Source: an uncultured Chloroflexia bacterium (lineage in GTDB: Bacteria > Chloroflexota > Limnocylindria > Limnocylindrales > CSP1-4). Taken from it: a DNA stretch of 64,000 nt. Positions 1-64,000 of the stretch are shown one piece after another (the stretch's first letter is position 1; every line of letters starts with the position of its first letter). The position numbers and the translations under genes were made by a program. The stretch spans positions 416,001 through 480,000 of the forward strand of contig CAVQJC010000020.1 in the NCBI GenBank assembly GCA_963712745.1, given 5' to 3'. The notes under the pieces are model-generated. The model had not been told where the DNA came from, ran no database searches, and saw nothing but the letters and a program-made list of their open reading frames with translations.

Positions 1-814
1 CCGCCAGCGCGCGCAGGCCATCTTCCAGGATCCGTTCTCCAGCCTCAGCCCGTACATGCGCGTGGGCGAGCTGGTGGAGGAGCCGCTGGTCATCCATGGC
101 CCATCGGACCGCGCCCAGCGCGAGCGGCTGGTGATGGCAGCCCTCGAGCAGGTGAAGCTCCACCCGGCCGGCGAGTTCGCCGACAAGTACCCGCACACGC
201 TCTCCGGCGGCCAGCGGCAGCGCGTGAGCATCGCCCGTGCCATGGTGCTCGAGCCCGACTACCTCGTAGCCGATGAGCCCGTCTCGATGATCGACGCCTC
301 CAGCCGGGCGGAGATCCTGTACCTGCTCGCCGAGCTGCAGGAGGCCGCGAGCCTGACCTTCCTGTACATCACCCACGACCTGGCCAGCGCCCGACACTTC
401 GCCGACCGCATCGCGGTCATGTACGCCGGGCGCATCGTGGAGCTGGCCCCGGCCGGCGCGCTCATCGAGGACGCGAGACACCCCTACACCAGGGCCCTGC
501 TGGCAGCTGTGCCGGAGCCCGACCCCGCCAATCGCCTGCGGCAGCGACCGGTCGTCGGTGGCGAGCCGCCCGATGCCGGCGCGCTGCCACCCGGCTGTGC
601 CTTCGCGCCGCGCTGCCCGCTGGCTATCACCGGCACCTGCGAGCGGGTCGTGCCGCCGCTGATCGAGCTGGATGACGGGCACGAGGTGGCCTGCCACCTC
701 TACCCCTCGGCGAAGGCCGGCGCCGTGGATGAAGCGGCGTCGGTGGCCACCGGCTCAGCCGGTTCCAGCACCTCGAGCGCGGCCTCGATGAAGGGATCCT
801 CCGACTCCGGGTAG
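1..814 (+). CDS. Oligopeptide/dipeptide ABC transporter ATP-binding subunit (5'-truncated by window)
   Basis: LSGGQRQR signature, Walker B LVADEP, H-loop YITHDL, and the C-terminal HPYT...GCAFAPRCP...VACH domain typical of OppD/OppF. Confidence 0.92.
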   Translation, partial: RQRAQAIFQDPFSSLSPYMRVGELVEEPLVIHGPSDRAQRERLVMAALEQVKLHPAGEFADKYPHTLSGGQRQRVSIARAMVLEPDYLVADEPVSMIDASSRAEILYLLAELQEAASLTFLYITHDLASARHFADRIAVMYAGRIVELAPAGALIEDARHPYTRALLAAVPEPDPANRLRQRPVVGGEPPDAGALPPGCAFAPRCPLAITGTCERVVPPLIELDDGHEVACHLYPSAKAGAVDEAASVATGSAGSSTSSAASMKGSSDSG

Positions 815-2067
815 GCCAGCCAGTCGGCCTCCACGGTCACGTCGGGCGTGACGCCCACGCCCTCCAGCGTCTCCCCAGAGGGCAGCTGGAAGCCGTACGC
901 GACGAGCTGCAGCAACGAGCCCTCGGGGAAGTCGACGGTGGTGGCGCCGTGGGTCTGGCCCGACGTCTGCGCGCCCACGATGGTGGCGCGACCCTGGTCC
1001 TGCAGGATGGCCGCCAGCTGCTCGGCATCGGCCTCCGTCTGCTCGTCCACGAGCACGACCAGCGGCACGTCCGCGTAATCGTCCGCGAGGTCATCGGGCT
1101 TGATGCTGATGGGCTCGTTGCCGACACGGGAGTGGTACTCGCCCACCTCACCCTCGACGAAGGTGCCGAGGGTCTCGATGACGACCGCGGGCGCCCCCTG
1201 GTTGGAGGCACGCAGGTCCAGGATCAGCCCGTCGAGCGGGTCACCGCGGCGGAGCTTGGTCAGTGCCTGCTCGATACCGTCGGCGGCTTCCTGGCCGGAC
1301 AGCGCGAGCACCTGCAGGTAGCCGACCGAGGGTGCGGCCTCGAGCCGTCGAGCCTCGGGCAGGATGAGTGGGTTGATGCGGCGACGCTCGAGCGTGACGT
1401 CGCGCGGCTCCTGGCCCGGTGAGACGACCGTGAGCGTGACGTCGGTGCCCTCAGGGCCGCGGATGTCTGCGATGCGGGCGCAGGAGTCACCCTCCACGCC
1501 GACGATGCTGTCGCGGGCACGGATGCCGGCGTCCTTGGCCGAACCGCCCTCGAAGACGTAGACGATGCGCAGCCCGGGGCTGTCCTCACCCGCCGCGCTG
1601 GTGTCGAGCAGCGCACCGATGCCGCCATAGGTGGGGTCGTAGGTGGCCGAGTCGCCGAGATCGTCGGGCGCGTAGAAGTTGGTGAAGGGATCTTCGAGCA
1701 GTCCCACCATCTCGCGCAGGAGTTCGTAGACCTCGTGCGCGTTGTCGGTGCCGATCACCAGCGGGGCGTACTCGTCACCGATGGCCTCCCAGTCGAGCCC
1801 GTTGGCCCCGGGGTCCACGTAGTAGTCGCGGATGCCTTCCCACACGCCGTTGAAGAGCTCGATGCGGAAGTCCTCGGGCAGCCACAGCGCGGAGTCGGTT
1901 ACGGGCTCGGCCGAGGCTTCGGGCTCGACGCATTCATCGGCAGGCGTGGTGCGTTGACTCGGGGCTGGGCTCTCGTCCTGCGCGGACACCACTGGGGTCG
2001 CCGCTATTAGCAGGACCAGGAGAGCCAGGAGGGTCAGCGGCAGGGAGCGGTTGGTCTGGAGATGCAT
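700..2067 (-). CDS. Secreted S41 (CtpA-like) peptidase homologue with PDZ domain, catalytic residues apparently lost
   Basis: Signal peptide; YGGIGA PDZ entry; LILDLR, PLVVLVD...ILQDQGRATIVG and GVTPDV motifs of S41 peptidases. Confidence 0.85.
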   Translation of the reverse strand: MHLQTNRSLPLTLLALLVLLIAATPVVSAQDESPAPSQRTTPADECVEPEASAEPVTDSALWLPEDFRIELFNGVWEGIRDYYVDPGANGLDWEAIGDEYAPLVIGTDNAHEVYELLREMVGLLEDPFTNFYAPDDLGDSATYDPTYGGIGALLDTSAAGEDSPGLRIVYVFEGGSAKDAGIRARDSIVGVEGDSCARIADIRGPEGTDVTLTVVSPGQEPRDVTLERRRINPLILPEARRLEAAPSVGYLQVLALSGQEAADGIEQALTKLRRGDPLDGLILDLRASNQGAPAVVIETLGTFVEGEVGEYHSRVGNEPISIKPDDLADDYADVPLVVLVDEQTEADAEQLAAILQDQGRATIVGAQTSGQTHGATTVDFPEGSLLQLVAYGFQLPSGETLEGVGVTPDVTVEADWLAYPESEDPFIEAALEVLEPAEPVATDAASSTAPAFAEG

Positions 2068-2211
2068 CGTTCCTCTCGCGGGCAGGATGGTGGTCCCTCC
2101 GCCGCGATGCTACCCCGAGTCGACCGGACCGTCCTGAACCCGCCTGACGTCCTGCGCGGATGCGACCGTTGGGGTCGGCGGGGCCTCGCATCCGGCGAGC
2201 GTCGCGGCCGT

Positions 2212-3811
2212 CTAGGGCAGGTTGCAGAGCTCCAGGCCGGTGCAGGCGGCATCAAGGCGCACCATGGCCACCTGGTCGGGCTGCGGGTAGACCTGGTTGA
2301 GCTTCGCGCCGCCACCATACTTCACGGTCCAGACGATGAGCTGACCAACCTCCCCGATCTGATCGGTGTTATCGCCGTTGATCTGGGCATTGTCGCTCGG
2401 CGCGTAGACCACGCCCGCGATGGCCAGGTTGCCGTTGCCGGGCAGGTTCAGCGTGTTGTTGCCGGTGGTGCACTTGGCGACGTCGAGCGGCGTCCGGTCA
2501 TCGAAGCAGGCCTCGTCGCGAGGGACGACGATGGTCAGGAGCAGGCCTTCGGTCGACGTCACCTCGTCTCCGGCCCAGTCGACGGCCGGCAGCGAGCGGC
2601 AGCTGTCCGCGCTGCAGGTCTCGTCACCCTGGTTGAGCCTGATCGCGACCGAGTTGTTGCCCGCGAAGTCGGCATCCTGTGGCACGACGAGCACGACCCC
2701 GTGGGCGTCTCGCACCAGGCCGCCCATGAGCGTGCCACCCACGTCCAGTCCGGCGCCCCCGAAGTAGTAGGCCCCAGGCAGGAGGTATGCCACCTCGGTG
2801 TTCTGCGAGACGTTGAACCCATGGTTGTCGTCGTACCAGCCGGGCAGGTAGCAGGTCACCTCAAGTCCCGGGTCCCCGAGGATGGACTGGTAGTCGGCCG
2901 GGAAGCCCTCCTCACCGGGTTCGGGACAGGCGCCCGGCCCGTTTCCGGGGACCGCGTCCCAACGCCCGTCCTCCTGGTCGTTGTAGACCGGAGCGCCATC
3001 GAAGCTGGGGACCATGTAGCCGGGATCCGGGATGAGCCGGCGAAGGAGCTTGCCCTCGGGAAGCCCGTTCAGCTGGTTCCATGGATCGGGGCTGATGTCA
3101 TCGAGGTGCTCGATGCGAAAGCCCGAGGCCAAGGTGATCGTGCCCCCGGAGTTGGTGAAGACGCTGGTGTTGGAGCCGACGTCACCCTTGGGCACGACGA
3201 CCCACGTATTGGTCCCGTCGATGCTCAGGTTCTCACGGTTCTGGTCGATGGAGTTCGGAAGTGGATGCGGTGGGCGCAGCGTCTGGATGGCGTACTTGCT
3301 GGCGAAGCTCAGTCCCGCCACCGCCGAGGCGTCGATCTGCCACTCAGGTCGGCCCGCGAGTGCAGCGAAGGTCAGACGATACGTGGGGTTCTTGATGGTG
3401 ACCTGCACCGAGCGACGCGGGTCGCAGTCGACGCAGCTGGGCGAGGGCGTCTCGATAGAGACCCGGAACGGCGTTCCGGGCAGTGGGCAGTCCTTGACGT
3501 CACCGCTGGCGGCACAGCCGCCGCCCAATGGCGTGCCGCTCGCGCCGAGCCGGTCGACGAGGACCTCCATGGCGTGGCTCCTGCGCTCGCATGCGGTCGT
3601 TGTCGCTGATGAGGCGGGACGTCGCCTGCTGGAGGTCCTGGCCGCCGGCCAGTGCCGCGGCCTCTGCCGTGGTGACGTAGTAGCGCTCCGCGGAGAGCGC
3701 ACCGGTCACGTCGACGGCCAGCGCCGCTACCAGCAGCAGCGCGCTCATGAGCAGCGCTGTGACAGGCAGGACCTGGCCCCGTTGGCTGCGGTCTACTGAA
3801 CGTTTGATCAT
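2212..3811 (-). CDS. TadG-like (Tad domain) large minor pilin/adhesin, one frameshift near 3580
   Basis: N-terminal RGQVLPVTALL...AVD...AEAAALAG prepilin-like Tad motif (ORF 3500-3811) continues in ORF 2212-3702 with Cys-rich, PGxY-repeat C-terminal region. Confidence 0.8.
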
Positions 3812-4344
3812 GTCGGTTCCGGCTCCATGCGGAATTCTGCAGTGGTCGAGATCCGCCCGTCCCCCGGCACCAGCGGGAAGAAGACCGGGATCTGGTGGTC
3901 GATGGAGACCTGCACCCAGGCTTCATCCTGGTTGGTCAGCGGCGGACAGGGCTTGCCGCTGTCTCGTTCCCAATTGACGGTCACCTTGTTCGTGGTGCCT
4001 GAACCACCGTTCGCCCACAGGTCGGCGGAGTAGCCGAAAAGCGTGGAGTTCGCAGCGATGGCGTTCGCGGTCTGGGTGACCGCGGCACTGTTGCCGTCAC
4101 AGAAGAGCTGGGTCGCTGCCCAGCGTCCGGTATCGCGTGCGACCTGCGTGAGCGTCTGCTGGGACCAGAAGACCAGCCCGAACTGGATGATGCCGGCGAT
4201 CACGAAGAGCAGCACGGGGATGACCAGAGCGAATTCGGTCAGTGCCTGGCCGCCTGGGCCACGACCCCGGTCGGTCTCCCGGGCACGACTCGTCTCGTCG
4301 GTCCCCCCTCTCTTGTGTGGCGTGCGCCACGGTGTCGAATGCAC
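3808..4344 (-). CDS. TadE-like minor pilin
   Basis: GQALTEFALVIPVLL...ARDTGRWA motif; stop overlaps the next start. Confidence 0.88.
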   Translation of the reverse strand: MHSTPWRTPHKRGGTDETSRARETDRGRGPGGQALTEFALVIPVLLFVIAGIIQFGLVFWSQQTLTQVARDTGRWAATQLFCDGNSAAVTQTANAIAANSTLFGYSADLWANGGSGTTNKVTVNWERDSGKPCPPLTNQDEAWVQVSIDHQIPVFFPLVPGDGRISTTAEFRMEPEPT

Positions 4345-4667
4345 GTTGGCTCCCTCCGGAGCGGTCCAAGACTGCGATGACAGGGCGGGCGACGGTGCGC
4401 CTCGGTCACGCGGGTCGCCATCGCTCCGTCGACACTAGGCACTGCCGGGCGTGCCCGCCATCGGCCCATAGGGGCCACCCCCCATGCCTTGATGGCCTAT
4501 CCGGCGCTGGCGACGTCGCCGGCTCGTCACACGCGCGCTGGGCCGCTGACCGACAATTGACGCGGCATCGCCCCTGGCGGGTGGTGGTCCGAACGGCCCT
4601 TGGCATCCGCCGAGGGCGCCGAATACGTTCGAAGCGCCGGAGGTACCGGCAGAAGGGAGTCTGGTCG

Positions 4668-5240
4668 GTGTTCGAAACCTCGGTCGCGGACACGGTCTTC
4701 CTGATATGCGCCCTGCTTGGCGGCGGCCTGCTGCTGATCACCGTCCTGCTCGATGACATCCTCGGCGGCCTTCTGGAAGCCTTCGACTTCGATCTGGGCG
4801 GCAGTTCGCTCATGCCCATCCTGCTGGCCTTCGTGGCCATGTTCGGCGTGGGCGGACTCTTCGGCACGCAAGTGCTCGACCTCAGCGCCGGGATGGCGTC
4901 GGTCGTCGGGGTCATCGCCGGCATCGGCGGAGGATTCCTGGCGTGGGCCATGTTCAGGTTCCTGTACAGCTCCGAGACGGGGCCGCCGTTCTCGCAGGAA
5001 GACCTCATCGGCCGTGACGCCTATGTTTCGGTGGCCATCCCTGGCACCGCCTGGGGGACCATCTCGATGGAGGTGGAGGGCACGACTCAGGAGTTTCGGG
5101 CGACAGCCTCGACCGACATCGCGCGGGGTCAGGTCGTGCGCATCTCCGGCGTGGCCGGCAATGGGCTGATCGTGGAGCCAGCGGCCGCGTCCGCTCCTGC
5201 GGAAGCCCCCTCTGATGAGACCGAAGAAGAAGCCCGATAA
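4668..5240 (+). CDS. NfeD-like membrane protein (OB-fold partner of SPFH proteins)
   Basis: GTG start after AAGGGAG SD; three hydrophobic helices, then LIGRDAYVSVAIP...G.V.V...LIVEP; adjacent to flotillin. Confidence 0.8.
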   Translation: MFETSVADTVFLICALLGGGLLLITVLLDDILGGLLEAFDFDLGGSSLMPILLAFVAMFGVGGLFGTQVLDLSAGMASVVGVIAGIGGGFLAWAMFRFLYSSETGPPFSQEDLIGRDAYVSVAIPGTAWGTISMEVEGTTQEFRATASTDIARGQVVRISGVAGNGLIVEPAAASAPAEAPSDETEEEAR

Positions 5241-5303
5241 CGGGTCCATAGCTGCCGGGTCCTGACCAACGGGGCCCGCGCTCTCGCAGGAAAGGATGGA
5301 GTA

Positions 5304-6743
5304 ATGCCCAGTTTCGGATCCGAAGCTGTCTTCGCCTTCGCAGCCATCGTCGTGCTGGCGCTCATCGTGGCCTACGCCTCGACGCGCTACAAGGTGGCCG
5401 GTGCCAACGAGGCGCTCGTCCGATCTGGTCGCCGCGGGCAGGACGAGGACCTCAAGGTCGTGCGCGGCGGCAGCATCATCGTGTTGCCACTGTTCCACGA
5501 GCTCGGCGTTCTCAAGCTGGACGCTCGGCAGATCAACGTGGCCTTGAGCGACGCCGTCACCAGCCAGGGCATCAAGGTCGCGCTCGAGGGCGTGGCCACC
5601 TTCAAGGTCGGCGCCGACGAGACGTCCATCCGCAACGCTGCCGAGCGGTTCCTGAAGACCGACATCCGCGAGGTCGACGACATCGTCAAGAACGTGCTCG
5701 AGGGTTCGCTTCGCTCGATCGTCGGTACGCTGACGGTCGAGGAGCTCAACCTCGACCGTCAGAAGTTCCAGCAGGCGGTCCAGTCGGCGGCCATCGGCGA
5801 CCTGGCCACGTCTGGCCTGGTCATCGACAGTTTCACCATCCAGGCCATCGGTGGCGAGGCACTCGCGTACATGGAGCTCATCGGCCGCCAGGAGTTGGCG
5901 CGCCGCGAGCGCGACGCGCGCATGGCGCAGGCTGATGCGGACCAGGAGGCCCGGGTCCGAGAGGCAGAAGCCGAACAGATCAAGCTCAACGCCGAGCGCG
6001 GCGTGCAGCTGCGTGAAGCCGACGTCAAGCAGGAGACCGACTCCGCGCGGGCCCGCGCCGGTCAGGCCGGCCCGCTGGCGGAGGCCAAGGCTACCCAGGA
6101 GGTGGTCCAGGAGCAGACCAAGCTGGCCGAGCTAGCTGCTGATCGAAAGGCCAAGGAACTGCTGGCAAGCACGGTCAGGCCGGCCGAGGCCGACGCTGAG
6201 GCAGTGGTCAAGCGCGCCGAAGGTGACCGCGCCGCTGCCATCGCCGCCGCCCAGGCCGAGGCTGAGAAGGTCAGGCTGCACGGCGAAGCGGAGGCCACCA
6301 TCATCCACAAGACCGGCGAGGCCGAGGCGGCCGCACTCGAGATGCGAGCCGAGGCCTACCGCCACTTCAACGACGCGGCCATCCTGGCCACCATCCTGCG
6401 CGACCTGCCCAAGGTCGTCGCCGCCGCGGCCGAGCCCATCGGCAACATCGACAACCTGACGGTGCTCTCCACGGACGGTGCCTCGGAGATCGTCAGGACC
6501 GCCACCAGCAACCTGACCCAGACGGGAGCCGCCATCAAGGGGCTCACCGGCATCGACGTGGCCCAGGTCTTCGGCAACGCCCTCGACAACGCCAACCTCA
6601 CCGGATCAGACCAGGAGCGCGCCATCCGGGCGCGGACGGAGCCCGACACCAAGGCCGAGGTCGACGTGACTGTCACCACCGACCCGGTTGCCGACGCGGC
6701 AGAGGCGGTGACGCCCCCGGAGGACAAGCCCAAGAAGGCGTAG
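5304..6743 (+). CDS. SPFH/flotillin family protein
   Basis: N-terminal TM, YKVAGANEALV, IRNAAERFL, EGSLRSIVGTLTVEE, AEA-rich coiled coil. Confidence 0.93.
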   Translation: MPSFGSEAVFAFAAIVVLALIVAYASTRYKVAGANEALVRSGRRGQDEDLKVVRGGSIIVLPLFHELGVLKLDARQINVALSDAVTSQGIKVALEGVATFKVGADETSIRNAAERFLKTDIREVDDIVKNVLEGSLRSIVGTLTVEELNLDRQKFQQAVQSAAIGDLATSGLVIDSFTIQAIGGEALAYMELIGRQELARRERDARMAQADADQEARVREAEAEQIKLNAERGVQLREADVKQETDSARARAGQAGPLAEAKATQEVVQEQTKLAELAADRKAKELLASTVRPAEADAEAVVKRAEGDRAAAIAAAQAEAEKVRLHGEAEATIIHKTGEAEAAALEMRAEAYRHFNDAAILATILRDLPKVVAAAAEPIGNIDNLTVLSTDGASEIVRTATSNLTQTGAAIKGLTGIDVAQVFGNALDNANLTGSDQERAIRARTEPDTKAEVDVTVTTDPVADAAEAVTPPEDKPKKA

Positions 6744-6763
6744 CGCACCGTTCCAGGACGCCC

Positions 6764-6800
6764 GAACGGGCGCTCACCCCTGAGGTGGTCGCCCGTTCTT
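6764..6800. terminator. Hairpin between convergent genes (probable terminator)
   Basis: GAACGGGCG (6764-6772) / CGCCCGTTC (6790-6798) inverted repeat followed by TT. Confidence 0.55.
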
Positions 6801-6842
6801 CACGTCGTTGCCCACGGTCGGCTAGACGGAGCACTGGATTCC

Positions 6843-7140
6843 TCACGAACACTGCTCGACGCCGGTGCATGCCGCGTCGAGCCGCAGTAGCCCGACCTGC
6901 TCGAAGTTGGGGTAGTTCAAGTTCACTCCGAGCCACCGCTCCACTCTAGCGTCCACCCCACGATCTGGCCGTCGATCGCGTTCGAGTCACTGCCGCCCCG
7001 GACGCCAATCCCCTTGGTGGGCGCGTAGATCACACCTGATATACAAGGCGGAGTTGCCGGCGAGCTTGATGTCCGGTTCATTCTTGTCTTCATCTTTGCA
7101 CTCGATGGGGATCACGCCGTTCAGGAGAAGTTCCCGGGCG
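6843..7140 (-). pseudogene. C-terminal fragment of a TadG-like gene paralogous to 2212-3811
   Basis: Translates (with frameshifts) to IKLAGNSALYISGVIYAP...GQIVGWTLEW...LLRLDAACTGVEQCS*, matching LNLPGNGNLAIAGVVYAP...GQLIVWTVKY...VRLDAACTGLELCNLP*. Confidence 0.7.
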
Positions 7141-7149
7141 CGTCCTTCC

Positions 7150-7787
7150 CCTCCGAGAAGACGAAGACCGGCGGCGGGTCAGGAAAGTTGGCCTCACTCA
7201 GGTCGATGCCGGCGAGGTCCCGGTCGGGTCCCGGGTCGAAGGCGATCGGTAGCAGGATGCCCTGGCCGGGCTGCGCGACCCGGGCCGTGATGGCAGTGGC
7301 GTCAGCGGCGACGTCCCAGTCGTCCTGGCCGATCGACCCGCAGGAAGTACGCGGGTGGACGGCTGGTGATACTCACCTCCACGCCCTGCGCGGTCGCCGA
7401 AATCTCGCTCTGGGGAGTGACCGCCGCGACGAAGGCGGTGTCGTAGCCGGTCGTGGGCCGCACATAGTCGGCCGTCCACGAGCAAGGCACCTGGCCTGAG
7501 GGCGTGCAGCCGTTGTCGGCAACAGCTGCTTCGATGGCGTCGTGCACGTCCTTACCGGTGCCAGTGGTCCGGTCGGAGAGGTGGTGCTCAGCGATGATGT
7601 GGGTACCGGCCAAGGCGCCGAAGTCAGCGGCATTCTGCGCTTCTCGACGGTTCATGAAGACGATGCCGCCGTCGAGCACGAAACCGGCAGCGACAAGCAG
7701 CGCCACCAGGCCGCCCGCGAACAGGGCCAACGCTTGCCCCCGTTCGCGACGTCGCGGCTCGTCTGTAGTCGTATCCGGTGGTGCCAT
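7150..7787 (-). pseudogene. N-terminal part of a TadG-like gene (type of 11773-12867), frameshifted and truncated
   Basis: RGQALALFAGG...LDGG...RREAQNAADFGALAGT; after a frameshift, WDVAADATA...ILLPIAF. Confidence 0.75.
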
Positions 7788-7822
7788 CTTCCTGCCTACC
7801 TTCTGGAGCCTGTATGGGTGCA

Positions 7823-7955
7823 TCAGTGCATCGTCATCTTGGTGATCGACCGCAGGGTGATGGGGCCGATGATGTCGCCGATGATGGGCGTGATGGGCTG
7901 GACGTCCGCGCTCACATCCACGATGAGCAGGTCACCGCTCCCGCAGTTGCCCCCG
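7823..7955 (-). pseudogene. C-terminal fragment of a TadE-like gene
   Basis: CGSGDLLIVDVSADVQPITPIIGDIIGPITLRSITKMTMH*, similar to the TadE C-termini at 12878 and 10441; no N-terminus present. Confidence 0.65.
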
Positions 7956-8029
7956 CACCACCCATGTCGGCAGCTCGAAGTCGTGGTGGGACGCAGGGGC
8001 ACGTCGAGACTGAGGTATCGGCGCTCGGT

Positions 8030-8648
8030 TCAGGCGCATGACTTCGGCGCAGGTGATTCGCCGTCGAGCTCTTGGTCGCTCGGGATGTAGAGGGTGACCG
8101 CTCCCGGCGGCTGCATGCTTCGGTCACCGTGACCGAAGCGGAACAGTCGGTTCGACGTCCGGATCGAGGTCGGTCGCCAACTGTCGTCAGTCGAACTGTC
8201 GTCGAGACGTCGCTGAGTGAGGTCAGACCTTCGGCCTCGTCCCTGAGTGGAGCCTCCGCGCTGTCGGGCACGGTGCATTGCGGAGGCGCCTGGGTGGGCC
8301 ATGGAAACGGTGTTGCCGATGGGTCGGTGGCAGTGTTCATCACCCGGCTGGTCGCCGTCGCCTCGAGCGTCAATGAGCTCCCAAAGATGGGCGACAGGAT
8401 CGGCGTCAGGAAGTCGAACTGGTCGGCCACCACCACCTCGTACATGTCGCCGGTGGTGCAGTCTTCGACACTGCCCCTGGGAAAGCCACCCGAGTAGCAG
8501 GTGAACGTCGTGATCAGCCCGCCGATTCCTGCGCCCGCCTCGTTGCGAACGCGCCAATCGGCACTGTTCGTTCCGTCGCATCGGACACTGTCGCGCGCCG
8601 CAGTGTCGCATCGAGGGTTGTTGGCCGCGAAGACGGCGCCCTCCCGGC
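8030..8648 (-). pseudogene. TadE-like gene with C-terminal extension, missing its N-terminus, frameshifted
   Basis: Starts abruptly at REGAVFAANNP (TadE AAREGA motif); FDFLTPILSPIFG...LTLEATATS; PPQCTVPD like PPTCVVPD of 13463-14389. Confidence 0.65.
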
Positions 8649-8938
8649 TGGTTCGGGACGAGCCCGCCGTAGAGCTCACCGTCGACGTCCATGCCGCCCT
8701 CGAACTTGTAGACCCCGCTGGTGAGGTAGACCTTCATCGCCCCTGGTTGGAGACCTCGAACCGGTCGTTGTTCTTCTTTGCCTGGTACACGCCGGGGGCG
8801 TAGCAGACGACGTCGACAGGCACCGTGTCGAGGTCGGTGACGTCGGCCGGGCAGGCGATCTCGCCGTCAGCCTGGTCGGCGAACAAGGGAGCACCCACGA
8901 AGGATGGGCCAGGTGGCTGCGGATCGGTGATCTGGACG
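8645..8938 (-). pseudogene. Internal fragment of a TadG-like gene paralogous to 2212-3811
   Basis: ITDPQPPGPSFVGAPLFADQADG...VVCYAPGVY...VYLTSGVYKFEGGMDVDGELYGGLV aligns by eye with IPDPGYMVPSFDGAPVYNDQEDG...VTCYLPGWY...AYLLPGAYYFGGAGLDVGGTLMGGLV. Confidence 0.65.
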
Positions 8939-8987
8939 GATGGGACCCGCAGCGGGGCCGAGCGATGAGAACCGGTAGGCCGTGACC

Positions 8988-10451
8988 CTACTCCACGAGG
9001 CCGGCGGCGCGCAGCTTGAAGATGTAGTCGGTGTTCATGAGGGCCTCGATTGAACCCTCGTCGCCGTTGAGCGAGTAGTCGTAGGAGATGGCCTGGTCGA
9101 TCGTCATCTCGCTCTCGCTGGAGCTGCCGTTGATCGTGACAAGGCCCGTGGCCGAGTAGATGGTGCCGCGTGCGGCGAAGTCGGCAGAACCGCCGTTGAG
9201 CGTGATGGCGGTCGTCCGTGGCTTGCTCGGGCGGGGTGGTCCGGTCGTTGAAGAGGATGATGCCGTTGTAGACGGAATCGGGCGCTCATGTGGCGTCGAG
9301 GGGCAGGATCTCGAAGTTGGAGTCGCCGCCATTGAGCGCGATCGGTACCCACTTCTGGCTGGGGTGGTCCGTGTTGTAGAACATCACCCCACCGCGCGCG
9401 CTGTCGTCGGGGCCGAAAGCACCCCATTCATCGACGGTAAGCACGCTCGCATCGCCTCCTGCCGCCAGCCCGCCGCCGGCGATGTCGTAGATGCCGGGCA
9501 GCAGATGGAAAGTCGCGTCGTTGATGTCGAGGCCACCTGGATACAGGCCGGGTGACAGTTGCCAGGTGGTGCCCTCGTACTTCGCGTTCTGGAACGCACA
9601 CAGCTGCGGCTTCTCCCACGTGGGTGGCTTCTTCGAGGCGCCAGGGCAGCCGTCCGGGATGTCTTCGCTGGGGCCATCCACCTGCACCGGCGGGATCGGC
9701 CAGTGATGGTCGCTCGGGCGGGTCCAGCCAGGCGAGCGGATCGTCGAGGGGGAGCGCGCCCATGTTGTATTCGCACTCGATGGCACCGTCGTCCTCGTCG
9801 GGGATGATGCTGTTGGGCTTTGGGCCGACGACGTTGCAGGCATAGCCATTTGTGTCGACGTCGATGACCCGACTGTGCCGCCACCGCCAGATCGCAGGGC
9901 GCCTGCATCGCAGGTGGAGTTCACCTGGATGTCGCCGTAGGCCTCCACTCGGCCGGTGCCGGTCACCTTGAGCGCGTCACAGTCGGATGGGTTCAGCGAC
10001 AGCAGCGCAAAGTCGCCGCCGGCACCGTCGCCGTTGAGTGCCACCGCGCGAGCCCTCACGTTCCAGTTGGCGATGCCGGCCAGGCCGGCGAAGATGGACG
10101 GCCGGGTCGATGAGATCTGCACCTCGATGTAGCCGGGCCGCCGGGTGTTCGGCCCTGAGATCGGCGGGATGTATACCGCCACCGAAGCTGCGTCAACGCC
10201 GTCCGCAAACCCGTTCGCGGTAGCGATGTCGATGCGCCGCCGCGCGTGCGCTCATGCGTGCTCCGGTCGTGTTGCTGGTCAGGTACCGAGCCCCGGCGAG
10301 CGCGGCGGCGTCGGCCGCGTTCTGCTGGTCCCGTCGCTCCACGAAGCACAAGGCCTCCATCGAAGGCCAGCGCCGCAGCAAGCAGCACTGCCGTGATGCT
10401 CAGGGCGAAGACGGCGAGCGCCTGCCCGCGGGACGATCGGTCAGTGGTTGA
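8988..10451 (-). CDS. TadG-like large minor pilin/adhesin, several frameshifts
   Basis: RGQALAVFALSITAVLLAAALAFDGG, RRDQQNAADAAALAGA, RPSIFAG...VRARAVA, LSPGLYPGG, GTIYS...AAGLVE* spread over several ORFs. Confidence 0.72.
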
Positions 10452-10982
10452 TGACAAGGGTCGACTCCGCATTCATGGCGATCGAGGGAATGAGCTCGGT
10501 ATCGAACATCATCTTGATGATGGGGTCGTAGGAGTAGTATGCGTATACGGTCACGTAGTTGCCGCGGTAGTTGTCGCCCTGGACGACGCTCGTGTCGCCC
10601 GGTCGATCGGGCAACGAGGTGCTCAGCGCCGCGGTCCACATCGGCGTGGGCACGGTCAGGTCGCCGAGGCCGGCGATGCCGACGGCCGCGTTCTGAACTG
10701 CCGCGATGACGCCCTCGCCCGCGACGGTCTCACACGGATTGGTCGCGCCCTCGGGCATCGGGCCCTGGGGCAGCTCGATTGCGCACCATGGACGATGGCG
10801 TACCGTGCGCCCTCGCGGGTGGCGTTGTTCAGCGTCTCGAGGTTCAGCACGAAGCGTCCGGCCTCGAAGATGCCCACGAGCAGGATGAAGAGCAGCGGGG
10901 CCACGATGGCGAACTCGACAAGGGCCTGGCCGCGTGAGCGAGCGGACGCGGGGCTTGCGGACGGCAGCAGATGCGGTTTCAC
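10441..10982 (-). CDS. TadE-like minor pilin, frameshift near 10770
   Basis: [13 protein letters not shown]...NNATREGARYAIVHG, joined to the C-terminal ORF 10441-10758. Confidence 0.8.
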
Positions 10983-11611
10983 GTCGGGTCCACCGAGAAG
11001 TCGGAGATGGCGAAGATGGAAGAGCGGGTGAATGTCACATCCTGGGGCAGGCCCAGGCGCGCGCCACCGATGTCCACGCCGAGCGGCAGGATCACATCGA
11101 ACGTGTAGGTCAGGTCCACCTTGACACGGCAGGGCCCAAGGTCCACCTCGCCGGCCTTGCGCACAGCCTGGTCGCAGTTCGTCTTGAGCGTGCCATCGGC
11201 CGCGATGGCTGAGTTGCCGTTCTCATCGATGAGGTCGATGGAGATGGCGGGGTTCGTGCACTCTGTCGTCGTACCCACGAAATCGGTCAGGTTCCGACTG
11301 GCGATGCAGGCACGTGCCTTCATGCCCGCCTCGGTCTTGAAGCGCGCCGAGTCACCGTCGGCCAGGTTGCCAGACCAGTTGCTCGATTGCCAGGCTCCGT
11401 AGTCGGCCGCCTCGCGGGCCGCGAATTCGACGGCCATCATCGAGGTGAACACCCTGGAGAAGTCCAGGATCGCGACGAGCATGAACGCGAGGATGGGCAG
11501 GATCAGCGCGAACTCGGCGAGGGCCTGACCGTTCCGACGCTCATGCTCGCGTACTGGCCAGGGCGATCGGGCGGGGCCGTTTGGGCGTAGCCTCAGCCGC
11601 AGTGCAGCGAT
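10979..11611 (-). CDS. TadE-like minor pilin (start probably non-canonical ATC at 11611)
   Basis: Frame upstream of ORF 10979-11482 reads ERRNGQALAEFALILPILAFMLVAILDFS...AAREAADYG; GAGGGGG SD 7 nt before an in-frame ATC. Confidence 0.78.
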   Translation of the reverse strand: MAALRLRLRPNGPARSPWPVREHERRNGQALAEFALILPILAFMLVAILDFSRVFTSMMAVEFAAREAADYGAWQSSNWSGNLADGDSARFKTEAGMKARACIASRNLTDFVGTTTECTNPAISIDLIDENGNSAIAADGTLKTNCDQAVRKAGEVDLGPCRVKVDLTYTFDVILPLGVDIGGARLGLPQDVTFTRSSIFAISDFSVDPT

Positions 11612-11772
11612 ACTCGCACCCCCTCGGTATCGCTCGGAGCCGGAGGGTCGCCCCGGGCGTACTAGTACGTTGTGGCTATTTCACCACCGGACCAGCGTAC
11701 TACTGGGGAGCGCAACGAAGATGGCACCGCCACCGAAGGTGGTGCCTTCTGACACAGCCGAGACGGACCGCG

Positions 11773-12867
11773 TCAGCGGCGGAGCTGGACCTCGCCGGTG
11801 ACATCGATCTTGAACGCGCCGCCCGGTCCCTTGCAGTACTTCTGACCGTCGACGGCACACCAGGGCGCCTCGACGCTGGCGCCCTTCAGCCACTTGGCGT
11901 GCTGCGAACCGTCCTCGTCGATGAACACGATGGCCCCGAAGCCGACGATGTCGTAGTAGGCCTTGGAACCGGTGCCCTGCAGACCGCCGGTGTAGATGGG
12001 CACCCACACGGGCAGCTCGTTGTCGATGTAGAAGCTGAGGTCAGCCCATTCGTTCCCGGTGAGCGCCCCGATCTTGTTCTCGTTGGTCTCGCCGTTGGGA
12101 CCAGGCTCGTCGACCGGACCGCAGCAACCGTGGTCTTCGGAGGGCGGCCCGATCAGCGAGTCGAGGAACGGCTGGTTGACCTCGCAGCCGCTGTTCGGGT
12201 CCATGCGCAGGCTGTAGGACCAGTCGCACTTGCCGCCGCTCCCGTTAAGCCCGAACGAGAGCCAGCCGAAGGAGCCGGGTCCGATCTGGTGGCCCGGTGT
12301 CAGTGGCTGGCGGATGCAGCTGTGGAGCACCTTGGGGTCGCAGCTCGCCAGGGCATTGAAGAAGACGTCCTCGATGCCGATGGGCAGGACACCGCCGCCC
12401 TTGCTCTGGCCTGGTGTCATGGCCGTGGCCGACGCGCCAGCGACCCAATCGGCGACACCGATGATGCCCAGCAGGAACGGCTCCCAGTCGGCCTTCGCCT
12501 TCACGACGACACCGAAGGCAGCGTCAGGGATGCGGGAGGCGCCGACGACGGGCCCGAGCGCAGCCCCGGTCTCGTCCACGTACTCGGCCTCCACGAGGGT
12601 GGCGTCGTTGGCAGCCAGAGTGGTGAGGATGGCGTTCTCGACGTTGCCTGCCGTGCCCGTTCCGAAGGGCCGGCCGGTGAGCGACTGGCCGATGATGCGG
12701 GTGCCGGCCATGGCCGCGAAATCGGCCGCGTTCTGGGCCTGTCGACGCTGGGCGTAGGCGTATCCGCCATCGACCACGACGGCGGCACCAAGCACGATAG
12801 CGGTGAGGGCCAGCGCGAAGAGGGTGAGTGCCTGGCCACGCTGTGGGTCGCGGTAGGCTGCCTGCAT
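11773..12867 (-). CDS. TadG-like (Tad domain) minor pilin, Cys-rich C-terminus
   Basis: RGQALTLFALAL...VVDGGYAYAQRRQAQNAADFAAMAG; intact 364-aa ORF. Confidence 0.88.
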   Translation of the reverse strand: MQAAYRDPQRGQALTLFALALTAIVLGAAVVVDGGYAYAQRRQAQNAADFAAMAGTRIIGQSLTGRPFGTGTAGNVENAILTTLAANDATLVEAEYVDETGAALGPVVGASRIPDAAFGVVVKAKADWEPFLLGIIGVADWVAGASATAMTPGQSKGGGVLPIGIEDVFFNALASCDPKVLHSCIRQPLTPGHQIGPGSFGWLSFGLNGSGGKCDWSYSLRMDPNSGCEVNQPFLDSLIGPPSEDHGCCGPVDEPGPNGETNENKIGALTGNEWADLSFYIDNELPVWVPIYTGGLQGTGSKAYYDIVGFGAIVFIDEDGSQHAKWLKGASVEAPWCAVDGQKYCKGPGGAFKIDVTGEVQLRR

Positions 12868-12877
12868 GGCTGGACTC

Positions 12878-13463
12878 CTAGTTGATGATCATCGTGGCGG
12901 ACGCACTCAGGGGCACCGTCCCGATGAATGTCTGCAGCAAGGGCGTGAAGGTCTGGTAGTCGTACTCGACCCGTACCGACACGACGTCGCCGGTGGAGCC
13001 GAGCGCGTTGCCCAGCCCATCCGCGCAGCGGTTGCCGTCACCATCGATATCGTCCGTCCACGCGCCATCCGGAGTCGGGTCGTACAGGCTGTCCTCGTTG
13101 CAGCTGACATATACGTCGGAGATCGGACCCAGCCCGACCGTCATGCCGTTGACCGCGCTCTCGATATGTGACTTGAAGGCGTTCACGTCGGTGGGGCAGA
13201 CATGCGCCCCGGGGCGTGAGGTCGTGATCTGGCTCTCGTCGGGGACGCAGGCGGGTGCCGAGATCGACGATCCAACTGGCCTCGGCCGCCGCCACCCGGG
13301 CGCCCTCGCGCGCCGCCTGCGAGATGGTGGCGTTGGTGTACACCAGGCGACCGATGTCGAAGAGCCCGAAGATGATCAGCAGGAAGACGGGCATTACCAC
13401 AGCGAACTCGACGAGCGTCTGGCCTTGCTGGTCCGCGCCTCGGTCCAGCCGCAGCACCGACAT
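12878..13463 (-). CDS. TadE-like minor pilin, frameshift near 13270
   Basis: QGQTLVEFAVVMP...QAAREGARVAA, joined to ORF 12878-13186 (GDVVSVRVEYDYQTFTPLL). Confidence 0.8.
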
Positions 13464-14389
13464 CAGTTGTTGCTCACGATCATGTTCGACGAACAGAGCA
13501 CGCTGGTACCGGCGGGGAGCGTCTGGTTCTGGATCTTCTTGTTGTCGCTGTTGTTGGTCAAGGTGCCCGTGAAGCCGGCATCGACGTGCCAGATCGTGAG
13601 GGCATCGATGTCATTCCAGTACGTGTGGTAGTAGTCGGGAACCACGCAGGTCGGCGGCGGCGTGGGCGTGGGGGTCGGTGTCGGCGTCGGTGTCGGCGTC
13701 GGGGTGGGTGATGGCGACGGAGTCGGGTCGTCGTCATCCGGGGTCGCTGTGGGAGTCGCGGTCGGCGTTGGCGTCGGAGTGGGGGTGGGGGTCGGGGTCG
13801 GCGAGGCGATGGGCACGGGCGTGGCGGCGGACAGGATGGTCACATCCGGGGGATTGAGGACGGGCCCGGTGGCGGAGGCCGTCAGCGTGACCTGACCACC
13901 GAAGAGGTCACCCACGATGGGCGTCAGGAACGAGAAAGGCTGGCTCACCTCCACGCTGACCTGGTTACCGATGCCCACCGCGAAGTCCGCGGCCTTGTCG
14001 CAGTCGATGGCCTTGGAGGCGGCCGGTGACCAGCAGGCAGGTGCGTTGACCAGGAGCGTTCCCTCACCACCCTGCAGCTGGACGTTGGCCTCACGCTCGG
14101 CGGCCGCAGCCGCCGCGGCCTCGAAGGCATCGACATCGAAGGTGGAATCGGATGCGTGCACGCTGGCGTAGTAGGTGGCCTCGCGCGCCGCGTTGTTGAC
14201 GGCGATGTAGGTGAAGAAGAGACGCCCGAAGTCGACGGCCAGCAGCAGCAGCACGAGCATCACCGGTAGCACGAGGGCGAACTCCACGAGCGCCTGCCCC
14301 GGAGCACCCTGGCCTCGAGACGGTGAGGCCGATTTCGGACCTCTTGGGGTATGACCAGAAGGCAGTCTCAACGATCGACTCCACAGCAC
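13463..14389 (-). CDS. TadE-like minor pilin with Pro/Thr linker and small Cys-bounded C-terminal domain
   Basis: [12 protein letters not shown]...[11 protein letters not shown]; (PT)n linker; CVVPD...[13 protein letters not shown]. Confidence 0.88.
13660..13805 (-). repeat. Low-complexity Pro-Thr coding repeat
   Basis: Degenerate hexamer repeats encoding PTPTPT...[14 protein letters not shown]. Confidence 0.9.
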
Positions 14390-14613
14390 GAGTTCGATAC
14401 ACCCACCGATGCTCGGAGTCGCAGGCTGGGTGACCGTATGCCGCTGATGCTATGGGGCTCACGAGAGGATGGCGCCCGTGAATTACGGTCCACCGCTCCC
14501 CGTACTTGTGCCGACCCGGACACGCCCAGAGTCCATCGCACCGCACCAGAGTCCACCCATCCCGGCAGGCGCGGATAGGCGACGCGCTTGGCGGCCGCAG
14601 CGATGATGCCGGT

Positions 14614-15198
14614 TCAGCGGTCCTCGTAACGCAAGCCGGCCGCGACCCGCTCGGCCGTCTCGGCCACGCGTACGGCGCGCGTGGACTCACGCTTGGCCGT
14701 GACGACCCACAGCAGATAGGCGCGCTTGGCGGTCGGCGCGAACCGCTCCCACTGCGTCCAGGTCTCCGCCCGCTCGCTGAACGCCGCCGCCAGATCGTGG
14801 GGCACGATGAGCGCTTCCACCGGTTCGAGGGTGCTCCAGGACCCATCGGCCTTGGCGGCGGTAATCGCGGCCCGGCCGGCCTCGGTCATGCGGCCCTCGG
14901 CCTCCAGGCGCTCCACGCGCGCCTTGTTCGTGCGCGCCCACAGGCTGCCCTTGCGGCGCGGCGACCACCAGAGCATGCCGCGCTCGTCATCAAGACTGCG
15001 GTAGGTGCTGTCGATCCAGCCGAAGCAGAGCGCCTCGCAGACCGCCTCCTCGTAGGCGATGGCCGGCTTGCCGGTGCGCGGCTTGTACGAGACCAGCCAC
15101 ACACCCTCACGCCGGCCGTGATGCTCGAGGAGCCAATCGTGCCACTCGGCCGCAGTGGAGAGGTGGAGCCGCTCGGCCTCGTCCATGACGGTGCCCAT
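14614..15198 (-). CDS. YdeI/OmpD-associated family protein
   Basis: WHDWL.EHH...GVWL, EALCFGWIDS, WSPRRKGSLWARTNK, C-terminal AKRESTR. Confidence 0.88.
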   Translation of the reverse strand: MGTVMDEAERLHLSTAAEWHDWLLEHHGRREGVWLVSYKPRTGKPAIAYEEAVCEALCFGWIDSTYRSLDDERGMLWWSPRRKGSLWARTNKARVERLEAEGRMTEAGRAAITAAKADGSWSTLEPVEALIVPHDLAAAFSERAETWTQWERFAPTAKRAYLLWVVTAKRESTRAVRVAETAERVAAGLRYEDR

Positions 15199-15202
15199 GC
15201 GC

Positions 15203-16026
15203 TCAGCCGCCGGTCGGGGCCGCCACCGCGCGTCCCTCGCCCCACACCTCCGGCCCACAGATGAACGTCTCCGTCTCCGGTCGGGTGCGTGAGGCCCAGT
15301 CGTCGAGATCGGCGGCGGAGGCCGGCAGGCGGCCGTCGAGCAGGGCCAGTTCGATCCACTCGGCCACGTCGGACAGGCGCTCCCAGGGTTCGTAGGCGAT
15401 GTTCTCGACCTCGCACCAGCCGGCCAGCGAACTCTTGGCGAAGATGATGTCGGCGTGATGGGCAGCGTAGCGGTCACTGGGACCGTCGCCTACGAACACC
15501 ACGGCCCGCCCGGCGTCGCGGTGCACGCGGATCCGCTCCCGCTTGCAGGTGCCACAGACGAGGCAGGCGGGGTGCCCGTAGGGGAAGCTCACGCCAGCCC
15601 CACCCTCTCCCAGGACGGAGGCGTTGGTGGCGATGGGCAGGTCGGGCACCGGCAGCCGTGACGAGCATCCGCCCGACGTGGAATCCGACGCCGTCGCTGA
15701 CGACCTCGATCGCCCCGCCGGCAGCGCGGACGACCGCGACCAGCTCCGAGAGGCTCTCATCGAGCGCCAAGGCGTCGACCTCGCTGCAGCAGCAGCTGCG
15801 GATCGCGCGGCAACACCTCCATGTCCCAGCTGATGAGCTCGCGCGAGCCCTTGCTGCCATCGACGTAGAGCTCGTCCATGTGGCGCACCAGCGCCTGGTC
15901 CTCGACGAGCTTCTGGAGCAGGGCGTCGCCCACGTCCTGGAGGCTGATGGTGCCGTCGAAATCGAGCAGCACGCTGAGCGGTGCGCCGGCGGCGTCGAAC
16001 GCGGGCTGCTGGGAAGCGTGGCTCAT
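15203..16026 (-). CDS. HAD-IB phosphatase (MtnX-like), two frameshifts
   Basis: DFDGTIS motif I, CxxCGxCK, FVGDGPSD...ADIIFAK distributed over three frames. Confidence 0.8.
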
Positions 16027-16087
16027 GTGGCTCCCGACACGACGAAGCCGGGCCGCCCGGCCCGGCTCACCGTTGACGTGGCAGAGG

Positions 16088-16249
16088 CTAGACGCCGGCC
16101 TCCTGCTCCAGCTCGAGCGCTTCCTCGTCTGCCTCCTCGGTCAGCTTCAACCAGATGAAGAGTCCGGCCAGGATGACCAGTGGCACGATGACGGCCGCGG
16201 CGATGAGCACGCCGAGCACCGCTCCGATGAACTTGATGATGCTGCCCAT
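16088..16249 (-). CDS. Small single-pass membrane protein with acidic tail (53 aa)
   Basis: GGAGGT SD, MGSIIKFIGAVLGVLIAAAVIVPLVILAGLFIWLK, high GC3. Confidence 0.65.
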   Translation of the reverse strand: MGSIIKFIGAVLGVLIAAAVIVPLVILAGLFIWLKLTEEADEEALELEQEAGV

Positions 16250-16414
16250 GGATCGACCTCCTCGAACGGCACGCCCTCCTCGTGCTGGCCGTGCCCGTGT
16301 GCGCTGTTCGTGTCCCCTGACGATGGCACGGGTGCCCGCATCGTGCAAGTGCCGTTCGGGTGCCCGATGGGATCGAGACCGGCGGCCCGCCGCCGGAGCG
16401 GCCGTGGCTGCGGG

Positions 16415-16955
16415 CTAGGCGGGCGACTGCGGAGGGGCAGCCGGGGCTGTGGGCGCGTCCTCACCGCGCAGGCCGGGGCCCTGGCGGACCATGCCCTCCA
16501 GGTCGTCGGACGTGAACTCGGCGAGCTGGTGCTTGCTGCCCTGGCGGGTGTTCATCAGCAGGCGCAGGACGTAGGCACCGTCCTGCTCGAAGAAGAACAC
16601 GTCCTTGGGCTTCTGGTCGTCGATGTAGCGGCCGATGACTCGCATCGTGCGCTCGTAGGGACCGGCCATGCGGCGAGCCATCGTTCTGGGGGCCGTTGCG
16701 ACGGCGGGCCTGCGAGTCCTCGAGGAAACGAGCGATGTCCTCGTCAAGGAACGTGTAGGTCTCCTTGGTGATGGTCATCGTCGGGTCGGACCACGCGGAT
16801 GAGTCCAGCGTCGTGCCCACGATGCCCTGGACGATGAAACCGTCGGGTGCTTCCGCCAGCAGGATCTCGTGCAGGCCGCGCTGGTCGATGAAGGCGCCGA
16901 TCGAACGCAAGACCTCCTCATAGTCCTGGCGCGGACTGCCTTCGTAGATACGCAT
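16415..16955 (-). CDS. Hypothetical protein with an internally duplicated domain, frameshift near 16690
   Basis: YEEVLRSIGAFIDQ and YERTMRVIGRYIDD repeats; SD GGAGG before ATG 16955. Confidence 0.68.
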
Positions 16956-17121
16956 CGAGGGCCTCCGTGGATCTCCCCAAGTCTTCGATTTCGAGTCCCA
17001 ATCGAGAGCGCAGGCGCACGGCACCCGAGGAACGGATGGCCTGACGATAGACCGGTGGCTCGCCGATGGCAATGAACGACCGGCGGTCGGGTACCGGTAC
17101 TGAGGTCCGGGTAGGCTGGAG

Positions 17122-18040
17122 CTACCCGTATGCAGCGAGGGCCACGGCGATCCGTCCGGCCAGCGCCGCGTCCCGCCGGATGATCTCAAGGTTGGCGCGC
17201 ACGCTGCGCCCCTCGGTGATCTCAGCCACGCGCGCCAGCACGTACGGCGTGCTGGCCGGTCCGTGGATGCCGGCCGCGTGCGCATCTGCCTCCGCCTGCT
17301 CCACGGCTGCCGCGACCTCCGCGGCCGGCAGGGCGACATCCGCGGGCAGCGGCAGCGTCACGAGCACACCCGTGTCCAGGCCCAGGCGGCGCTGGTTGTC
17401 GATGAGGGCGGCGGCCGCGGCCGCGTCATCGACCCGCAGGGGAGCCCGATGGCCGCTGCTGCGGCTGTAGAACCCCGCCACCTCGTCGCTGCCGAAGGCG
17501 ACCACGGGCACGCCCCTGCGTCTCGAGGGCCTCGAGCGTGCGACCCACGTCGAGGATGGACTTGGGACCCGCGCACACGACTGCGACCGGCGTGCGGCCC
17601 AGCTCGCCGAGATCGGCACTGATGTCCATCGACGACTCTCCTCCCCGGTGCACGCCGCCGATGCCGCCGGTAGCGAAGACGCCGATGCCGGCCCGGTGGG
17701 CAGCGATCATGGTGGCCGACACGGTGGTGCCACCCCAGCCCGGATGCGCCAGCACGCCGGCCAGGTTCTGGCGCGAGACCTTGGGGATGTTCTCGGCTTC
17801 GGCCAGCTGGGCAAGGTCATGGTCGTCGAGACCGATGAGGATGCGGCCGTCATGGGTCGCGACCGTGGCCGGTACGGCACCGGACTCGCGCACGGCCTGC
17901 TCCGCCCTGCGGGCAGCCAAGAGATTGTCGGGGCGCGGCAGACCGTGGGTCGTGATGGTCGATTCGAGGGCCACCACGGCACGTCCTTCGTCCAGCGCAG
18001 CCCGGACCTCGGGCTGGAAGCGGAGCAGCTCGTCGTTCAT
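17122..18040 (-). CDS. psuG: Pseudouridine-5'-phosphate glycosidase, frameshift near 17515
   Basis: VVALESTITTHGLP, TTVSATM, FATGGIGGVHRG, DISADL, KSILDV, TPYVLARV. Confidence 0.9.
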
Positions 18041-18064
18041 CGAAGCAAGCCTAGCCCGTGCCAC

Positions 18065-19009
18065 TCAGCCGAGCCGCAGCTCGGGACGGCCGCGGCGGAG
18101 CGCCTCGCCGGCGGCGCGGTGGCCGGCCATGGCCGCCCGTCGCAGCGCGACCACACTGCCCGTAGCCTCACGCCCACCAGAGCGCAGCAGGGAGTAGAGG
18201 AACCCCGCCGCGAAGGCATCGCCTGCACCGGTCGTGTCGATCCGCTGGCCCACGCGGGTGGCCGCCACGTCCACCTGGCGGGTGGCGCCACCGTCTTGCC
18301 ACAGGACGCGGCAGCCCCAGACGCCGTCCTTGACTACGGCCAGCGGCGCCTGGCCGAGCAGCCTGGCCCACGAGCGGCGACCGTTGCGGCGGAGCAGTGC
18401 GGCGGCCTCGTCCCGGTTGGCGAAGAGGATCCGGGGTTGAAGGTCGGCGATGCGCGCACGCGACCGGCGCACGCCGTAGGTCAGCAGCGGGCCTTGCGAG
18501 GAGAGGTCGGAGCTGATGAGCGCTCCGGCCTCGCGGGCCAGCCTCGACGCCTCCACCGCGGCTTCCCCGATGGGCTCCGCGAAGAGCGAGTAGGCCGGCA
18601 CGTGCAGCACGTCGGCGCGGCCGAACCAGGATGCCTCGAGCTCGGCCGCGGTGAGCAGGTCGGCGGCCCCGCGCTCGGTCACGAACGAGCGCTCGCCCCG
18701 ATCATCGATGAAGGCCGCGAGGCGGCCGCTGGGGCCGGGGTGGCGGGCAGCGTGCACCTGCACCCCGTCGGCGCGCAGCGAGGCGAGCAGGCGGCTGGCC
18801 CAGGTGTCATCGCCCAGGCTGGTGACGAGGGCAGCGGACCCGCCCGCGCGCACGAACGCCGCGGCCGTGTTGGCTGCCGAGCCGCCACGCCGAAAGGCCA
18901 GCGTGCCGGGCACGTCGGTGCCCCGCTCGAGCGGGCGCTCGGGAGAGACGACCACGTCCAGCAGAAGGTCGCCGAGGGCCACGAGTCGGGGTCGCTGGGA
19001 CGGGCTCAC
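18065..19009 (-). CDS. PfkB-family carbohydrate kinase (probable pseudouridine kinase)
   Basis: GGSAANTA and DTTGAGDAFAAGFL PfkB signatures; directly upstream of psuG. Confidence 0.88.
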   Translation of the reverse strand: MSPSQRPRLVALGDLLLDVVVSPERPLERGTDVPGTLAFRRGGSAANTAAAFVRAGGSAALVTSLGDDTWASRLLASLRADGVQVHAARHPGPSGRLAAFIDDRGERSFVTERGAADLLTAAELEASWFGRADVLHVPAYSLFAEPIGEAAVEASRLAREAGALISSDLSSQGPLLTYGVRRSRARIADLQPRILFANRDEAAALLRRNGRRSWARLLGQAPLAVVKDGVWGCRVLWQDGGATRQVDVAATRVGQRIDTTGAGDAFAAGFLYSLLRSGGREATGSVVALRRAAMAGHRAAGEALRRGRPELRLG

Positions 19010-19062
19010 AGGCGCGCAGCATACGCGCCCCGCTGGCGGAACGGCCGCGCGCAGGCGCCATC

Positions 19063-19110
19063 TCTGGCCACGCCCCCGGTCATCTGGCCACGCCCCCGGT
19101 CATCTGGCCA
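19063..19110. repeat. 20-bp tandem repeat, about 2.4 copies, in divergent intergenic region
   Basis: TCTGGCCACGCCCCCGGTCA x2 plus TCTGGCCA. Confidence 0.9.
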
Positions 19111-19288
19111 AGCCTGGTGCAGATGTGTTCGCGTCGTGGGTTGCGGCAGGGTCCGGTCGGCGGTGCTCGCCAGTAGAATAGGGTCAGACCCCACCTGAGC
19201 CCAGCCCGACGGCTACGCCCGTTCGGACCCACGTCAGACCCGCGCGGCCGACCCGCTGCCCGGTCCTGAGCTTCGAGGAGCACGATCT

Positions 19289-21388
19289 TTGGACGGCACT
19301 GCCACGCCTTTCGATCAGCAGAAGGCTATCAACACCATCCGCGCCCTGTCGATCGACGGCGTGCAGCAGGCCAATAGCGGCCATCCCGGAGCGCCCATGG
19401 GTGCGGCGCCGATGACCTACGTGTTGTGGACCGAGTTCCTGAAGCACGCGCCCACGCGCCCGGAGTGGCTCGATCGTGACCGCTTCGTGCTCAGCGCGGG
19501 CCACGCCAGCATGCTGCTCTACTCGATGCTCCACCTGAGCGGCTACGACCTGCCGCTCGAGGAACTCAAGCGCTTCCGGCAGATGGGCTCGCGCACGCCG
19601 GGTCACCCCGAGTTCGGCATGACGCCGGGCGTGGAGGCCACCACCGGCCCACTGGGCCAGGGTTTCACCAACGCGGTGGGCATGGCCATCGCCGAGCGTC
19701 GCCTGGCCGCTGAGTTCAACAGGCCGGGGCACGAGATCATCGACCACTGGACCTACACGCTCTGCTCCGACGGCGACCTCCAGGAGGGCATCACCGCCGA
19801 GGCTGCCAGCCTTGCCGGGCACCTCAAGCTGGGCAAGCTGGTCGCGCTCTACGACGACAACGACGTCCAGCTCGACGGGCCCACCTCGTGGGCCTGGTCG
19901 GAGGACGTGCTGGCCCGCTTCGAGGCCTACGGCTGGCATGTCCAGCGCGTCGACGACGGCGAGGACGCGGAGGCCATCGCCGCTGCCATCACGGCCGCGC
20001 GGGCGGACGAGCGCCCCTCCATCATCAGCGTGCGCACGACCATCGGCTTCGGCTCGCCCAACAAGGCCGGCACCTCCAAGGTCCACGGCGCCCCCCTGGG
20101 TCCAGACGAGGTCAAGCTGGTGAAGCAGGCCTACGGTCTGGACCCGGACACCACCTTCGACATCGCACCCGAGATACTGAGCCACTTCCGCGCGGCGGCC
20201 GAGAACGGCGAGGAGCTGGTGGCCGCCTGGGAGGAGCGCCTGACCGCCTATGCCCAGGCCTTCCCGGCCGAGGGTGCGGAGCTGCGCCGGCGGCTGGCCG
20301 GCCGGTTGGCCCAGGGCTGGGACGCGGACCTGCCGGCCTACACCACCGCCGACGACGGCATCGCCACGCGGAACGCTTCGATGAACGCCATCAACGGCCT
20401 CAAGGACGGCGTGCCCGAGCTCATCGGCGGCTCGGCGGACCTGTCGGGTTCGAACCTGACAGACATGGCCGAGGCCGGCGTCTTCAGCGCCGACCAGAGT
20501 GGCCGCAACATCCGCTACGGCGTGCGCGAGCACGCCATGGGTGGCATCGCCAACGGCATCGCCTATCACGGCGGACTGCTCCCCTTCGTGGCCACGTTCC
20601 TGCCGTTCAGCGACTACATGCGCGGCTCGGTCCGCCTGGCGGCTCTGTCCGGCCTGCAGGTGGCCTACGTCTGGACGCACGACTCGGTCGGCGTGGGCGA
20701 GGACGGTCCCACCCATCAGCCGGTCGAGCACTACGCCGCCCTGCGGGCCATCCCCAACCTCACCTTCATCCGGCCGGGCGATCCCAACGAGGCCTCCGCG
20801 GCCTGGGCGCTGGCGGTCGAGAACCGCGGTGGACCGACGGCCATGGCTTTCACCCGCCAGAAGCTGCCGGTGCTGCCGGGCACGGCCGAGCTGAGCCGTG
20901 GCGGAGTACGCGCCGGCGGCTACGTGCTGGCCGAGGCCACTACGGCCGATGGGACCGTGACCGGCCCCGAGCTCATCCTCCTGGCCACCGGCTCGGAGCT
21001 GCACCTGGCCATGGCTGCGCGCGAGATCCTGGCCGCCGAGGGACTCAAGGTGCGCGTCGTCTCGATGCCCAGCTGGGAGCGCTTCGAAGCGCAGCCGGCG
21101 GCCTACCGCGACGAGGTCCTGCCGCCGTCGGTGACGGCACGCGTGTCCATCGAGGCCGGCGTCTCGCTGGGCTGGGACCGCTGGGTCAACACGCGCCACG
21201 GCGCCATCATGGCCATCGACCGCTTCGGCCTCTCGGCACCGGCGGGGCAGATCTTCGAGAAGTTCGGATTCACGCCGGAGAACGTGGCCAACGTCGCGCG
21301 CGGCGTCCTGGCCGGCGAGGTGCGAGGCGTCATCTCACCCGACGCCGAGCATGCCGGCGCCACCCTCAATGCTGTGGAGGCCCGCTAG
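19289..21388 (+). CDS. tkt: Transketolase
   Basis: [54 protein letters not shown]. Confidence 0.97.
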
Positions 21389-23101
21389 ATGGACACGACA
21401 CTGAAGCTGCCCGCGGCGCTGCAGGGCACCGTCGACGAGGCCGTCGCCCGGGCGGTCGGCGACCGCTGGGCGAGCCGAATGTGGGCGCGGGACACCAGCC
21501 TCTGGACCGACGACGCGGAGGTCGCGGCCAAGATCGCCAACCGGCTCGGCTGGCTCGACGCACCCGCTGCCTTCACCGACGAGGTGGCCGAGCTGACCGC
21601 CTTCGGAGAGAAGATCGAGCAGTCGGGATACACCGACGTGCTCGTCTGCGGCATGGGTGGCTCGTCACTCGCGCCGGAGGTGCTGTCCCGGACCTACCCC
21701 GATTCCGACAAGGGCCTCCGGGTCCACGTCCTCGATTCGACCGACCCGGCCGCCATCGCGGCCTACGACGAGACGCTCGACCCCGGGCGCACGCTGCGCA
21801 TCGTGGCTACCAAGTCCGGCAGCACCACCGAGACGCTGGCCTTCCTGGCTCACTACTGGCAACTCGAAGAGCATCGCGTCGGTCGCTTCCCCCACAGCAA
21901 GGCCGGCAACGAGTTCGTCTCGATCTCCGATCCCGGTGCTCCGCTCAAGGCCATCCCCCACTCCAACTACTTCCGCGAGACGTTTCTCAACCCCGCCGAC
22001 GTGGGCGGCCGCTACAGCGCCCTGACCTACGTGGGCCTGGTGCCGGCGGCGCTGCTGCAGCTCGACCTCGATCCCTTGCTCGAGGACGCGCGCATCATGG
22101 CCGAGGCGTCGAAGGCCGATTCGGGCGACAACGCAGCCCTCGTGCTGGGCGCGGCCATGGCTGCGCTGGCGAAGGCTGGACGCGACAAGCTGACCTTCGT
22201 CATCGAGCCCGACCTGGCGGCGCTGGGCGGCTGGCTGGAGCAGCTCATCGCCGAGTCGACCGGCAAGCAGGGCATGGGCATCGTGCCCGTCGATGGCGAG
22301 CCGCTGGGTGATCCCGAGGTCTATGGTGACGACCGCGTCTTTGTCCGCCTGGGTCCGGCCAGCGACAGCGACTGGCATGCCGAGGTCGACGCCAGGCTGG
22401 GTGCGCTCATCGAAGCCGGACATCCGCTCATCGACATCCGCCTCGACGACGCTTCCTGGGTCGCGGCCGAGTTCTTCCGCTGGGAGTTCGCCACCGCGGT
22501 CGCCGGCATCGGTCTCGGCGTGAACCCCTTCGACGAGCCCAACGTCACCGAGTCCAAGCAGAACACGGCCGCTGTGCTCGAGGTCTACGCCAAGGAACGT
22601 GCGCTGCCGGACCCGCCGCCGAGCGCCACCCGCGGGCCGCTGCGAGCCTGGCGTGCCGGCGGCGGAGAAGCCGACTTCATCGGACTGCTGCGCGAACACA
22701 TCGGGCGCGCCCCCGAGAACGGCTACTTCCAGATCGGCGCCTACATCGCGCCGACGGCGGCCCGCAGCGAGCTGCTGGCGGCCCTGCAGGCGGGCCTGCG
22801 GGACGGTACGGGCAAGGCTTCGACGCTGGGCTACGGCCCACGCTTCCTGCACTCCACCGGCCAGCTGCACAAGGGTGGTGCCCCCATCGGCTGCTTCATC
22901 CAGCTCACCAACGGCCACCCGGTCGACATCGACATCCCCGGACGGCACGAGTCTTTCGGTGTACTCGTCGATGCCCAGGCCATGGGCGACCTGGCGGCCT
23001 TCGGGGCACACGGGCTTCCGGCCCTGCGCATCGACCTCGGCGACGACCCCGAGGCGGGCCTGACCGAGTTGCTCGGGGCGCTGGCTCTGGCCTTGGCCTG
23101 A
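21389..23101 (+). CDS. pgi: Glucose-6-phosphate isomerase-type protein (Pgi module of the Tal-Pgi family)
   Basis: RLGWL, GMGGSSLAPEV, KSGSTTET, VGGRYSAL, QLIAESTGK, NPFDEPNV, HSTGQLHKGG. Confidence 0.85.
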   Translation: MDTTLKLPAALQGTVDEAVARAVGDRWASRMWARDTSLWTDDAEVAAKIANRLGWLDAPAAFTDEVAELTAFGEKIEQSGYTDVLVCGMGGSSLAPEVLSRTYPDSDKGLRVHVLDSTDPAAIAAYDETLDPGRTLRIVATKSGSTTETLAFLAHYWQLEEHRVGRFPHSKAGNEFVSISDPGAPLKAIPHSNYFRETFLNPADVGGRYSALTYVGLVPAALLQLDLDPLLEDARIMAEASKADSGDNAALVLGAAMAALAKAGRDKLTFVIEPDLAALGGWLEQLIAESTGKQGMGIVPVDGEPLGDPEVYGDDRVFVRLGPASDSDWHAEVDARLGALIEAGHPLIDIRLDDASWVAAEFFRWEFATAVAGIGLGVNPFDEPNVTESKQNTAAVLEVYAKERALPDPPPSATRGPLRAWRAGGGEADFIGLLREHIGRAPENGYFQIGAYIAPTAARSELLAALQAGLRDGTGKASTLGYGPRFLHSTGQLHKGGAPIGCFIQLTNGHPVDIDIPGRHESFGVLVDAQAMGDLAAFGAHGLPALRIDLGDDPEAGLTELLGALALALA

Positions 23102-23152
23102 GCCTGGCCCACAGTCGCGGCCGCGGCCGCCACAGACGAGGACACGAGAACG

Positions 23153-24052
23153 ATGGATCTGGTACTGGCAGGACTCGGGCGCATGGGCGCCAACATGGCC
23201 CGCCGCCTGCATCGGGCCGGCCACCACGTGGTCACCTACAACCGCTCCCCGGACAAGGTGAGCGACATCATGGCCGAGGGGCTCGACGGTGCGTTCACGC
23301 CGGCCCAGGCCGTGGCCAAGCTGCCCACGCCGAAGGTCGTCTGGCTGATGGTGCCCGCCGGCGATGCCACCGAGGCCACGATGGAGGAGTTCGCGGCGCT
23401 GCTCGCGGCCGGCGACACCATCGTCGACGGCGGCAACGCCAACTTCAAGGACAGCAAGCGCCGGCACGCGCTGCTGGCCGAGCGCGACATCCACTTCGTC
23501 GACGCCGGCATCAGCGGCGGCGTGTGGGGCCTCGAGAACGGCTACGGCACCATGGTCGGCGGAGACCGTGAGGCGGTCGCACCGCTGGAACCCGTCTTCA
23601 CCGCGCTCGCGCCCGAGGGCGGCTATATCCATTGCGGGCCGTCCGGCTCGGGCCACTACACCAAGATGGTCCACAACGGCATCGAGTACGGCCTGATGCA
23701 GGCCTACGCGGAGGGCTTCGAGATCCTCCATGCGGGCGAGTATCCGCTCGACCTGGAGGCCGTGGCCAAGGCCTGGCAGCACGGCACCGTCATCCGCTCG
23801 TGGCTGCTGGAGCTGGCTGGCAACGCCTTCGCCGAGCGTGGCGAGTCGCTCGAGGGCGTGCGTGGCTGGGTGGCCGACTCGGGCGAGGGCCGCTGGACGG
23901 TACAGGAGGCGATGGACCTGGACGTGCCGGCCCCGGTCATCACGCAGTCACTCATCACCCGCTTCCGCTCACGCCAGGACGAGTCCTATACGGCGCAGGT
24001 GCTGGCCGCGCTGCGCGAGCAGTTCGGCGGCCACGCCATCAAGGAGAAATAG
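23153..24052 (+). CDS. gnd: 6-phosphogluconate dehydrogenase (short, decarboxylating)
   Basis: GLGRMG, VDGGN, SGGVWG, KMVHNGIEYG, DSGEGRW, FGGH. Confidence 0.95.
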   Translation: MDLVLAGLGRMGANMARRLHRAGHHVVTYNRSPDKVSDIMAEGLDGAFTPAQAVAKLPTPKVVWLMVPAGDATEATMEEFAALLAAGDTIVDGGNANFKDSKRRHALLAERDIHFVDAGISGGVWGLENGYGTMVGGDREAVAPLEPVFTALAPEGGYIHCGPSGSGHYTKMVHNGIEYGLMQAYAEGFEILHAGEYPLDLEAVAKAWQHGTVIRSWLLELAGNAFAERGESLEGVRGWVADSGEGRWTVQEAMDLDVPAPVITQSLITRFRSRQDESYTAQVLAALREQFGGHAIKEK

Positions 24053-24064
24053 GAGCGCCGGACC

Positions 24065-25741
24065 ATGGCTAGCCCAGGGGCGACGAAGACGAATGCGAAG
24101 CGCGCCGGCGATGGCCGCGCCCGGCACGTGATGCACCGCGACGCCGCCGAGGACGCCGCCAACGCCAACCCGCTGCGCGCGGGCACACGCCTGGAACGAG
24201 TACCCGACCCGGCCATCGTGGTCGTCTTCGGCGCTACCGGCGACCTCTCCCACCGCAAGATCCTGCCCGCCTTCTACAACCTGCGCCGGGCCGGGCTGCT
24301 GCCCACTGAGACGAGCATCGTGGGCTACTCGCGGCGCGCCTACACCGACGCAGCCTTCGCCGAGGAGATGCGCGAGGCTGTCGCCGAGCACTCGCGCAAC
24401 GAGGTCGAGACCGCGCTGTGGAACGACTTCGCCCAGACCATCCACTACCAGCAGGGCGACTTCAGCAAGGCCTCCGACTACACCCGTCTCGCGGAGCGAC
24501 TCGACCAGATCGACGCGGCGGCCGGGTGTCGCGGCAACCGGCTCTTCTACCTGGCCACACCGCCCAGCGCCTACGAGGAGATCGTGGCCAACCTCGGCGC
24601 CGCCGGCCTGGCCGACCCCGAGGGCGCGTGGAGCCGCATCGTGATCGAGAAGCCCTTCGGCCACGACCTCGAGTCGGGGCACGCGCTCAACGACGCGGTC
24701 ATGCGCTCGTTCGACGAGTCGCAGGTCTATCGCATCGACCACTACTTGGGCAAGGACACCGTCCGCAACCTGCTCGTGTTCCGCTTCGCCAACGGCATCT
24801 TCGAGCCGGTCTGGAACCGGCGCTACGTGGACCACGTCCAGATCACCGTGGCCGAAGACCTGGGGGTCGAGACCCGTGGCGCCTTCTATGAGGAGGCGGG
24901 CGCGTCGCGTGACATCCTCCAGAACCACATGCTTCAGTTGCTCAGCCTGGTGGCCATGGAGCCGCCCATCAACTTCGAGGCTGATGCGCTGCGTGACGAG
25001 AAGGTGCGCGTGCTGCGCGCCATCGACACCGACTGGACAGCGGCGCGTATCCACGCCGACGTGGTCCGCGGCCAGTACGAGGCCGGGTGGGTAGCGGACC
25101 GCAAGGTCAGGAGCTACCGCGATGAGGAGCACGTCTCGCCCGAGTCGAGCGTCGAGACCTACGTGGCCTTGCGCCTGGAGGTCGAGAACTGGCGCTGGGC
25201 TGGCGTGCCCTTCTACCTGCGCACGGGCAAGCATCTGCCACGACGGGCGACCGAGATCGCCATCCAGTTCAACCGGCCGCCGCTGACGCTGTTCAAGGAC
25301 AGTGCCTCCGACCCCGAGCCGAACATGCTGGCCATGCGCATCCAGCCCGACGAGGGCATCATGCTGCGCTTCGCGGCCAAGGTGCCCGACCTGGGACTGG
25401 ACGTGCGCAGCGTGAACATGGACTTCACCTACGGCTCGACCTTCCTTTCGGACGCGCCCGAGGCCTACGAGACCCTCCTGCTCGATGCCATGCTCGGCGA
25501 CGCCTCGCTTTTCACCCGCGCCGACGAGGTCGAGGCCGCCTGGAGCCTGGTCACCCCGCTCAACCAGATGTGGCAGGAGTGGGGGGCCGATGGTGGTGAC
25601 GGCAAGGGCAGGTCGAGGGCCAAGTCTCGGCCCCTGGGCAAGCTCGACGGCGCCCTGCAGCCGTACGAAGCGGGCACATGGGGCCCCGAGGCCGCGGACC
25701 GGCTGCTGGGACGGGATGGCAGACGATGGCGTCGCCTGTAG
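24065..25741 (+). CDS. zwf: Glucose-6-phosphate 1-dehydrogenase
   Basis: FGATGDL, EKPFG, RIDHYLGK, WAGVPFYLRTGK. Confidence 0.97.
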   Translation: MASPGATKTNAKRAGDGRARHVMHRDAAEDAANANPLRAGTRLERVPDPAIVVVFGATGDLSHRKILPAFYNLRRAGLLPTETSIVGYSRRAYTDAAFAEEMREAVAEHSRNEVETALWNDFAQTIHYQQGDFSKASDYTRLAERLDQIDAAAGCRGNRLFYLATPPSAYEEIVANLGAAGLADPEGAWSRIVIEKPFGHDLESGHALNDAVMRSFDESQVYRIDHYLGKDTVRNLLVFRFANGIFEPVWNRRYVDHVQITVAEDLGVETRGAFYEEAGASRDILQNHMLQLLSLVAMEPPINFEADALRDEKVRVLRAIDTDWTAARIHADVVRGQYEAGWVADRKVRSYRDEEHVSPESSVETYVALRLEVENWRWAGVPFYLRTGKHLPRRATEIAIQFNRPPLTLFKDSASDPEPNMLAMRIQPDEGIMLRFAAKVPDLGLDVRSVNMDFTYGSTFLSDAPEAYETLLLDAMLGDASLFTRADEVEAAWSLVTPLNQMWQEWGADGGDGKGRSRAKSRPLGKLDGALQPYEAGTWGPEAADRLLGRDGRRWRRL

Positions 25742-26988
25742 TCCCCATCCGCTTCGACGAGGCCGGTTCCTGGCGCTGGCACGTCCGCACCGACTCCATC
25801 AAGGCCACCACGGACGCACTCTCCAGCCTCTGGGGCCGGGTGGCGCAGGAGGCCCGAGGCGAGGCCATCGGCGGCGAGGCCGGTCACGCCTTCGCCCACG
25901 GTGACCCGCGGCTGGCCGCACACTTGCCCGGCGACGATGACGGCGGCGTGCGGGTCCGCACGCGTACCTCGGTTCTCACACTGGTAGTGGTGGCGCCACG
26001 TCCGGAGCTCGTGGACCGGGCCATGGCCACCGTCTCCACCCTCGCTTCACGCCACCCTTCGCGGGCGGTCGTGCTCTCCCCTACCGATCCCGACGGTCCA
26101 TCCAGCTTCGAGGCCCACCTCTACGCCTCGTGCCAGCTGCCCGAGCGCGGCTCCAGTGAGATCTGCACCGAGGAGATCCTCATCAGGGTCGGTGGCGAGC
26201 TGGCCCAGCACCTCTCGAGCACGGTCGCACCACTGCTCATCCATGACCTGCCGGTCGTGCTCTGGTGGCCCGACGACGTGCCCTTCGGCCGGCCCGACTT
26301 CACCGAGCTGGCCGACGAGTGCGACCGCCTCTTCGTCGACTCCGGCCACTTCCGCGGCCACGGCCTCTCGCGACTCGTGGGCATGTCCGACGCGGTCTAC
26401 TCCGGCCTCGTCGTGCACGACGTGAGCTGGATGCGGCTGATGCTCTGGCGCGAGCTGCTGGCCACCTGCTTCGACCATCCTCTGCTGGTCCGCGAGCTCA
26501 AGCATCTGCACAGCATCCGCATCGACGTGGCCCGGCCGGCGGGTGAGGTGCGGCTCTCACGGGCGCTGCTCTTCGTGGGCTGGCTCGTGTCGCGGCTGAG
26601 GCTGCAGGTCGTGGAGCCGCTGCGACCTGGGCCGGACGAGGCCTGGAGGGCCCGGCTCCGCACGGGCAGGCGCGACATCGAGGTCGAGATCCGGCCCGTG
26701 GAAGTCGAGTACAGCGGCGCCGTACGCGCCGCTGGCTCGGTGGTGCGGGCGGAGTTGGAAGCGGGACGGAAGGACGCCCACACGCAGGTCAACATCACCC
26801 GCCAGGCCGATCATCTGCTGGCCACGGCCGACTGGAACGGGGCCTCGGTGGTACGCCGCGCGAGCATGCTGGAGGCCTTCGACGAGGCACCCTACCTGGC
26901 CGACTCGCTCGACCGCACCGGGCACGACCGGCTCTTCGCCCAGGCCCTGGAGAAAGCGGTGTCGCTGATCGAGGATCACACTCGATGA
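25726..26988 (+). CDS. opcA: G6PD assembly protein OpcA
   Basis: HPSRAVVL, PLLIHDLPVVLWWP, RLFVDS, DVSWMRL; downstream of zwf. Confidence 0.88.
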   Translation: MASPVVPIRFDEAGSWRWHVRTDSIKATTDALSSLWGRVAQEARGEAIGGEAGHAFAHGDPRLAAHLPGDDDGGVRVRTRTSVLTLVVVAPRPELVDRAMATVSTLASRHPSRAVVLSPTDPDGPSSFEAHLYASCQLPERGSSEICTEEILIRVGGELAQHLSSTVAPLLIHDLPVVLWWPDDVPFGRPDFTELADECDRLFVDSGHFRGHGLSRLVGMSDAVYSGLVVHDVSWMRLMLWRELLATCFDHPLLVRELKHLHSIRIDVARPAGEVRLSRALLFVGWLVSRLRLQVVEPLRPGPDEAWRARLRTGRRDIEVEIRPVEVEYSGAVRAAGSVVRAELEAGRKDAHTQVNITRQADHLLATADWNGASVVRRASMLEAFDEAPYLADSLDRTGHDRLFAQALEKAVSLIEDHTR

Positions 26989-27740
26989 TGCGCACCTCGG
27001 TGGTGGTCTGCGAGGACACCGCCGGCATCGCTGCGCGCGCGCTGGACCTCGTGGTCGATGGCTTGCGCGCCGGGACTGGGGCACGCGGTGTGGCGCATCT
27101 GGCGCTCACCGGCGGTTCCTCGGCCGCGGCCCTCTTCGCACTCCTGCGCTCGGACGCGCGGGCACGACGGGTCGACTGGACGCGGGTCCACGTCTGGCAG
27201 GGCGACGAGCGCTTCGTACCGCTGGACCACCCCGACCGAAACTGGGCCGCCGCTCTGCGCGACTGGCTCGAGACGGACGGTGGTGCCGGTACGGGCCGGC
27301 ATCCCATCCCGGTCGACGAGGCTATCGCCGGCGGCCACGATGCGGCCTGGGCCGCAGCGCGCTACGCGGACGAGCTCGGCGGCACGCTGCCCGTGCGCGA
27401 CGGTGCGCCATCGTTCGACGTCATGCTTCTGGGCATGGGCGGCGACGGCCACATCCTCTCCACCTTCCCGGGCTCGCCGCCGGTGGCAGAGTTCCGGGTC
27501 CCGGCGCTGCCGGTGGCGGCACCCACGCACATCGAGCCGCACCTGCCGCGGGTGACGCTGTCGCCGTTCCTGTTGCGCTCGGCGCGGGACATCGTGGTCA
27601 TGGTCCCCGGCGCCGGCAAGGCCGGGACCGTCGCGGACGTGCTGGGCTCGCCCTTCGAGCCTGCGCGACTGCCGGCCCAGCTGGCGGTCCGTCCCTCCGC
27701 AGTGTGGCTGCTGGAACCGGGGAGCGCCGCCGAGCTGTAG
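26985..27740 (+). CDS. pgl: 6-phosphogluconolactonase
   Basis: ALTGGS, GDERFVP, LLGMGGDGHILS, RVTL. Confidence 0.9.
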   Translation: MMRTSVVVCEDTAGIAARALDLVVDGLRAGTGARGVAHLALTGGSSAAALFALLRSDARARRVDWTRVHVWQGDERFVPLDHPDRNWAAALRDWLETDGGAGTGRHPIPVDEAIAGGHDAAWAAARYADELGGTLPVRDGAPSFDVMLLGMGGDGHILSTFPGSPPVAEFRVPALPVAAPTHIEPHLPRVTLSPFLLRSARDIVVMVPGAGKAGTVADVLGSPFEPARLPAQLAVRPSAVWLLEPGSAAEL

Positions 27741-27786
27741 GGCTCTGTAACGCGCATGTCATCGCCAGTGCGCGATAATCACGCGC

Positions 27787-28212
27787 ATGAGTCCAGATAA
27801 GCAAGGTACCGACGAGGTCCGCCTCCGTATCGGTGAGGCAGCCAAGCAACTGGGGGTCAGCCCGGATACCCTGCGCCGCTGGGCGGAGGCCGGTCGCATC
27901 GAGGTCGAGCTGACGCGAGGCGGCCAGCGCACCGTACGCCAGGGCGATGTCTCGAGGCTCGCCGCCGAGCGCCGTCGCGAGGGCGCCGACCGCCCCATCG
28001 TGGCCCAGTCCGCCCGTAATCGCTTCGCCGGCACCGTCACGCGCGTGGAACGCGGTGGCGTGGCCGCGGTGGTGGAGGTCCAGGCCGGGCCACACCGGCT
28101 GGTGAGCCTGATGACGCGCGAGGCTTCGGAAGAGCTGGACCTTGCGCCCGGCGACGAGGTCGTGTGCGTGGTCAAGGCCACCGACGTCATCGTGGAGGTG
28201 CCGTCGAGCTGA
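27787..28212 (+). CDS. MerR-like HTH plus TOBE molybdate-binding regulator
   Basis: RIGEAAKQLGVSPDTLRRW; SARNRFAG...VKATDV TOBE motif. Confidence 0.9.
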   Translation: MSPDKQGTDEVRLRIGEAAKQLGVSPDTLRRWAEAGRIEVELTRGGQRTVRQGDVSRLAAERRREGADRPIVAQSARNRFAGTVTRVERGGVAAVVEVQAGPHRLVSLMTREASEELDLAPGDEVVCVVKATDVIVEVPSS

Positions 28213-29012
28213 AGGCCACCCCGCGCCGCTCGCCGGGCGCGCGGTGGTGGCTTGCGGTGCTCTTGAGCCTGACCGTGCTTTCCGTGGTGGTGGCCTGCCG
28301 CGAGCACGAAGAGGACGGCCTGACGGTCTTCGCCGCCGCCTCGTTGCACGACGCCATGGCCGGTCTCGAGCTGGCCTGGGCCGCAGAACGCCCGGACGCG
28401 CCGCTGACCATCGCCACCGAGGCCTCCAACGTCCTCGCCGCACAGATCGGCGAGGGCGCCGGGGCAGACGTCTTCATCTCGGCGGACAGGCGCCGACCGC
28501 GCGAGCTGGCCGAGGCCGGCCTGACCGGGAGCCAGCCGGTGCCGTTCGCGCGCAACCGCGTGACCATCGTGGTCCCGGCGGCGGACGGACACGTACGCCA
28601 GCCGGCCGACCTGGCCATCCCCGGCACCCGTCTCGTGGCCATCGGACGGGGCGTGCCCATCACCGGCTACGCCGACGAGGCACTGGCGCGACTGGCGGCC
28701 ACGATGGACGACCCGGAATCCTTCAGCCAGGCCGTCGGCGCCAACGTCGTCTCGCGCGAGGACAACGTACGGGCGGCCCTGGCCAAGGTCGCGCTGGGCG
28801 AGGGGGATGCCGCGGTCGTCTATCGCACCGACGCGGCCAGCAGCGAGGCCGTTCGTGAGATCCCCTTTCCAGCGGAGGTCACGGTAACGGCCGAGTACGC
28901 CGCGGTGGCCGTGAGCGAGCGCAAGCTCGCCACCGAGTTCGTGGAGTGGCTGGGCAGTGCGGCGGCGGTGGAAGTGCTGCAGACCGCGGGCTTCGAGGCC
29001 GGCGCGCGGTGA
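28209..29012 (+). CDS. modA: Molybdate ABC transporter substrate-binding protein (probable CTG start)
   Basis: Lipobox-like VVAC, TVFAAASL, ADVFISAD, FARN, GEGDAAVVYRTD. Confidence 0.88.
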   Translation: MKATPRRSPGARWWLAVLLSLTVLSVVVACREHEEDGLTVFAAASLHDAMAGLELAWAAERPDAPLTIATEASNVLAAQIGEGAGADVFISADRRRPRELAEAGLTGSQPVPFARNRVTIVVPAADGHVRQPADLAIPGTRLVAIGRGVPITGYADEALARLAATMDDPESFSQAVGANVVSREDNVRAALAKVALGEGDAAVVYRTDAASSEAVREIPFPAEVTVTAEYAAVAVSERKLATEFVEWLGSAAAVEVLQTAGFEAGAR

Positions 29013-29854
29013 GCAGCCCGGTCCTGGTGCGCTCGTCATCGCCACCTCGGCCGTCGTGGTCGCAACGACCCTCACGCTGGGTGGTGGCGCTGGCGGTGGT
29101 GGGCCTGGCCTTCCTTGCGCTGCCGGTCCTGGCGCTCCTGCTGCGCGCCATCGAATCGGGCGCCCTCGCCTCCGCGTTGGCCGGCCGGGCCGTGCTCGAC
29201 GCGCTCATCCTGAGCCTGTCCAGCACGGCCGTCGCCCTGCTCATCGTGATCATCTTCGGCACGCCTCTGGCGTACGTGTTGGCCCGCACCACCTTCCGCG
29301 GCAAGGTGCTGGCGGAAGCGCTGGTAGACCTGCCCATCGTGCTGCCGCCGTCGGTGGCCGGCCTGGCCCTGCTCTTCGCCTACGGCCGCAACGGTATCGC
29401 CGGCGCCTCGCTCGAGCTGCTGGGCCTGACCCTGCCCTTCACCACCCTGGCGGTCATCGTGGCCCAGGTCTTCGTGGCCAGCCCCTTCTACATCCGGGCC
29501 GCGCGGGCCGGCTTCCGGGCGGTGGCCCCCGACGTGGAGGAGGCAGCGCGCGTTGACGGGGCCTCGGAGAACACCGTGCTGGGGCGCATGACCCTGCCCC
29601 TGGCCGCGCCGGCCATCGGAGCCGGGCTGGTACTGGCCTGGGCCCGGGCACTGGGCGAGTTCGGGGCCACCATCCTCTTCGCCGGCAACATCGAGGGCCG
29701 CACCCAGACGTTGCCCTTGCTCGTCTACAGCGAATTCCAGGCCGGTCTCGACAGCGCCATGGCTGCGGCCACCATCCTGGTGCTGGCGGCGCTGGGCGTG
29801 CTGGTGGCAGTGCGGGTCATGCGCTGGCCCTCGGGCGCCGGCTGGTTCGCCTGA
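29009..29854 (+). CDS. modB: Molybdate ABC transporter permease
   Basis: DLPIVLPPSVAG, EEAARVDGAS, WARALGEFGATI, TQTLPL. Confidence 0.92.
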   Translation: MSSPVLVRSSSPPRPSWSQRPSRWVVALAVVGLAFLALPVLALLLRAIESGALASALAGRAVLDALILSLSSTAVALLIVIIFGTPLAYVLARTTFRGKVLAEALVDLPIVLPPSVAGLALLFAYGRNGIAGASLELLGLTLPFTTLAVIVAQVFVASPFYIRAARAGFRAVAPDVEEAARVDGASENTVLGRMTLPLAAPAIGAGLVLAWARALGEFGATILFAGNIEGRTQTLPLLVYSEFQAGLDSAMAAATILVLAALGVLVAVRVMRWPSGAGWFA

Positions 29855-29881
29855 GAACCAGAGCGGCGTCGGTGACCGCGC

Positions 29882-30772
29882 TCAGGCCGGTAACGAGATG
29901 AGGACCACGCCCAGCAGGGCCATGGCCACGCCGGTCGCTCTCAGCCGGCTCAGCCGCTCGTGGAGGATGGCACGCGCCAGGATGGCGGTGACCACCGGGT
30001 AGAGCGACGCGAGCACGATGACGACGGGCAGCTCACCCTCGCCGCTGGCAAGCAGGAAGAAGAGATTGCCGCCGAGGTCGCCGAGACCGGCCAGGCAGCC
30101 GACCACGAGGGCCGCCCGGCCCAGCCGGAAGCCGGGGAAGCGACCCAGCGGCGCCAGCACGAGGGCGGCGGCGAGGACCGCGGCCACACCCGCCAGCTTG
30201 ACCATGAAGAGCGGCCACCAGACAGCACCTCCGGCATCGTGCGAAGCGTCCACCAGGAGGAAGAAGCCGCCGAAGCCGAGGGCGGCGCCGATGATGAGCA
30301 GCCATTCCTGGCCGCGCGATCCGTGGTACGTGGGCATCACCGGAGACCCCAGCCGCCGGTCGGGCATGGAGATGAGCACGATCGACGCGAGCGCCACGCC
30401 CATGCCCACCAGCGCGAGCAGGCCCACGCTGTCGCCGGTAAGCAGGGCGAAGGCCGCCGGCCAGGCCGCGGCCAGCAGCGCCGCCAGCGGAGCCACCAGG
30501 CCCATCGTCCCGCGCGAGAGCGCGAGGTAGAAGCAACCCAGGCCGAAAGTACCGGAGATACCCCCAAGCGCGGCCCACAGCAGTGCCTCGCCACTCGGTA
30601 CGGGTTCACCGCTGAGGAACAGGAGTGCTGCCGCCACGAGCAAGCCCACTACTTGTGCCAGGAGCACGGCCACGAAGTTGTTCGAGAGCCGCGTGGCGAT
30701 GCCGCCGGCGAAGTCGCCCACACCCCACGAGGCCGCAGCGGCGAGCGAGAGCAGCGGCGCCAGCAGGTTCAG
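29882..30772 (-). CDS. EamA/DMT-family transporter (probable CTG start)
   Basis: About ten TM helices; WGVGDFAGG, ASLYPVVT, LHERLS. Confidence 0.85.
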   Translation of the reverse strand: MNLLAPLLSLAAAASWGVGDFAGGIATRLSNNFVAVLLAQVVGLLVAAALLFLSGEPVPSGEALLWAALGGISGTFGLGCFYLALSRGTMGLVAPLAALLAAAWPAAFALLTGDSVGLLALVGMGVALASIVLISMPDRRLGSPVMPTYHGSRGQEWLLIIGAALGFGGFFLLVDASHDAGGAVWWPLFMVKLAGVAAVLAAALVLAPLGRFPGFRLGRAALVVGCLAGLGDLGGNLFFLLASGEGELPVVIVLASLYPVVTAILARAILHERLSRLRATGVAMALLGVVLISLPA

Positions 30773-33168
30773 TCGGTGTCCCCGTTCCCGTCCTTGCCGC
30801 TGGCAGCCTGCCGCAGGGCCGTCAGCGGGTCGGGCTCATCGGCCTCGGCCTGGGCGGCCCTGGCCGCGCGCAGGGCAGCCATCCGGCTCGGGCGCTGCCC
30901 TGTCTCGGGTCCGACCTGGCGCGGAGCCACGGGGTCAGGGTTGGGACGAGGGTCCGGCTCGAAGCGCAGGGTCGGCGCAGGTGCTTCGGCCGGCTTCGGC
31001 TGCGCTCCGGCCTGACGCGGCATGGCCAGGACACGCTCACCCGACGGCGCCGGCAGCACGACCAGCTCATCGGCGAGCGCGTCGAAGCGGCCGCTGCAGG
31101 TCAGATACAGCACCTGGAAGCCCTGCTCATGGGCGAACCGCTTGACCAACCGCATGGCACGTTCGGCTCGGGCTGCGTCGAAGGTGACGAAGGGGTCGTC
31201 AAGGATGAGCGGGGGGCGCCGGTCGAGCGTGACCAGGCGCACCAGCCCCAGGCGGGCCGCGAGGAAGAGCTGGTCGGCGGTCCCCTGCGAGAGCTTCTCG
31301 ACCTCGACCAGCTCGCCCGTCTCGGGGGCACGCACCCGGAACGAGAGGTTGGTCTCGTCGACCTCGATGTCATCGTAGCGGCCTCCGGTGACCTCGGCGA
31401 TGGTCGGGCCCATGCGCTCTTCGAGGAAGCGGGCAGCGGTCTTGAGCGTGGCCTGTTCGGCCGCCTCGACGGCGGCCAGGGTGCCCTCGTAGACGAGCAG
31501 CCGGCGCTCCATCTCGAGCTGGCGTCCACGGGCGGCGGCCAGGCGTTCGGCCAGCTCGGCCACGAGCTCGGCGTCGACCTGGTTGGCATCCACGCGGCCC
31601 TGCGCCTGATCCTCCTCGGAACGGGCCGCGTCGCGCGCCGGTGTCGTCTGGGCCACGAGGCGCTCGGCCGCAGAGCGCGCCGCCAGCGGGTCCTCGGCCA
31701 GCGGACCCATGGCCGCCAGCGCATGCTCGGCCCGCTCGGCCTCATCGGCGGCCTGGTCGCGTGACTCCTCCAGCCGGCGCAGGTTCGGTTCGTCCACCCC
31801 GAGCCCGCGCAGCTCCCCTTCGATCTGGGCCAGCTGCTCGGTGCGCTCCTCCGCGATCGCCGTCAGTGCCTCGGCAGCGGCCAGGTCGGCCACCCCCAGG
31901 CTGTCCAGCGTCGACTCGAGTTCGCGACGCTTGCGTCGGTACAGCTCCTGCTGATCGCGCTCGTGTTCCAGGCGCTCCGCCACGGCCGAGTCGGCCAGCT
32001 GCATGGCCAGCCCGTACTGTCGCCGTCGGCGAGCCAGGCGAAAGGCCTGGGCCAGCGAGACCGTGACACCGACCGCGATGACGGCCACGATGAGGATGCC
32101 GATGAGGCCGGCATCGCGCAGCAGGTACATCGAGAGCCAGCCGACCACGACCAGGAGGGCCGCGGCGGCCAACCAGCGCATCGGGCGAGGCGGCACCATC
32201 TCGGGATCCCGCTCGGCGCCAGACTCGGCGGCCACGTCGATCTCGGCCTCCAGCTCGGAGGCTTCGAACTCCAGGCTGTGAGCACGAGCGACGACACTGC
32301 GCAGCTGCGCCAGGGGCATATCGGTGGGCAGTTCGCGACGCAACTCGGCCGCCTCGCGCTTCAGCTCGGTCGCGCGCTTGAGGCGCTCCCAGCGCTCGTG
32401 CGCCGCGGCGCGACGCTCGGCCAGGTCGGCGGCTCGGCGTACCTCGGCCAGGTCGGCCTGCTCGCGTCTGAGCTTGATCTCCAGCCCCTCCCGGCGCTCG
32501 TGAGCGGCGACCCAGGCGGCCCGGTCGGCCTGCAGACGCGTGAGGGCGGCCTCACCGGTCGCGAGCTCCTCCTCGAGCAGGGCGATCTCCGCCCGCGCGG
32601 CCTTGAGCAGGCCCGGGTTCTTGTGGCCCTCCGTGCGGTGGCGGTGGATGGCGGCCTCCAGCTTCTTCTTGGCCTGGCCCGTGCCACGGTCGGCACCGCT
32701 GATGGCCTTCTGCAGGCGGTCGCCGATGGCCGGCTCCTCGCCGGCGACCGCGTCCAGCTCGCTGTGGCCGACGCTGGCCGTGGCCCTGAAGAAGGCCTCC
32801 GTGGGTACGCCGATGGCCTGCGCGATGTGGTCGCCGATCAGCGTGAAGTCGTTGATGACCTCACCGTCAAGCGTCAGCTCGCCCTCGGAGCGGGACCCGC
32901 CGAAACGCTTGCGCAACGTGCCCGTCCTGCCCTCGACCTCGAAGTCCAGCTCGACCTCCGGTGGCGACTCCGAGCCCCAAGCCCAGGCCTCGCGCACGTC
33001 GGCGCGGTTGGAGTCGGCCTTGCGGAAGAGGGCCAGCTCGAGAGCCTGCTGGAGGGTCGACTTGCCTGCCTCGTTGGGCCCGCGCACGATGGTCAACCCC
33101 GCTGCCGGCTCGATCTCGAGCGCGTCGTGCGACTTGAAGTGGCTGAGTCGTAGTCGTCGGATGCGCAC
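30769..33168 (-). CDS. Rad50/SbcC-like (YhaN-type) coiled-coil ATPase with two internal TM helices
   Basis: Walker A GPNEAGKST, LSQGTADQLFLAARL signature, Walker B LILDDPF, long coiled coil. Confidence 0.88.
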   Translation of the reverse strand: MRIRRLRLSHFKSHDALEIEPAAGLTIVRGPNEAGKSTLQQALELALFRKADSNRADVREAWAWGSESPPEVELDFEVEGRTGTLRKRFGGSRSEGELTLDGEVINDFTLIGDHIAQAIGVPTEAFFRATASVGHSELDAVAGEEPAIGDRLQKAISGADRGTGQAKKKLEAAIHRHRTEGHKNPGLLKAARAEIALLEEELATGEAALTRLQADRAAWVAAHERREGLEIKLRREQADLAEVRRAADLAERRAAAHERWERLKRATELKREAAELRRELPTDMPLAQLRSVVARAHSLEFEASELEAEIDVAAESGAERDPEMVPPRPMRWLAAAALLVVVGWLSMYLLRDAGLIGILIVAVIAVGVTVSLAQAFRLARRRRQYGLAMQLADSAVAERLEHERDQQELYRRKRRELESTLDSLGVADLAAAEALTAIAEERTEQLAQIEGELRGLGVDEPNLRRLEESRDQAADEAERAEHALAAMGPLAEDPLAARSAAERLVAQTTPARDAARSEEDQAQGRVDANQVDAELVAELAERLAAARGRQLEMERRLLVYEGTLAAVEAAEQATLKTAARFLEERMGPTIAEVTGGRYDDIEVDETNLSFRVRAPETGELVEVEKLSQGTADQLFLAARLGLVRLVTLDRRPPLILDDPFVTFDAARAERAMRLVKRFAHEQGFQVLYLTCSGRFDALADELVVLPAPSGERVLAMPRQAGAQPKPAEAPAPTLRFEPDPRPNPDPVAPRQVGPETGQRPSRMAALRAARAAQAEADEPDPLTALRQAASGKDGNGDTD

Positions 33169-33170
33169 GG

Positions 33171-34349
33171 CTAGGGCAGGCTCACGTGGCCCGGATCGTC
33201 GAGCAGCAGGCGCCGGCCCAGGCGCAGGATCTGCCGAGCCTGTTCGGCCGTCTCGTCGTCGCCCTTGGCCTCCGCCGCCGCGATGCGCGACTCGAGGTCG
33301 GCTACGAACCGTCCGGCCACGGTGTCCTCCGGCAGGTCGGGGCCGTCGGTGAGGTCGGCCACAGTACGATCGCGGACACGGATGTGCAGGAAGGACGACG
33401 CCAGCCCTCGTTCGACCTCATCGGTATCGATCTCGAGCGTGTCGGGCGCGATGCCCTCGATCGAGACCTGCAGCACGAGGTCGGCGTCGGCCGACTCATG
33501 CAGGCGTTCGATGAGCTGGGCCTGACTGGCCAATTCGCCGACGTCGATGCGCTCGTGGCGGAAGATGGTGCGGCCTACGGGCACCTTCTCGACGCGCACG
33601 CTGCTGGCACCGCCGACACCATCCTCGAGGCGTACCAGGCAAGCGAACCCGGCACCGTCCTGGTCGACGGCCACCGGCTCGGGCGCGCCCGAGTAGGCCC
33701 AGGTGGTGCCACCGGCCCGGCCGGTCGAGAACGAGTGCCAGTGACCCAGAGCCAGGTAGTCGAGGCCGCTGGCGGCGATCTCCTCGTCGCTGAAGATGAC
33801 GTCGTCCCGGTCGACCTTGCCGGGGATACGGCGCGAGCCGTGGATCATGCCGACCTTCCAGCTCGCGCGGTCGTCAGCCCGAACGTCGAAGCCCTCGAAC
33901 GGACTGCGGGGCGCGCGCTTGGTGGCGAAGACACGTCCGTAGACGATGAGGTCGAGCTCGCCGATGAGGAGCTCGGGCCGTTCCGGGGTAAGCACCGTCA
34001 GCAGGTCACTGCCTGCTGACAGACCGGCCAGCCGGGCGAGGTCGAAGGCGCGGTAGATGGAGCGGCCGTCGTAGACATCGTGCGTGCCAGGGATGATGAC
34101 CACGCGCACACCGGCAGCGGTCAACCGCTTCAACTGGGCCACGGCCGATTCCACCGAGCGGCGGGGCTGGGCGTTCGAATCGAAGAGGTCACCGCAGATC
34201 AGCGCCGCATCGACGTCGGCCTTCAGGCCTTCGTCGATGGCACGGCCGAAGGCGGCCATCTGGCGCTCGCGCTGTCGTGCGGCGGCGGCACCCATGTCGG
34301 CGTGGCGCGCGCCGAGGTGGATGTCGGCCAGGTGAAGCAACAGCGGCAT
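33171..34349 (-). CDS. Mre11/SbcD-like (YhaO-type) metallophosphoesterase nuclease
   Basis: ADIHLG, GDLFDS, PGTHD, DYLALGHWH, YSGAPE. Confidence 0.9.
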   Translation of the reverse strand: MPLLLHLADIHLGARHADMGAAAARQRERQMAAFGRAIDEGLKADVDAALICGDLFDSNAQPRRSVESAVAQLKRLTAAGVRVVIIPGTHDVYDGRSIYRAFDLARLAGLSAGSDLLTVLTPERPELLIGELDLIVYGRVFATKRAPRSPFEGFDVRADDRASWKVGMIHGSRRIPGKVDRDDVIFSDEEIAASGLDYLALGHWHSFSTGRAGGTTWAYSGAPEPVAVDQDGAGFACLVRLEDGVGGASSVRVEKVPVGRTIFRHERIDVGELASQAQLIERLHESADADLVLQVSIEGIAPDTLEIDTDEVERGLASSFLHIRVRDRTVADLTDGPDLPEDTVAGRFVADLESRIAAAEAKGDDETAEQARQILRLGRRLLLDDPGHVSLP

Positions 34350-34746
34350 GTGTGTGACGTGCTCCTTCATCCCAGGTCCATCGGACCGCTGCGTGGCAGG
34401 CCAGCGGTACTCGCGACGACGGCCCCATTGTGCCATCGCACCCTCGGCCCGACGCCGCTACCACGGTCCCTCGGTGTGGCGGTACTCCCGGCGGGCAAGG
34501 TTGTGGCGGCGGCCGAGGGTGAGGGGCAGACCCCTGCATGGGAAGGCTGCCGTTGCCGGTTCGGCGGGCTCGGTGTAACCTCCCCCGAGCATTCCGGTGC
34601 GCCCCACCAGAACGGGACCTCGGGACAGAACTGGGACATGCGGCGCCCGGCACTCCAGACGCCAACGCCCTTCTGTTTCAGGCTGCCCGAGGCGGGGTCT
34701 TGCCGGACCAGAGATGCCAGTCTTTCGTGCCCCAGGAGGTCACCAG

Positions 34747-35112
34747 GTGTCGTACACGGATCGGACCCTTACATGCGTCGACTGCAGCGTGGAGTTCATC
34801 CACTCCGCTGCCGACCAGGAGTTCTATGCAGAGAAGGGGTTCGTGTCCGATCCCAAGCGCTGCCCCAGCTGCCGCGCAGCCCGGCGGTCCATGCGTGAGT
34901 CCGGTGGCTACGACTCCCGTGACATCGGTGGCCCACGCGGCTACGAACGTGGCGACTACCGGGCCCCGCGCGAGTACTTCGCGGTCATCTGCTCCGAGTG
35001 CGGCAATGCCGCGCAGGTGCCCTTCAAGCCGCGTATGGACAAGCCGGTCTACTGCTCTGACTGCTTCCGCACGGTCCAGGCCCGCAACGCCGAGCAGGCG
35101 GAGACCGCCTGA
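34747..35112 (+). CDS. Zinc-ribbon protein with CxxC-x17-CxxC domain
   Basis: GGAGG SD plus GTG; DRTLTCVDC...QEFYAEKGF...PKRCPSCR; CSECG...VPFKP...PVYCSDCF. Confidence 0.88.
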   Translation: MSYTDRTLTCVDCSVEFIHSAADQEFYAEKGFVSDPKRCPSCRAARRSMRESGGYDSRDIGGPRGYERGDYRAPREYFAVICSECGNAAQVPFKPRMDKPVYCSDCFRTVQARNAEQAETA

Positions 35113-35262
35113 CGCCACGACCACTCCGGGACACAGACCCGGCCGCTCCGGCGACGGGGCGGCCTTGCGGATTCTGCTGGACGGTCGGTCCTTCGGCCGG
35201 GAGCCCGTCCTCCGGCCGGGGCCGATCTTCCGACCGGATCGTCGAGAGTACGGATGAAAGTG

Positions 35263-36471
35263 TCAAGCCCCGGGCGTGGGTATACCCTCTGGACGGACGC
35301 GGTCGACCGCCTGGCGAAGGGTGGGGTGATGGGGATCGTCCCCACCGCGCAGCCTTGTCCGGCCCAGGTCGTGACTCGAACCAAGCGCTCCCCGTTGCGG
35401 CGACCGCGTCCCGGACACCTCCCGGCCGGCCAGCCGCTCGAGCGCGCGCCGCTTGGTACGCGCCAGGTCCGGTCGGGCATCCCGGTAGTCCTGGTCCTTG
35501 GTGAGCAGGTGCCAGGCGATGATCGCGAGCTTGCGGGCGACCGCGATGATGGCCACGCCGCCACCGCGGCGTGCCTTGATCCGGGCATGGAAGCCCGCGA
35601 GCGGTCCGGGCGAGCGGATGGCCGCATGGGCGGCCTCGGTCAGCAGACCCCGCGCATGCGCTTGGCCGGCCCGGCTGATGTGGCCACCCCATGCGGGTCG
35701 ATCCCCCGACTGGTGCACGCGGGGATCGAGCCCGAGGTAGCTCACCAGCTTGGCCGGTCGGCCGAACCGGGAGACGTCGCCGATGACCGCGAGCAGGCTT
35801 GCGGCGGTGACGAGCCCGATGCCCGGGATGGTCAGCAGCCGGTGCACCCGGGGGTCGTCGACCACCATGGCCGCGATGGCCCCGTCCGCGGCCCCGATCT
35901 CCTCACCCAGGAGCGCCTCGAACCGGAGCGCCGAGTCCAGGCCCAGTCGCTCCTCGGGTGGCAGCTCGAGCCCGCCCAGCCAGCGTCGCCCGGCCACCCC
36001 GAAGGGGTCGGTGGCGGGGCACCGCAGCAGGCGGCGCGACACGATCGCCGTCACCCGGTTGCGGGTCGCGGTCCGGTCGCGCACGAGGCCCGCCCGGTGG
36101 GCCACCAGCCGGCGCAGGGAGCGGGTGGTCGCGTCTGGCACCCACACCTCGGGCAGGTAGTCGGCGGCGAGCAGCTCCGCCAGGGTCGCGGCGTCGATGT
36201 CATCGGTCTTGCGCTTGGCCTCCGCGATGGCCCGGGTGCGGAGCGGGTTGGACACCACCACCCTGCCGGCATGCCGGCCCAGCAGCTCCGCGAGCGCCCA
36301 GGTGTTCGTGGACGCCTCCAGGGCGACCACGTCGTGAGGACCGAGCGTCGCGGCGAAGTCCCGGAACGGGTCGCCCATGGCGACCCTGGGCAGCCTCCGT
36401 GCCGACCCCTTCTGCTCCACCACTGCGACGTGGGCGAAGTCGCGTCCCACATCGAGTCCGACGTATCGCAT
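35263..36471 (-). CDS. IS110-family DEDD recombinase/transposase
   Basis: YVGLDV, ALEAS, KTDDIDA (DEDD RuvC-like); TIPGIG, YLGLDPRVHQSG (catalytic Ser), AVARKLA; AAGGAGG SD before ATG 36471. Confidence 0.95.
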   Translation of the reverse strand: MRYVGLDVGRDFAHVAVVEQKGSARRLPRVAMGDPFRDFAATLGPHDVVALEASTNTWALAELLGRHAGRVVVSNPLRTRAIAEAKRKTDDIDAATLAELLAADYLPEVWVPDATTRSLRRLVAHRAGLVRDRTATRNRVTAIVSRRLLRCPATDPFGVAGRRWLGGLELPPEERLGLDSALRFEALLGEEIGAADGAIAAMVVDDPRVHRLLTIPGIGLVTAASLLAVIGDVSRFGRPAKLVSYLGLDPRVHQSGDRPAWGGHISRAGQAHARGLLTEAAHAAIRSPGPLAGFHARIKARRGGGVAIIAVARKLAIIAWHLLTKDQDYRDARPDLARTKRRALERLAGREVSGTRSPQRGALGSSHDLGRTRLRGGDDPHHPTLRQAVDRVRPEGIPTPGA

Positions 36472-36484
36472 CGAGGGCCTCCTT

Positions 36485-36680
36485 CCCCGATCGGACGATG
36501 GACACCTGGAAGGGCGACACGACACCTACGGATCCGTGCTCAAGGCACAACCGGTCAAGTCGCAGGGGCGGCCAGATAGACTCTCGGACTCTCACGTCCA
36601 CTACGCTCACGGCCCGCCCTCTGGTGTCCCACGAGCCCCTGTCCGGTGGCATCAGCCTACCGATACAGGTGGCCCTAGGC
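36485..36680 (-). ncRNA. Putative IS110 bridge RNA (boundaries approximate)
   Basis: Non-coding left end with two stem/internal-loop modules whose loops match the insertion-site flanks and the element ends. Confidence 0.7.
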
Positions 36681-36777
36681 ACGTTCATACCCGATAGACT
36701 CGAAAGCGACGCGTTCCCCAGCGCCCGGACCGAGTCACGAGAGGGTCACGAGACCGACGCCACGAGGTAGAGCCGCC

Positions 36778-38353
36778 ATGACCGACCAGCCGCGCACCAA
36801 GATCACCTACGCCACGCTGCGCGCGGACAACGCGGAGCTGCACGCCGCCTTCGAGGAGGCACTGGTGGCGGCTCGCGCCCGCCTCGGCGGCGGCCATCCC
36901 AATGTCATCGGCGGAAAGGAACGCAGCGGTGCGGGCGAGTCCGAGCTGCGCTCCCCCATCGACTCCGACATCCTCGTCGGACGCTTCGCCAACGCCACAC
37001 GGCAGGACGTGGGCGATGCCATCGCCGCTGCCCGGGCCGCCCAGCCAGCCTGGAACGCTCTTGGCTGGGAGAAGCGAGTCGACGATCATGACCGCCGTGG
37101 GCGACCTCATCAGCGAGCGGCTCATGGAGTACGGCGCGCTGATGGCCATCGAGGTGGGCAAGAACCGCCTGGAGGCATTGGGTGAGGTCGAGGAGAGCGC
37201 CGACCTCATCCGTTACTACGCCCGCATCGCGGTCGAGAACGAGTTCTACGTCAAGCCCATGGACAACCTGGGCGACCCCGCCACACATACCCGCTCGGTA
37301 CTGCGTCCGCACGGTGTGTTCGGCGTCATCGCACCCTTCAACTTCCCCATGGCCCTGGCCGCCGGTCCGGTCGGCGCCGCACTGGTGGCCGGCAATACCT
37401 GTGTCTTCAAGCCGGCCCGCGCGGGTGCCATGAGCGGCGTGCTGCTGATGGAGACTCTGCGCGACGCAGGTGTGCCCGACGGCGTGTGCAACCTGGTCAT
37501 GGGTCCGGGCGAGACCGTGGGCGACGAGCTCACGAGGAGCGCAGACATCGACGGCATCGTCTTCACCGGCTCGTACGAAGTGGGCATGGGCCTGCAGCGC
37601 GGTTTCACGCAGGCATATCCGCGCCCCTGCATCGTCGAGATGGGTGGCAAGAACCCGGCCATCGTGATGAAGAGCGCCGATCTGGAGAAGGCTGCCGAGG
37701 GCATCATGCGCTCGGCCTTCGGCTTCGGCGGCCAGAAGTGCTCCGCCAACAGCCGGGTCTACGTCGAGCGACCGGTGCATGACGAGCTGGTCCAGCGGCT
37801 GGTCGAGATCACCGAGCGGCTGACCGTGGGTGATCCGCTGCTGCGAGAGAACTTCATGGGCCCGGTCACCGACCAGCGTGCGCTGGACCGTTTCAGGCAG
37901 GCGGTGGCTGAAGCCCGCCGAGACGGCACGGTCTTCACCGGCGGCGAGGTCCTCACCCAAGGCGACCTGGCACGCGGCTTCTACGTCGAACCTACCGTCG
38001 TGGGCAACCTGCCGGCCGACCACCGGCTCTTCCGCGACGAGCTCTTCGTGCCCTTCACCGCGGTCCTGCCGGTCGAAACGCTCGACGAGGCGCTCGGTCT
38101 CTCGAACGCGGTCGTCTACGGCCTTACGGCCGGCATCTACAGCGAGGTCGACGACGAGGTCGAGCGGTTCCTCGACGGCATCCACACCGGCGTGCTCTAT
38201 GTCAACCGCCGGGCCGGTGCCACCACCGGTGCCTGGCCTGGCGTGCAGCCGTTCGGCGGCTGGAAGGGCTCGGGCTCGACGGGCAAGGCCGCCCTGGGCC
38301 CGTACTACGTGGCCCAGTTCCTGCGCGAGCAGTCGCACACCATCGTCGACTGA
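36778..38353 (+). CDS. Aldehyde dehydrogenase (P5C-dehydrogenase-like), frameshift near 37085
   Basis: APFNFP, FTGS, EMGGKN, GQKCSA, ELFVP, QPFGGWKGSG. Confidence 0.88.
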
Positions 38354-38408
38354 CGGCGAAGCGGACAGGCCGCCCGCGGCTATCGGACGGACACCGCGGA
38401 GGCGGGCG

Positions 38409-39224
38409 CTAGTCGGCGGACACCAGCTCCCAGGCGTCGACGATGTCGGCGGGGTCGGGTCGGGCCAGATCGATGGGCTCGCCGAAGCTGGAGAGCTCGT
38501 AGGCGACAGCGGCCAGGCCCACCTGGTCGCCAAGCGAGACCGGCATGTCGTAGGTGATACCCGTGATGTAGCCGTCGGCGTCCAGCCAGGCTTCGGCGCG
38601 GTCGACGTCGGCATTCGCCTTTCGCAGTCCGGCGAGGTTCTCCCCGTACGCCGGCAACAACCACCTGGGCAGCTGGTCACGCACCAGACCGAGATCTATT
38701 GGCACCTCGATGTGGGTCACTTCCACGCCATCGACCATCTCCCTGCCGAGGACCTCGATGGCACCGTCCACGCCCACGAGCCAGTACAGGGCGAGCGCGG
38801 CATCGCTGCCGATCTCGAAGCTGGCCTGCATCTCGCCGAACCCGGGAGGGGCCGCGGAGAGGTCGACGTGGAGCCATTCGCTCGGCGAGAGCAGACCACC
38901 GACCGTCATCCCTCGCAGATACATGTCACGTCCCTCGACGATGAAGGAGAACGAGCCGAGCTCGACCATCTCACCCTCCAGCCAGGCCTCCAGCTCCTCA
39001 CCGAACGAGACCTGGCCCTCCGCATCAAGGATGAGCACGGGCTCGATGCCGGCGGCCGGAACCTCGATCATCACCCGCACCCCGATGCCCACGGTCTCAC
39101 TCGCGAGCGTGCGCTCGACCGCTCGCGCCAGAGCGGCGGGCTCGACGGCGGGCTCGGTAGCTACGGTCGATGCGGCGGTCGTAGCCAGCAGCAACGCGAC
39201 CGAGAGCGGCCAGGTGATACGCAT
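38409..39224 (-). CDS. Exported protein, LppX/LprAFG-like beta-rich fold suspected
   Basis: Signal peptide; EVLGREMVDGVEVTH, WLDADG, FGEPIDLARPDP pattern. Confidence 0.6.
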   Translation of the reverse strand: MRITWPLSVALLLATTAASTVATEPAVEPAALARAVERTLASETVGIGVRVMIEVPAAGIEPVLILDAEGQVSFGEELEAWLEGEMVELGSFSFIVEGRDMYLRGMTVGGLLSPSEWLHVDLSAAPPGFGEMQASFEIGSDAALALYWLVGVDGAIEVLGREMVDGVEVTHIEVPIDLGLVRDQLPRWLLPAYGENLAGLRKANADVDRAEAWLDADGYITGITYDMPVSLGDQVGLAAVAYELSSFGEPIDLARPDPADIVDAWELVSAD

Positions 39225-39397
39225 GGCTTGTCTCCCTGCAGGCCGCCAGCGTGTCGGTGAGCGAACGTGGCGTCGAGAGCCACTCGGCAGGTGGTGCCCC
39301 CTGGTCGGTGGCGCACAGGGACCGTGACAAGCCCCGTATACTCCCTATCCACCGTGCATACATCCGATACAGAGGGACATCGATCGAAGGAGGGGAC

Positions 39398-40754
39398 GTG
39401 ACCCTGTCAAAGCTCATCGACATCGACCAGGCCGTCGCGCCCCGCCTGGTGACCGAGGTGCCCGGACCGCGCGCCCGCGCGCACGTGGCCTACGACCGTA
39501 CCTGGTCGTCGCCGAGCCTTCCCCGCGTCTACCCCTTCGTGCCGGTGCGCGGTAAGGGCGCCACCGTCGAGGACATCGACGGCAACCTGTTCATCGACTT
39601 CTGTGCCGGCATCGCCGTCAACTCCACTGGCCACTCACACCCCGCGGTCATCGAGGCCATCAAGGCCCAGGCCGAAGAGCTCGTGCACTACAGCGCGTCC
39701 GACTTCTACCCACCCACCTACGCGCGCATGTGCGAGGCCATCGCCGAGACCGCGCCCATCAGCGGTCCGGTACGCGTCTTCCTGGGTAACAGCGGGGCTG
39801 AAGCGGTCGAGGCGGCCATGAAGCTCGCGCGCGTGGCGACCGGTCGCCACGCCGTCGTCTCGTTCCTGGGCGGGTTCCACGGGCGCACCATGGGCGCGGT
39901 CACCTTGACCGCCTCGAAGGCCGCCTATCACGCCGGCCTGGCACCCCTGGTCAACGGCATCTTCCACGCTCCGTACGGCCACGCCTCCGACCTGGCCTGG
40001 TTCGACGAGGTGCTCTTCGACAAGGTCGTGCCGGCCGACGAGGTTGCGGCCGTCATCGTCGAGCCGGTGCAGGGCGAGGGCGGCTACGTCGTGCCCGAGG
40101 CCGGCTTCCTGCAGGGCCTGCGCGAGCTGTGCGACCGACACGGCATCCTGCTCATCGCCGACGAGATCCAGTCGGGCGCCGGGCGCACCGGCACGATGTG
40201 GGCCGTGGAACACTTCGGCGTCGAGCCCGACATGCTGCTCAGCGCCAAGGGCATCGCATCGGGCATGCCGCTCTCGGCCGTCGTGGCCAAGGCGCCCATC
40301 CTGGAGGTCTGGGACGCAGGCGCTCACGGCTCGACCTACGGTGGCAATCCCGTCGCCTGCGCGGCTGGGATCGTCACCATCGAGTTGCTGCGGAGCGGAC
40401 TCATCGAGAATGCCACCGCGCGTGGCCAACAGGGCCTCGCCGGACTGCGCCAGATTCTCCGCGGCGTTCCCCCAGAGCGTGGTCGATGTGCGCGGACTGG
40501 GCCTGATGCTGGCCCTGGAACTGGCCACGCCGCAGCTGGCCAAGGCACTCGAGTACGAGGCCTTCAGGCGCGGCCTGCTGGTCCTCGGCTGCGGCCACAA
40601 GTCCGTGCGCATCTCGCCCCCGCTGGTCATCGACGAAGTCACCATGGCCAACGGGCTGCGCGTGCTCGAGGACGCGCTGTCGGCAGTCGCGCGTGCCGAC
40701 ATCGAGGGCGGCCCGGTCGCCGACGTCGTCACCTTCGGCCGATCTCGGGGCTAG
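39398..40754 (+). CDS. Class III aminotransferase (GabT-like), frameshift near 40455
   Basis: DIDGNLFIDF, NSGAEAVE, FHGRT, EPVQGEGG, ADEIQSG.GRTG, SAKGIASG; C-terminus VRGLGLM...ISPPL in ORF 40044-40754. Confidence 0.9.
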
Positions 40755-41259
40755 AGCGGTCGAAGCGTAGAGCGGCAGCTCAGTCGGCCGTTCGGAACGT
40801 AGCGCCCGGGTCAGCCCCGCTGGTCTACGCAGAGTCAGGGAGTGCCCAGGGTCGACTCCTCCAGGCTGCACGCATCGGCTGGCTGGTCACAGTGGCCCTT
40901 CGAACGGGGACCGAGCGGGGGTCGGACGGGACCCGGGCGAGTCCGGTTGGTCCGGTGAATGGGAGCCACGCCGACTGATCGGCAGTCGCAGGGCCCTTCT
41001 GTCCGGGGCGCGACGATAGACCTTGGTACCCCGGTCGTACGACCCAAGTACCCGCCAGACCGGTTCGCCGACGCACCACCTCGGCCATTGGGTGACGACT
41101 TGGGCGGTTAGTGGTAGTAGCCCGGCCGGGACCCGGCTGATAAACCTTTGGTACTGCCTCCCCCCTGACGTCAGGGCCGAACCTCTCCAGGCTCCGCGGA
41201 CCTCTCCCGCAGCCTCCGGCTCAGGCGACCTCCCAGGGGGCAATGAACGGAGGAACGCG

Positions 41260-41739
41260 ATGCGTACCATCATCTCCCCCGAGGCCGAGCACCTCGACAC
41301 CGCCGTGGAACCGGTCCCCGAGCAGGACCAGCAGCGCCGCCATCGCGGCCAGGCGCTCGTCGAGTTCGCGGTGGTCCTGCCCGTCTTCTTCCTGCTCGTG
41401 GCGGGCATGTTCGACTTCGGCCTGGGAATCTACTCCGACCTGACCCTCGTGAATGCCGCCCGTGAAGGCGCACGACTGGGCGTCATCGATCCCGGCAACA
41501 CGAGCGCCATCGAAGAACGCGTTCGTGCCATGGCCGGCAACCTCGATGCCTCGAAGCTCAACGTCACCATAGCCTGCGAGCGCCCCTCCGGGAGCAGCTT
41601 CACCGCCTGCACCGACAAGCAGTGGCTGCCTGGCGATGCCACGAAGGTGACCGTCGACTACAGGTACACGATGTTCTTCCCCGTCCTCTTCGGTACGGAG
41701 ATCCCGCTCTCCTCCGAGTCGAAGATGCGCATCGAGTAG
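41260..41739 (+). CDS. TadE-like minor pilin
   Basis: GGAGG SD; [13 protein letters not shown]...NAAREGARLG. Confidence 0.9.
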   Translation: MRTIISPEAEHLDTAVEPVPEQDQQRRHRGQALVEFAVVLPVFFLLVAGMFDFGLGIYSDLTLVNAAREGARLGVIDPGNTSAIEERVRAMAGNLDASKLNVTIACERPSGSSFTACTDKQWLPGDATKVTVDYRYTMFFPVLFGTEIPLSSESKMRIE

Positions 41740-41850
41740 ATCGCCGCCTTTCTGTCCCGCAAGTCCGGCGTTCCTCCCACGGAGGCAGTCCGCACGTAAC
41801 GCCGATCGGTCCGGCCCTCTCCCGGACCCACGCACAGCAAGGACGACACG

Positions 41851-43242
41851 ATGAACCTCCTCTACTGGGCCCGCCAGGGCACCATCTCCAACCGACCGCC
41901 ACAAGACGGCATGGCGACCCGAGCTCGCCTGGCTCAGCGAGGCCAGACCCTCGTCCTCTTCTCCCTCTTCATCACGGTCCTGCTCGGCGCCGCCGCACTC
42001 GTGCTCGACCAGGGCCTGCTGCGCAAGGCCAACATGGACCTGCAGAATGCCCTCGACGCCGGCGCACTCGCTGGCGTCCCGATGGTCCTCGATGAGCCGG
42101 ACAAGGCCGAAGCGATCGCGCGCGACTATGTTCACCTCAACTACCCCGGCGATCTGCCGGACAGCGACATCGGCGTCGGGTTCCGCTGTCTCATCGGTGT
42201 TCAGGACGGCGGGCCCCGCCTGAGCGACGTGCCCTTGACGTGCGACCCGGGCCCATCGGCCACCTGGACGGTGGACGATGACATCGCCTACGCGACCTGC
42301 GTCCCGGCCCCCGACCGTCAGTGCAACACCATCGTGCTGAGCGGGCCTGCTGAAGTCGACTTCAAGCTGGCACCGGTGCTCGGCGTACCGGTCGGCTCGA
42401 CCGGCGCACGCATCGCAGCCGCCTGCAAGGGTGCGTGCGGCGAGCCTCCCCAGATCCCAGTCGACCTGGTCATGATCATCGACCGAACCAACTCGATGAA
42501 TGGCGTCGACACCGATAACGCTCGCAACGCTGCCGATTCGGTGCGCAGGACACTCGATCCCTCGGTCCAGTGGCTGTCTCTCAGCGCACTCGGCCCGAGT
42601 GTGCTCGATCCGTTTGCGTCGTGCAAGACCCTCGCAGACTCGAGCATCGGCGGTGCCACTGCGAGCGACCTGCGTCGCTGGGTGCCCGTGGGGCTCACCG
42701 GGCAGGGCGCTGCCGTTGCCGACTACGCCTCGGACGACACTGCCATGGACAAGGCCATCTCCTGCTTCAACAACTCGCGGACCAGTACCGATATCGCCGA
42801 CCCGGTCCGAATGGCCACGCTCGAGCTGGAGACGTACGGCCGACCTGGCGCCAAGAAGGCCATCCTACTGCTCAGTGACGGACAGCCCAACCGGTCGACG
42901 ACCGGGACGACGAACTACTGTCTGGAGTCCGACAAGGCAGCGTCGGACGCCAAGAAGGAAGGCATCGAGATCTACACCGTCGGATTCGGCCTGAACGGAT
43001 CCAACGATGCCCAGTGTCCGGACCGGGATGCACCGTGGCGCGGCGAGATGGCCACCACCCTGCTGGCTTCGATGGCCACTGACTCGGTCGCCGACGGCGG
43101 CTGCCCCGGTACGGAGAACACCGACGGCGACCACTACTACTGCCTGCCCAAGACCGCCGGTGCCAGCACCGATCTGGCCGATGTCTTCCAGACTGCGGTC
43201 CAGGACCTCACTGGTTACTCACGACTGGTCCCGGCCGAGTAG
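41851..43242 (+). CDS. TadG-like minor pilin with vWA domain
   Basis: RGQTLVLFSL...LDQG...LQNALDAGALAG; vWA motifs DLVMIIDRTNSM, LLSDGQPN, IEIYTVGFG. Confidence 0.88.
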   Translation: MNLLYWARQGTISNRPPQDGMATRARLAQRGQTLVLFSLFITVLLGAAALVLDQGLLRKANMDLQNALDAGALAGVPMVLDEPDKAEAIARDYVHLNYPGDLPDSDIGVGFRCLIGVQDGGPRLSDVPLTCDPGPSATWTVDDDIAYATCVPAPDRQCNTIVLSGPAEVDFKLAPVLGVPVGSTGARIAAACKGACGEPPQIPVDLVMIIDRTNSMNGVDTDNARNAADSVRRTLDPSVQWLSLSALGPSVLDPFASCKTLADSSIGGATASDLRRWVPVGLTGQGAAVADYASDDTAMDKAISCFNNSRTSTDIADPVRMATLELETYGRPGAKKAILLLSDGQPNRSTTGTTNYCLESDKAASDAKKEGIEIYTVGFGLNGSNDAQCPDRDAPWRGEMATTLLASMATDSVADGGCPGTENTDGDHYYCLPKTAGASTDLADVFQTAVQDLTGYSRLVPAE

Positions 43243-43395
43243 TCACCGGGACATCGATGACACCTACGCTGATCCGTGACGAAGACCTCCGTCGCGGGAG
43301 CCGACCGTCCACCGGCCCGCGGTCACGCCGTCCGGTTGACGCCCAATGGAGACTGTCCCTGCTGTCCTGTGGATGTGGCCGCGGTGAACGAGAGG

Positions 43396-44244
43396 TCAGA
43401 TCCGGGTGAGCGTGATGATCACGACCCCGGTGGTCACCGCGGCCACGCCACCCCATTGACGTGAGCTGATGCGCTCACCGAGAGCGTGGGCCATGAGCGC
43501 GGCCATGACGGCGAACTGGGAGGACAGCACCGAGGTGATGGCGATCGACTCGGCTGCGCCCCAGGCGAAGAGGTAGACCCCGGCCACCTCGGCGACGGCA
43601 GCGACGAGCAGGAAGGGCAGCACCGGCCGCTCGAAGCGCAGCCGGCGCGTCAGGGCCAGCGGAAGGGTCAACAAGGCCACGCCCGCGATGCGTCCCGCAG
43701 CCACCACCCAGCTCGGAGGCACGCCCTCACTGGCACGGCCGGCCCCGTACAGCCCGACCCCGAAGATGACCGCGGCCAGCACCGCGTAGGCGACGTAGCG
43801 CGCACCCTCGCCGGCCAGCACATCAGCCCCGCCGCCCGGCTGCCACGCCACCACGAAGATGCCCACCGCGATGAGCGCCAGCATCACGCCCAGCAAGGGC
43901 GAGGCGGCCTCCCCGGTGAGCACCGCCAGGGCCGCCGCGATCGAGCCCTCGGTCGAGACGATGGGGGCGGTCACGGGCACCTTGCCCCCGGTGAGCGCGG
44001 CGTAGTTGAAGACCATGCCGATGGAGTAGCCCAGCCCGGCCACCGTCAACCAGGCCAGGTCGGCAGCAGCGATCGGCTCGGCCGGCGCCTCCAGGACCAC
44101 GACCGGCATCACCACCAGCAAGCCGATGAAGACGACCAACGCGGTCGTCGACCACGGCCCCAGCACCCGGCTGGCACGCGCCGCTGCCAGCGTCGCGAGG
44201 GCCCAGGCCAGCGCGGCACCAAGGCCGCCCACCACGGCGATCAT
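43396..44244 (-). CDS. EamA/DMT-family transporter
   Basis: Ten hydrophobic segments in two repeats; LGERIS..QW.G. Confidence 0.85.
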   Translation of the reverse strand: MIAVVGGLGAALAWALATLAAARASRVLGPWSTTALVVFIGLLVVMPVVVLEAPAEPIAAADLAWLTVAGLGYSIGMVFNYAALTGGKVPVTAPIVSTEGSIAAALAVLTGEAASPLLGVMLALIAVGIFVVAWQPGGGADVLAGEGARYVAYAVLAAVIFGVGLYGAGRASEGVPPSWVVAAGRIAGVALLTLPLALTRRLRFERPVLPFLLVAAVAEVAGVYLFAWGAAESIAITSVLSSQFAVMAALMAHALGERISSRQWGGVAAVTTGVVIITLTRI

Positions 44245-44370
44245 CGTGACTGCCGGTCAGGCATCTGCAGCACAGGGTTCACGGTGCGCAGACTACGCGT
44301 CGGCGAGCGCCCACGCGGGCGGGGCGCGCATGACGGCGGACTCCGCTGGCTGGGCGTAGGCTTGGCTGCG

Positions 44371-45273
44371 ATGAGACGCCTGAGCCCGTTCCTGGCTGCC
44401 CTGCTGCTACTCCTGACCACGCTCCCCGCCGCGGCCCAGGAGGTGCCCCAGATCGTCCCCCGGCTGGTCTCATCGGAGATCGCCCAGGGACCGAATCGCT
44501 TCCTGTTCAGCCTGACTGACGCGACCGGAGGGCTGCTGGCCGCTCCGGACGTGGAGGTCCGGCTCGAGTTCTACGACCTCGATGCGGACCCGAATCAGGT
44601 CGTCTTCGAGGCCGATTCGCGCTTCCTGTGGGCCATCGAAGGCCTGCGTGGCCTGTATGCCTCGGACGTGGAGTTCCCGCACGCCGGGCGCTGGGGCACC
44701 CGCTTCTACGCGACCTTCCCCGACGGCACCACCGTGACCGAAGGTGTCCCCTATGACGTGCTGGAAGAGACCACCACGCCAGCCATCGGCGCGCCGGCAC
44801 CGGTCATCGACTCTCCCACTGCCGAGGATGTGGGCGGCGACCTGAGCCGTATCTCCAGCGACCCTGAACCGGTGGGGCGCTTCTACGAGCTGTCCATCCT
44901 CGACGCCATCGAGGCCGACAAGCCGGCAGTCATCGCCTTCGTCACGCCCGCCTTCTGTCAGACGGCCACCTGCGGTCCGACCATCGAGAAGGTCAAGGAG
45001 GTAGCGGCCAGCCACCCCGAGGACGTGAACTTCGTGCACGTCGAGCCGTATCTCATGCACGTCAAGGACGGCTATCTCCAGCCGCTGCTGTCCGAGGACG
45101 GCTGGCTTCAGCCTGCACCCTGGACCACGCGCTTCGGCCTGGCGGTCGAGCCGTACCTGATCGTCCTCGACGCCGACGGCCTGGTGCGGGCCAAGTTCGA
45201 GGGAGCCATCACCGTGGACGAGCTCGAGGATGCCCTGTGGGCCGCATCGGAGCCGCTGCCTTCGGGGTCCTGA
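44371..45273 (+). CDS. Exported thioredoxin-like protein
   Basis: Signal peptide; FVTPAFCQTATCGP, VNFVHVEPY, EPYLIVLDADG. Confidence 0.72.
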   Translation: MRRLSPFLAALLLLLTTLPAAAQEVPQIVPRLVSSEIAQGPNRFLFSLTDATGGLLAAPDVEVRLEFYDLDADPNQVVFEADSRFLWAIEGLRGLYASDVEFPHAGRWGTRFYATFPDGTTVTEGVPYDVLEETTTPAIGAPAPVIDSPTAEDVGGDLSRISSDPEPVGRFYELSILDAIEADKPAVIAFVTPAFCQTATCGPTIEKVKEVAASHPEDVNFVHVEPYLMHVKDGYLQPLLSEDGWLQPAPWTTRFGLAVEPYLIVLDADGLVRAKFEGAITVDELEDALWAASEPLPSGS

Positions 45274-45312
45274 AGACGCCCATCACGCCCCGGCGCAGCG
45301 TACGATGACCCG

Positions 45313-46233
45313 GTGAGCACATCGAAGGTGGCCAGCATGCGCGAGGCCATCGCGGCGCTGGTGCACGACGGGGACAGCGTGGCCATCGAGGGCTTCACCC
45401 ACCTCATCTGCTTCGCCGCCGGCCACGAGATCATCCGCCAGGGGCGCCGTGACCTCACGCTCATCCGCATGACGCCTGACGTCATCTACGACCAGATGAT
45501 CGGCGCCGGCGTGGCGCGCAAGCTCGTCTTCAGCTGGCTGGGCAACCCCGGTGTGGGCAGCCTCCACGCCATCCGCCGCGTGACCGAGGGCCCGCAGCCG
45601 GCGCTCGAGCTCGAGGAGTACAGCCACTTCGGCATGGTCGGGCGCTACCTCGCGGGCGCCACCGGCCTGCCCTTCTACCCACTGCGCAGCTACGAGGGCA
45701 CGGACCTGCCCGCGGTCAACCCCCGCATCGTGCCCCTGCGCTCGCCCTACGGCGACGAGACCGTCCACGTCGTGCCGCCGCTCAGGCCCGACGTCACCAT
45801 CATCCACGCCCAGCGCGCTGACGCCGCGGGCGACACCCAGATCTGGGGCCTGACCGGCAGCCAGAAGGAGGCGGCCTTCGCCGCCGGGCGGGTCATCGTC
45901 GTGGTCGAGGAACTGGTCGAGGAAACCGTCATCCGGGCCGACCCCAACCGCACGCTCATCCCCGGGCTCATCGTCGACGCGGTGGTGGTCGAGCCGTACG
46001 GGGCGCACCCCTCCTTCGCCCAGGGTTACTACGACCGCGACAACACCTTCTACGTCGAGTGGGACGCCATCGGCCGCGACGCCGCGCGCACGTCGGCCTG
46101 GCTCGATGAGTGGGTCCACGGCGTCTCGGGGCGGGCCGAGTACATGGAACGCCTCGGTGCCGCGGCCCGTGAGCGCATCCGTCCGACCGGCGTCGCGCTC
46201 GCGGGCCCCATCGACTACGGCGAGTACCGATGA
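45313..46233 (+). CDS. CoA-transferase subunit A (GctA/PcaI-like)
   Basis: VHDGDSVAIEGFTHLI, PDVTIIHAQRAD, GAHPS...GYYDRD. Confidence 0.9.
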   Translation: MSTSKVASMREAIAALVHDGDSVAIEGFTHLICFAAGHEIIRQGRRDLTLIRMTPDVIYDQMIGAGVARKLVFSWLGNPGVGSLHAIRRVTEGPQPALELEEYSHFGMVGRYLAGATGLPFYPLRSYEGTDLPAVNPRIVPLRSPYGDETVHVVPPLRPDVTIIHAQRADAAGDTQIWGLTGSQKEAAFAAGRVIVVVEELVEETVIRADPNRTLIPGLIVDAVVVEPYGAHPSFAQGYYDRDNTFYVEWDAIGRDAARTSAWLDEWVHGVSGRAEYMERLGAAARERIRPTGVALAGPIDYGEYR

Positions 46234-46970
46234 GCTCTGCGGCGCCGACCCGCAACGAGACGATGATCGCCGCGGCGGCACGCGAGCTGGCCGGCCAGCG
46301 CGTCTGCTTCGTGGGCATCGGCCTGCCCAACATCGCGGTCAACCTCGCGCTGCGGACGGTGGCCCCGCAGCTCGAGCTCATCTACGAGGCCGGCGTCTAC
46401 GGGGCCCAGCCGGCGCGCTTGCCGCTGTCCATCGGCGACCCCACCATCGTCACCGGCTCGCTGGCGGTGATGAGCCAGGCCGACCTCTTCGGCCTCTACC
46501 TGCAGCGCGGCCTCGTCGACGTGGGCTTCCTGGGGGCTGCCCAGATCGACCGCTACGGCAACATCAACAGCACCGTCATCGGCGAGTACGCTCGGCCGGC
46601 CGTGCGGCTGCCCGGCTCCGGTGGCGCCATCGAGATCGCCCTGCACTCGCGGCAGGTGTTCGTGGTCATGCGCCAGTCGCGGCGATCGTTCGTCGAGCGC
46701 ATCGACTTCCGCACCTCGCCCGGCGGTGAGCCCGGCGGGGAGCGCGGACCCTCGGTCGTGGTCACCGACCTCGGCGTCTACCACTTCGACGACGACGGCC
46801 AGATGCGCCTCGACGCGCTCCACCCCGGCGCCACGCTCGACGACGTCCACGGCGCCATGGGCTGGGAGGTGCGCGTCTCGACCTCGCTGGCCACGACCCC
46901 GCCACCCTCGAGCGAGGAGCTGCGCCTGATGCGGGAGGTGCTGGACCCCGAGGGCCGCTACATCGGCTAG
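46230..46970 (+). CDS. CoA-transferase subunit B (GctB/PcaJ-like)
   Basis: FVGIGLP, LIYEAG (catalytic Glu), GAAQIDRYGNINST, RLPGSGGA. Confidence 0.9.
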   Translation: MSSAAPTRNETMIAAAARELAGQRVCFVGIGLPNIAVNLALRTVAPQLELIYEAGVYGAQPARLPLSIGDPTIVTGSLAVMSQADLFGLYLQRGLVDVGFLGAAQIDRYGNINSTVIGEYARPAVRLPGSGGAIEIALHSRQVFVVMRQSRRSFVERIDFRTSPGGEPGGERGPSVVVTDLGVYHFDDDGQMRLDALHPGATLDDVHGAMGWEVRVSTSLATTPPPSSEELRLMREVLDPEGRYIG

Positions 46971-47035
46971 CGGCCTGCGGTGGGCGACAGGGCCTGGGGA
47001 CTGGTGGAGCGGCCCGTAAGCAGGCCCACGCCCCG

Positions 47036-47677
47036 TCAGCGGCCGCGGAGCAGCCGGCTCTGCCAGACCATGTAGATGCCGATGGCGATCATGGCCAGCG
47101 GGATGACGACCACGAGGCCCATGTCGAAGGGCAGCGTGTCGGAGGTGTCGGCGAGACCGATCAGTCCGAGGACGGCGCCGATCCAGAGAGCGTACTCCCG
47201 GCGCACGTGCTGGAAGCGGCCGAGGCCCCAGCCGATGAGAAAGGCGATGCCGATGAAGAGCGTGTTCCAGCCATCACCGGTGAGGATGTCGAAGTCCCGC
47301 CCCACGCTGGCCAGGCCCCAGGCGGTGAGCACCAGCGCCGGCATGGTGGCACCGACGATCCGACCGAACAGCCAGGCCGCGCCGAAGGCGAGGCCGGCGG
47401 CCAGGATGAGCAACGAGCCGAAGGACAGGTCCGGGATGAGGATCTCGATCAGCAGCCCGATGCCAAGCACGAGCAGCAGCACCGCGAACCAGGGAAACGA
47501 CTGGCCGGACGACGACCAGCGGTAGGCGCGGACGAAGGGCTGCTGGGCTGGGCCGCCGAAGGTCGGTCCCGCGCCGCCCGGTTGCTGGGGGCTGCCCTGC
47601 CCTGGACCTGGTGGCGGCTGAGGGCTGCCGGGCGGAGGCGGGCCGACCGGCCTGGCCCGGCGTGCTGGATCGGTCAT
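47036..47677 (-). CDS. Hypothetical multi-pass membrane protein with Pro/Gln-rich N-terminus
   Basis: About six TM segments, high GC3 codon usage. Confidence 0.7.
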   Translation of the reverse strand: MTDPARRARPVGPPPPGSPQPPPGPGQGSPQQPGGAGPTFGGPAQQPFVRAYRWSSSGQSFPWFAVLLLVLGIGLLIEILIPDLSFGSLLILAAGLAFGAAWLFGRIVGATMPALVLTAWGLASVGRDFDILTGDGWNTLFIGIAFLIGWGLGRFQHVRREYALWIGAVLGLIGLADTSDTLPFDMGLVVVIPLAMIAIGIYMVWQSRLLRGR

Positions 47678-47710
47678 GCGTCGAATCGTAGCCTGAGCCG
47701 GGACATCCGC

Positions 47711-48481
47711 CTAGCCGGGCCCGTGCTCGCCGTCGGCCGCGGGCCCATGGCGGGCGGGAGCGCCCAGCCACACGCTGCCGTCAGCGAAACGCTCCGCCTT
47801 CCAGATGGGGACACGCGCCTTCAGCTCCTCGATGGCATAGCGGCAGGCCTCGAACGCTGCCTCCCGGTGTGGCGAGGCGACCACGATGAGCACGCTCGAC
47901 TCGCCCACTGCGACCTCGCCGAGCCGATGGACGACGGCCACCCTCTGCACCCCGAAGCGCGATTCGATCTCGTCGGCGATCTGGTCCAGCACGGACAGGG
48001 CCATGGGCTCGAAGGCCTCGTAGCTCAGGCCCACTACCCGTTGGCCCGCGAAACGAGCGGCTTCCGCCTCCTGGCCCGGAGCGGGCGAGCCCGCCGATTC
48101 TCGCGTCTGGCCCACGAAGACCGCGAGCGCACCGTCGGCCGAGGAGGCCACGCTCGCTCGCAACTCGGCCAGCAGGCCCTCGTCGAGCGTCGCTTCCTGC
48201 AGCTCGAGCCGCCGGTAGCGGTCGGGCTCGGAGGCGGCGCCACCTGCCACGGGCGGGATGACCGCCAGCTCGTCGCCGTCGGAGAGCGGCTCGCGGATAT
48301 CGGCGTAGTGGCCGTTGCGCGCGAAACGCACGCTGGACTCGGCCGCGGCGATGACCGGGTGTTCCGCCACCAGCGCGGTCCAGGCGGCCGCCACGTCGGC
48401 GCCTTCGGACAGCTCCAGCTCAAGGCGGCGCAGTCCGGTCTGGGCGCGCTGCAGGGCGAACAGGCGGACGATGATGCGCAC
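47711..48481 (-). CDS. MoaD-MoaE fusion (molybdopterin synthase, MoaX-like)
   Basis: VRLFA...DGDELAVIPPVAGG (MoaD) followed by LSYEAFEPMA, HRLG, SPHR..AF, LKARVPIWKAE (MoaE). Confidence 0.9.
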   Translation of the reverse strand: MRIIVRLFALQRAQTGLRRLELELSEGADVAAAWTALVAEHPVIAAAESSVRFARNGHYADIREPLSDGDELAVIPPVAGGAASEPDRYRRLELQEATLDEGLLAELRASVASSADGALAVFVGQTRESAGSPAPGQEAEAARFAGQRVVGLSYEAFEPMALSVLDQIADEIESRFGVQRVAVVHRLGEVAVGESSVLIVVASPHREAAFEACRYAIEELKARVPIWKAERFADGSVWLGAPARHGPAADGEHGPG

Positions 48482-48483
48482 GG

Positions 48484-49311
48484 CTAGACCAGCAGCCCTT
48501 CACCGAAGAGCAGACCCGCGGCCACGATGGTGGAGGCCATCACCAGCGCGAACTCGATGTAGAGCAGGCCGGTCGCCGACTCCATCGAGCGCGTCAGCGA
48601 GGTGCGATAGGCCATGGCCGTGAGCAGCAGCGGGAAGACGAGCCCCACGATGAGACGCAGCCAGACGAAGACCAGGTTGGGCCCGGTGAGCGCTTCGAAT
48701 GGCTCCAGTTCGGGGATCCCGGCCGCCAGCCAGACAGCGAAGAGCAGCAACTGGATCGCCAGCCCGACCATCAGCAGCTGCGTTGTCAGGACCAGCGGCC
48801 GTTCAGAGATCTTGGGCGTGACCAGGTACCAGTGCGCGAGCACGACCGCGGCCATCGAGCCGCCGGTGACCGCGGCCAGGGCCAGCAACTGCACCAGCAT
48901 CGAAGCCGAGATGGGCTCACCACCGCCCCAGTCGAGCGCACCCAGAGCCATGGCCGCCACGCCCGCGATGACGGCGCCACTGCCCAGCCACAGCGCGCGG
49001 CCGCCGCGCCTCAGGCGGACTCCGGCTACGAGCGAGAGAAGGCAGAAGAGGGCGATGGCCGCCCGTCGCGGCTCGTCGAAGTCGGCGCCGCCGTCGACGG
49101 CCAGCTCGGTCGGGGCCGGGAGGCCCCACTCGACCAGCAGCCAGCCCAGGCCCATGACGGCAGCCAGGATGGCGCTGAAGCCGAGGAAGCCAGGCGTCGC
49201 GTCGGTCGTCTGGCGCAGCAGCCAGGTCAGCGCGAAGGACCCGAGGGCGAGGCTGCCCAGGAGAACCCACGTCACATAGCTGAGGCTCTGGATGATCTGC
49301 TGCGTCTCCAC
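48484..49311 (-). CDS. Conserved multi-pass membrane protein
   Basis: About eight TMs; LAHWYLVTP and SATGLLY motifs. Confidence 0.72.
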   Translation of the reverse strand: METQQIIQSLSYVTWVLLGSLALGSFALTWLLRQTTDATPGFLGFSAILAAVMGLGWLLVEWGLPAPTELAVDGGADFDEPRRAAIALFCLLSLVAGVRLRRGGRALWLGSGAVIAGVAAMALGALDWGGGEPISASMLVQLLALAAVTGGSMAAVVLAHWYLVTPKISERPLVLTTQLLMVGLAIQLLLFAVWLAAGIPELEPFEALTGPNLVFVWLRLIVGLVFPLLLTAMAYRTSLTRSMESATGLLYIEFALVMASTIVAAGLLFGEGLLV

Positions 49312-49328
49312 GCAGCGAGTGTAGGGCG

Positions 49329-51795
49329 CTAGGCGGGACTGCTCTCCAGCGCGTCACTACCAGCGATCTCGGTGTCGGTCCCGGGGGCGGGCGGCGGCAC
49401 CGGCGCGGGCGGGCGGCGCGCGGGCGCATTCTCCACGATGAGCATGCCCGCGGCGAGGGCCTCGATGTCGACCGAGACGAGGCCGACGTTCTTGCCCGGC
49501 CGGCCCAGCAGGTAGCCCTGCCCGGTGGTGATACCCAGCTCCCGCAGCGAGCGCAGCTGCTCGGCGGTCTCGAGGCCCTCGGCGATGGCCACCGCACCCT
49601 GGCGTACGGCCAGGTCCATGAGCGAGCGCACGACCGCGCGCGAGGAGTCGTGCTGGGCGCCGTCCTGGACCAGCGACAGATCGATCTTGACGATATCGAA
49701 ACGCACCTGGCTGAGCAGTCGCAGGCCGGCATTGCCGGCTCCGACGTCGTCGGCCGCGAGACGCACGCCCGCGTGCTGGAGGGCAGCTACGTGGCGACGC
49801 AGGCGGTCCAGGTCGGTGATGGCCTCGCGCTCGGTGAGCTCGACGATGACGCGACCGGGGCTGAGCTGGTAGCGAGCCAGGATACTCGAGCAGCCAGGCG
49901 GCGCTGAAATCCTCGGCTTCCAGGGTCTGCGGGCTGAGATTGATGGTCACCACCTGCTGAGGGTCGATCTGGGCCGCCCCGGCAGCCACGACCTCGAAAC
50001 AGGCGAGGTCGAGCTCGACCGTGCGCCCGGCCGCGGACGCCGCCGCGAACAGCTGCCCCGGGTTGGAGAATGGCGATGAGGCACCGGGCCGGATGAGACC
50101 CTCGAAGCCGAGCACGCTGCCATCACGCAGATCGACGATGGGCTGGTAGACCGGCGTCAGGTTGCGGGCACGCACGAGGTCGCGCACGGCCGTAGCCGAG
50201 CCGACGCCACTGGGATCCTGGGAGACGAGGTCCCTGTCGGGGTCGTAGATGGCCACCGTGCCGCGACCACCGCGCTTGCACCGATAGAGCGCGGCATCGG
50301 CCTGACGGAAGACCTCGTTGCGGTCGGCCGCCAACTGCGGGATGGAGGAGATGCCCCCCGAGAAGGGGATGACCCGCTCGCCCGCCGCGGGCCGGAGGCA
50401 GAAGTGCCGCAGCCGGTTGGCCGCTACCAGCGCGTTGTCGGCGTCGGTGTGTGGCAGCAGGACCGCGAACTCGTCACCACCGATGCGGAAGGCACGGTCG
50501 CCGTAGCGCAGGGCGTCGCGGATGGCGTTGGCCATGCCTACAAGCAGGCGATCGCCGGCCGGATGGCCTTCGCCGTCGTTGACGACCTTGAGGTCGTCGA
50601 GGTCGATCAGCAGCAGCGCCACAGGCACGTGGTGGCGACGGTAGAGGTCGAGCTGGCGGTCCAACTCCTCCTGGAAGGAGCGGTGGTTGCCCAGTCCGGT
50701 GAGACCATCGTGGAGCGAGTCCTCGCGCGCTTCCCGGTACAGCACTTGCAGCTGCGCTCGCGACTCGGCCAGGTCGTCGAAGGGTTGGAGGAAGGTACTG
50801 GCCAGGGCCACGGCCACGAGCAGCACCACGATCGTCAGGGCGGCGAGTGCGGCCAGCAGCGCATCTCGCGGCGGTTCGGGCGTGACGGGCCAGAGGTGGA
50901 TGAGGCCGAGATGCGCGCCGTCGTCGGTCTCCCACAGTGGCGCGGCAGTAGCCGTCCAACCGGCCGCCTCGAGGGCACGAGCGGTGCCGCCATGGCCGGC
51001 CAGGATGCCGTTGACGCGGACGCGCAGATTGCCCAGGGGCTTCACGCCCTCGACGTCCTGGGCGGTCATGGCGGCCGCGGTGCGGGCACCGGCCACGATA
51101 GTGTCGTTGGCCATGTCGACAAGCAGCGCGCTCGTGCCTAGTCCGGCCGCGCTGGGCGTGGCCGAGAACATGTCGCGCAGACCGACCTCGACGCTGATGA
51201 CTCCGGCACTCTTCCTGGGCGCGCCGATGAGCCTGGTAGCGAGGACCATGCGGCGCGTGCGGTCGGGGCCGTAGGACGTGGAGCTGACGACGGTACCCTC
51301 GGTCGCCGCAGCCACTCGGTCGATGAGCTCCGCGTCGCCGCAGGCAGCCTCACCGTCGGATGCTCCACCGGGCACTTCCAAGACCACGGTCGAGCCGTCG
51401 AGTTCACGCGTGAGGCAGGCGCCCTGTACGAGTCCCGCGTCGCCGGCGCCGATGGCCTCTACGGCCCAGGTCGCGATGGTCCGCTCCCCGCTGCCGCTGA
51501 CGCCGTCTACCAGGCGACGCACGTCGCTCGCGGCGGCGGTCGCGAGCAGTCGTGTCTCGAGTGCGGACTTGGCCGTCATGAGGTCGGCGGCGGCGGCCGA
51601 CGTCTGCCATGTCCGACGGTCCTCCGCGGCCAGCGGATCCTCGGGCGTGAGCGTGTTGATGAGGAGGATGACGCCCACCATGGGCAGCACGGCCAGACCG
51701 AGCATGGCCAGCCACAGCCGGATACGGACGAGGCGTGCGCCATCGAGGAAACGAAGGCGAGAGCGGCCGGGTGCGGACGTGTTGGGCGTTGGCAT
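49329..51795 (-). CDS. Membrane-anchored GGDEF-EAL protein, frameshift near 49880
   Basis: Two TMs flanking a sensor region; DGLTGLGN, RIGGDEF; YQPIV, FEGLIR, DDVGAG, VKIDLSLV, AEGLET, GQGYLLGRP. Confidence 0.9.
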
Positions 51796-51902
51796 AGGGC
51801 CAGCACGGGGCTGGAGTACCTATCCAACACCCTCGCCGACCGGCGCGGAATGGCCCGAATCGCACACTCCGGCACAGGACCGCCGGACTGGCAGGGGCAG
51901 GC

Positions 51903-53351
51903 TCAGCCCGGCTGGGCCACCACCATGAGCTTGAGCTCGGTCATGTCCTCGATAGCCCAGCGCAGCCCTTCTCGACCGATTCCGCTCTCCTTGATGCCGC
52001 CGTAGGGCATGTGGTCGACACGGTAGGTCGGCACGTCGTTGATGACGACGCCGCCGACATCGAGCGTCTCGAACGCCCGCCAGGCGGTGCCGAGGTCATT
52101 GGTGAAGATGCCTGCCTGCAACCCGAACCGACTGGCGTTGATCTCGGCGAAGGCCTCCTCCACGTCGCTGAAGGGGAAGGCCACGACCAGCGGCGCGAAG
52201 GCCTCGGCGGAGCACACCTGCGCGGAACGCGGTGCGTCGGTGATGACGGTGGGCTGGAAGAAGAGGCCATCGGCACGGCCGCCGGTGAGGACCCTGGCAC
52301 CGTCGGCGACCGCCTCTGCCACCCAGCGCTCGGTGCGCTCGACCGCGGCGGTGTCGACCATGGGGCCGATGTCGGTGGCCGGGTCCATGGGGTCGCCCAG
52401 CTTGAGCGCAGATGTGGCGGCCACGAAGCGGTCCATGAAGGGAACCCACACGTCCTCGTGGACGAGCAGTCGCTGTACGCTGATGCAGACCTGCCCGCTG
52501 AAGGCGAAGGCCCCGGTCAGCGAGCGTTTGACCGCCCACTCGAGGTCGGCCGAGGCATCGACGATGGCGCCGGCGTTGCCACCCAGCTCGAGGACCACGG
52601 GCTTCTTGCCGGCGCGTTCCTTCATGCGCCAGCCGACAGCCGGCGAGCCGGTGAAGGAGAGCAGCTTGAAGCGCTCGTCGGCCACCAGACGGTCACCCAG
52701 CACGCGGTCCATGGGCAGCACCGAGACGGCCCCGGCCGGCAACCCGGCCTGGTCGAGGATCTCGGCCACGGTGAGCATCGTGAGCGGGTCACGCGACGGC
52801 GGTTTGAGCAGGATGGAGCAGCCGGCCGCGAGGGCGGGGGCAAGCTTGTGGGCAGCCAGGTTGAGCGGGAAGTTGAAGGGGCTGATACCGGCCACCGGGC
52901 CGATCGGGAAGCGACGGGTGAGCGCATGGCGGCCCTTGTGCGCCGGCCCGATATCGAGGGGCAGCGTCTCACCGCCGAGGCGTTCGGCCTCCTCTGCCGC
53001 GAGACGGAAGACGAGCACGCCGCGATCGACCTCCACGCCGGCGTCGCGGATGGACTTGCCCGACTCGCGGGTGATGAGCTCGGCCAGCTCGTCCCGGCGC
53101 GCGGCGATGCCGGCGCTGATGTGACGGAGGGCCGCAGCCCGCTCGTACGTGGGCAGCCGCTTCATGGCTTCGAAGCCATCGACCGCAGCAGCAGCGGCCT
53201 CCTCGTACTGTTCCTCGGTGGCCAGGAAGGTCGAGCCGGCGAGCTCGCCGGGATGGGCCGGGTCATCGACCTCGAGGGTCCGCGGCGAAGTCGTCCAGCG
53301 GCCGGCCAGGTAGATGGGATGGTCGTGGCGGTCAAGGTCGGTCTGGGTCAT
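51903..53351 (-). CDS. Aldehyde dehydrogenase family protein
   Basis: SPFNFPLNL, FTGSP, LELGGN, GQVCIS, EAFAP, PYGGIKESG. Confidence 0.93.
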   Translation of the reverse strand: MTQTDLDRHDHPIYLAGRWTTSPRTLEVDDPAHPGELAGSTFLATEEQYEEAAAAAVDGFEAMKRLPTYERAAALRHISAGIAARRDELAELITRESGKSIRDAGVEVDRGVLVFRLAAEEAERLGGETLPLDIGPAHKGRHALTRRFPIGPVAGISPFNFPLNLAAHKLAPALAAGCSILLKPPSRDPLTMLTVAEILDQAGLPAGAVSVLPMDRVLGDRLVADERFKLLSFTGSPAVGWRMKERAGKKPVVLELGGNAGAIVDASADLEWAVKRSLTGAFAFSGQVCISVQRLLVHEDVWVPFMDRFVAATSALKLGDPMDPATDIGPMVDTAAVERTERWVAEAVADGARVLTGGRADGLFFQPTVITDAPRSAQVCSAEAFAPLVVAFPFSDVEEAFAEINASRFGLQAGIFTNDLGTAWRAFETLDVGGVVINDVPTYRVDHMPYGGIKESGIGREGLRWAIEDMTELKLMVVAQPG

Positions 53352-53455
53352 GAGGACCCCATCGTAGCCATGCATCGACGCCGCTGGGCCGTCGGCAGGG
53401 GATTCCTGACGCGTCTTGTAGGCTGATAGAGAAGCCCCGCAGCAGGAGTGCATAC

Positions 53456-53959
53456 GTGCCGCAGTACCCGAACCCACCGGAGATGGTCATCGACCCGGCC
53501 AAGAGCTACACCGCCACCATCGAGACCACGGCCGGCACCATGACCGCCGAGCTCTACGCCTCGGAAGCGCCGCGCACGGTCAACAACTTCGTCTTCCTGG
53601 CGCGCGAAGGCTTCTACGGTGACGTGATCTTCCACCGCACCATCAGCGGCTTCATGATCCAGGGCGGCGACCCCACCGGCACCGGCTCGGGTGGCCCGGG
53701 CTACCGCTTCGAGGACGAGCCCGTCTCGCGCCAATACCTGCGCGGGACGCTGGCCATGGCCAACGCCGGACCCAACACCAACGGCAGCCAGTTCTTCGTC
53801 ATGCATGCCGACTACCCCCTGCCTCCGAACTACACCATCTTCGGGAAGCTCAGCGCCGGCGAAGAGGTCGTCGACGCTATCGTGGGGGCCCCCACGGGCG
53901 CGCAGGACCGCCCCGTGAACCCGGTGGCGATCAAGTCGGTGACCATCACCGAGGCCTGA
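53456..53959 (+). CDS. Cyclophilin-type peptidyl-prolyl isomerase
   Basis: APRTVNNF, FHR, FMIQGGDPTGTGSGGPG, AMANAGPNTNGSQFF. Confidence 0.95.
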   Translation: MPQYPNPPEMVIDPAKSYTATIETTAGTMTAELYASEAPRTVNNFVFLAREGFYGDVIFHRTISGFMIQGGDPTGTGSGGPGYRFEDEPVSRQYLRGTLAMANAGPNTNGSQFFVMHADYPLPPNYTIFGKLSAGEEVVDAIVGAPTGAQDRPVNPVAIKSVTITEA

Positions 53960-53961
53960 GC

Positions 53962-54294
53962 GTGGGAACCAAGGGTACGCGGGCCAAGAGTGCCGGCATC
54001 GAGGCGACCGCCGAGCTGGAACGCGTGCTGGAGCCCCTGGGCATCGCCTCGCGCTCGATGTTCGGCGGCCACGGCCTGTTCAAGGACGACGTGATGTTCG
54101 CCATCGTCGACTCAGAGGGCCGGCTGTATCTGCGTGCCGACAGCTCTACCGCTCTCGCCTTCGAGGCTGCCGGCTCCACCCAGCACGCGCGCATGCCCTA
54201 CTGGGAGGTGCCGGAGCCGGTGCGCGAGGACTCCGAGCAGCTGCGCGAGTGGGCGGCCACGGCTGCCGAGGTCGCCGTCCGCAGTCGGCGCTGA
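53962..54294 (+). CDS. TfoX/Sxy N-terminal domain protein
   Basis: RSMFGGHGLF....FAIV...LYLR, MPYWEVP, L.EWA. Confidence 0.85.
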   Translation: MGTKGTRAKSAGIEATAELERVLEPLGIASRSMFGGHGLFKDDVMFAIVDSEGRLYLRADSSTALAFEAAGSTQHARMPYWEVPEPVREDSEQLREWAATAAEVAVRSRR

Positions 54295-54308
54295 CACGCC
54301 CTCGGCGA

Positions 54309-54515
54309 CTACTCCGGCGAGGCCGAGGGCAGCAGCACCTTGATGGCCTCGTCGATGGTCGGCGCGTCTGGCGCCTCCGAGCCGAAGAAGAAGAGCCAGG
54401 CCGCGGCGATGGCGGCGATGAACACGATCACGAGCACGACCGCGACCAGGCCCACGATGATCCAGCGGCGCCGACGTACGCGTTCCTGGTCCTGCATCTC
54501 TGGCGTACCGCTCAT
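54309..54515 (-). CDS. Small single-pass membrane protein (68 aa)
   Basis: GGAGG SD; RRRR followed by a long hydrophobic helix. Confidence 0.6.
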   Translation of the reverse strand: MSGTPEMQDQERVRRRRWIIVGLVAVVLVIVFIAAIAAAWLFFFGSEAPDAPTIDEAIKVLLPSASPE

Positions 54516-54604
54516 CGACGTCCTCCTGGGGGTACCGCCCAGCGGCCACCCTTCCTGCCCCAAGCATAGTCTGCGTGCGGTGCACGACAGTCCTGTGACG
54601 GCGA

Positions 54605-55477
54605 TCAGATATCCGGCTCGACGCAGCGTGCGTAGCAGCCCATCACGCGGACCCACACGCAGACCGATCGCAGGTCCGCCAGGAAAGAACGTGCTGCTGC
54701 CTCATCACCGCAGACATCGGAGTCGATATCGACCCAGAAGACGTACTCCCAGCTGCCCTCGCGACTGGGCCGCGACTCGAGCTTGGTCATATTGATGCGA
54801 TGGTCGGCGATCACTCCGAGCGCTCGCACCAGCGTGCCCGGCTCGTTGCGCACGGAGAACGCGATGGCGCTGCGGCGACTACCGTCGACATCGGCCGTGG
54901 CCGGGACCGGCAGGGCGGTCGAGCTGGGCAGCGCCAGCACCAGGAAGCGGGTGCGGTTGCGCCGCTCGGCCTGGATGTCCTGGGCCAGCACCTCCAGGCC
55001 GTGGATCTCCGCGGCCCGAGGCGACAGCACCGCGGCCGAGCCCCGCTCCCCTGCCTCGCGGATGGCACGCCCGGCGCCGGCAGTGTTGGTGGCAGCCAGC
55101 AGGGTCCACTCACGAGAGCGCAGGAATGGCTCCGCCTGGGTCAGGGCCTGGATGTGCGAGTAGACCCGTTCGATCGACTCCAGCCGCTCGCCGGGCAGCG
55201 CTGCCAGGCACAGGCGGACGGGCACGATGACTTCGCCGACCACGGCTGCCTCGGTCTCGAGCAGTAGGTCGTAGACCTCGCGCACACCGCCGCCGACCAC
55301 ATTCTCGATGGGCAGGACGCCGGCCGCGACCACACCCGTCTGGACCGCCTCGACGACATCTCCGAACATGGGCACGGGCAAGGCGCGGGCATCAGGATAG
55401 GCCGCCAGCACCGCGTCCTCGGCGAAGGAGCCGGGTGCGCCGGCGAAGGCCACGCGCATCGCTGCCTCGGTCGTCAC
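54605..55477 (-). CDS. pheA: Prephenate dehydratase
   Basis: GAPGSFAE, LPIEN, SHIQAL, NRTRF, ACT domain KLESRP. Confidence 0.92.
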   Translation of the reverse strand: MTTEAAMRVAFAGAPGSFAEDAVLAAYPDARALPVPMFGDVVEAVQTGVVAAGVLPIENVVGGGVREVYDLLLETEAAVVGEVIVPVRLCLAALPGERLESIERVYSHIQALTQAEPFLRSREWTLLAATNTAGAGRAIREAGERGSAAVLSPRAAEIHGLEVLAQDIQAERRNRTRFLVLALPSSTALPVPATADVDGSRRSAIAFSVRNEPGTLVRALGVIADHRINMTKLESRPSREGSWEYVFWVDIDSDVCGDEAAARSFLADLRSVCVWVRVMGCYARCVEPDI

Positions 55478-55609
55478 CGCGCAAGCCTAGCGCCCCAGGG
55501 CAGAGAGCGACGGCGCCGAGGGTGTGGCCCCAGCACCGCGCGACGACCGCCACTGCCCCCCGGGCAGGGAGATGATCGACCCGGGTCAGCGGGCCCTGGC
55601 CAGCGCCGC

Positions 55610-57241
55610 TCAGACGGTCGGTTTCGCGGCCTGGCTCTGCTTCCAGATGGCGTATTCGAAGGAGTCGGCCAGGGCCGCCGCCGAAGCCGAGATGATGTTC
55701 GTGTCCGAGCCCATCGTCGACCATTCGTGGTCACCGTCGATGGAGTCGATGATCACCCGGGTCCGGGCCGCGGTGGCAGCCTGGCCATCGATGATGCGCA
55801 CCTTGTAGTCGACCAGGCGCATCGACTGCAGCTGCGGGTAGAACGCACCGAGTGCCTTGCGCAGCGCAGTGTCGAGCGCATTGACCGGGCCGTTGCCCTC
55901 GGCGGCGGTGTGCAGGACCTCACCGTCGACCCTGACCTTGACCGTGGCTTCCGAGAGGAAGTCGCGGCCCAGCCGTTGTTCCGAGAGCGTGGTGTAGTCG
56001 AGGATCTCGAAGGGTGCCTCGTAGTTGGCGCTCTTGCGCCGGATGAGAAGTTCGAACGAGGCTTCCGCGCCCTCGAAGGCGAGGCCCTGGTTCTCGAGCT
56101 CCTTGATGGTCTCTGACAGCACCTTGGGATCGATGCCCTCGAGGTTGTGGCCCAGCTGCTCGGCACGGATGCGCGTGTTGGCGCGGCCCCCGAGCTCCGA
56201 GACGACGAGGCGGCTCTCGTTACCCACGAGGACCGGGTCCACGTGCTGGTAGCTGTGCTCGACCTTGGCTACCGCGGCACCGTGGACGCCGCCCTTGTGC
56301 GCGAAGGCGGAGCGGCCCACGAAGGGCTGGTAGTCGAGTGGCGTGACATTGGCGATCTCCGCCACCGAGCGAGAGAGCGAGGTCAGGTGGCTGATGTCGC
56401 CGCCACCGACGGGGGCCAGCTGAAGCTCTGTCTTGAGCGCCAGGTTGGCCATCACGCTGACCATGTTGGCGTTGCCGCAGCGCTCGCCGTAGCCATTGAT
56501 GGTGGCCTGCACGTGGCGGGCACCGGCGGCCACGGCCGCCATCGTGTTGGCCACCGCCAGCTCGGCATCGTTGTGGGTGTGGATGCCCCAGGTCACCTCG
56601 GGCGCATCGGGGTCGGCGGCCAGCGACTCGCGGGTGTCGCTGAAGATGGCCACCAGCTCCCCGGTGAGGGTGCCGCCGTTGGTGTCGCAGAGCACGATGT
56701 CGCGGGCACCGGCCTGGCGCGCAGCGCGCAGCGTGTTCAGCGCGTACTCACGGTCGGCCTTGTAGCCGTCGAAGTAGTGCTCGGCATCGTATACGACGGT
56801 GCGGCCCTGCTCGCGGATCCACTGGACCGACTCCGCGATCATGTCCAGGTTCTGGTCGAGGGACGCACCCAGCACCTCGATGGCGTGGAGCGTCCAGGAC
56901 TTGCCGAAGATGGTCACCACCGGCGTCTCCGCGCGCACCAGCTCGTTGAGGAATGGATCCTCGGCGGCGGTGTTGGCGCGGTGGCGCGTGGAGCCGAACG
57001 CCGCCAGCTTGGCGTTGGTCCAGGTCATCTTCTTGGCGGCGGCGAAGAACTCGATGTCCTTGGGGTTGGAACCCGGCCAGCCGCCCTCGATGAAGGGCAT
57101 GCCGTACTCGTCGAGCATCCGCGCGACACGGATCTTGTCCGCGAGCGAGAGGGTGATGTTCTCGCCCTGGGTCCCGTCGCGAAGGGTCGTGTCGTAGAGG
57201 ACGACCGGCTTGTCTGCGGCCGGTGCTAGGTCGGTGCTCAC
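55610..57241 (-). CDS. cimA: Citramalate synthase (CimA-type LeuA paralogue)
   Basis: DTTLRDGTQGE, IEGGWPGSNPKD, YDAEHYFDG, AFAHKGGVH, FEGAEASFELL. Confidence 0.88.
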   Translation of the reverse strand: MSTDLAPAADKPVVLYDTTLRDGTQGENITLSLADKIRVARMLDEYGMPFIEGGWPGSNPKDIEFFAAAKKMTWTNAKLAAFGSTRHRANTAAEDPFLNELVRAETPVVTIFGKSWTLHAIEVLGASLDQNLDMIAESVQWIREQGRTVVYDAEHYFDGYKADREYALNTLRAARQAGARDIVLCDTNGGTLTGELVAIFSDTRESLAADPDAPEVTWGIHTHNDAELAVANTMAAVAAGARHVQATINGYGERCGNANMVSVMANLALKTELQLAPVGGGDISHLTSLSRSVAEIANVTPLDYQPFVGRSAFAHKGGVHGAAVAKVEHSYQHVDPVLVGNESRLVVSELGGRANTRIRAEQLGHNLEGIDPKVLSETIKELENQGLAFEGAEASFELLIRRKSANYEAPFEILDYTTLSEQRLGRDFLSEATVKVRVDGEVLHTAAEGNGPVNALDTALRKALGAFYPQLQSMRLVDYKVRIIDGQAATAARTRVIIDSIDGDHEWSTMGSDTNIISASAAALADSFEYAIWKQSQAAKPTV

Positions 57242-57265
57242 GGTGCTCTCCCCGTTCTGATGCGG

Positions 57266-58393
57266 CTAGACGGTGTGCAACTGCGCCGCCACGGCCTCGC
57301 CGAAGGCGGCAGTGCCGACGCTGACCCAACCGCGAGCCTCGCCGTCGGGGCCCATCAGGTCCTTCGTGCGAGTCCCGCCGTCGAGCGTGGCGCGAACGGC
57401 TGTCTGGATGGCATCGGCCGCCGCCGACTGGCCCAGAGACCAGCGCAGCATCATGGCCGCCGACAGGATGGTGGCGGTGGGGTTGGCGATGTCGAGGCCG
57501 GTCTTGGCCGGGGAAGAGCCGTGGATGGGCTCGTACATCCCGGTCGTCCCGTGCTCGGTCTTGCGTTCGCCGAGCGAGGCGCTGGGCAGCATGCCCAGCG
57601 ATCCGGCGAGGACCGAGGCCTCGTCACTGAGGATGTCTCCGAACATGTTGCCGGTGACGATGACGTCGAACGAGGCCGGCTTGGTGATGAGGGACATGGC
57701 CGTGGAGTCGACGAGCCGGTGCTCCAGCTCGACATCGGGATAGGCCGGGGCGATCTCGTCGGTGACTGCCCGCCACAGCCGGCTGTTGGCCAGCACGTTG
57801 GCCTTGTCCACGCTGGTCAGCTTCTTGCGCCGGCCGCGAGCGAGCTCGAAAGCGAGCTCGACGATACGACGGATCTCCGGCTCGGTGTAGGCCATGGTGT
57901 CGTAGGCCTCGCGCCCATGGGGCCCCTCGAAGGCCTCCTCGCGCTTGCCGAAGTAGATGCCGCCGGTGAGCTCGCGGACGATCATCATGTCCACGCCCTC
58001 GATGAGGTCCGCCCGCAGCGGCGAGGCCTCCTTGAGCGAGGGCTCGACCGAGACCGGTCGGAGGTTGGCGTAGAGACCCAGCACCTTGCGCATCTTGAGC
58101 AGCCCCTGCTCGGGGCGCACCTTGGCTGCGGGGTCGTCCCACTTGGGGCCGCCGACCGCGCCCAGCAGCACGGCATCGGCGGCCAGCATGATATCGAGGT
58201 CTTCGTCGCGAACGGCCGTGCCGTAGGCGTCGATGGCGACGCCGCCGGCCTTCACCTCTGTCCACTCGATGTCGAAGCCGAAGCGCTCCTGGGCCGCGGT
58301 CAGCACGACCAGGCTGGCCTCGACGATCTCCGGCCCGATGCCGTCACCGGGGATCTTGACGACCTTGTAGGTGGGAGTGCCTTCCGGGCTCAA
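57266..58393 (-). CDS. leuB: 3-isopropylmalate dehydrogenase
   Basis: PGDGIGPE, GAVGGPKWD, RELTGGIYFG, VDKANVL, NMFGDILSDEAS, EPIHGS. Confidence 0.96.
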   Translation of the reverse strand: MSPEGTPTYKVVKIPGDGIGPEIVEASLVVLTAAQERFGFDIEWTEVKAGGVAIDAYGTAVRDEDLDIMLAADAVLLGAVGGPKWDDPAAKVRPEQGLLKMRKVLGLYANLRPVSVEPSLKEASPLRADLIEGVDMMIVRELTGGIYFGKREEAFEGPHGREAYDTMAYTEPEIRRIVELAFELARGRRKKLTSVDKANVLANSRLWRAVTDEIAPAYPDVELEHRLVDSTAMSLITKPASFDVIVTGNMFGDILSDEASVLAGSLGMLPSASLGERKTEHGTTGMYEPIHGSSPAKTGLDIANPTATILSAAMMLRWSLGQSAAADAIQTAVRATLDGGTRTKDLMGPDGEARGWVSVGTAAFGEAVAAQLHTV

Positions 58394-60008
58394 GCTTCGG
58401 TCTCCTTCCCGGCCTCGGTCGCTTGATCCGCTGCCGCCTCGTGCCAGAGCAGCTTCTCCAGCCCGGCCAGATAGGCCTCCAGGGAGGCCTCGATGATGTT
58501 GGTGGACAGTCCGTGACCGTTGACGGTCTCGGCCGTTCCCTCGGGATCGATCGAACGCCGGGCCCGGACCATCACCTGGCCCTGGGCGTCCTCGCCGCCC
58601 GAGACCGCGCGGATCTCGTACTCAGCCAGGCGTGGGTACCAGCCGATGATGGGCTCGACGGCCTTGTCCACGGCCGCGAAGAGCGCGTCGACGGGGCCGT
58701 TGCCCTCGGCCAGCGCTTCGGCCGACTCACCCTTGACGACAAGTGAGACCGCTCCCTTGGCCACGCCGCCCTTGCCCGTGCTGATGGACCAGTCCTCGAG
58801 CTTGACCGGTGAATCGGGTGCCGCCGCCTCATCCTTGCCGGCGCCGGAGGCCTGGGCCTCGACGAGGGCAGTGAGGTCGGCGTCGGTGACTTCCTTCTTG
58901 GCATCGGCCAGGGCGATGGCCTGGCGGTAGACGCGGTCGAGCGCCTCGCCCTCGAGCTCGTAGCCCAGCTCGGCCAGCTTGCCCTGCAGGCCGCGGCGGC
59001 CGGAGAGCTTGCCCACCGACAGGCGTGAGCCGGCCAGGCCCACCGACTGCGGCGTCATGATCTCGTAGGTCAGCGCGTTCTTGAGCACGCCGTCCTGGTG
59101 GATGCCCGACTCGTGGGCAAAGGCATTGCGGCCCACGATGGCCTTGTTGGGCTGGACCGCGAAACCGGTCAGGTAGCTGACCAGCCGGCTGGCGTTGCTG
59201 ATCTGCTCGGTGTTGATGCCGTGGCCGGCCACCTGGAACTCGGTGGGGCGGGTGCGCAGCGCCATCACCACTTCCTCCAGGGAGGCGTTGCCGGCGCGCT
59301 CGCCGAGGCCGTTGATGGTCACCTCCACCTGGCGCGCACCGGCCTGTACGGCCGCGAGCGTGTTGGCCGTCGCCAGGCCCAGGTCGTTGTGACAGTGGAC
59401 GCTGATGACGGCGCCAGAGCCGACGCGGTCGACGACCATCTGGGTCAGACGGCCGAACTCGGCAGGGATGGCATAGCCGACGGTATCGGGGATGTTGACG
59501 GTAGTGGCACCGGCATCGACCACGGCCTCGTAGACCTTGAGCAGGAAGTCGTGCTCGGTGCGGCTGGCATCCTCGGCACTGAACTCGATCTCGGCGTCAG
59601 GTCCCAGGCGCTTGCGCGCGTAGCTGACCCACTTGACCGCCGCCGCGAGCGCTTCCTCGCGGGACATCTTCAGCTTGTGCTTGAGGTGGATGTCGCTGGT
59701 GGCGATGAAGAGGTGCAGGTGCGGCTTCTCCGCCGGCAACAGCGCCTCCACCCCACGCTGGGGATCGCCGTCCTTGCAGCGGGCGAGGCCGGCCACGGCG
59801 ATACCCTTGGTCTCGGTGGCGATGCGCTGGACGGCTTCGAAATCGCCGGGCGAGGCGGCCGGAAAGCCGGCCTCGATGACGTCGACCCTGAGGCGGGCGA
59901 GCTGGCGGGCGACCTCGATCTTCTCGGCCACCGTGAGCCCGGCACCGGGCGCCTGCTCACCGTCACGCAGGGTGGTATCGAATATGCGTACCGGTACGTC
60001 GGCAGTCA

Positions 60009-60009
<1 letters not shown>
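58390..60009 (-). CDS. leuA: 2-isopropylmalate synthase
   Basis: DTTLRDGEQ, HCHNDLGLA, GERAGNA, AHESGIHQDG, GNGPVDA. Confidence 0.95.
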
Positions 60010-61076
<1,067 letters not shown>

Positions 61077-61091
61077 GTGTGGGAATCCCTC

Positions 61092-61727
61092 CTACTCGGT
61101 CGCGGGTCGTGTGGTGGTGGGAGTGGTAGCCGGTTCAGGCCCGGCACGCAGGATGGCCTCGAGGTCGATGGCGCCGGAGCCGCGGCCGAGGGCGATGGTG
61201 CCGGTGCGGACCATCTCCTTGATACCGAAGCCGCCGAGCAAGGCCACGAGCGAATCGATCTCCTGCTCGGTGCCGCTGTGTTCGATGATCACCGTCTCGG
61301 GGCCGACGTCGAGGACGCGGCCCTTGTACAGCTCGATGATGCGCAGGATCTCGCCGCGCTTGGATTCGGTGGCACGGACCTTGATCAGCGCCAGCTCGTG
61401 CTCGACCACGCCCGACTCGGGCAGGTCCTGCACCTTGAGCACGTCGATGAGGCGGTAGAGCTGCTTGCCCATCTGCTCGACGGCGAAGTCGTCCCCGCGC
61501 AGGGTGATGGTCATGCGGCTGATGTCGGGCCGCTCGGTGTGGCCGACGGCCAGCGACTCGATGTTGAAGTTGCGGCTGCGGACCATGCTGGCCACGCGAT
61601 TGAGCACACCGGGCTGGTTGTTGACCAGCACCACCAGCACGTGGCGGTGGGTCTGGCCCGAGCCCGGGACGTAGCGTGCCCTGGGCACGTTCTTGGCTGG
61701 GGCCGAGATGGGATCGTTCATGGCCAT
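61092..61727 (-). CDS. ilvN: Acetolactate synthase small subunit
   Basis: NQPGVLNRV, FNIESLAVG, KQLYRLIDV, EMVRTG. Confidence 0.95.
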   Translation of the reverse strand: MAMNDPISAPAKNVPRARYVPGSGQTHRHVLVVLVNNQPGVLNRVASMVRSRNFNIESLAVGHTERPDISRMTITLRGDDFAVEQMGKQLYRLIDVLKVQDLPESGVVEHELALIKVRATESKRGEILRIIELYKGRVLDVGPETVIIEHSGTEQEIDSLVALLGGFGIKEMVRTGTIALGRGSGAIDLEAILRAGPEPATTPTTTRPATE

Positions 61728-61729
61728 GG

Positions 61730-63649
61730 CTAGCGCTCCTCGCCCTCGACCGCGTCGGCCTTCATGTCGGTGCCGTCCTCGCTCTGGGGGGGCTGGTCCT
61801 GGCCCATGTCATCGATGAGGTCGGAGAGGCCCTTGCCCGCGGGCATCATCGGCAGCACGTTCTGCGTCTGTTCGATCTCGAACCACACCAGCGCCGGCCC
61901 GTCGTGGGCCTGGGCGCCGCGGATGGCCTCGTCGACCTGCTCGGGTGAACTGGCCTTGAACGTAGGCATGCCGTAGGCCTCGGCCAGCTTGTCCCACTGG
62001 GGGGCCGGCAGGTCGCTGGAGTGGTAGTTGCCGCCGTAGACGATCTCCTGCCACTGCCGGATCATGCCCAGCTTCTTGTTGTCCATGAGGGCGATCTTCA
62101 CCGGGATGTGGTCGACCACCGTGGTCAGCATCTCCTGGATGGTCATCTGCAGACCACCGTCGCCGACCACCGCCCACGTCTCCTTGTCGGGACGTCCCAG
62201 GGCGGCACCCATGGCCGCGGGCAAGCCGAAACCCATCGTGCCCAGGCCGCCGGAGCTGAGGTGGCTGTCGGGCCGGCGGAACCCGGCGTAGCGGGCCAGC
62301 CACATCTGGTGCTGGCCGACGTCCGAGACGAGAGTGGCGTCGTGGTCGGTGAGCTCGCCGAGGCGTTCTATCACGTAGTCGGCCGTGAGCAGGCCCTGCT
62401 TCCAGCCGCCCGAGCCGTGCCACGAGATCGACTCCGACTCGGTGCGCCATTCGGCCAGCTCGTCGAAGTAGGCCCTTCGCTCGGCGGGGTCCACTTCCGG
62501 GACCGCCTTGATGAACTCGCGCAGGACGTTGCGGACGTCGCCCACGATGGGGATGTCGACGGCCACGTTCTTGCCGATCTCCGATGGGTCGATGTCGACG
62601 TGGATGATCTGAGCATTGGGCGCGTAGGTGCTGACCGAGCCGGTGACCCGGTCGTCGAAGCGCATGCCCAGGGCGATGAGCAGGTCGGCCGACTGGATGG
62701 CCTTGTTCACGTGCTTCCAGCCGTGCATGCCCATGTACCCGTAGGAGAGCGGGTCGGTCTCGTCGATGGCGCCCACGCCCAGCAGCGTATGGGTGACGGG
62801 GATCTGGGCCTTATGCGCGAAGGTGCGCAGCTCATCGCTCGCGCGGGCGATGAGGATGCCGTGGCCGGCGAGGATGACCGGGCGCTTGGCCTCGGCGATG
62901 GCTCTGGCCGCCAGCTTGACCTGCCGCGGGTGACCGTCGAAGCGGGGCTTGAATCCGGGCAGGTCAAGCACCGTCGGGTCCTGGGCACGCGTCTCGGCCG
63001 TGAGCGCGTCCTTGGTGAAGTCGATGTGGACGGGGCCCGGGCGACCGGTGCGGGCGATGTGGAAGGCCTCCGCCACCACGCGCGGGATGTCGTCGGCGTT
63101 GCGCACGAGGTAGTTGTGCTTGGTCATCGGCAGCGTGATGCCGCTGATGTCGATCTCCTGGAAGGCGTCCTTGCCCAGCAGCGCGCCGGGCACGTTGCCG
63201 GTGAGCGCGACCATCGGCACCGAGTCGAGCTGGGCGGTGGCGATGCCGGTCACGAGGTTGGTGGCGCCAGGGCCGGACGTGCCCAGGCACACGCCGACGC
63301 GGCCGCTGGCGCGAGCGTAGCCGTCGGCAGCATGTGCGGCTCCCTGCTCGTGGCGGACCAGGATCGTGCGTAGCTCGGGATAGTCAGCCCAGACGTCGTA
63401 GAGCGGCAGGATCACGCCTCCGGGATAGCCGAAGATGACGTCGACGCCCTGGTGGATGAGCGCTTCGCACAGCGCGTCGGCGCCGATACGATCGCGCTGA
63501 CCGATGCGGCCCTGCTGGAGCATGTCGGCGCGCGCCTTCTCGACGGCCGCAGTCTCGGCAGACCCGGGGTTGGGCAGATGCCGGCCACGCCCAGGTGGGG
63601 CGGGCGCTTGCGGCGTCGCCGCGGTAGTGCTCATCTTTTCGGTGGTCAT
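61730..63649 (-). CDS. ilvB: Acetolactate synthase large subunit
   Basis: FGYPGG, VRHEQGA, TSGPGATN, RFDDRVTG, SSGGLGTMG, GDGG TPP motif. Confidence 0.96.
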   Translation of the reverse strand: MTTEKMSTTAATPQAPAPPGRGRHLPNPGSAETAAVEKARADMLQQGRIGQRDRIGADALCEALIHQGVDVIFGYPGGVILPLYDVWADYPELRTILVRHEQGAAHAADGYARASGRVGVCLGTSGPGATNLVTGIATAQLDSVPMVALTGNVPGALLGKDAFQEIDISGITLPMTKHNYLVRNADDIPRVVAEAFHIARTGRPGPVHIDFTKDALTAETRAQDPTVLDLPGFKPRFDGHPRQVKLAARAIAEAKRPVILAGHGILIARASDELRTFAHKAQIPVTHTLLGVGAIDETDPLSYGYMGMHGWKHVNKAIQSADLLIALGMRFDDRVTGSVSTYAPNAQIIHVDIDPSEIGKNVAVDIPIVGDVRNVLREFIKAVPEVDPAERRAYFDELAEWRTESESISWHGSGGWKQGLLTADYVIERLGELTDHDATLVSDVGQHQMWLARYAGFRRPDSHLSSGGLGTMGFGLPAAMGAALGRPDKETWAVVGDGGLQMTIQEMLTTVVDHIPVKIALMDNKKLGMIRQWQEIVYGGNYHSSDLPAPQWDKLAEAYGMPTFKASSPEQVDEAIRGAQAHDGPALVWFEIEQTQNVLPMMPAGKGLSDLIDDMGQDQPPQSEDGTDMKADAVEGEER

Positions 63650-63759
63650 GGCTGCTGCCCTTCCCTGCTGCTCGGTGCTCGCTCGCTCTCGATGGTTGTC
63701 GCTTGATGGTCTCCGCCGCTCTAGCCGTCGGTCACCGATGTGACCCGTCGGTCGCCGAC

Positions 63760-63793
63760 ACAACAAAGACCCTCGCCGTTCCCGGCGAGGGTC
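63760..63793 (-). terminator. Intrinsic terminator of the ilv-leu attenuator
   Basis: GACCCTCGCCG-GGAA-CGGCGAGGGTC perfect 11-bp stem followed by TTTGTTGT, upstream of ilvB. Confidence 0.85.
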
Positions 63794-63828
63794 CCTGGGT
63801 GGTTCGACGTCCGTCGCGCCTCGCGGCG

Positions 63829-63999
63829 CTACCTCCGCCTGTCCCCAGACTCCCGCCGGGAGCCGGTAATAAGGCCGACAAGCTCGAGTACGATGAGCTC
63901 AAGCTTGGCAACCAGGGCTACCTCTACAGGCTGGGGCAGATTGACGGGCACGCGCTTGCCGTCGCCACGGATGGCGAGTGCGGCGTAGTTGCGCTGCCG
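63829..63999 (-). promoter_or_regulatory. Val/Leu/Ile-rich attenuator leader ORF (open to the window edge)
   Basis: ...VPVNLPQPVEVALVAKLELIVLELVGLITGSRRESGDRRR*; 13 of 20 consecutive codons are V/L/I, many of them A/T-ending. Confidence 0.78.
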
Positions 64000-64000
64000 A

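Follow-up and report, generated by a model that had tools for sequence, protein, structure and literature searches.

An IS110-family insertion sequence from an uncultured Chloroflexia bacterium with a predicted upstream bridge RNA and IS1111-like guide order

Introduction

The closest described system is IS621 of E. coli, whose recombinase combines a DEDD motif with a catalytic serine (roles of the catalytic residues: PMC11208158) and whose RNA is encoded upstream of the gene in the left end, as far as the accessible parts of the two reports describe it (PMC11208160, PMC11208158). Its 177-nt bridge RNA consists of a 5' hairpin followed by target- and donor-binding internal loops, both guides of each loop include the 2-nt core, and a promoter exists only at the circle joint; at sequence level, the element presented here shares these features. 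In the seekRNAs of IS1111 elements such as ISEc11, ISPa11 and ISKpn4, the complement of the target's top strand lies 5' of the bottom-strand match, in the available sections of that study (Siddiquee 2024, PMC11187229), and this order recurs at our locus. ISEc21, an IS110-type element with an upstream seekRNA, resembles our element in its upstream non-coding region, its junction promoter and its short matches to both target strands (PMC11187229, seen in part). In what is accessible of the two founding papers, upstream RNAs carry the bottom-strand guide first and downstream RNAs the top-strand guide first.

Here we describe an element in a 64,000-nucleotide stretch of contig CAVQJC010000020.1 (GCA_963712745.1), hereafter the window, to which all positions refer. 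It is very probably an IS110-family insertion sequence that is intact, has moved recently and selects its target by means of a bridge (seek) RNA of its own. The ends, the core, the co-variation of guides and flanks, the catalytic residues and the insertion polymorphism are seen in the sequences; the RNA itself, the circle and the chemistry are inferred.

Results

Recombinase and element ends

The element, its gene and the target halves on either side of it are laid out as follows.

35249 to 36696, minus strand: whole element, 1448 bp with a TA core at each junction, 1446 bp with one core
35263 to 36471, minus strand: recombinase gene, 402 amino acids plus stop codon, with GGAGG 7 nt ahead of the ATG
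36451-36453, 36316-36318, 36202-36204, 36193-36195 and 35707-35709, minus strand: codons of D7, E52, D90, D93 and S255
36697 to 36701, minus strand: left target half GAGTC, abutting TA-CTCTC in empty sites; predicted to be recognised by loop 1 (3' guide)
35244 to 35248, minus strand: right target half CTCTC, predicted to be recognised by loop 1 (5' guide, 4/5 complementary)

The recombinase matches Pfam families PF02371 (E 5.3e-24) and PF01548 (E 5e-19), both above cut-offs. Alignment to the 328-residue IS621 chain 8wt6_A, which is weak (61.6 bits; 402 amino acids here), places D7, E52, D90, D93 and S255 opposite D11, E60, D102, D105 and S241, in agreement with a first-pass annotation, made from the letters alone, that had listed DEDD and the catalytic serine as kept; the serine sits in GLDPRVHQSG, which fits the pattern G..P....SG. 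By its RuvC-like DEDD domain and its C-terminal Tnp domain with this serine, the element is classed in the IS110 family. The recombinase does not appear to be IS1111-like: IS5075-family transposases, on the IS1111 side, align only over residues 205-330 (33%), and transposases of the IS1111 group have 330-350 amino acids against 402 here, with no relatedness to them over the full length.

In minus-strand reading, TA cores lie at 36695-36696 and 35249-35250. An uninterrupted site, GAGT(C/G)-TA-CTC, is present in nine of the ten same-genus loci examined (seven with C, two with G), and the tenth, L013, has 271 nt of other sequence in its place. Subtraction of the empty from the filled site, for the same-genus loci and for a copy in genome G021, leaves exactly the element plus one TA, with no further duplication. 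G021 holds a second, decayed copy at a different site with identical ends, and identical ends recur in about 40 homologous loci, so the ends and TA core given by the first-pass annotation were exact and the copies define no others. Between the left core and the ATG lies a non-coding leader of 223 nt; the stop codon is only 12 nt from the right core TA.

The motif GAGTnTA stands at almost all left junctions of homologues and might be taken for the element's real left tip, with a 3' guide that merely resembles its own end and reads no target. Such a reading is scarcely credible given nine empty sites in relatives in which GAGT(C/G)TA runs directly into the right flank, and 67 element-free GAGTCTA sites in the genome, two of them occupied in public contigs. 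We accordingly treat GAGTC as the left half of the target.

Just inside the cores lie subterminal inverted repeats.

36680 to 36688, minus strand: left repeat ATGAACGTG, 6 nt inside the core, conserved in homologues
35254 to 35262, minus strand: right repeat CACTTTCAT (reverse-complemented, ATGAAAGTG), 3 nt in from the core

They span 9 nt with one mismatch (13/18 when extended), and by length the pair falls outside the 25 longest of the element's 157 inverted pairs. It is kept in every homologue having both ends, and in alphaproteobacterial relatives base 5 changes at both ends together. The IS1111-like repeats proposed earlier are thus real and conserved across homologues but short, repeats of the IS1111 group measuring 7-17 bp and usually 11-13.

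The leader is predicted to fold into two internal-loop modules

36625 to 36682 (limits approximate), minus strand: 5' stem-loop of the leader from the fold, its sequence varying among homologues (alignment A1, columns 14-55)
36565 to 36619, minus strand: target-binding module, outer stem GGGCGGGCC/GGCCGCCCC, 5' loop 36600-36610, 3' loop 36574-36585
36586 to 36599, minus strand: target-module hairpin GGAC-GTGAGA-GTCC
36514 to 36563, minus strand: donor-binding module, outer stem GCGAC/GUCGC, 5' loop 36549-36558, 3' loop 36519-36535
36536 to 36548, minus strand: donor-module hairpin GTGC-CTTGA-GCAC
36501 to 36505, minus strand: GUGUC, 3' half of a helix enclosing both modules, partner GACAC at 36624-36628

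Two stem/internal-loop/hairpin modules had been read from the sequence at first pass, and both were recovered in the minimum free energy and centroid folds of the single sequence and again by RNAalifold, in a consensus over 31 sequences. Across the 29 consensus pairs, 99.9% of 864 cells are paired, compared with 32.7-45.4% when partners are slid, and the enclosing helix is paired throughout (5 pairs, 100%), four of its pairs never varying. Fold stability was no greater than that of shuffled sequence (z -1.04 over 225 nt, 0.01 over 141 nt). Invariant pairs make up 24 of the 29, compensatory changes occur in only two, and their count was no higher than in shuffles (143/500 as high); because the stems barely vary, the structure rests on conservation and the variable-loop pattern, not on covariation. 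A scan of positions 34800-37200 with Rfam 15 found no bridge-RNA family, its seven matches lying far below gathering scores and the best (E 0.1, a miRNA model) falling on a hairpin outside the element. Contigs that match the window exactly in the two RNA libraries X15 and X16 fall solely within the recombinase gene (36081-36434 and 35887-36124) and leave the leader uncovered; such libraries can contain DNA, and contigs there indicate neither expression nor silence.

Guides follow the flanks in an order opposite to that of IS621

36601 to 36608, minus strand: 5' target guide GAGCG-UA-G, complementary to the top strand of core and right flank, hypervariable in the family
36577 to 36583, minus strand: 3' target guide GAGUC-UA, same sense as left flank and core, pairing with the bottom strand
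36550 to 36554, minus strand: 5' donor guide CCGGU, pairing by inspection with A-TCGG of core and left end, one G:T wobble
36527 to 36533, minus strand: 3' donor guide AUCCG-UA, same sense as right end and core

The strings assigned to the loops at first pass (GAGCGTAG at 36601-36608, GAGTCTA at 36577-36583 and ATCCGTA at 36527-36533) stand at those positions on the minus strand, and the co-variation of guides with flanks that had been proposed as a check was found for both target guides. On the 3' side of loop 1, the constant guide copies the left flank in about 30 homologous elements, guide and flank agree at the base adjacent to the core in all 38 distinct sites (27 C, 9 G, 2 A), and in two more distant relatives guide and flank have changed together (GGUCG with GATCG, UGGUG with TGGTG). 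On the 5' side, matches between the reverse complement of the guide and the core with its right flank summed to 178 over 31 distinct guide/right-flank pairs, against 136.3 +/- 5.4 in shuffles (0/20,000 reached 178); with one site for each of the 17 distinct guides, 62/85 positions matched, against 34.1 +/- 4.6 (0/5,000 shuffles). Position by position, the signal covers flank bases +1 to +4 (0/2,000 each), is marginal at +5 (131/2,000) and disappears at +6 to +8, in a table that omits L046 and L048, which lack UA in the 5' guide and are among the 31 pairs. These shuffle tests bear out, beyond chance, the claim that the target guides match the flanks. The copy in the window has one mismatch between its own right flank and its 5' guide, and elements with the same guide at four sites face CTCTC, TGCTG, CGCCC and CGTGA, whose majority, CGCTC, is the guide's complement.

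In loop 2, the 3' guide matches right end and core at 7/7 positions, and neither it nor the right end varies among the homologues or in 6/6 plasmid relatives, as the assignment of ATCCGTA to the element end had predicted. The match of CCGGT to the other end is the weaker one, as was said of it at first pass: 5-6 bp only, including the wobble, with a single compensatory change that separates the ISMch4 element from those of Nitrobacter/Bradyrhizobium. The bridge-RNA reading holds because the guides follow the flanks and loop 2 matches the element's own ends; the predicted RNA is one whose segments complementary to both target strands overlap at the core and change along with the flanks.

The assignment made for IS621 gave no such signal: 5' guide against left flank scored 123 (shuffled 124.2; 13,845/20,000 as high) and 3' guide against right flank 112 (shuffled 115.7; 19,410/20,000 as high), whereas for the opposite assignment, 5' guide with right flank and 3' guide with left flank, 0 and 4 of 20,000 shuffles were as high. 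An IS621 layout would have the 5' strands of both loops read the left half (bottom strand) and their 3' strands the right half, and would make the apparent matches a product of a near-palindromic target and donor. GAGTC-TA-CTCTC is indeed partly palindromic, and for that reason 5/7 positions of the 5' guide, by inspection, fit the left half as well; moreover, bottom-strand-first is the order of the tested elements whose RNA lies upstream, IS621 and ISEc21, in the accessible parts of the reports. Among the homologues, nevertheless, the 5' guide does not track the left flank nor the 3' guide the right flank, and the opposite order does, which makes both the IS621 layout and its palindrome explanation highly improbable. 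Of the "IS621-type" bridge RNA of the first-pass annotation, the target- and donor-binding loops stand; the guide order does not, being that of IS1111 seekRNAs.

A candidate promoter at the circle junction

36684 to 36689, minus strand: -10 hexamer TATGAA, left end
35261 to 35266, minus strand: -35 hexamer TTGACA, right end, overlapping the TGA stop codon of the recombinase gene

Joining right end, TA and left end in silico gives TTGACA, a 17-nt spacer and TATGAA. In the integrated state, a promoter scan found no promoter-like site, the scan demanding a final T in the -10 box that TATGAA does not have; the putative promoter thus appears, as had been proposed, only where the ends are joined. 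No circle or excision joints were found in four sequencing runs, all of them in the form of assembled contigs, which drop rare forms. In 31 right flanks, positions 17-23 are slightly richer in A+T; as a possible -35 signal, this was set aside as unconvincing.

Probable recent movement

The window's assembly contains the element in single copy. In a contig of run X1, the left end is joined to position G000:C20:194214; in locus L056 and in a contig of run X2, the right end runs into a site on G000:C17. Neither site is occupied in the assembly, and the inserted copies are 99-100% identical, which suggests recent movement. Contigs with the element have depths of 12.9 and 14.5, against 2.4-5.1 on the flanks, a hint only, since depth is not copy number. 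A stranded, immobile relic whose leader is now just a structured 5' UTR would fit the single copy, the decay of the G021 copy and the internal deletion of L056; it is improbable in view of an open frame of 402 amino acids with all five catalytic residues and of the near-identical copies at two more sites. Of the phrase "intact, probably active", the first word is carried by frame and catalytic residues; the second points to probable activity through insertion polymorphism in public contigs.

Relatives and landing sites

Among the 40 best-scoring records, ISMch4-family and unnamed IS110 transposases on plasmids of Methylobacterium, Bradyrhizobium, Nitrobacter, Rhodococcus, Mycobacterium and Arthrobacter have 43-53% identity over 87-99% of the length. 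The RNA check covered six of these records, and RNA model R1 matched the upstream region in all six (45-53% protein identity; E 1e-18 to 4e-15), which puts this RNA family ahead of ISMch4-like transposases from Actinomycetota and Alphaproteobacteria. No R1 match better than E 3 was obtained at eight loci of more distant protein relatives (25-31% identity; L035, L036, L060-L065). The RNA lies upstream of the gene in all copies, not downstream as in the IS1111 group. ISMch4-like plasmid relatives have, like the element here, ..CATCCG as their right end and AUCCGUA as their donor guide but differ in their target guides, several copies lie within other transposase genes, and some right junctions read TG or TC in place of TA. 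In several plasmid relatives the 5' guide mismatches the present right flank. At L069 the right end is duplicated in tandem. No mention of ISMch4 was found in the literature searched.

The constant guide corresponds to TAnACTC, a motif that in the window's genome is often the putative -10 box of leaderless genes; the preferred landing site would often be a promoter box just upstream of a gene. In one public contig, the element occupies the putative -10 box of an aspartokinase-like gene. Judged by title, the literature searched contained nothing relevant on IS110 elements in connection with leaderless genes or with IS900.

Discussion

By analogy with IS621 and with ISEc11/ISEc21, we infer a cycle in which the element would be excised as a circle, the joint of right end, TA and left end would create the TTGACA/17/TATGAA promoter, and this promoter would drive transcription of a leader of about 205 nt together with the recombinase mRNA. 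The leader would fold into the 5' hairpin and the two internal-loop modules, closed by the GACAC/GUGUC helix; loop 2 would hold the circle joint, loop 1 would read the target, and the DEDD/Ser recombinase would swap strands at TA, leaving TA at both junctions.

A broader synthesis is possible but doubtful: a third widespread bridge-RNA architecture, shared by Chloroflexota, Actinomycetota and Alphaproteobacteria, in which the RNA precedes the gene as in IS621 and polarity and repeats are as in IS1111. On this synthesis, because IS621-like unit order is joined to IS1111-like polarity and repeats, the family would be a living intermediate in the proposed relocation of the RNA from one end of the element to the other. 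Its Chloroflexota members would have one guide fixed on TAnACTC, the -10 hexamer of leaderless genes plus the following base, and would therefore treat promoters as dedicated landing pads; the TA core would rebuild the hexamer after insertion, and promoter melting might help insertion. If the constant half does mark leaderless -10 boxes, such elements would systematically disrupt or rewire promoters in GC-rich bacteria.

The family also offers a natural dataset, with 17 distinct variable guides set against 31 distinct guide/right-flank pairs, in which a constant half of 5+2 nt and a reprogrammable half of 4-5+2 nt can be read directly from genomes. For tool building, it would supply a compact pair of recombinase and RNA whose core is TA and whose guide geometry is mirrored.

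The mechanism is already known; the layout appears to depart from those described, although it may already be contained in Durrant Supplementary Table 5/Extended Data Fig. 10c or Siddiquee Supplementary Fig. 2. Compared with IS621, as described in the accessible parts of its reports, both loops have their guides in swapped order, TA takes the place of CT as the core, the guides measure 5+2 nt (left) and 4-5+2(+1) nt (right) where IS621 has 7+2 and 2+2 or more, the subterminal repeat has 9 nt against 2-3 bp, and a helix encloses both loops, unlike in IS621. ISEc21 differs in placing the bottom-strand match first and in its 358-amino-acid transposase, in the sections available of PMC11187229. 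The same sections give IS1111 elements an RNA downstream of the gene, upstream here, a repeat of 11-13, here 9 nt with one mismatch, and asymmetric terminal extensions of 7 or 6 and 3, here 6 and 3 nt with the core possibly counted differently. An upstream RNA with the top-strand complement first breaks, in this element family, the tie between guide order and RNA position; these are therefore separable traits, which constrains how IS110 and IS1111 diverged. The combination of an upstream non-coding RNA with IS1111-like subterminal repeats, already noticed at first pass, was borne out, though the repeats are shorter than is typical of the IS1111 group; the element as read from its sequence follows the IS1111 pattern in its guide order and perhaps in its 9-nt subterminal repeats and departs from it in its upstream RNA and 402-amino-acid recombinase.

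Element ends and recombinase

All the strings quoted in the first-pass annotation were found at their coordinates when the window was read on the minus strand. The two genes flanking the element are adjacent in many of the 41 related genomes searched, and nine of the ten related-genome loci read carry an uninterrupted site, GAGT(C/G)-TA-CTC.., in intergenic DNA; this sets its exact limits at 36696..35249 and puts a TA at each junction. The features referred to below are as follows:

36696..35249, minus strand: IS110-family element; left flank GAGTC, core TA, right flank CTCTC
36601..36608, minus strand: variable guide, 5' strand of loop 1 (target-binding module)
36577..36583, minus strand: constant guide GAGUC-UA, 3' strand of loop 1
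36471..35263, minus strand: recombinase ORF

The tenth locus, L013 (G004:C169), has 271 nt of other sequence in place of the empty site; it reads GAGTC-TA-TCGGGT at the site, where TCGGGT equals the first six bases of the element's left end, followed by the 271 nt, which are unrelated, internally repeated and devoid of a right end, and this hexamer may be the remnant of an old insertion or a chance match. Genome G021 has a second copy, 95-96% identical to the window element and interrupted by a loss of 81 bases and by small insertions; it carries identical guides at another site (...GAGTC-TA ... TA-TGCTG), the G021 site orthologous to the window's insertion site being empty; this copy defines the same ends and TA core, as had been proposed.

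The recombinase ORF begins with the ATG at 36471, behind a GGAGG, and stops at 35263; its 402-aa product has matches to PF01548 (E 5e-19) and PF02371 (E 5.3e-24). Alignment to the solved IS621 chain (PDB numbering +2 relative to published residue numbers) bears out the retention of the DEDD motif and catalytic serine, placing D7, E52, D90, D93 and S255 opposite IS621 D11, E60, D102, D105 and S241, which are reported as essential (Hiraizumi et al., PMC11208158).

In the neighbourhood, the downstream aldehyde-dehydrogenase-like gene (starting at 36778, plus strand) changes frame near 37080-37110, with ORFs 36778-37185 and 36902-38353 overlapping; contigs from two public runs have one letter fewer, at 37083, which makes an assembly error or a strain variant the probable cause of the frameshift. 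Just beyond the element's right end, a GC-rich hairpin (35170-35240) follows a zinc-ribbon gene ending at 35112 and is probably a terminator-like structure of that gene; the best Rfam match, mir-278 (E 0.1), falls on this hairpin and is spurious.

Predicted guide RNA structure

Both predicted leader modules were recovered in single-sequence folds, at stabilities not above those of shuffles (z -1.04 and 0.01), and Rfam 15 holds no family matching the leader. Homologues came from species genomes (22 loci, 20 of them at 66-78% protein identity, all from Chloroflexota MAGs) and from metagenome contigs (29 loci, 23 at 73-99%). The 31 distinct leaders aligned have a mean column identity of 81%, with variation concentrated in the 5' hairpin, the loop 1 5' strand and both hairpin loops, and their consensus fold comprises both modules enclosed by a GACAC/GUGUC helix. 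Across 29 named pairs, 99.9% of 864 cells were paired, versus 32.7-45.4% with partners slid. Because 24 of the pairs are invariant and compensatory changes occur in two only (12 cells), the stems are conserved but not proven by covariation.

Target guides

The covariation anticipated across homologues was scarce in the stems (two of 29 pairs) and evident between guides and flanks. The loop 1 3' strand reads GAGU(C/G/A)UA across homologues, and the base that precedes the core is the same in guide and flank at 38/38 distinct sites (C at 27, G at 9, A at 2); for the guide as a whole the match totals 149 versus 140.6 +/- 2.2 in shuffles (4/20,000 as high), and in two more distant relatives guide and flank are altered together. 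The 5' strand is hypervariable among homologues, and the reverse complement of this strand fits core plus right flank, with a match total of 178 versus 136.3 +/- 5.4 shuffled (31 pairs; 0/20,000 as high) or, with one site per guide, 62/85 positions versus 34.1 +/- 4.6 (0/5,000). By position, with two pairs whose 5' guide is without UA left out, the signal comes from flank +1 to +4, with a marginal contribution from +5 and none farther out. An IS621-type guide assignment was rejected (13,845 and 19,410 of 20,000 shuffles as high).

The 5' guides have either of two registers, N7-UA-NU or N8-UA-U. In N7-UA-NU guides, the base that follows UA is mostly complementary to the left-flank base nearest the core (G opposite C 19 times, C opposite G 6 times), the exceptions being G opposite A (2) and T opposite G (1). 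The window's own 5' guide predicts the right flank CGCTC, which is the majority of the four flanks at which this guide is found: CTCTC (window), TGCTG (G021), CGCCC (C17 site) and CGTGA (C20:194214).

Landing sites

An opposite-strand ATG or GTG that opens an ORF lies 10-12 nt from the core in 17 of the 40 distinct left flanks; positions drawn at random from these flanks give 313 of 7,000. In the orientation of the gene, such a site is TA-nACT-C-N5-ATG, a TANNNT hexamer followed after 6 nt by the start codon. In the window's genome (G000, 68.5% GC), starts of ORFs of at least 150 aa peak at distances of 6 nt (212) and 7 nt (172) downstream of TANNNT over a background of about 35-65 per distance at 0-5 and 11-20 nt, whereas a GANNNC control gave codon periodicity only; this spacing suggests that the organism has many leaderless genes. 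GAGTCTA lies at this distance from a start codon in 23 of its 67 occurrences in G000, versus 5% of all TA sites. From the spacing and these counts, the constant guide therefore reads a motif that in about one third of its occurrences is likely the -10 box of a leaderless gene. Such sites account for 42% of insertions, close to what the motif alone would predict; the insertion in the window is about 80 nt ahead of the downstream gene's start.

Donor guides and circle junction

The loop 2 (donor-binding) 3' strand, AUCCGUA, first read as an exact match to element end plus core, is identical to right end plus core in every homologue. Pairing of the weaker 5' guide, CCGGU, with A-TCGG (core and left end) is possible if one wobble is allowed. 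No variation in the 5' donor guide or left end was found within the Chloroflexota set; among distant relatives, one compensatory change separates the ISMch4 element (left end TA-T-CCGG, guide CCGG-A-U) from the Nitrobacter and Bradyrhizobium elements (TA-A-CCGG, CCGG-U-U).

Joining the ends by script gave TTGACA, 17 nt and TATGAA, agreeing at sequence level with the proposed circle-junction promoter; the -10 hexamer is without the usual final T, and a promoter scan found no promoter-like site in the integrated copy. The subterminal inverted repeat, ATGAACGTG/ATGAAAGTG, lies 6 and 3 nt inside the core and is conserved, and in alphaproteobacterial relatives it is ATGAGAT at both ends.

Distribution and mobility

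A covariance model of both modules (R1) matched the upstream region of 6/6 plasmid relatives at 45-53% identity (E 1e-18 to 4e-15), those of Rhodococcus, Mycobacterium, Arthrobacter, Bradyrhizobium, Nitrobacter and an ISMch4-family element of Methylobacterium, as well as locus L034, and none of eight loci at 25-31% protein identity. Its sole match in G000 is the window's copy, and in a 151-genome draw of the class it matched four genomes, this one included. IS110-family transposases of various types are encoded at five or more further G000 loci (C4:201360-201830, C20:141332-141802, C20:26894-27365, C8:95500-95955, C1:109267-109704), none with R1 and one split over two frames.

Among further loci, L066-L068 have the left flank ..TCGATCGCGTTGG in common, L068 lies between genes annotated on both sides as the transposase of another insertion sequence, and L069 (Bradyrhizobium betae plasmid) has about 37 nt of its right end duplicated in tandem. 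L068, L069 and L070 have TA at the left junction and TC or TG at the right, as expected if imperfect-core targets are used.

A 1,469-nt contig of public run X1 matches window 35272-36701 with one difference and runs on into sequence at C20:194214, a site that is empty in G000, ahead of an ORF beginning MTRLIVQKYGGSS, which we take to be aspartokinase-like. The right end is joined to a C17 site (~254816), also empty in G000, in a run X2 contig and in L056, a 1047-nt metagenome contig. L056 is an internal-deletion derivative in which everything between a retained part of loop 2 and the gene's last third is missing; loop 1 and both element ends are kept, and the copy could be non-autonomous. Near-identical copies are thus present at several sites, as seen in contigs of which some are possibly chimeric across the repeat. 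Some contigs (L017, L024, L055; L051, L052) pair one copy's left flank with another's right flank, probably as assembly chimeras across the repeat or through recombination between copies.

Comparison with known elements

The RNA had been described as IS621-type; its target- and donor-binding loops fit that description, but its guide order does not, the IS621 assignment being at chance while the opposite holds. ISEc21 shares the IS621 order, and in IS1111 seekRNAs the complement of the top strand comes first (Siddiquee et al., PMC11187229), as it does here. Because TA is self-complementary and the swap affects both loops, this could be an IS621 complex with both DNAs bound in reverse; in such a geometry, the difference from IS621 would lie in how the unit of RNA and gene is oriented with respect to the element ends. 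The recombinase, at 402 aa, differs from the 330-350 aa of the IS1111 group, the branch with IS110 itself having 395-455 aa (Siddiquee et al., PMC11187229); its alignment to IS5075-family genes is restricted to residues 205-330, and that to IS621 is weak too. The mechanism of the element is already known; the text consulted from the founding papers does not describe its combination of an RNA upstream of the gene, guides ordered as in IS1111, subterminal repeats of medium length, a TA core and one guide half that is fixed (Hiraizumi et al., PMC11208158; Durrant et al., PMC11208160; Siddiquee et al., PMC11187229).
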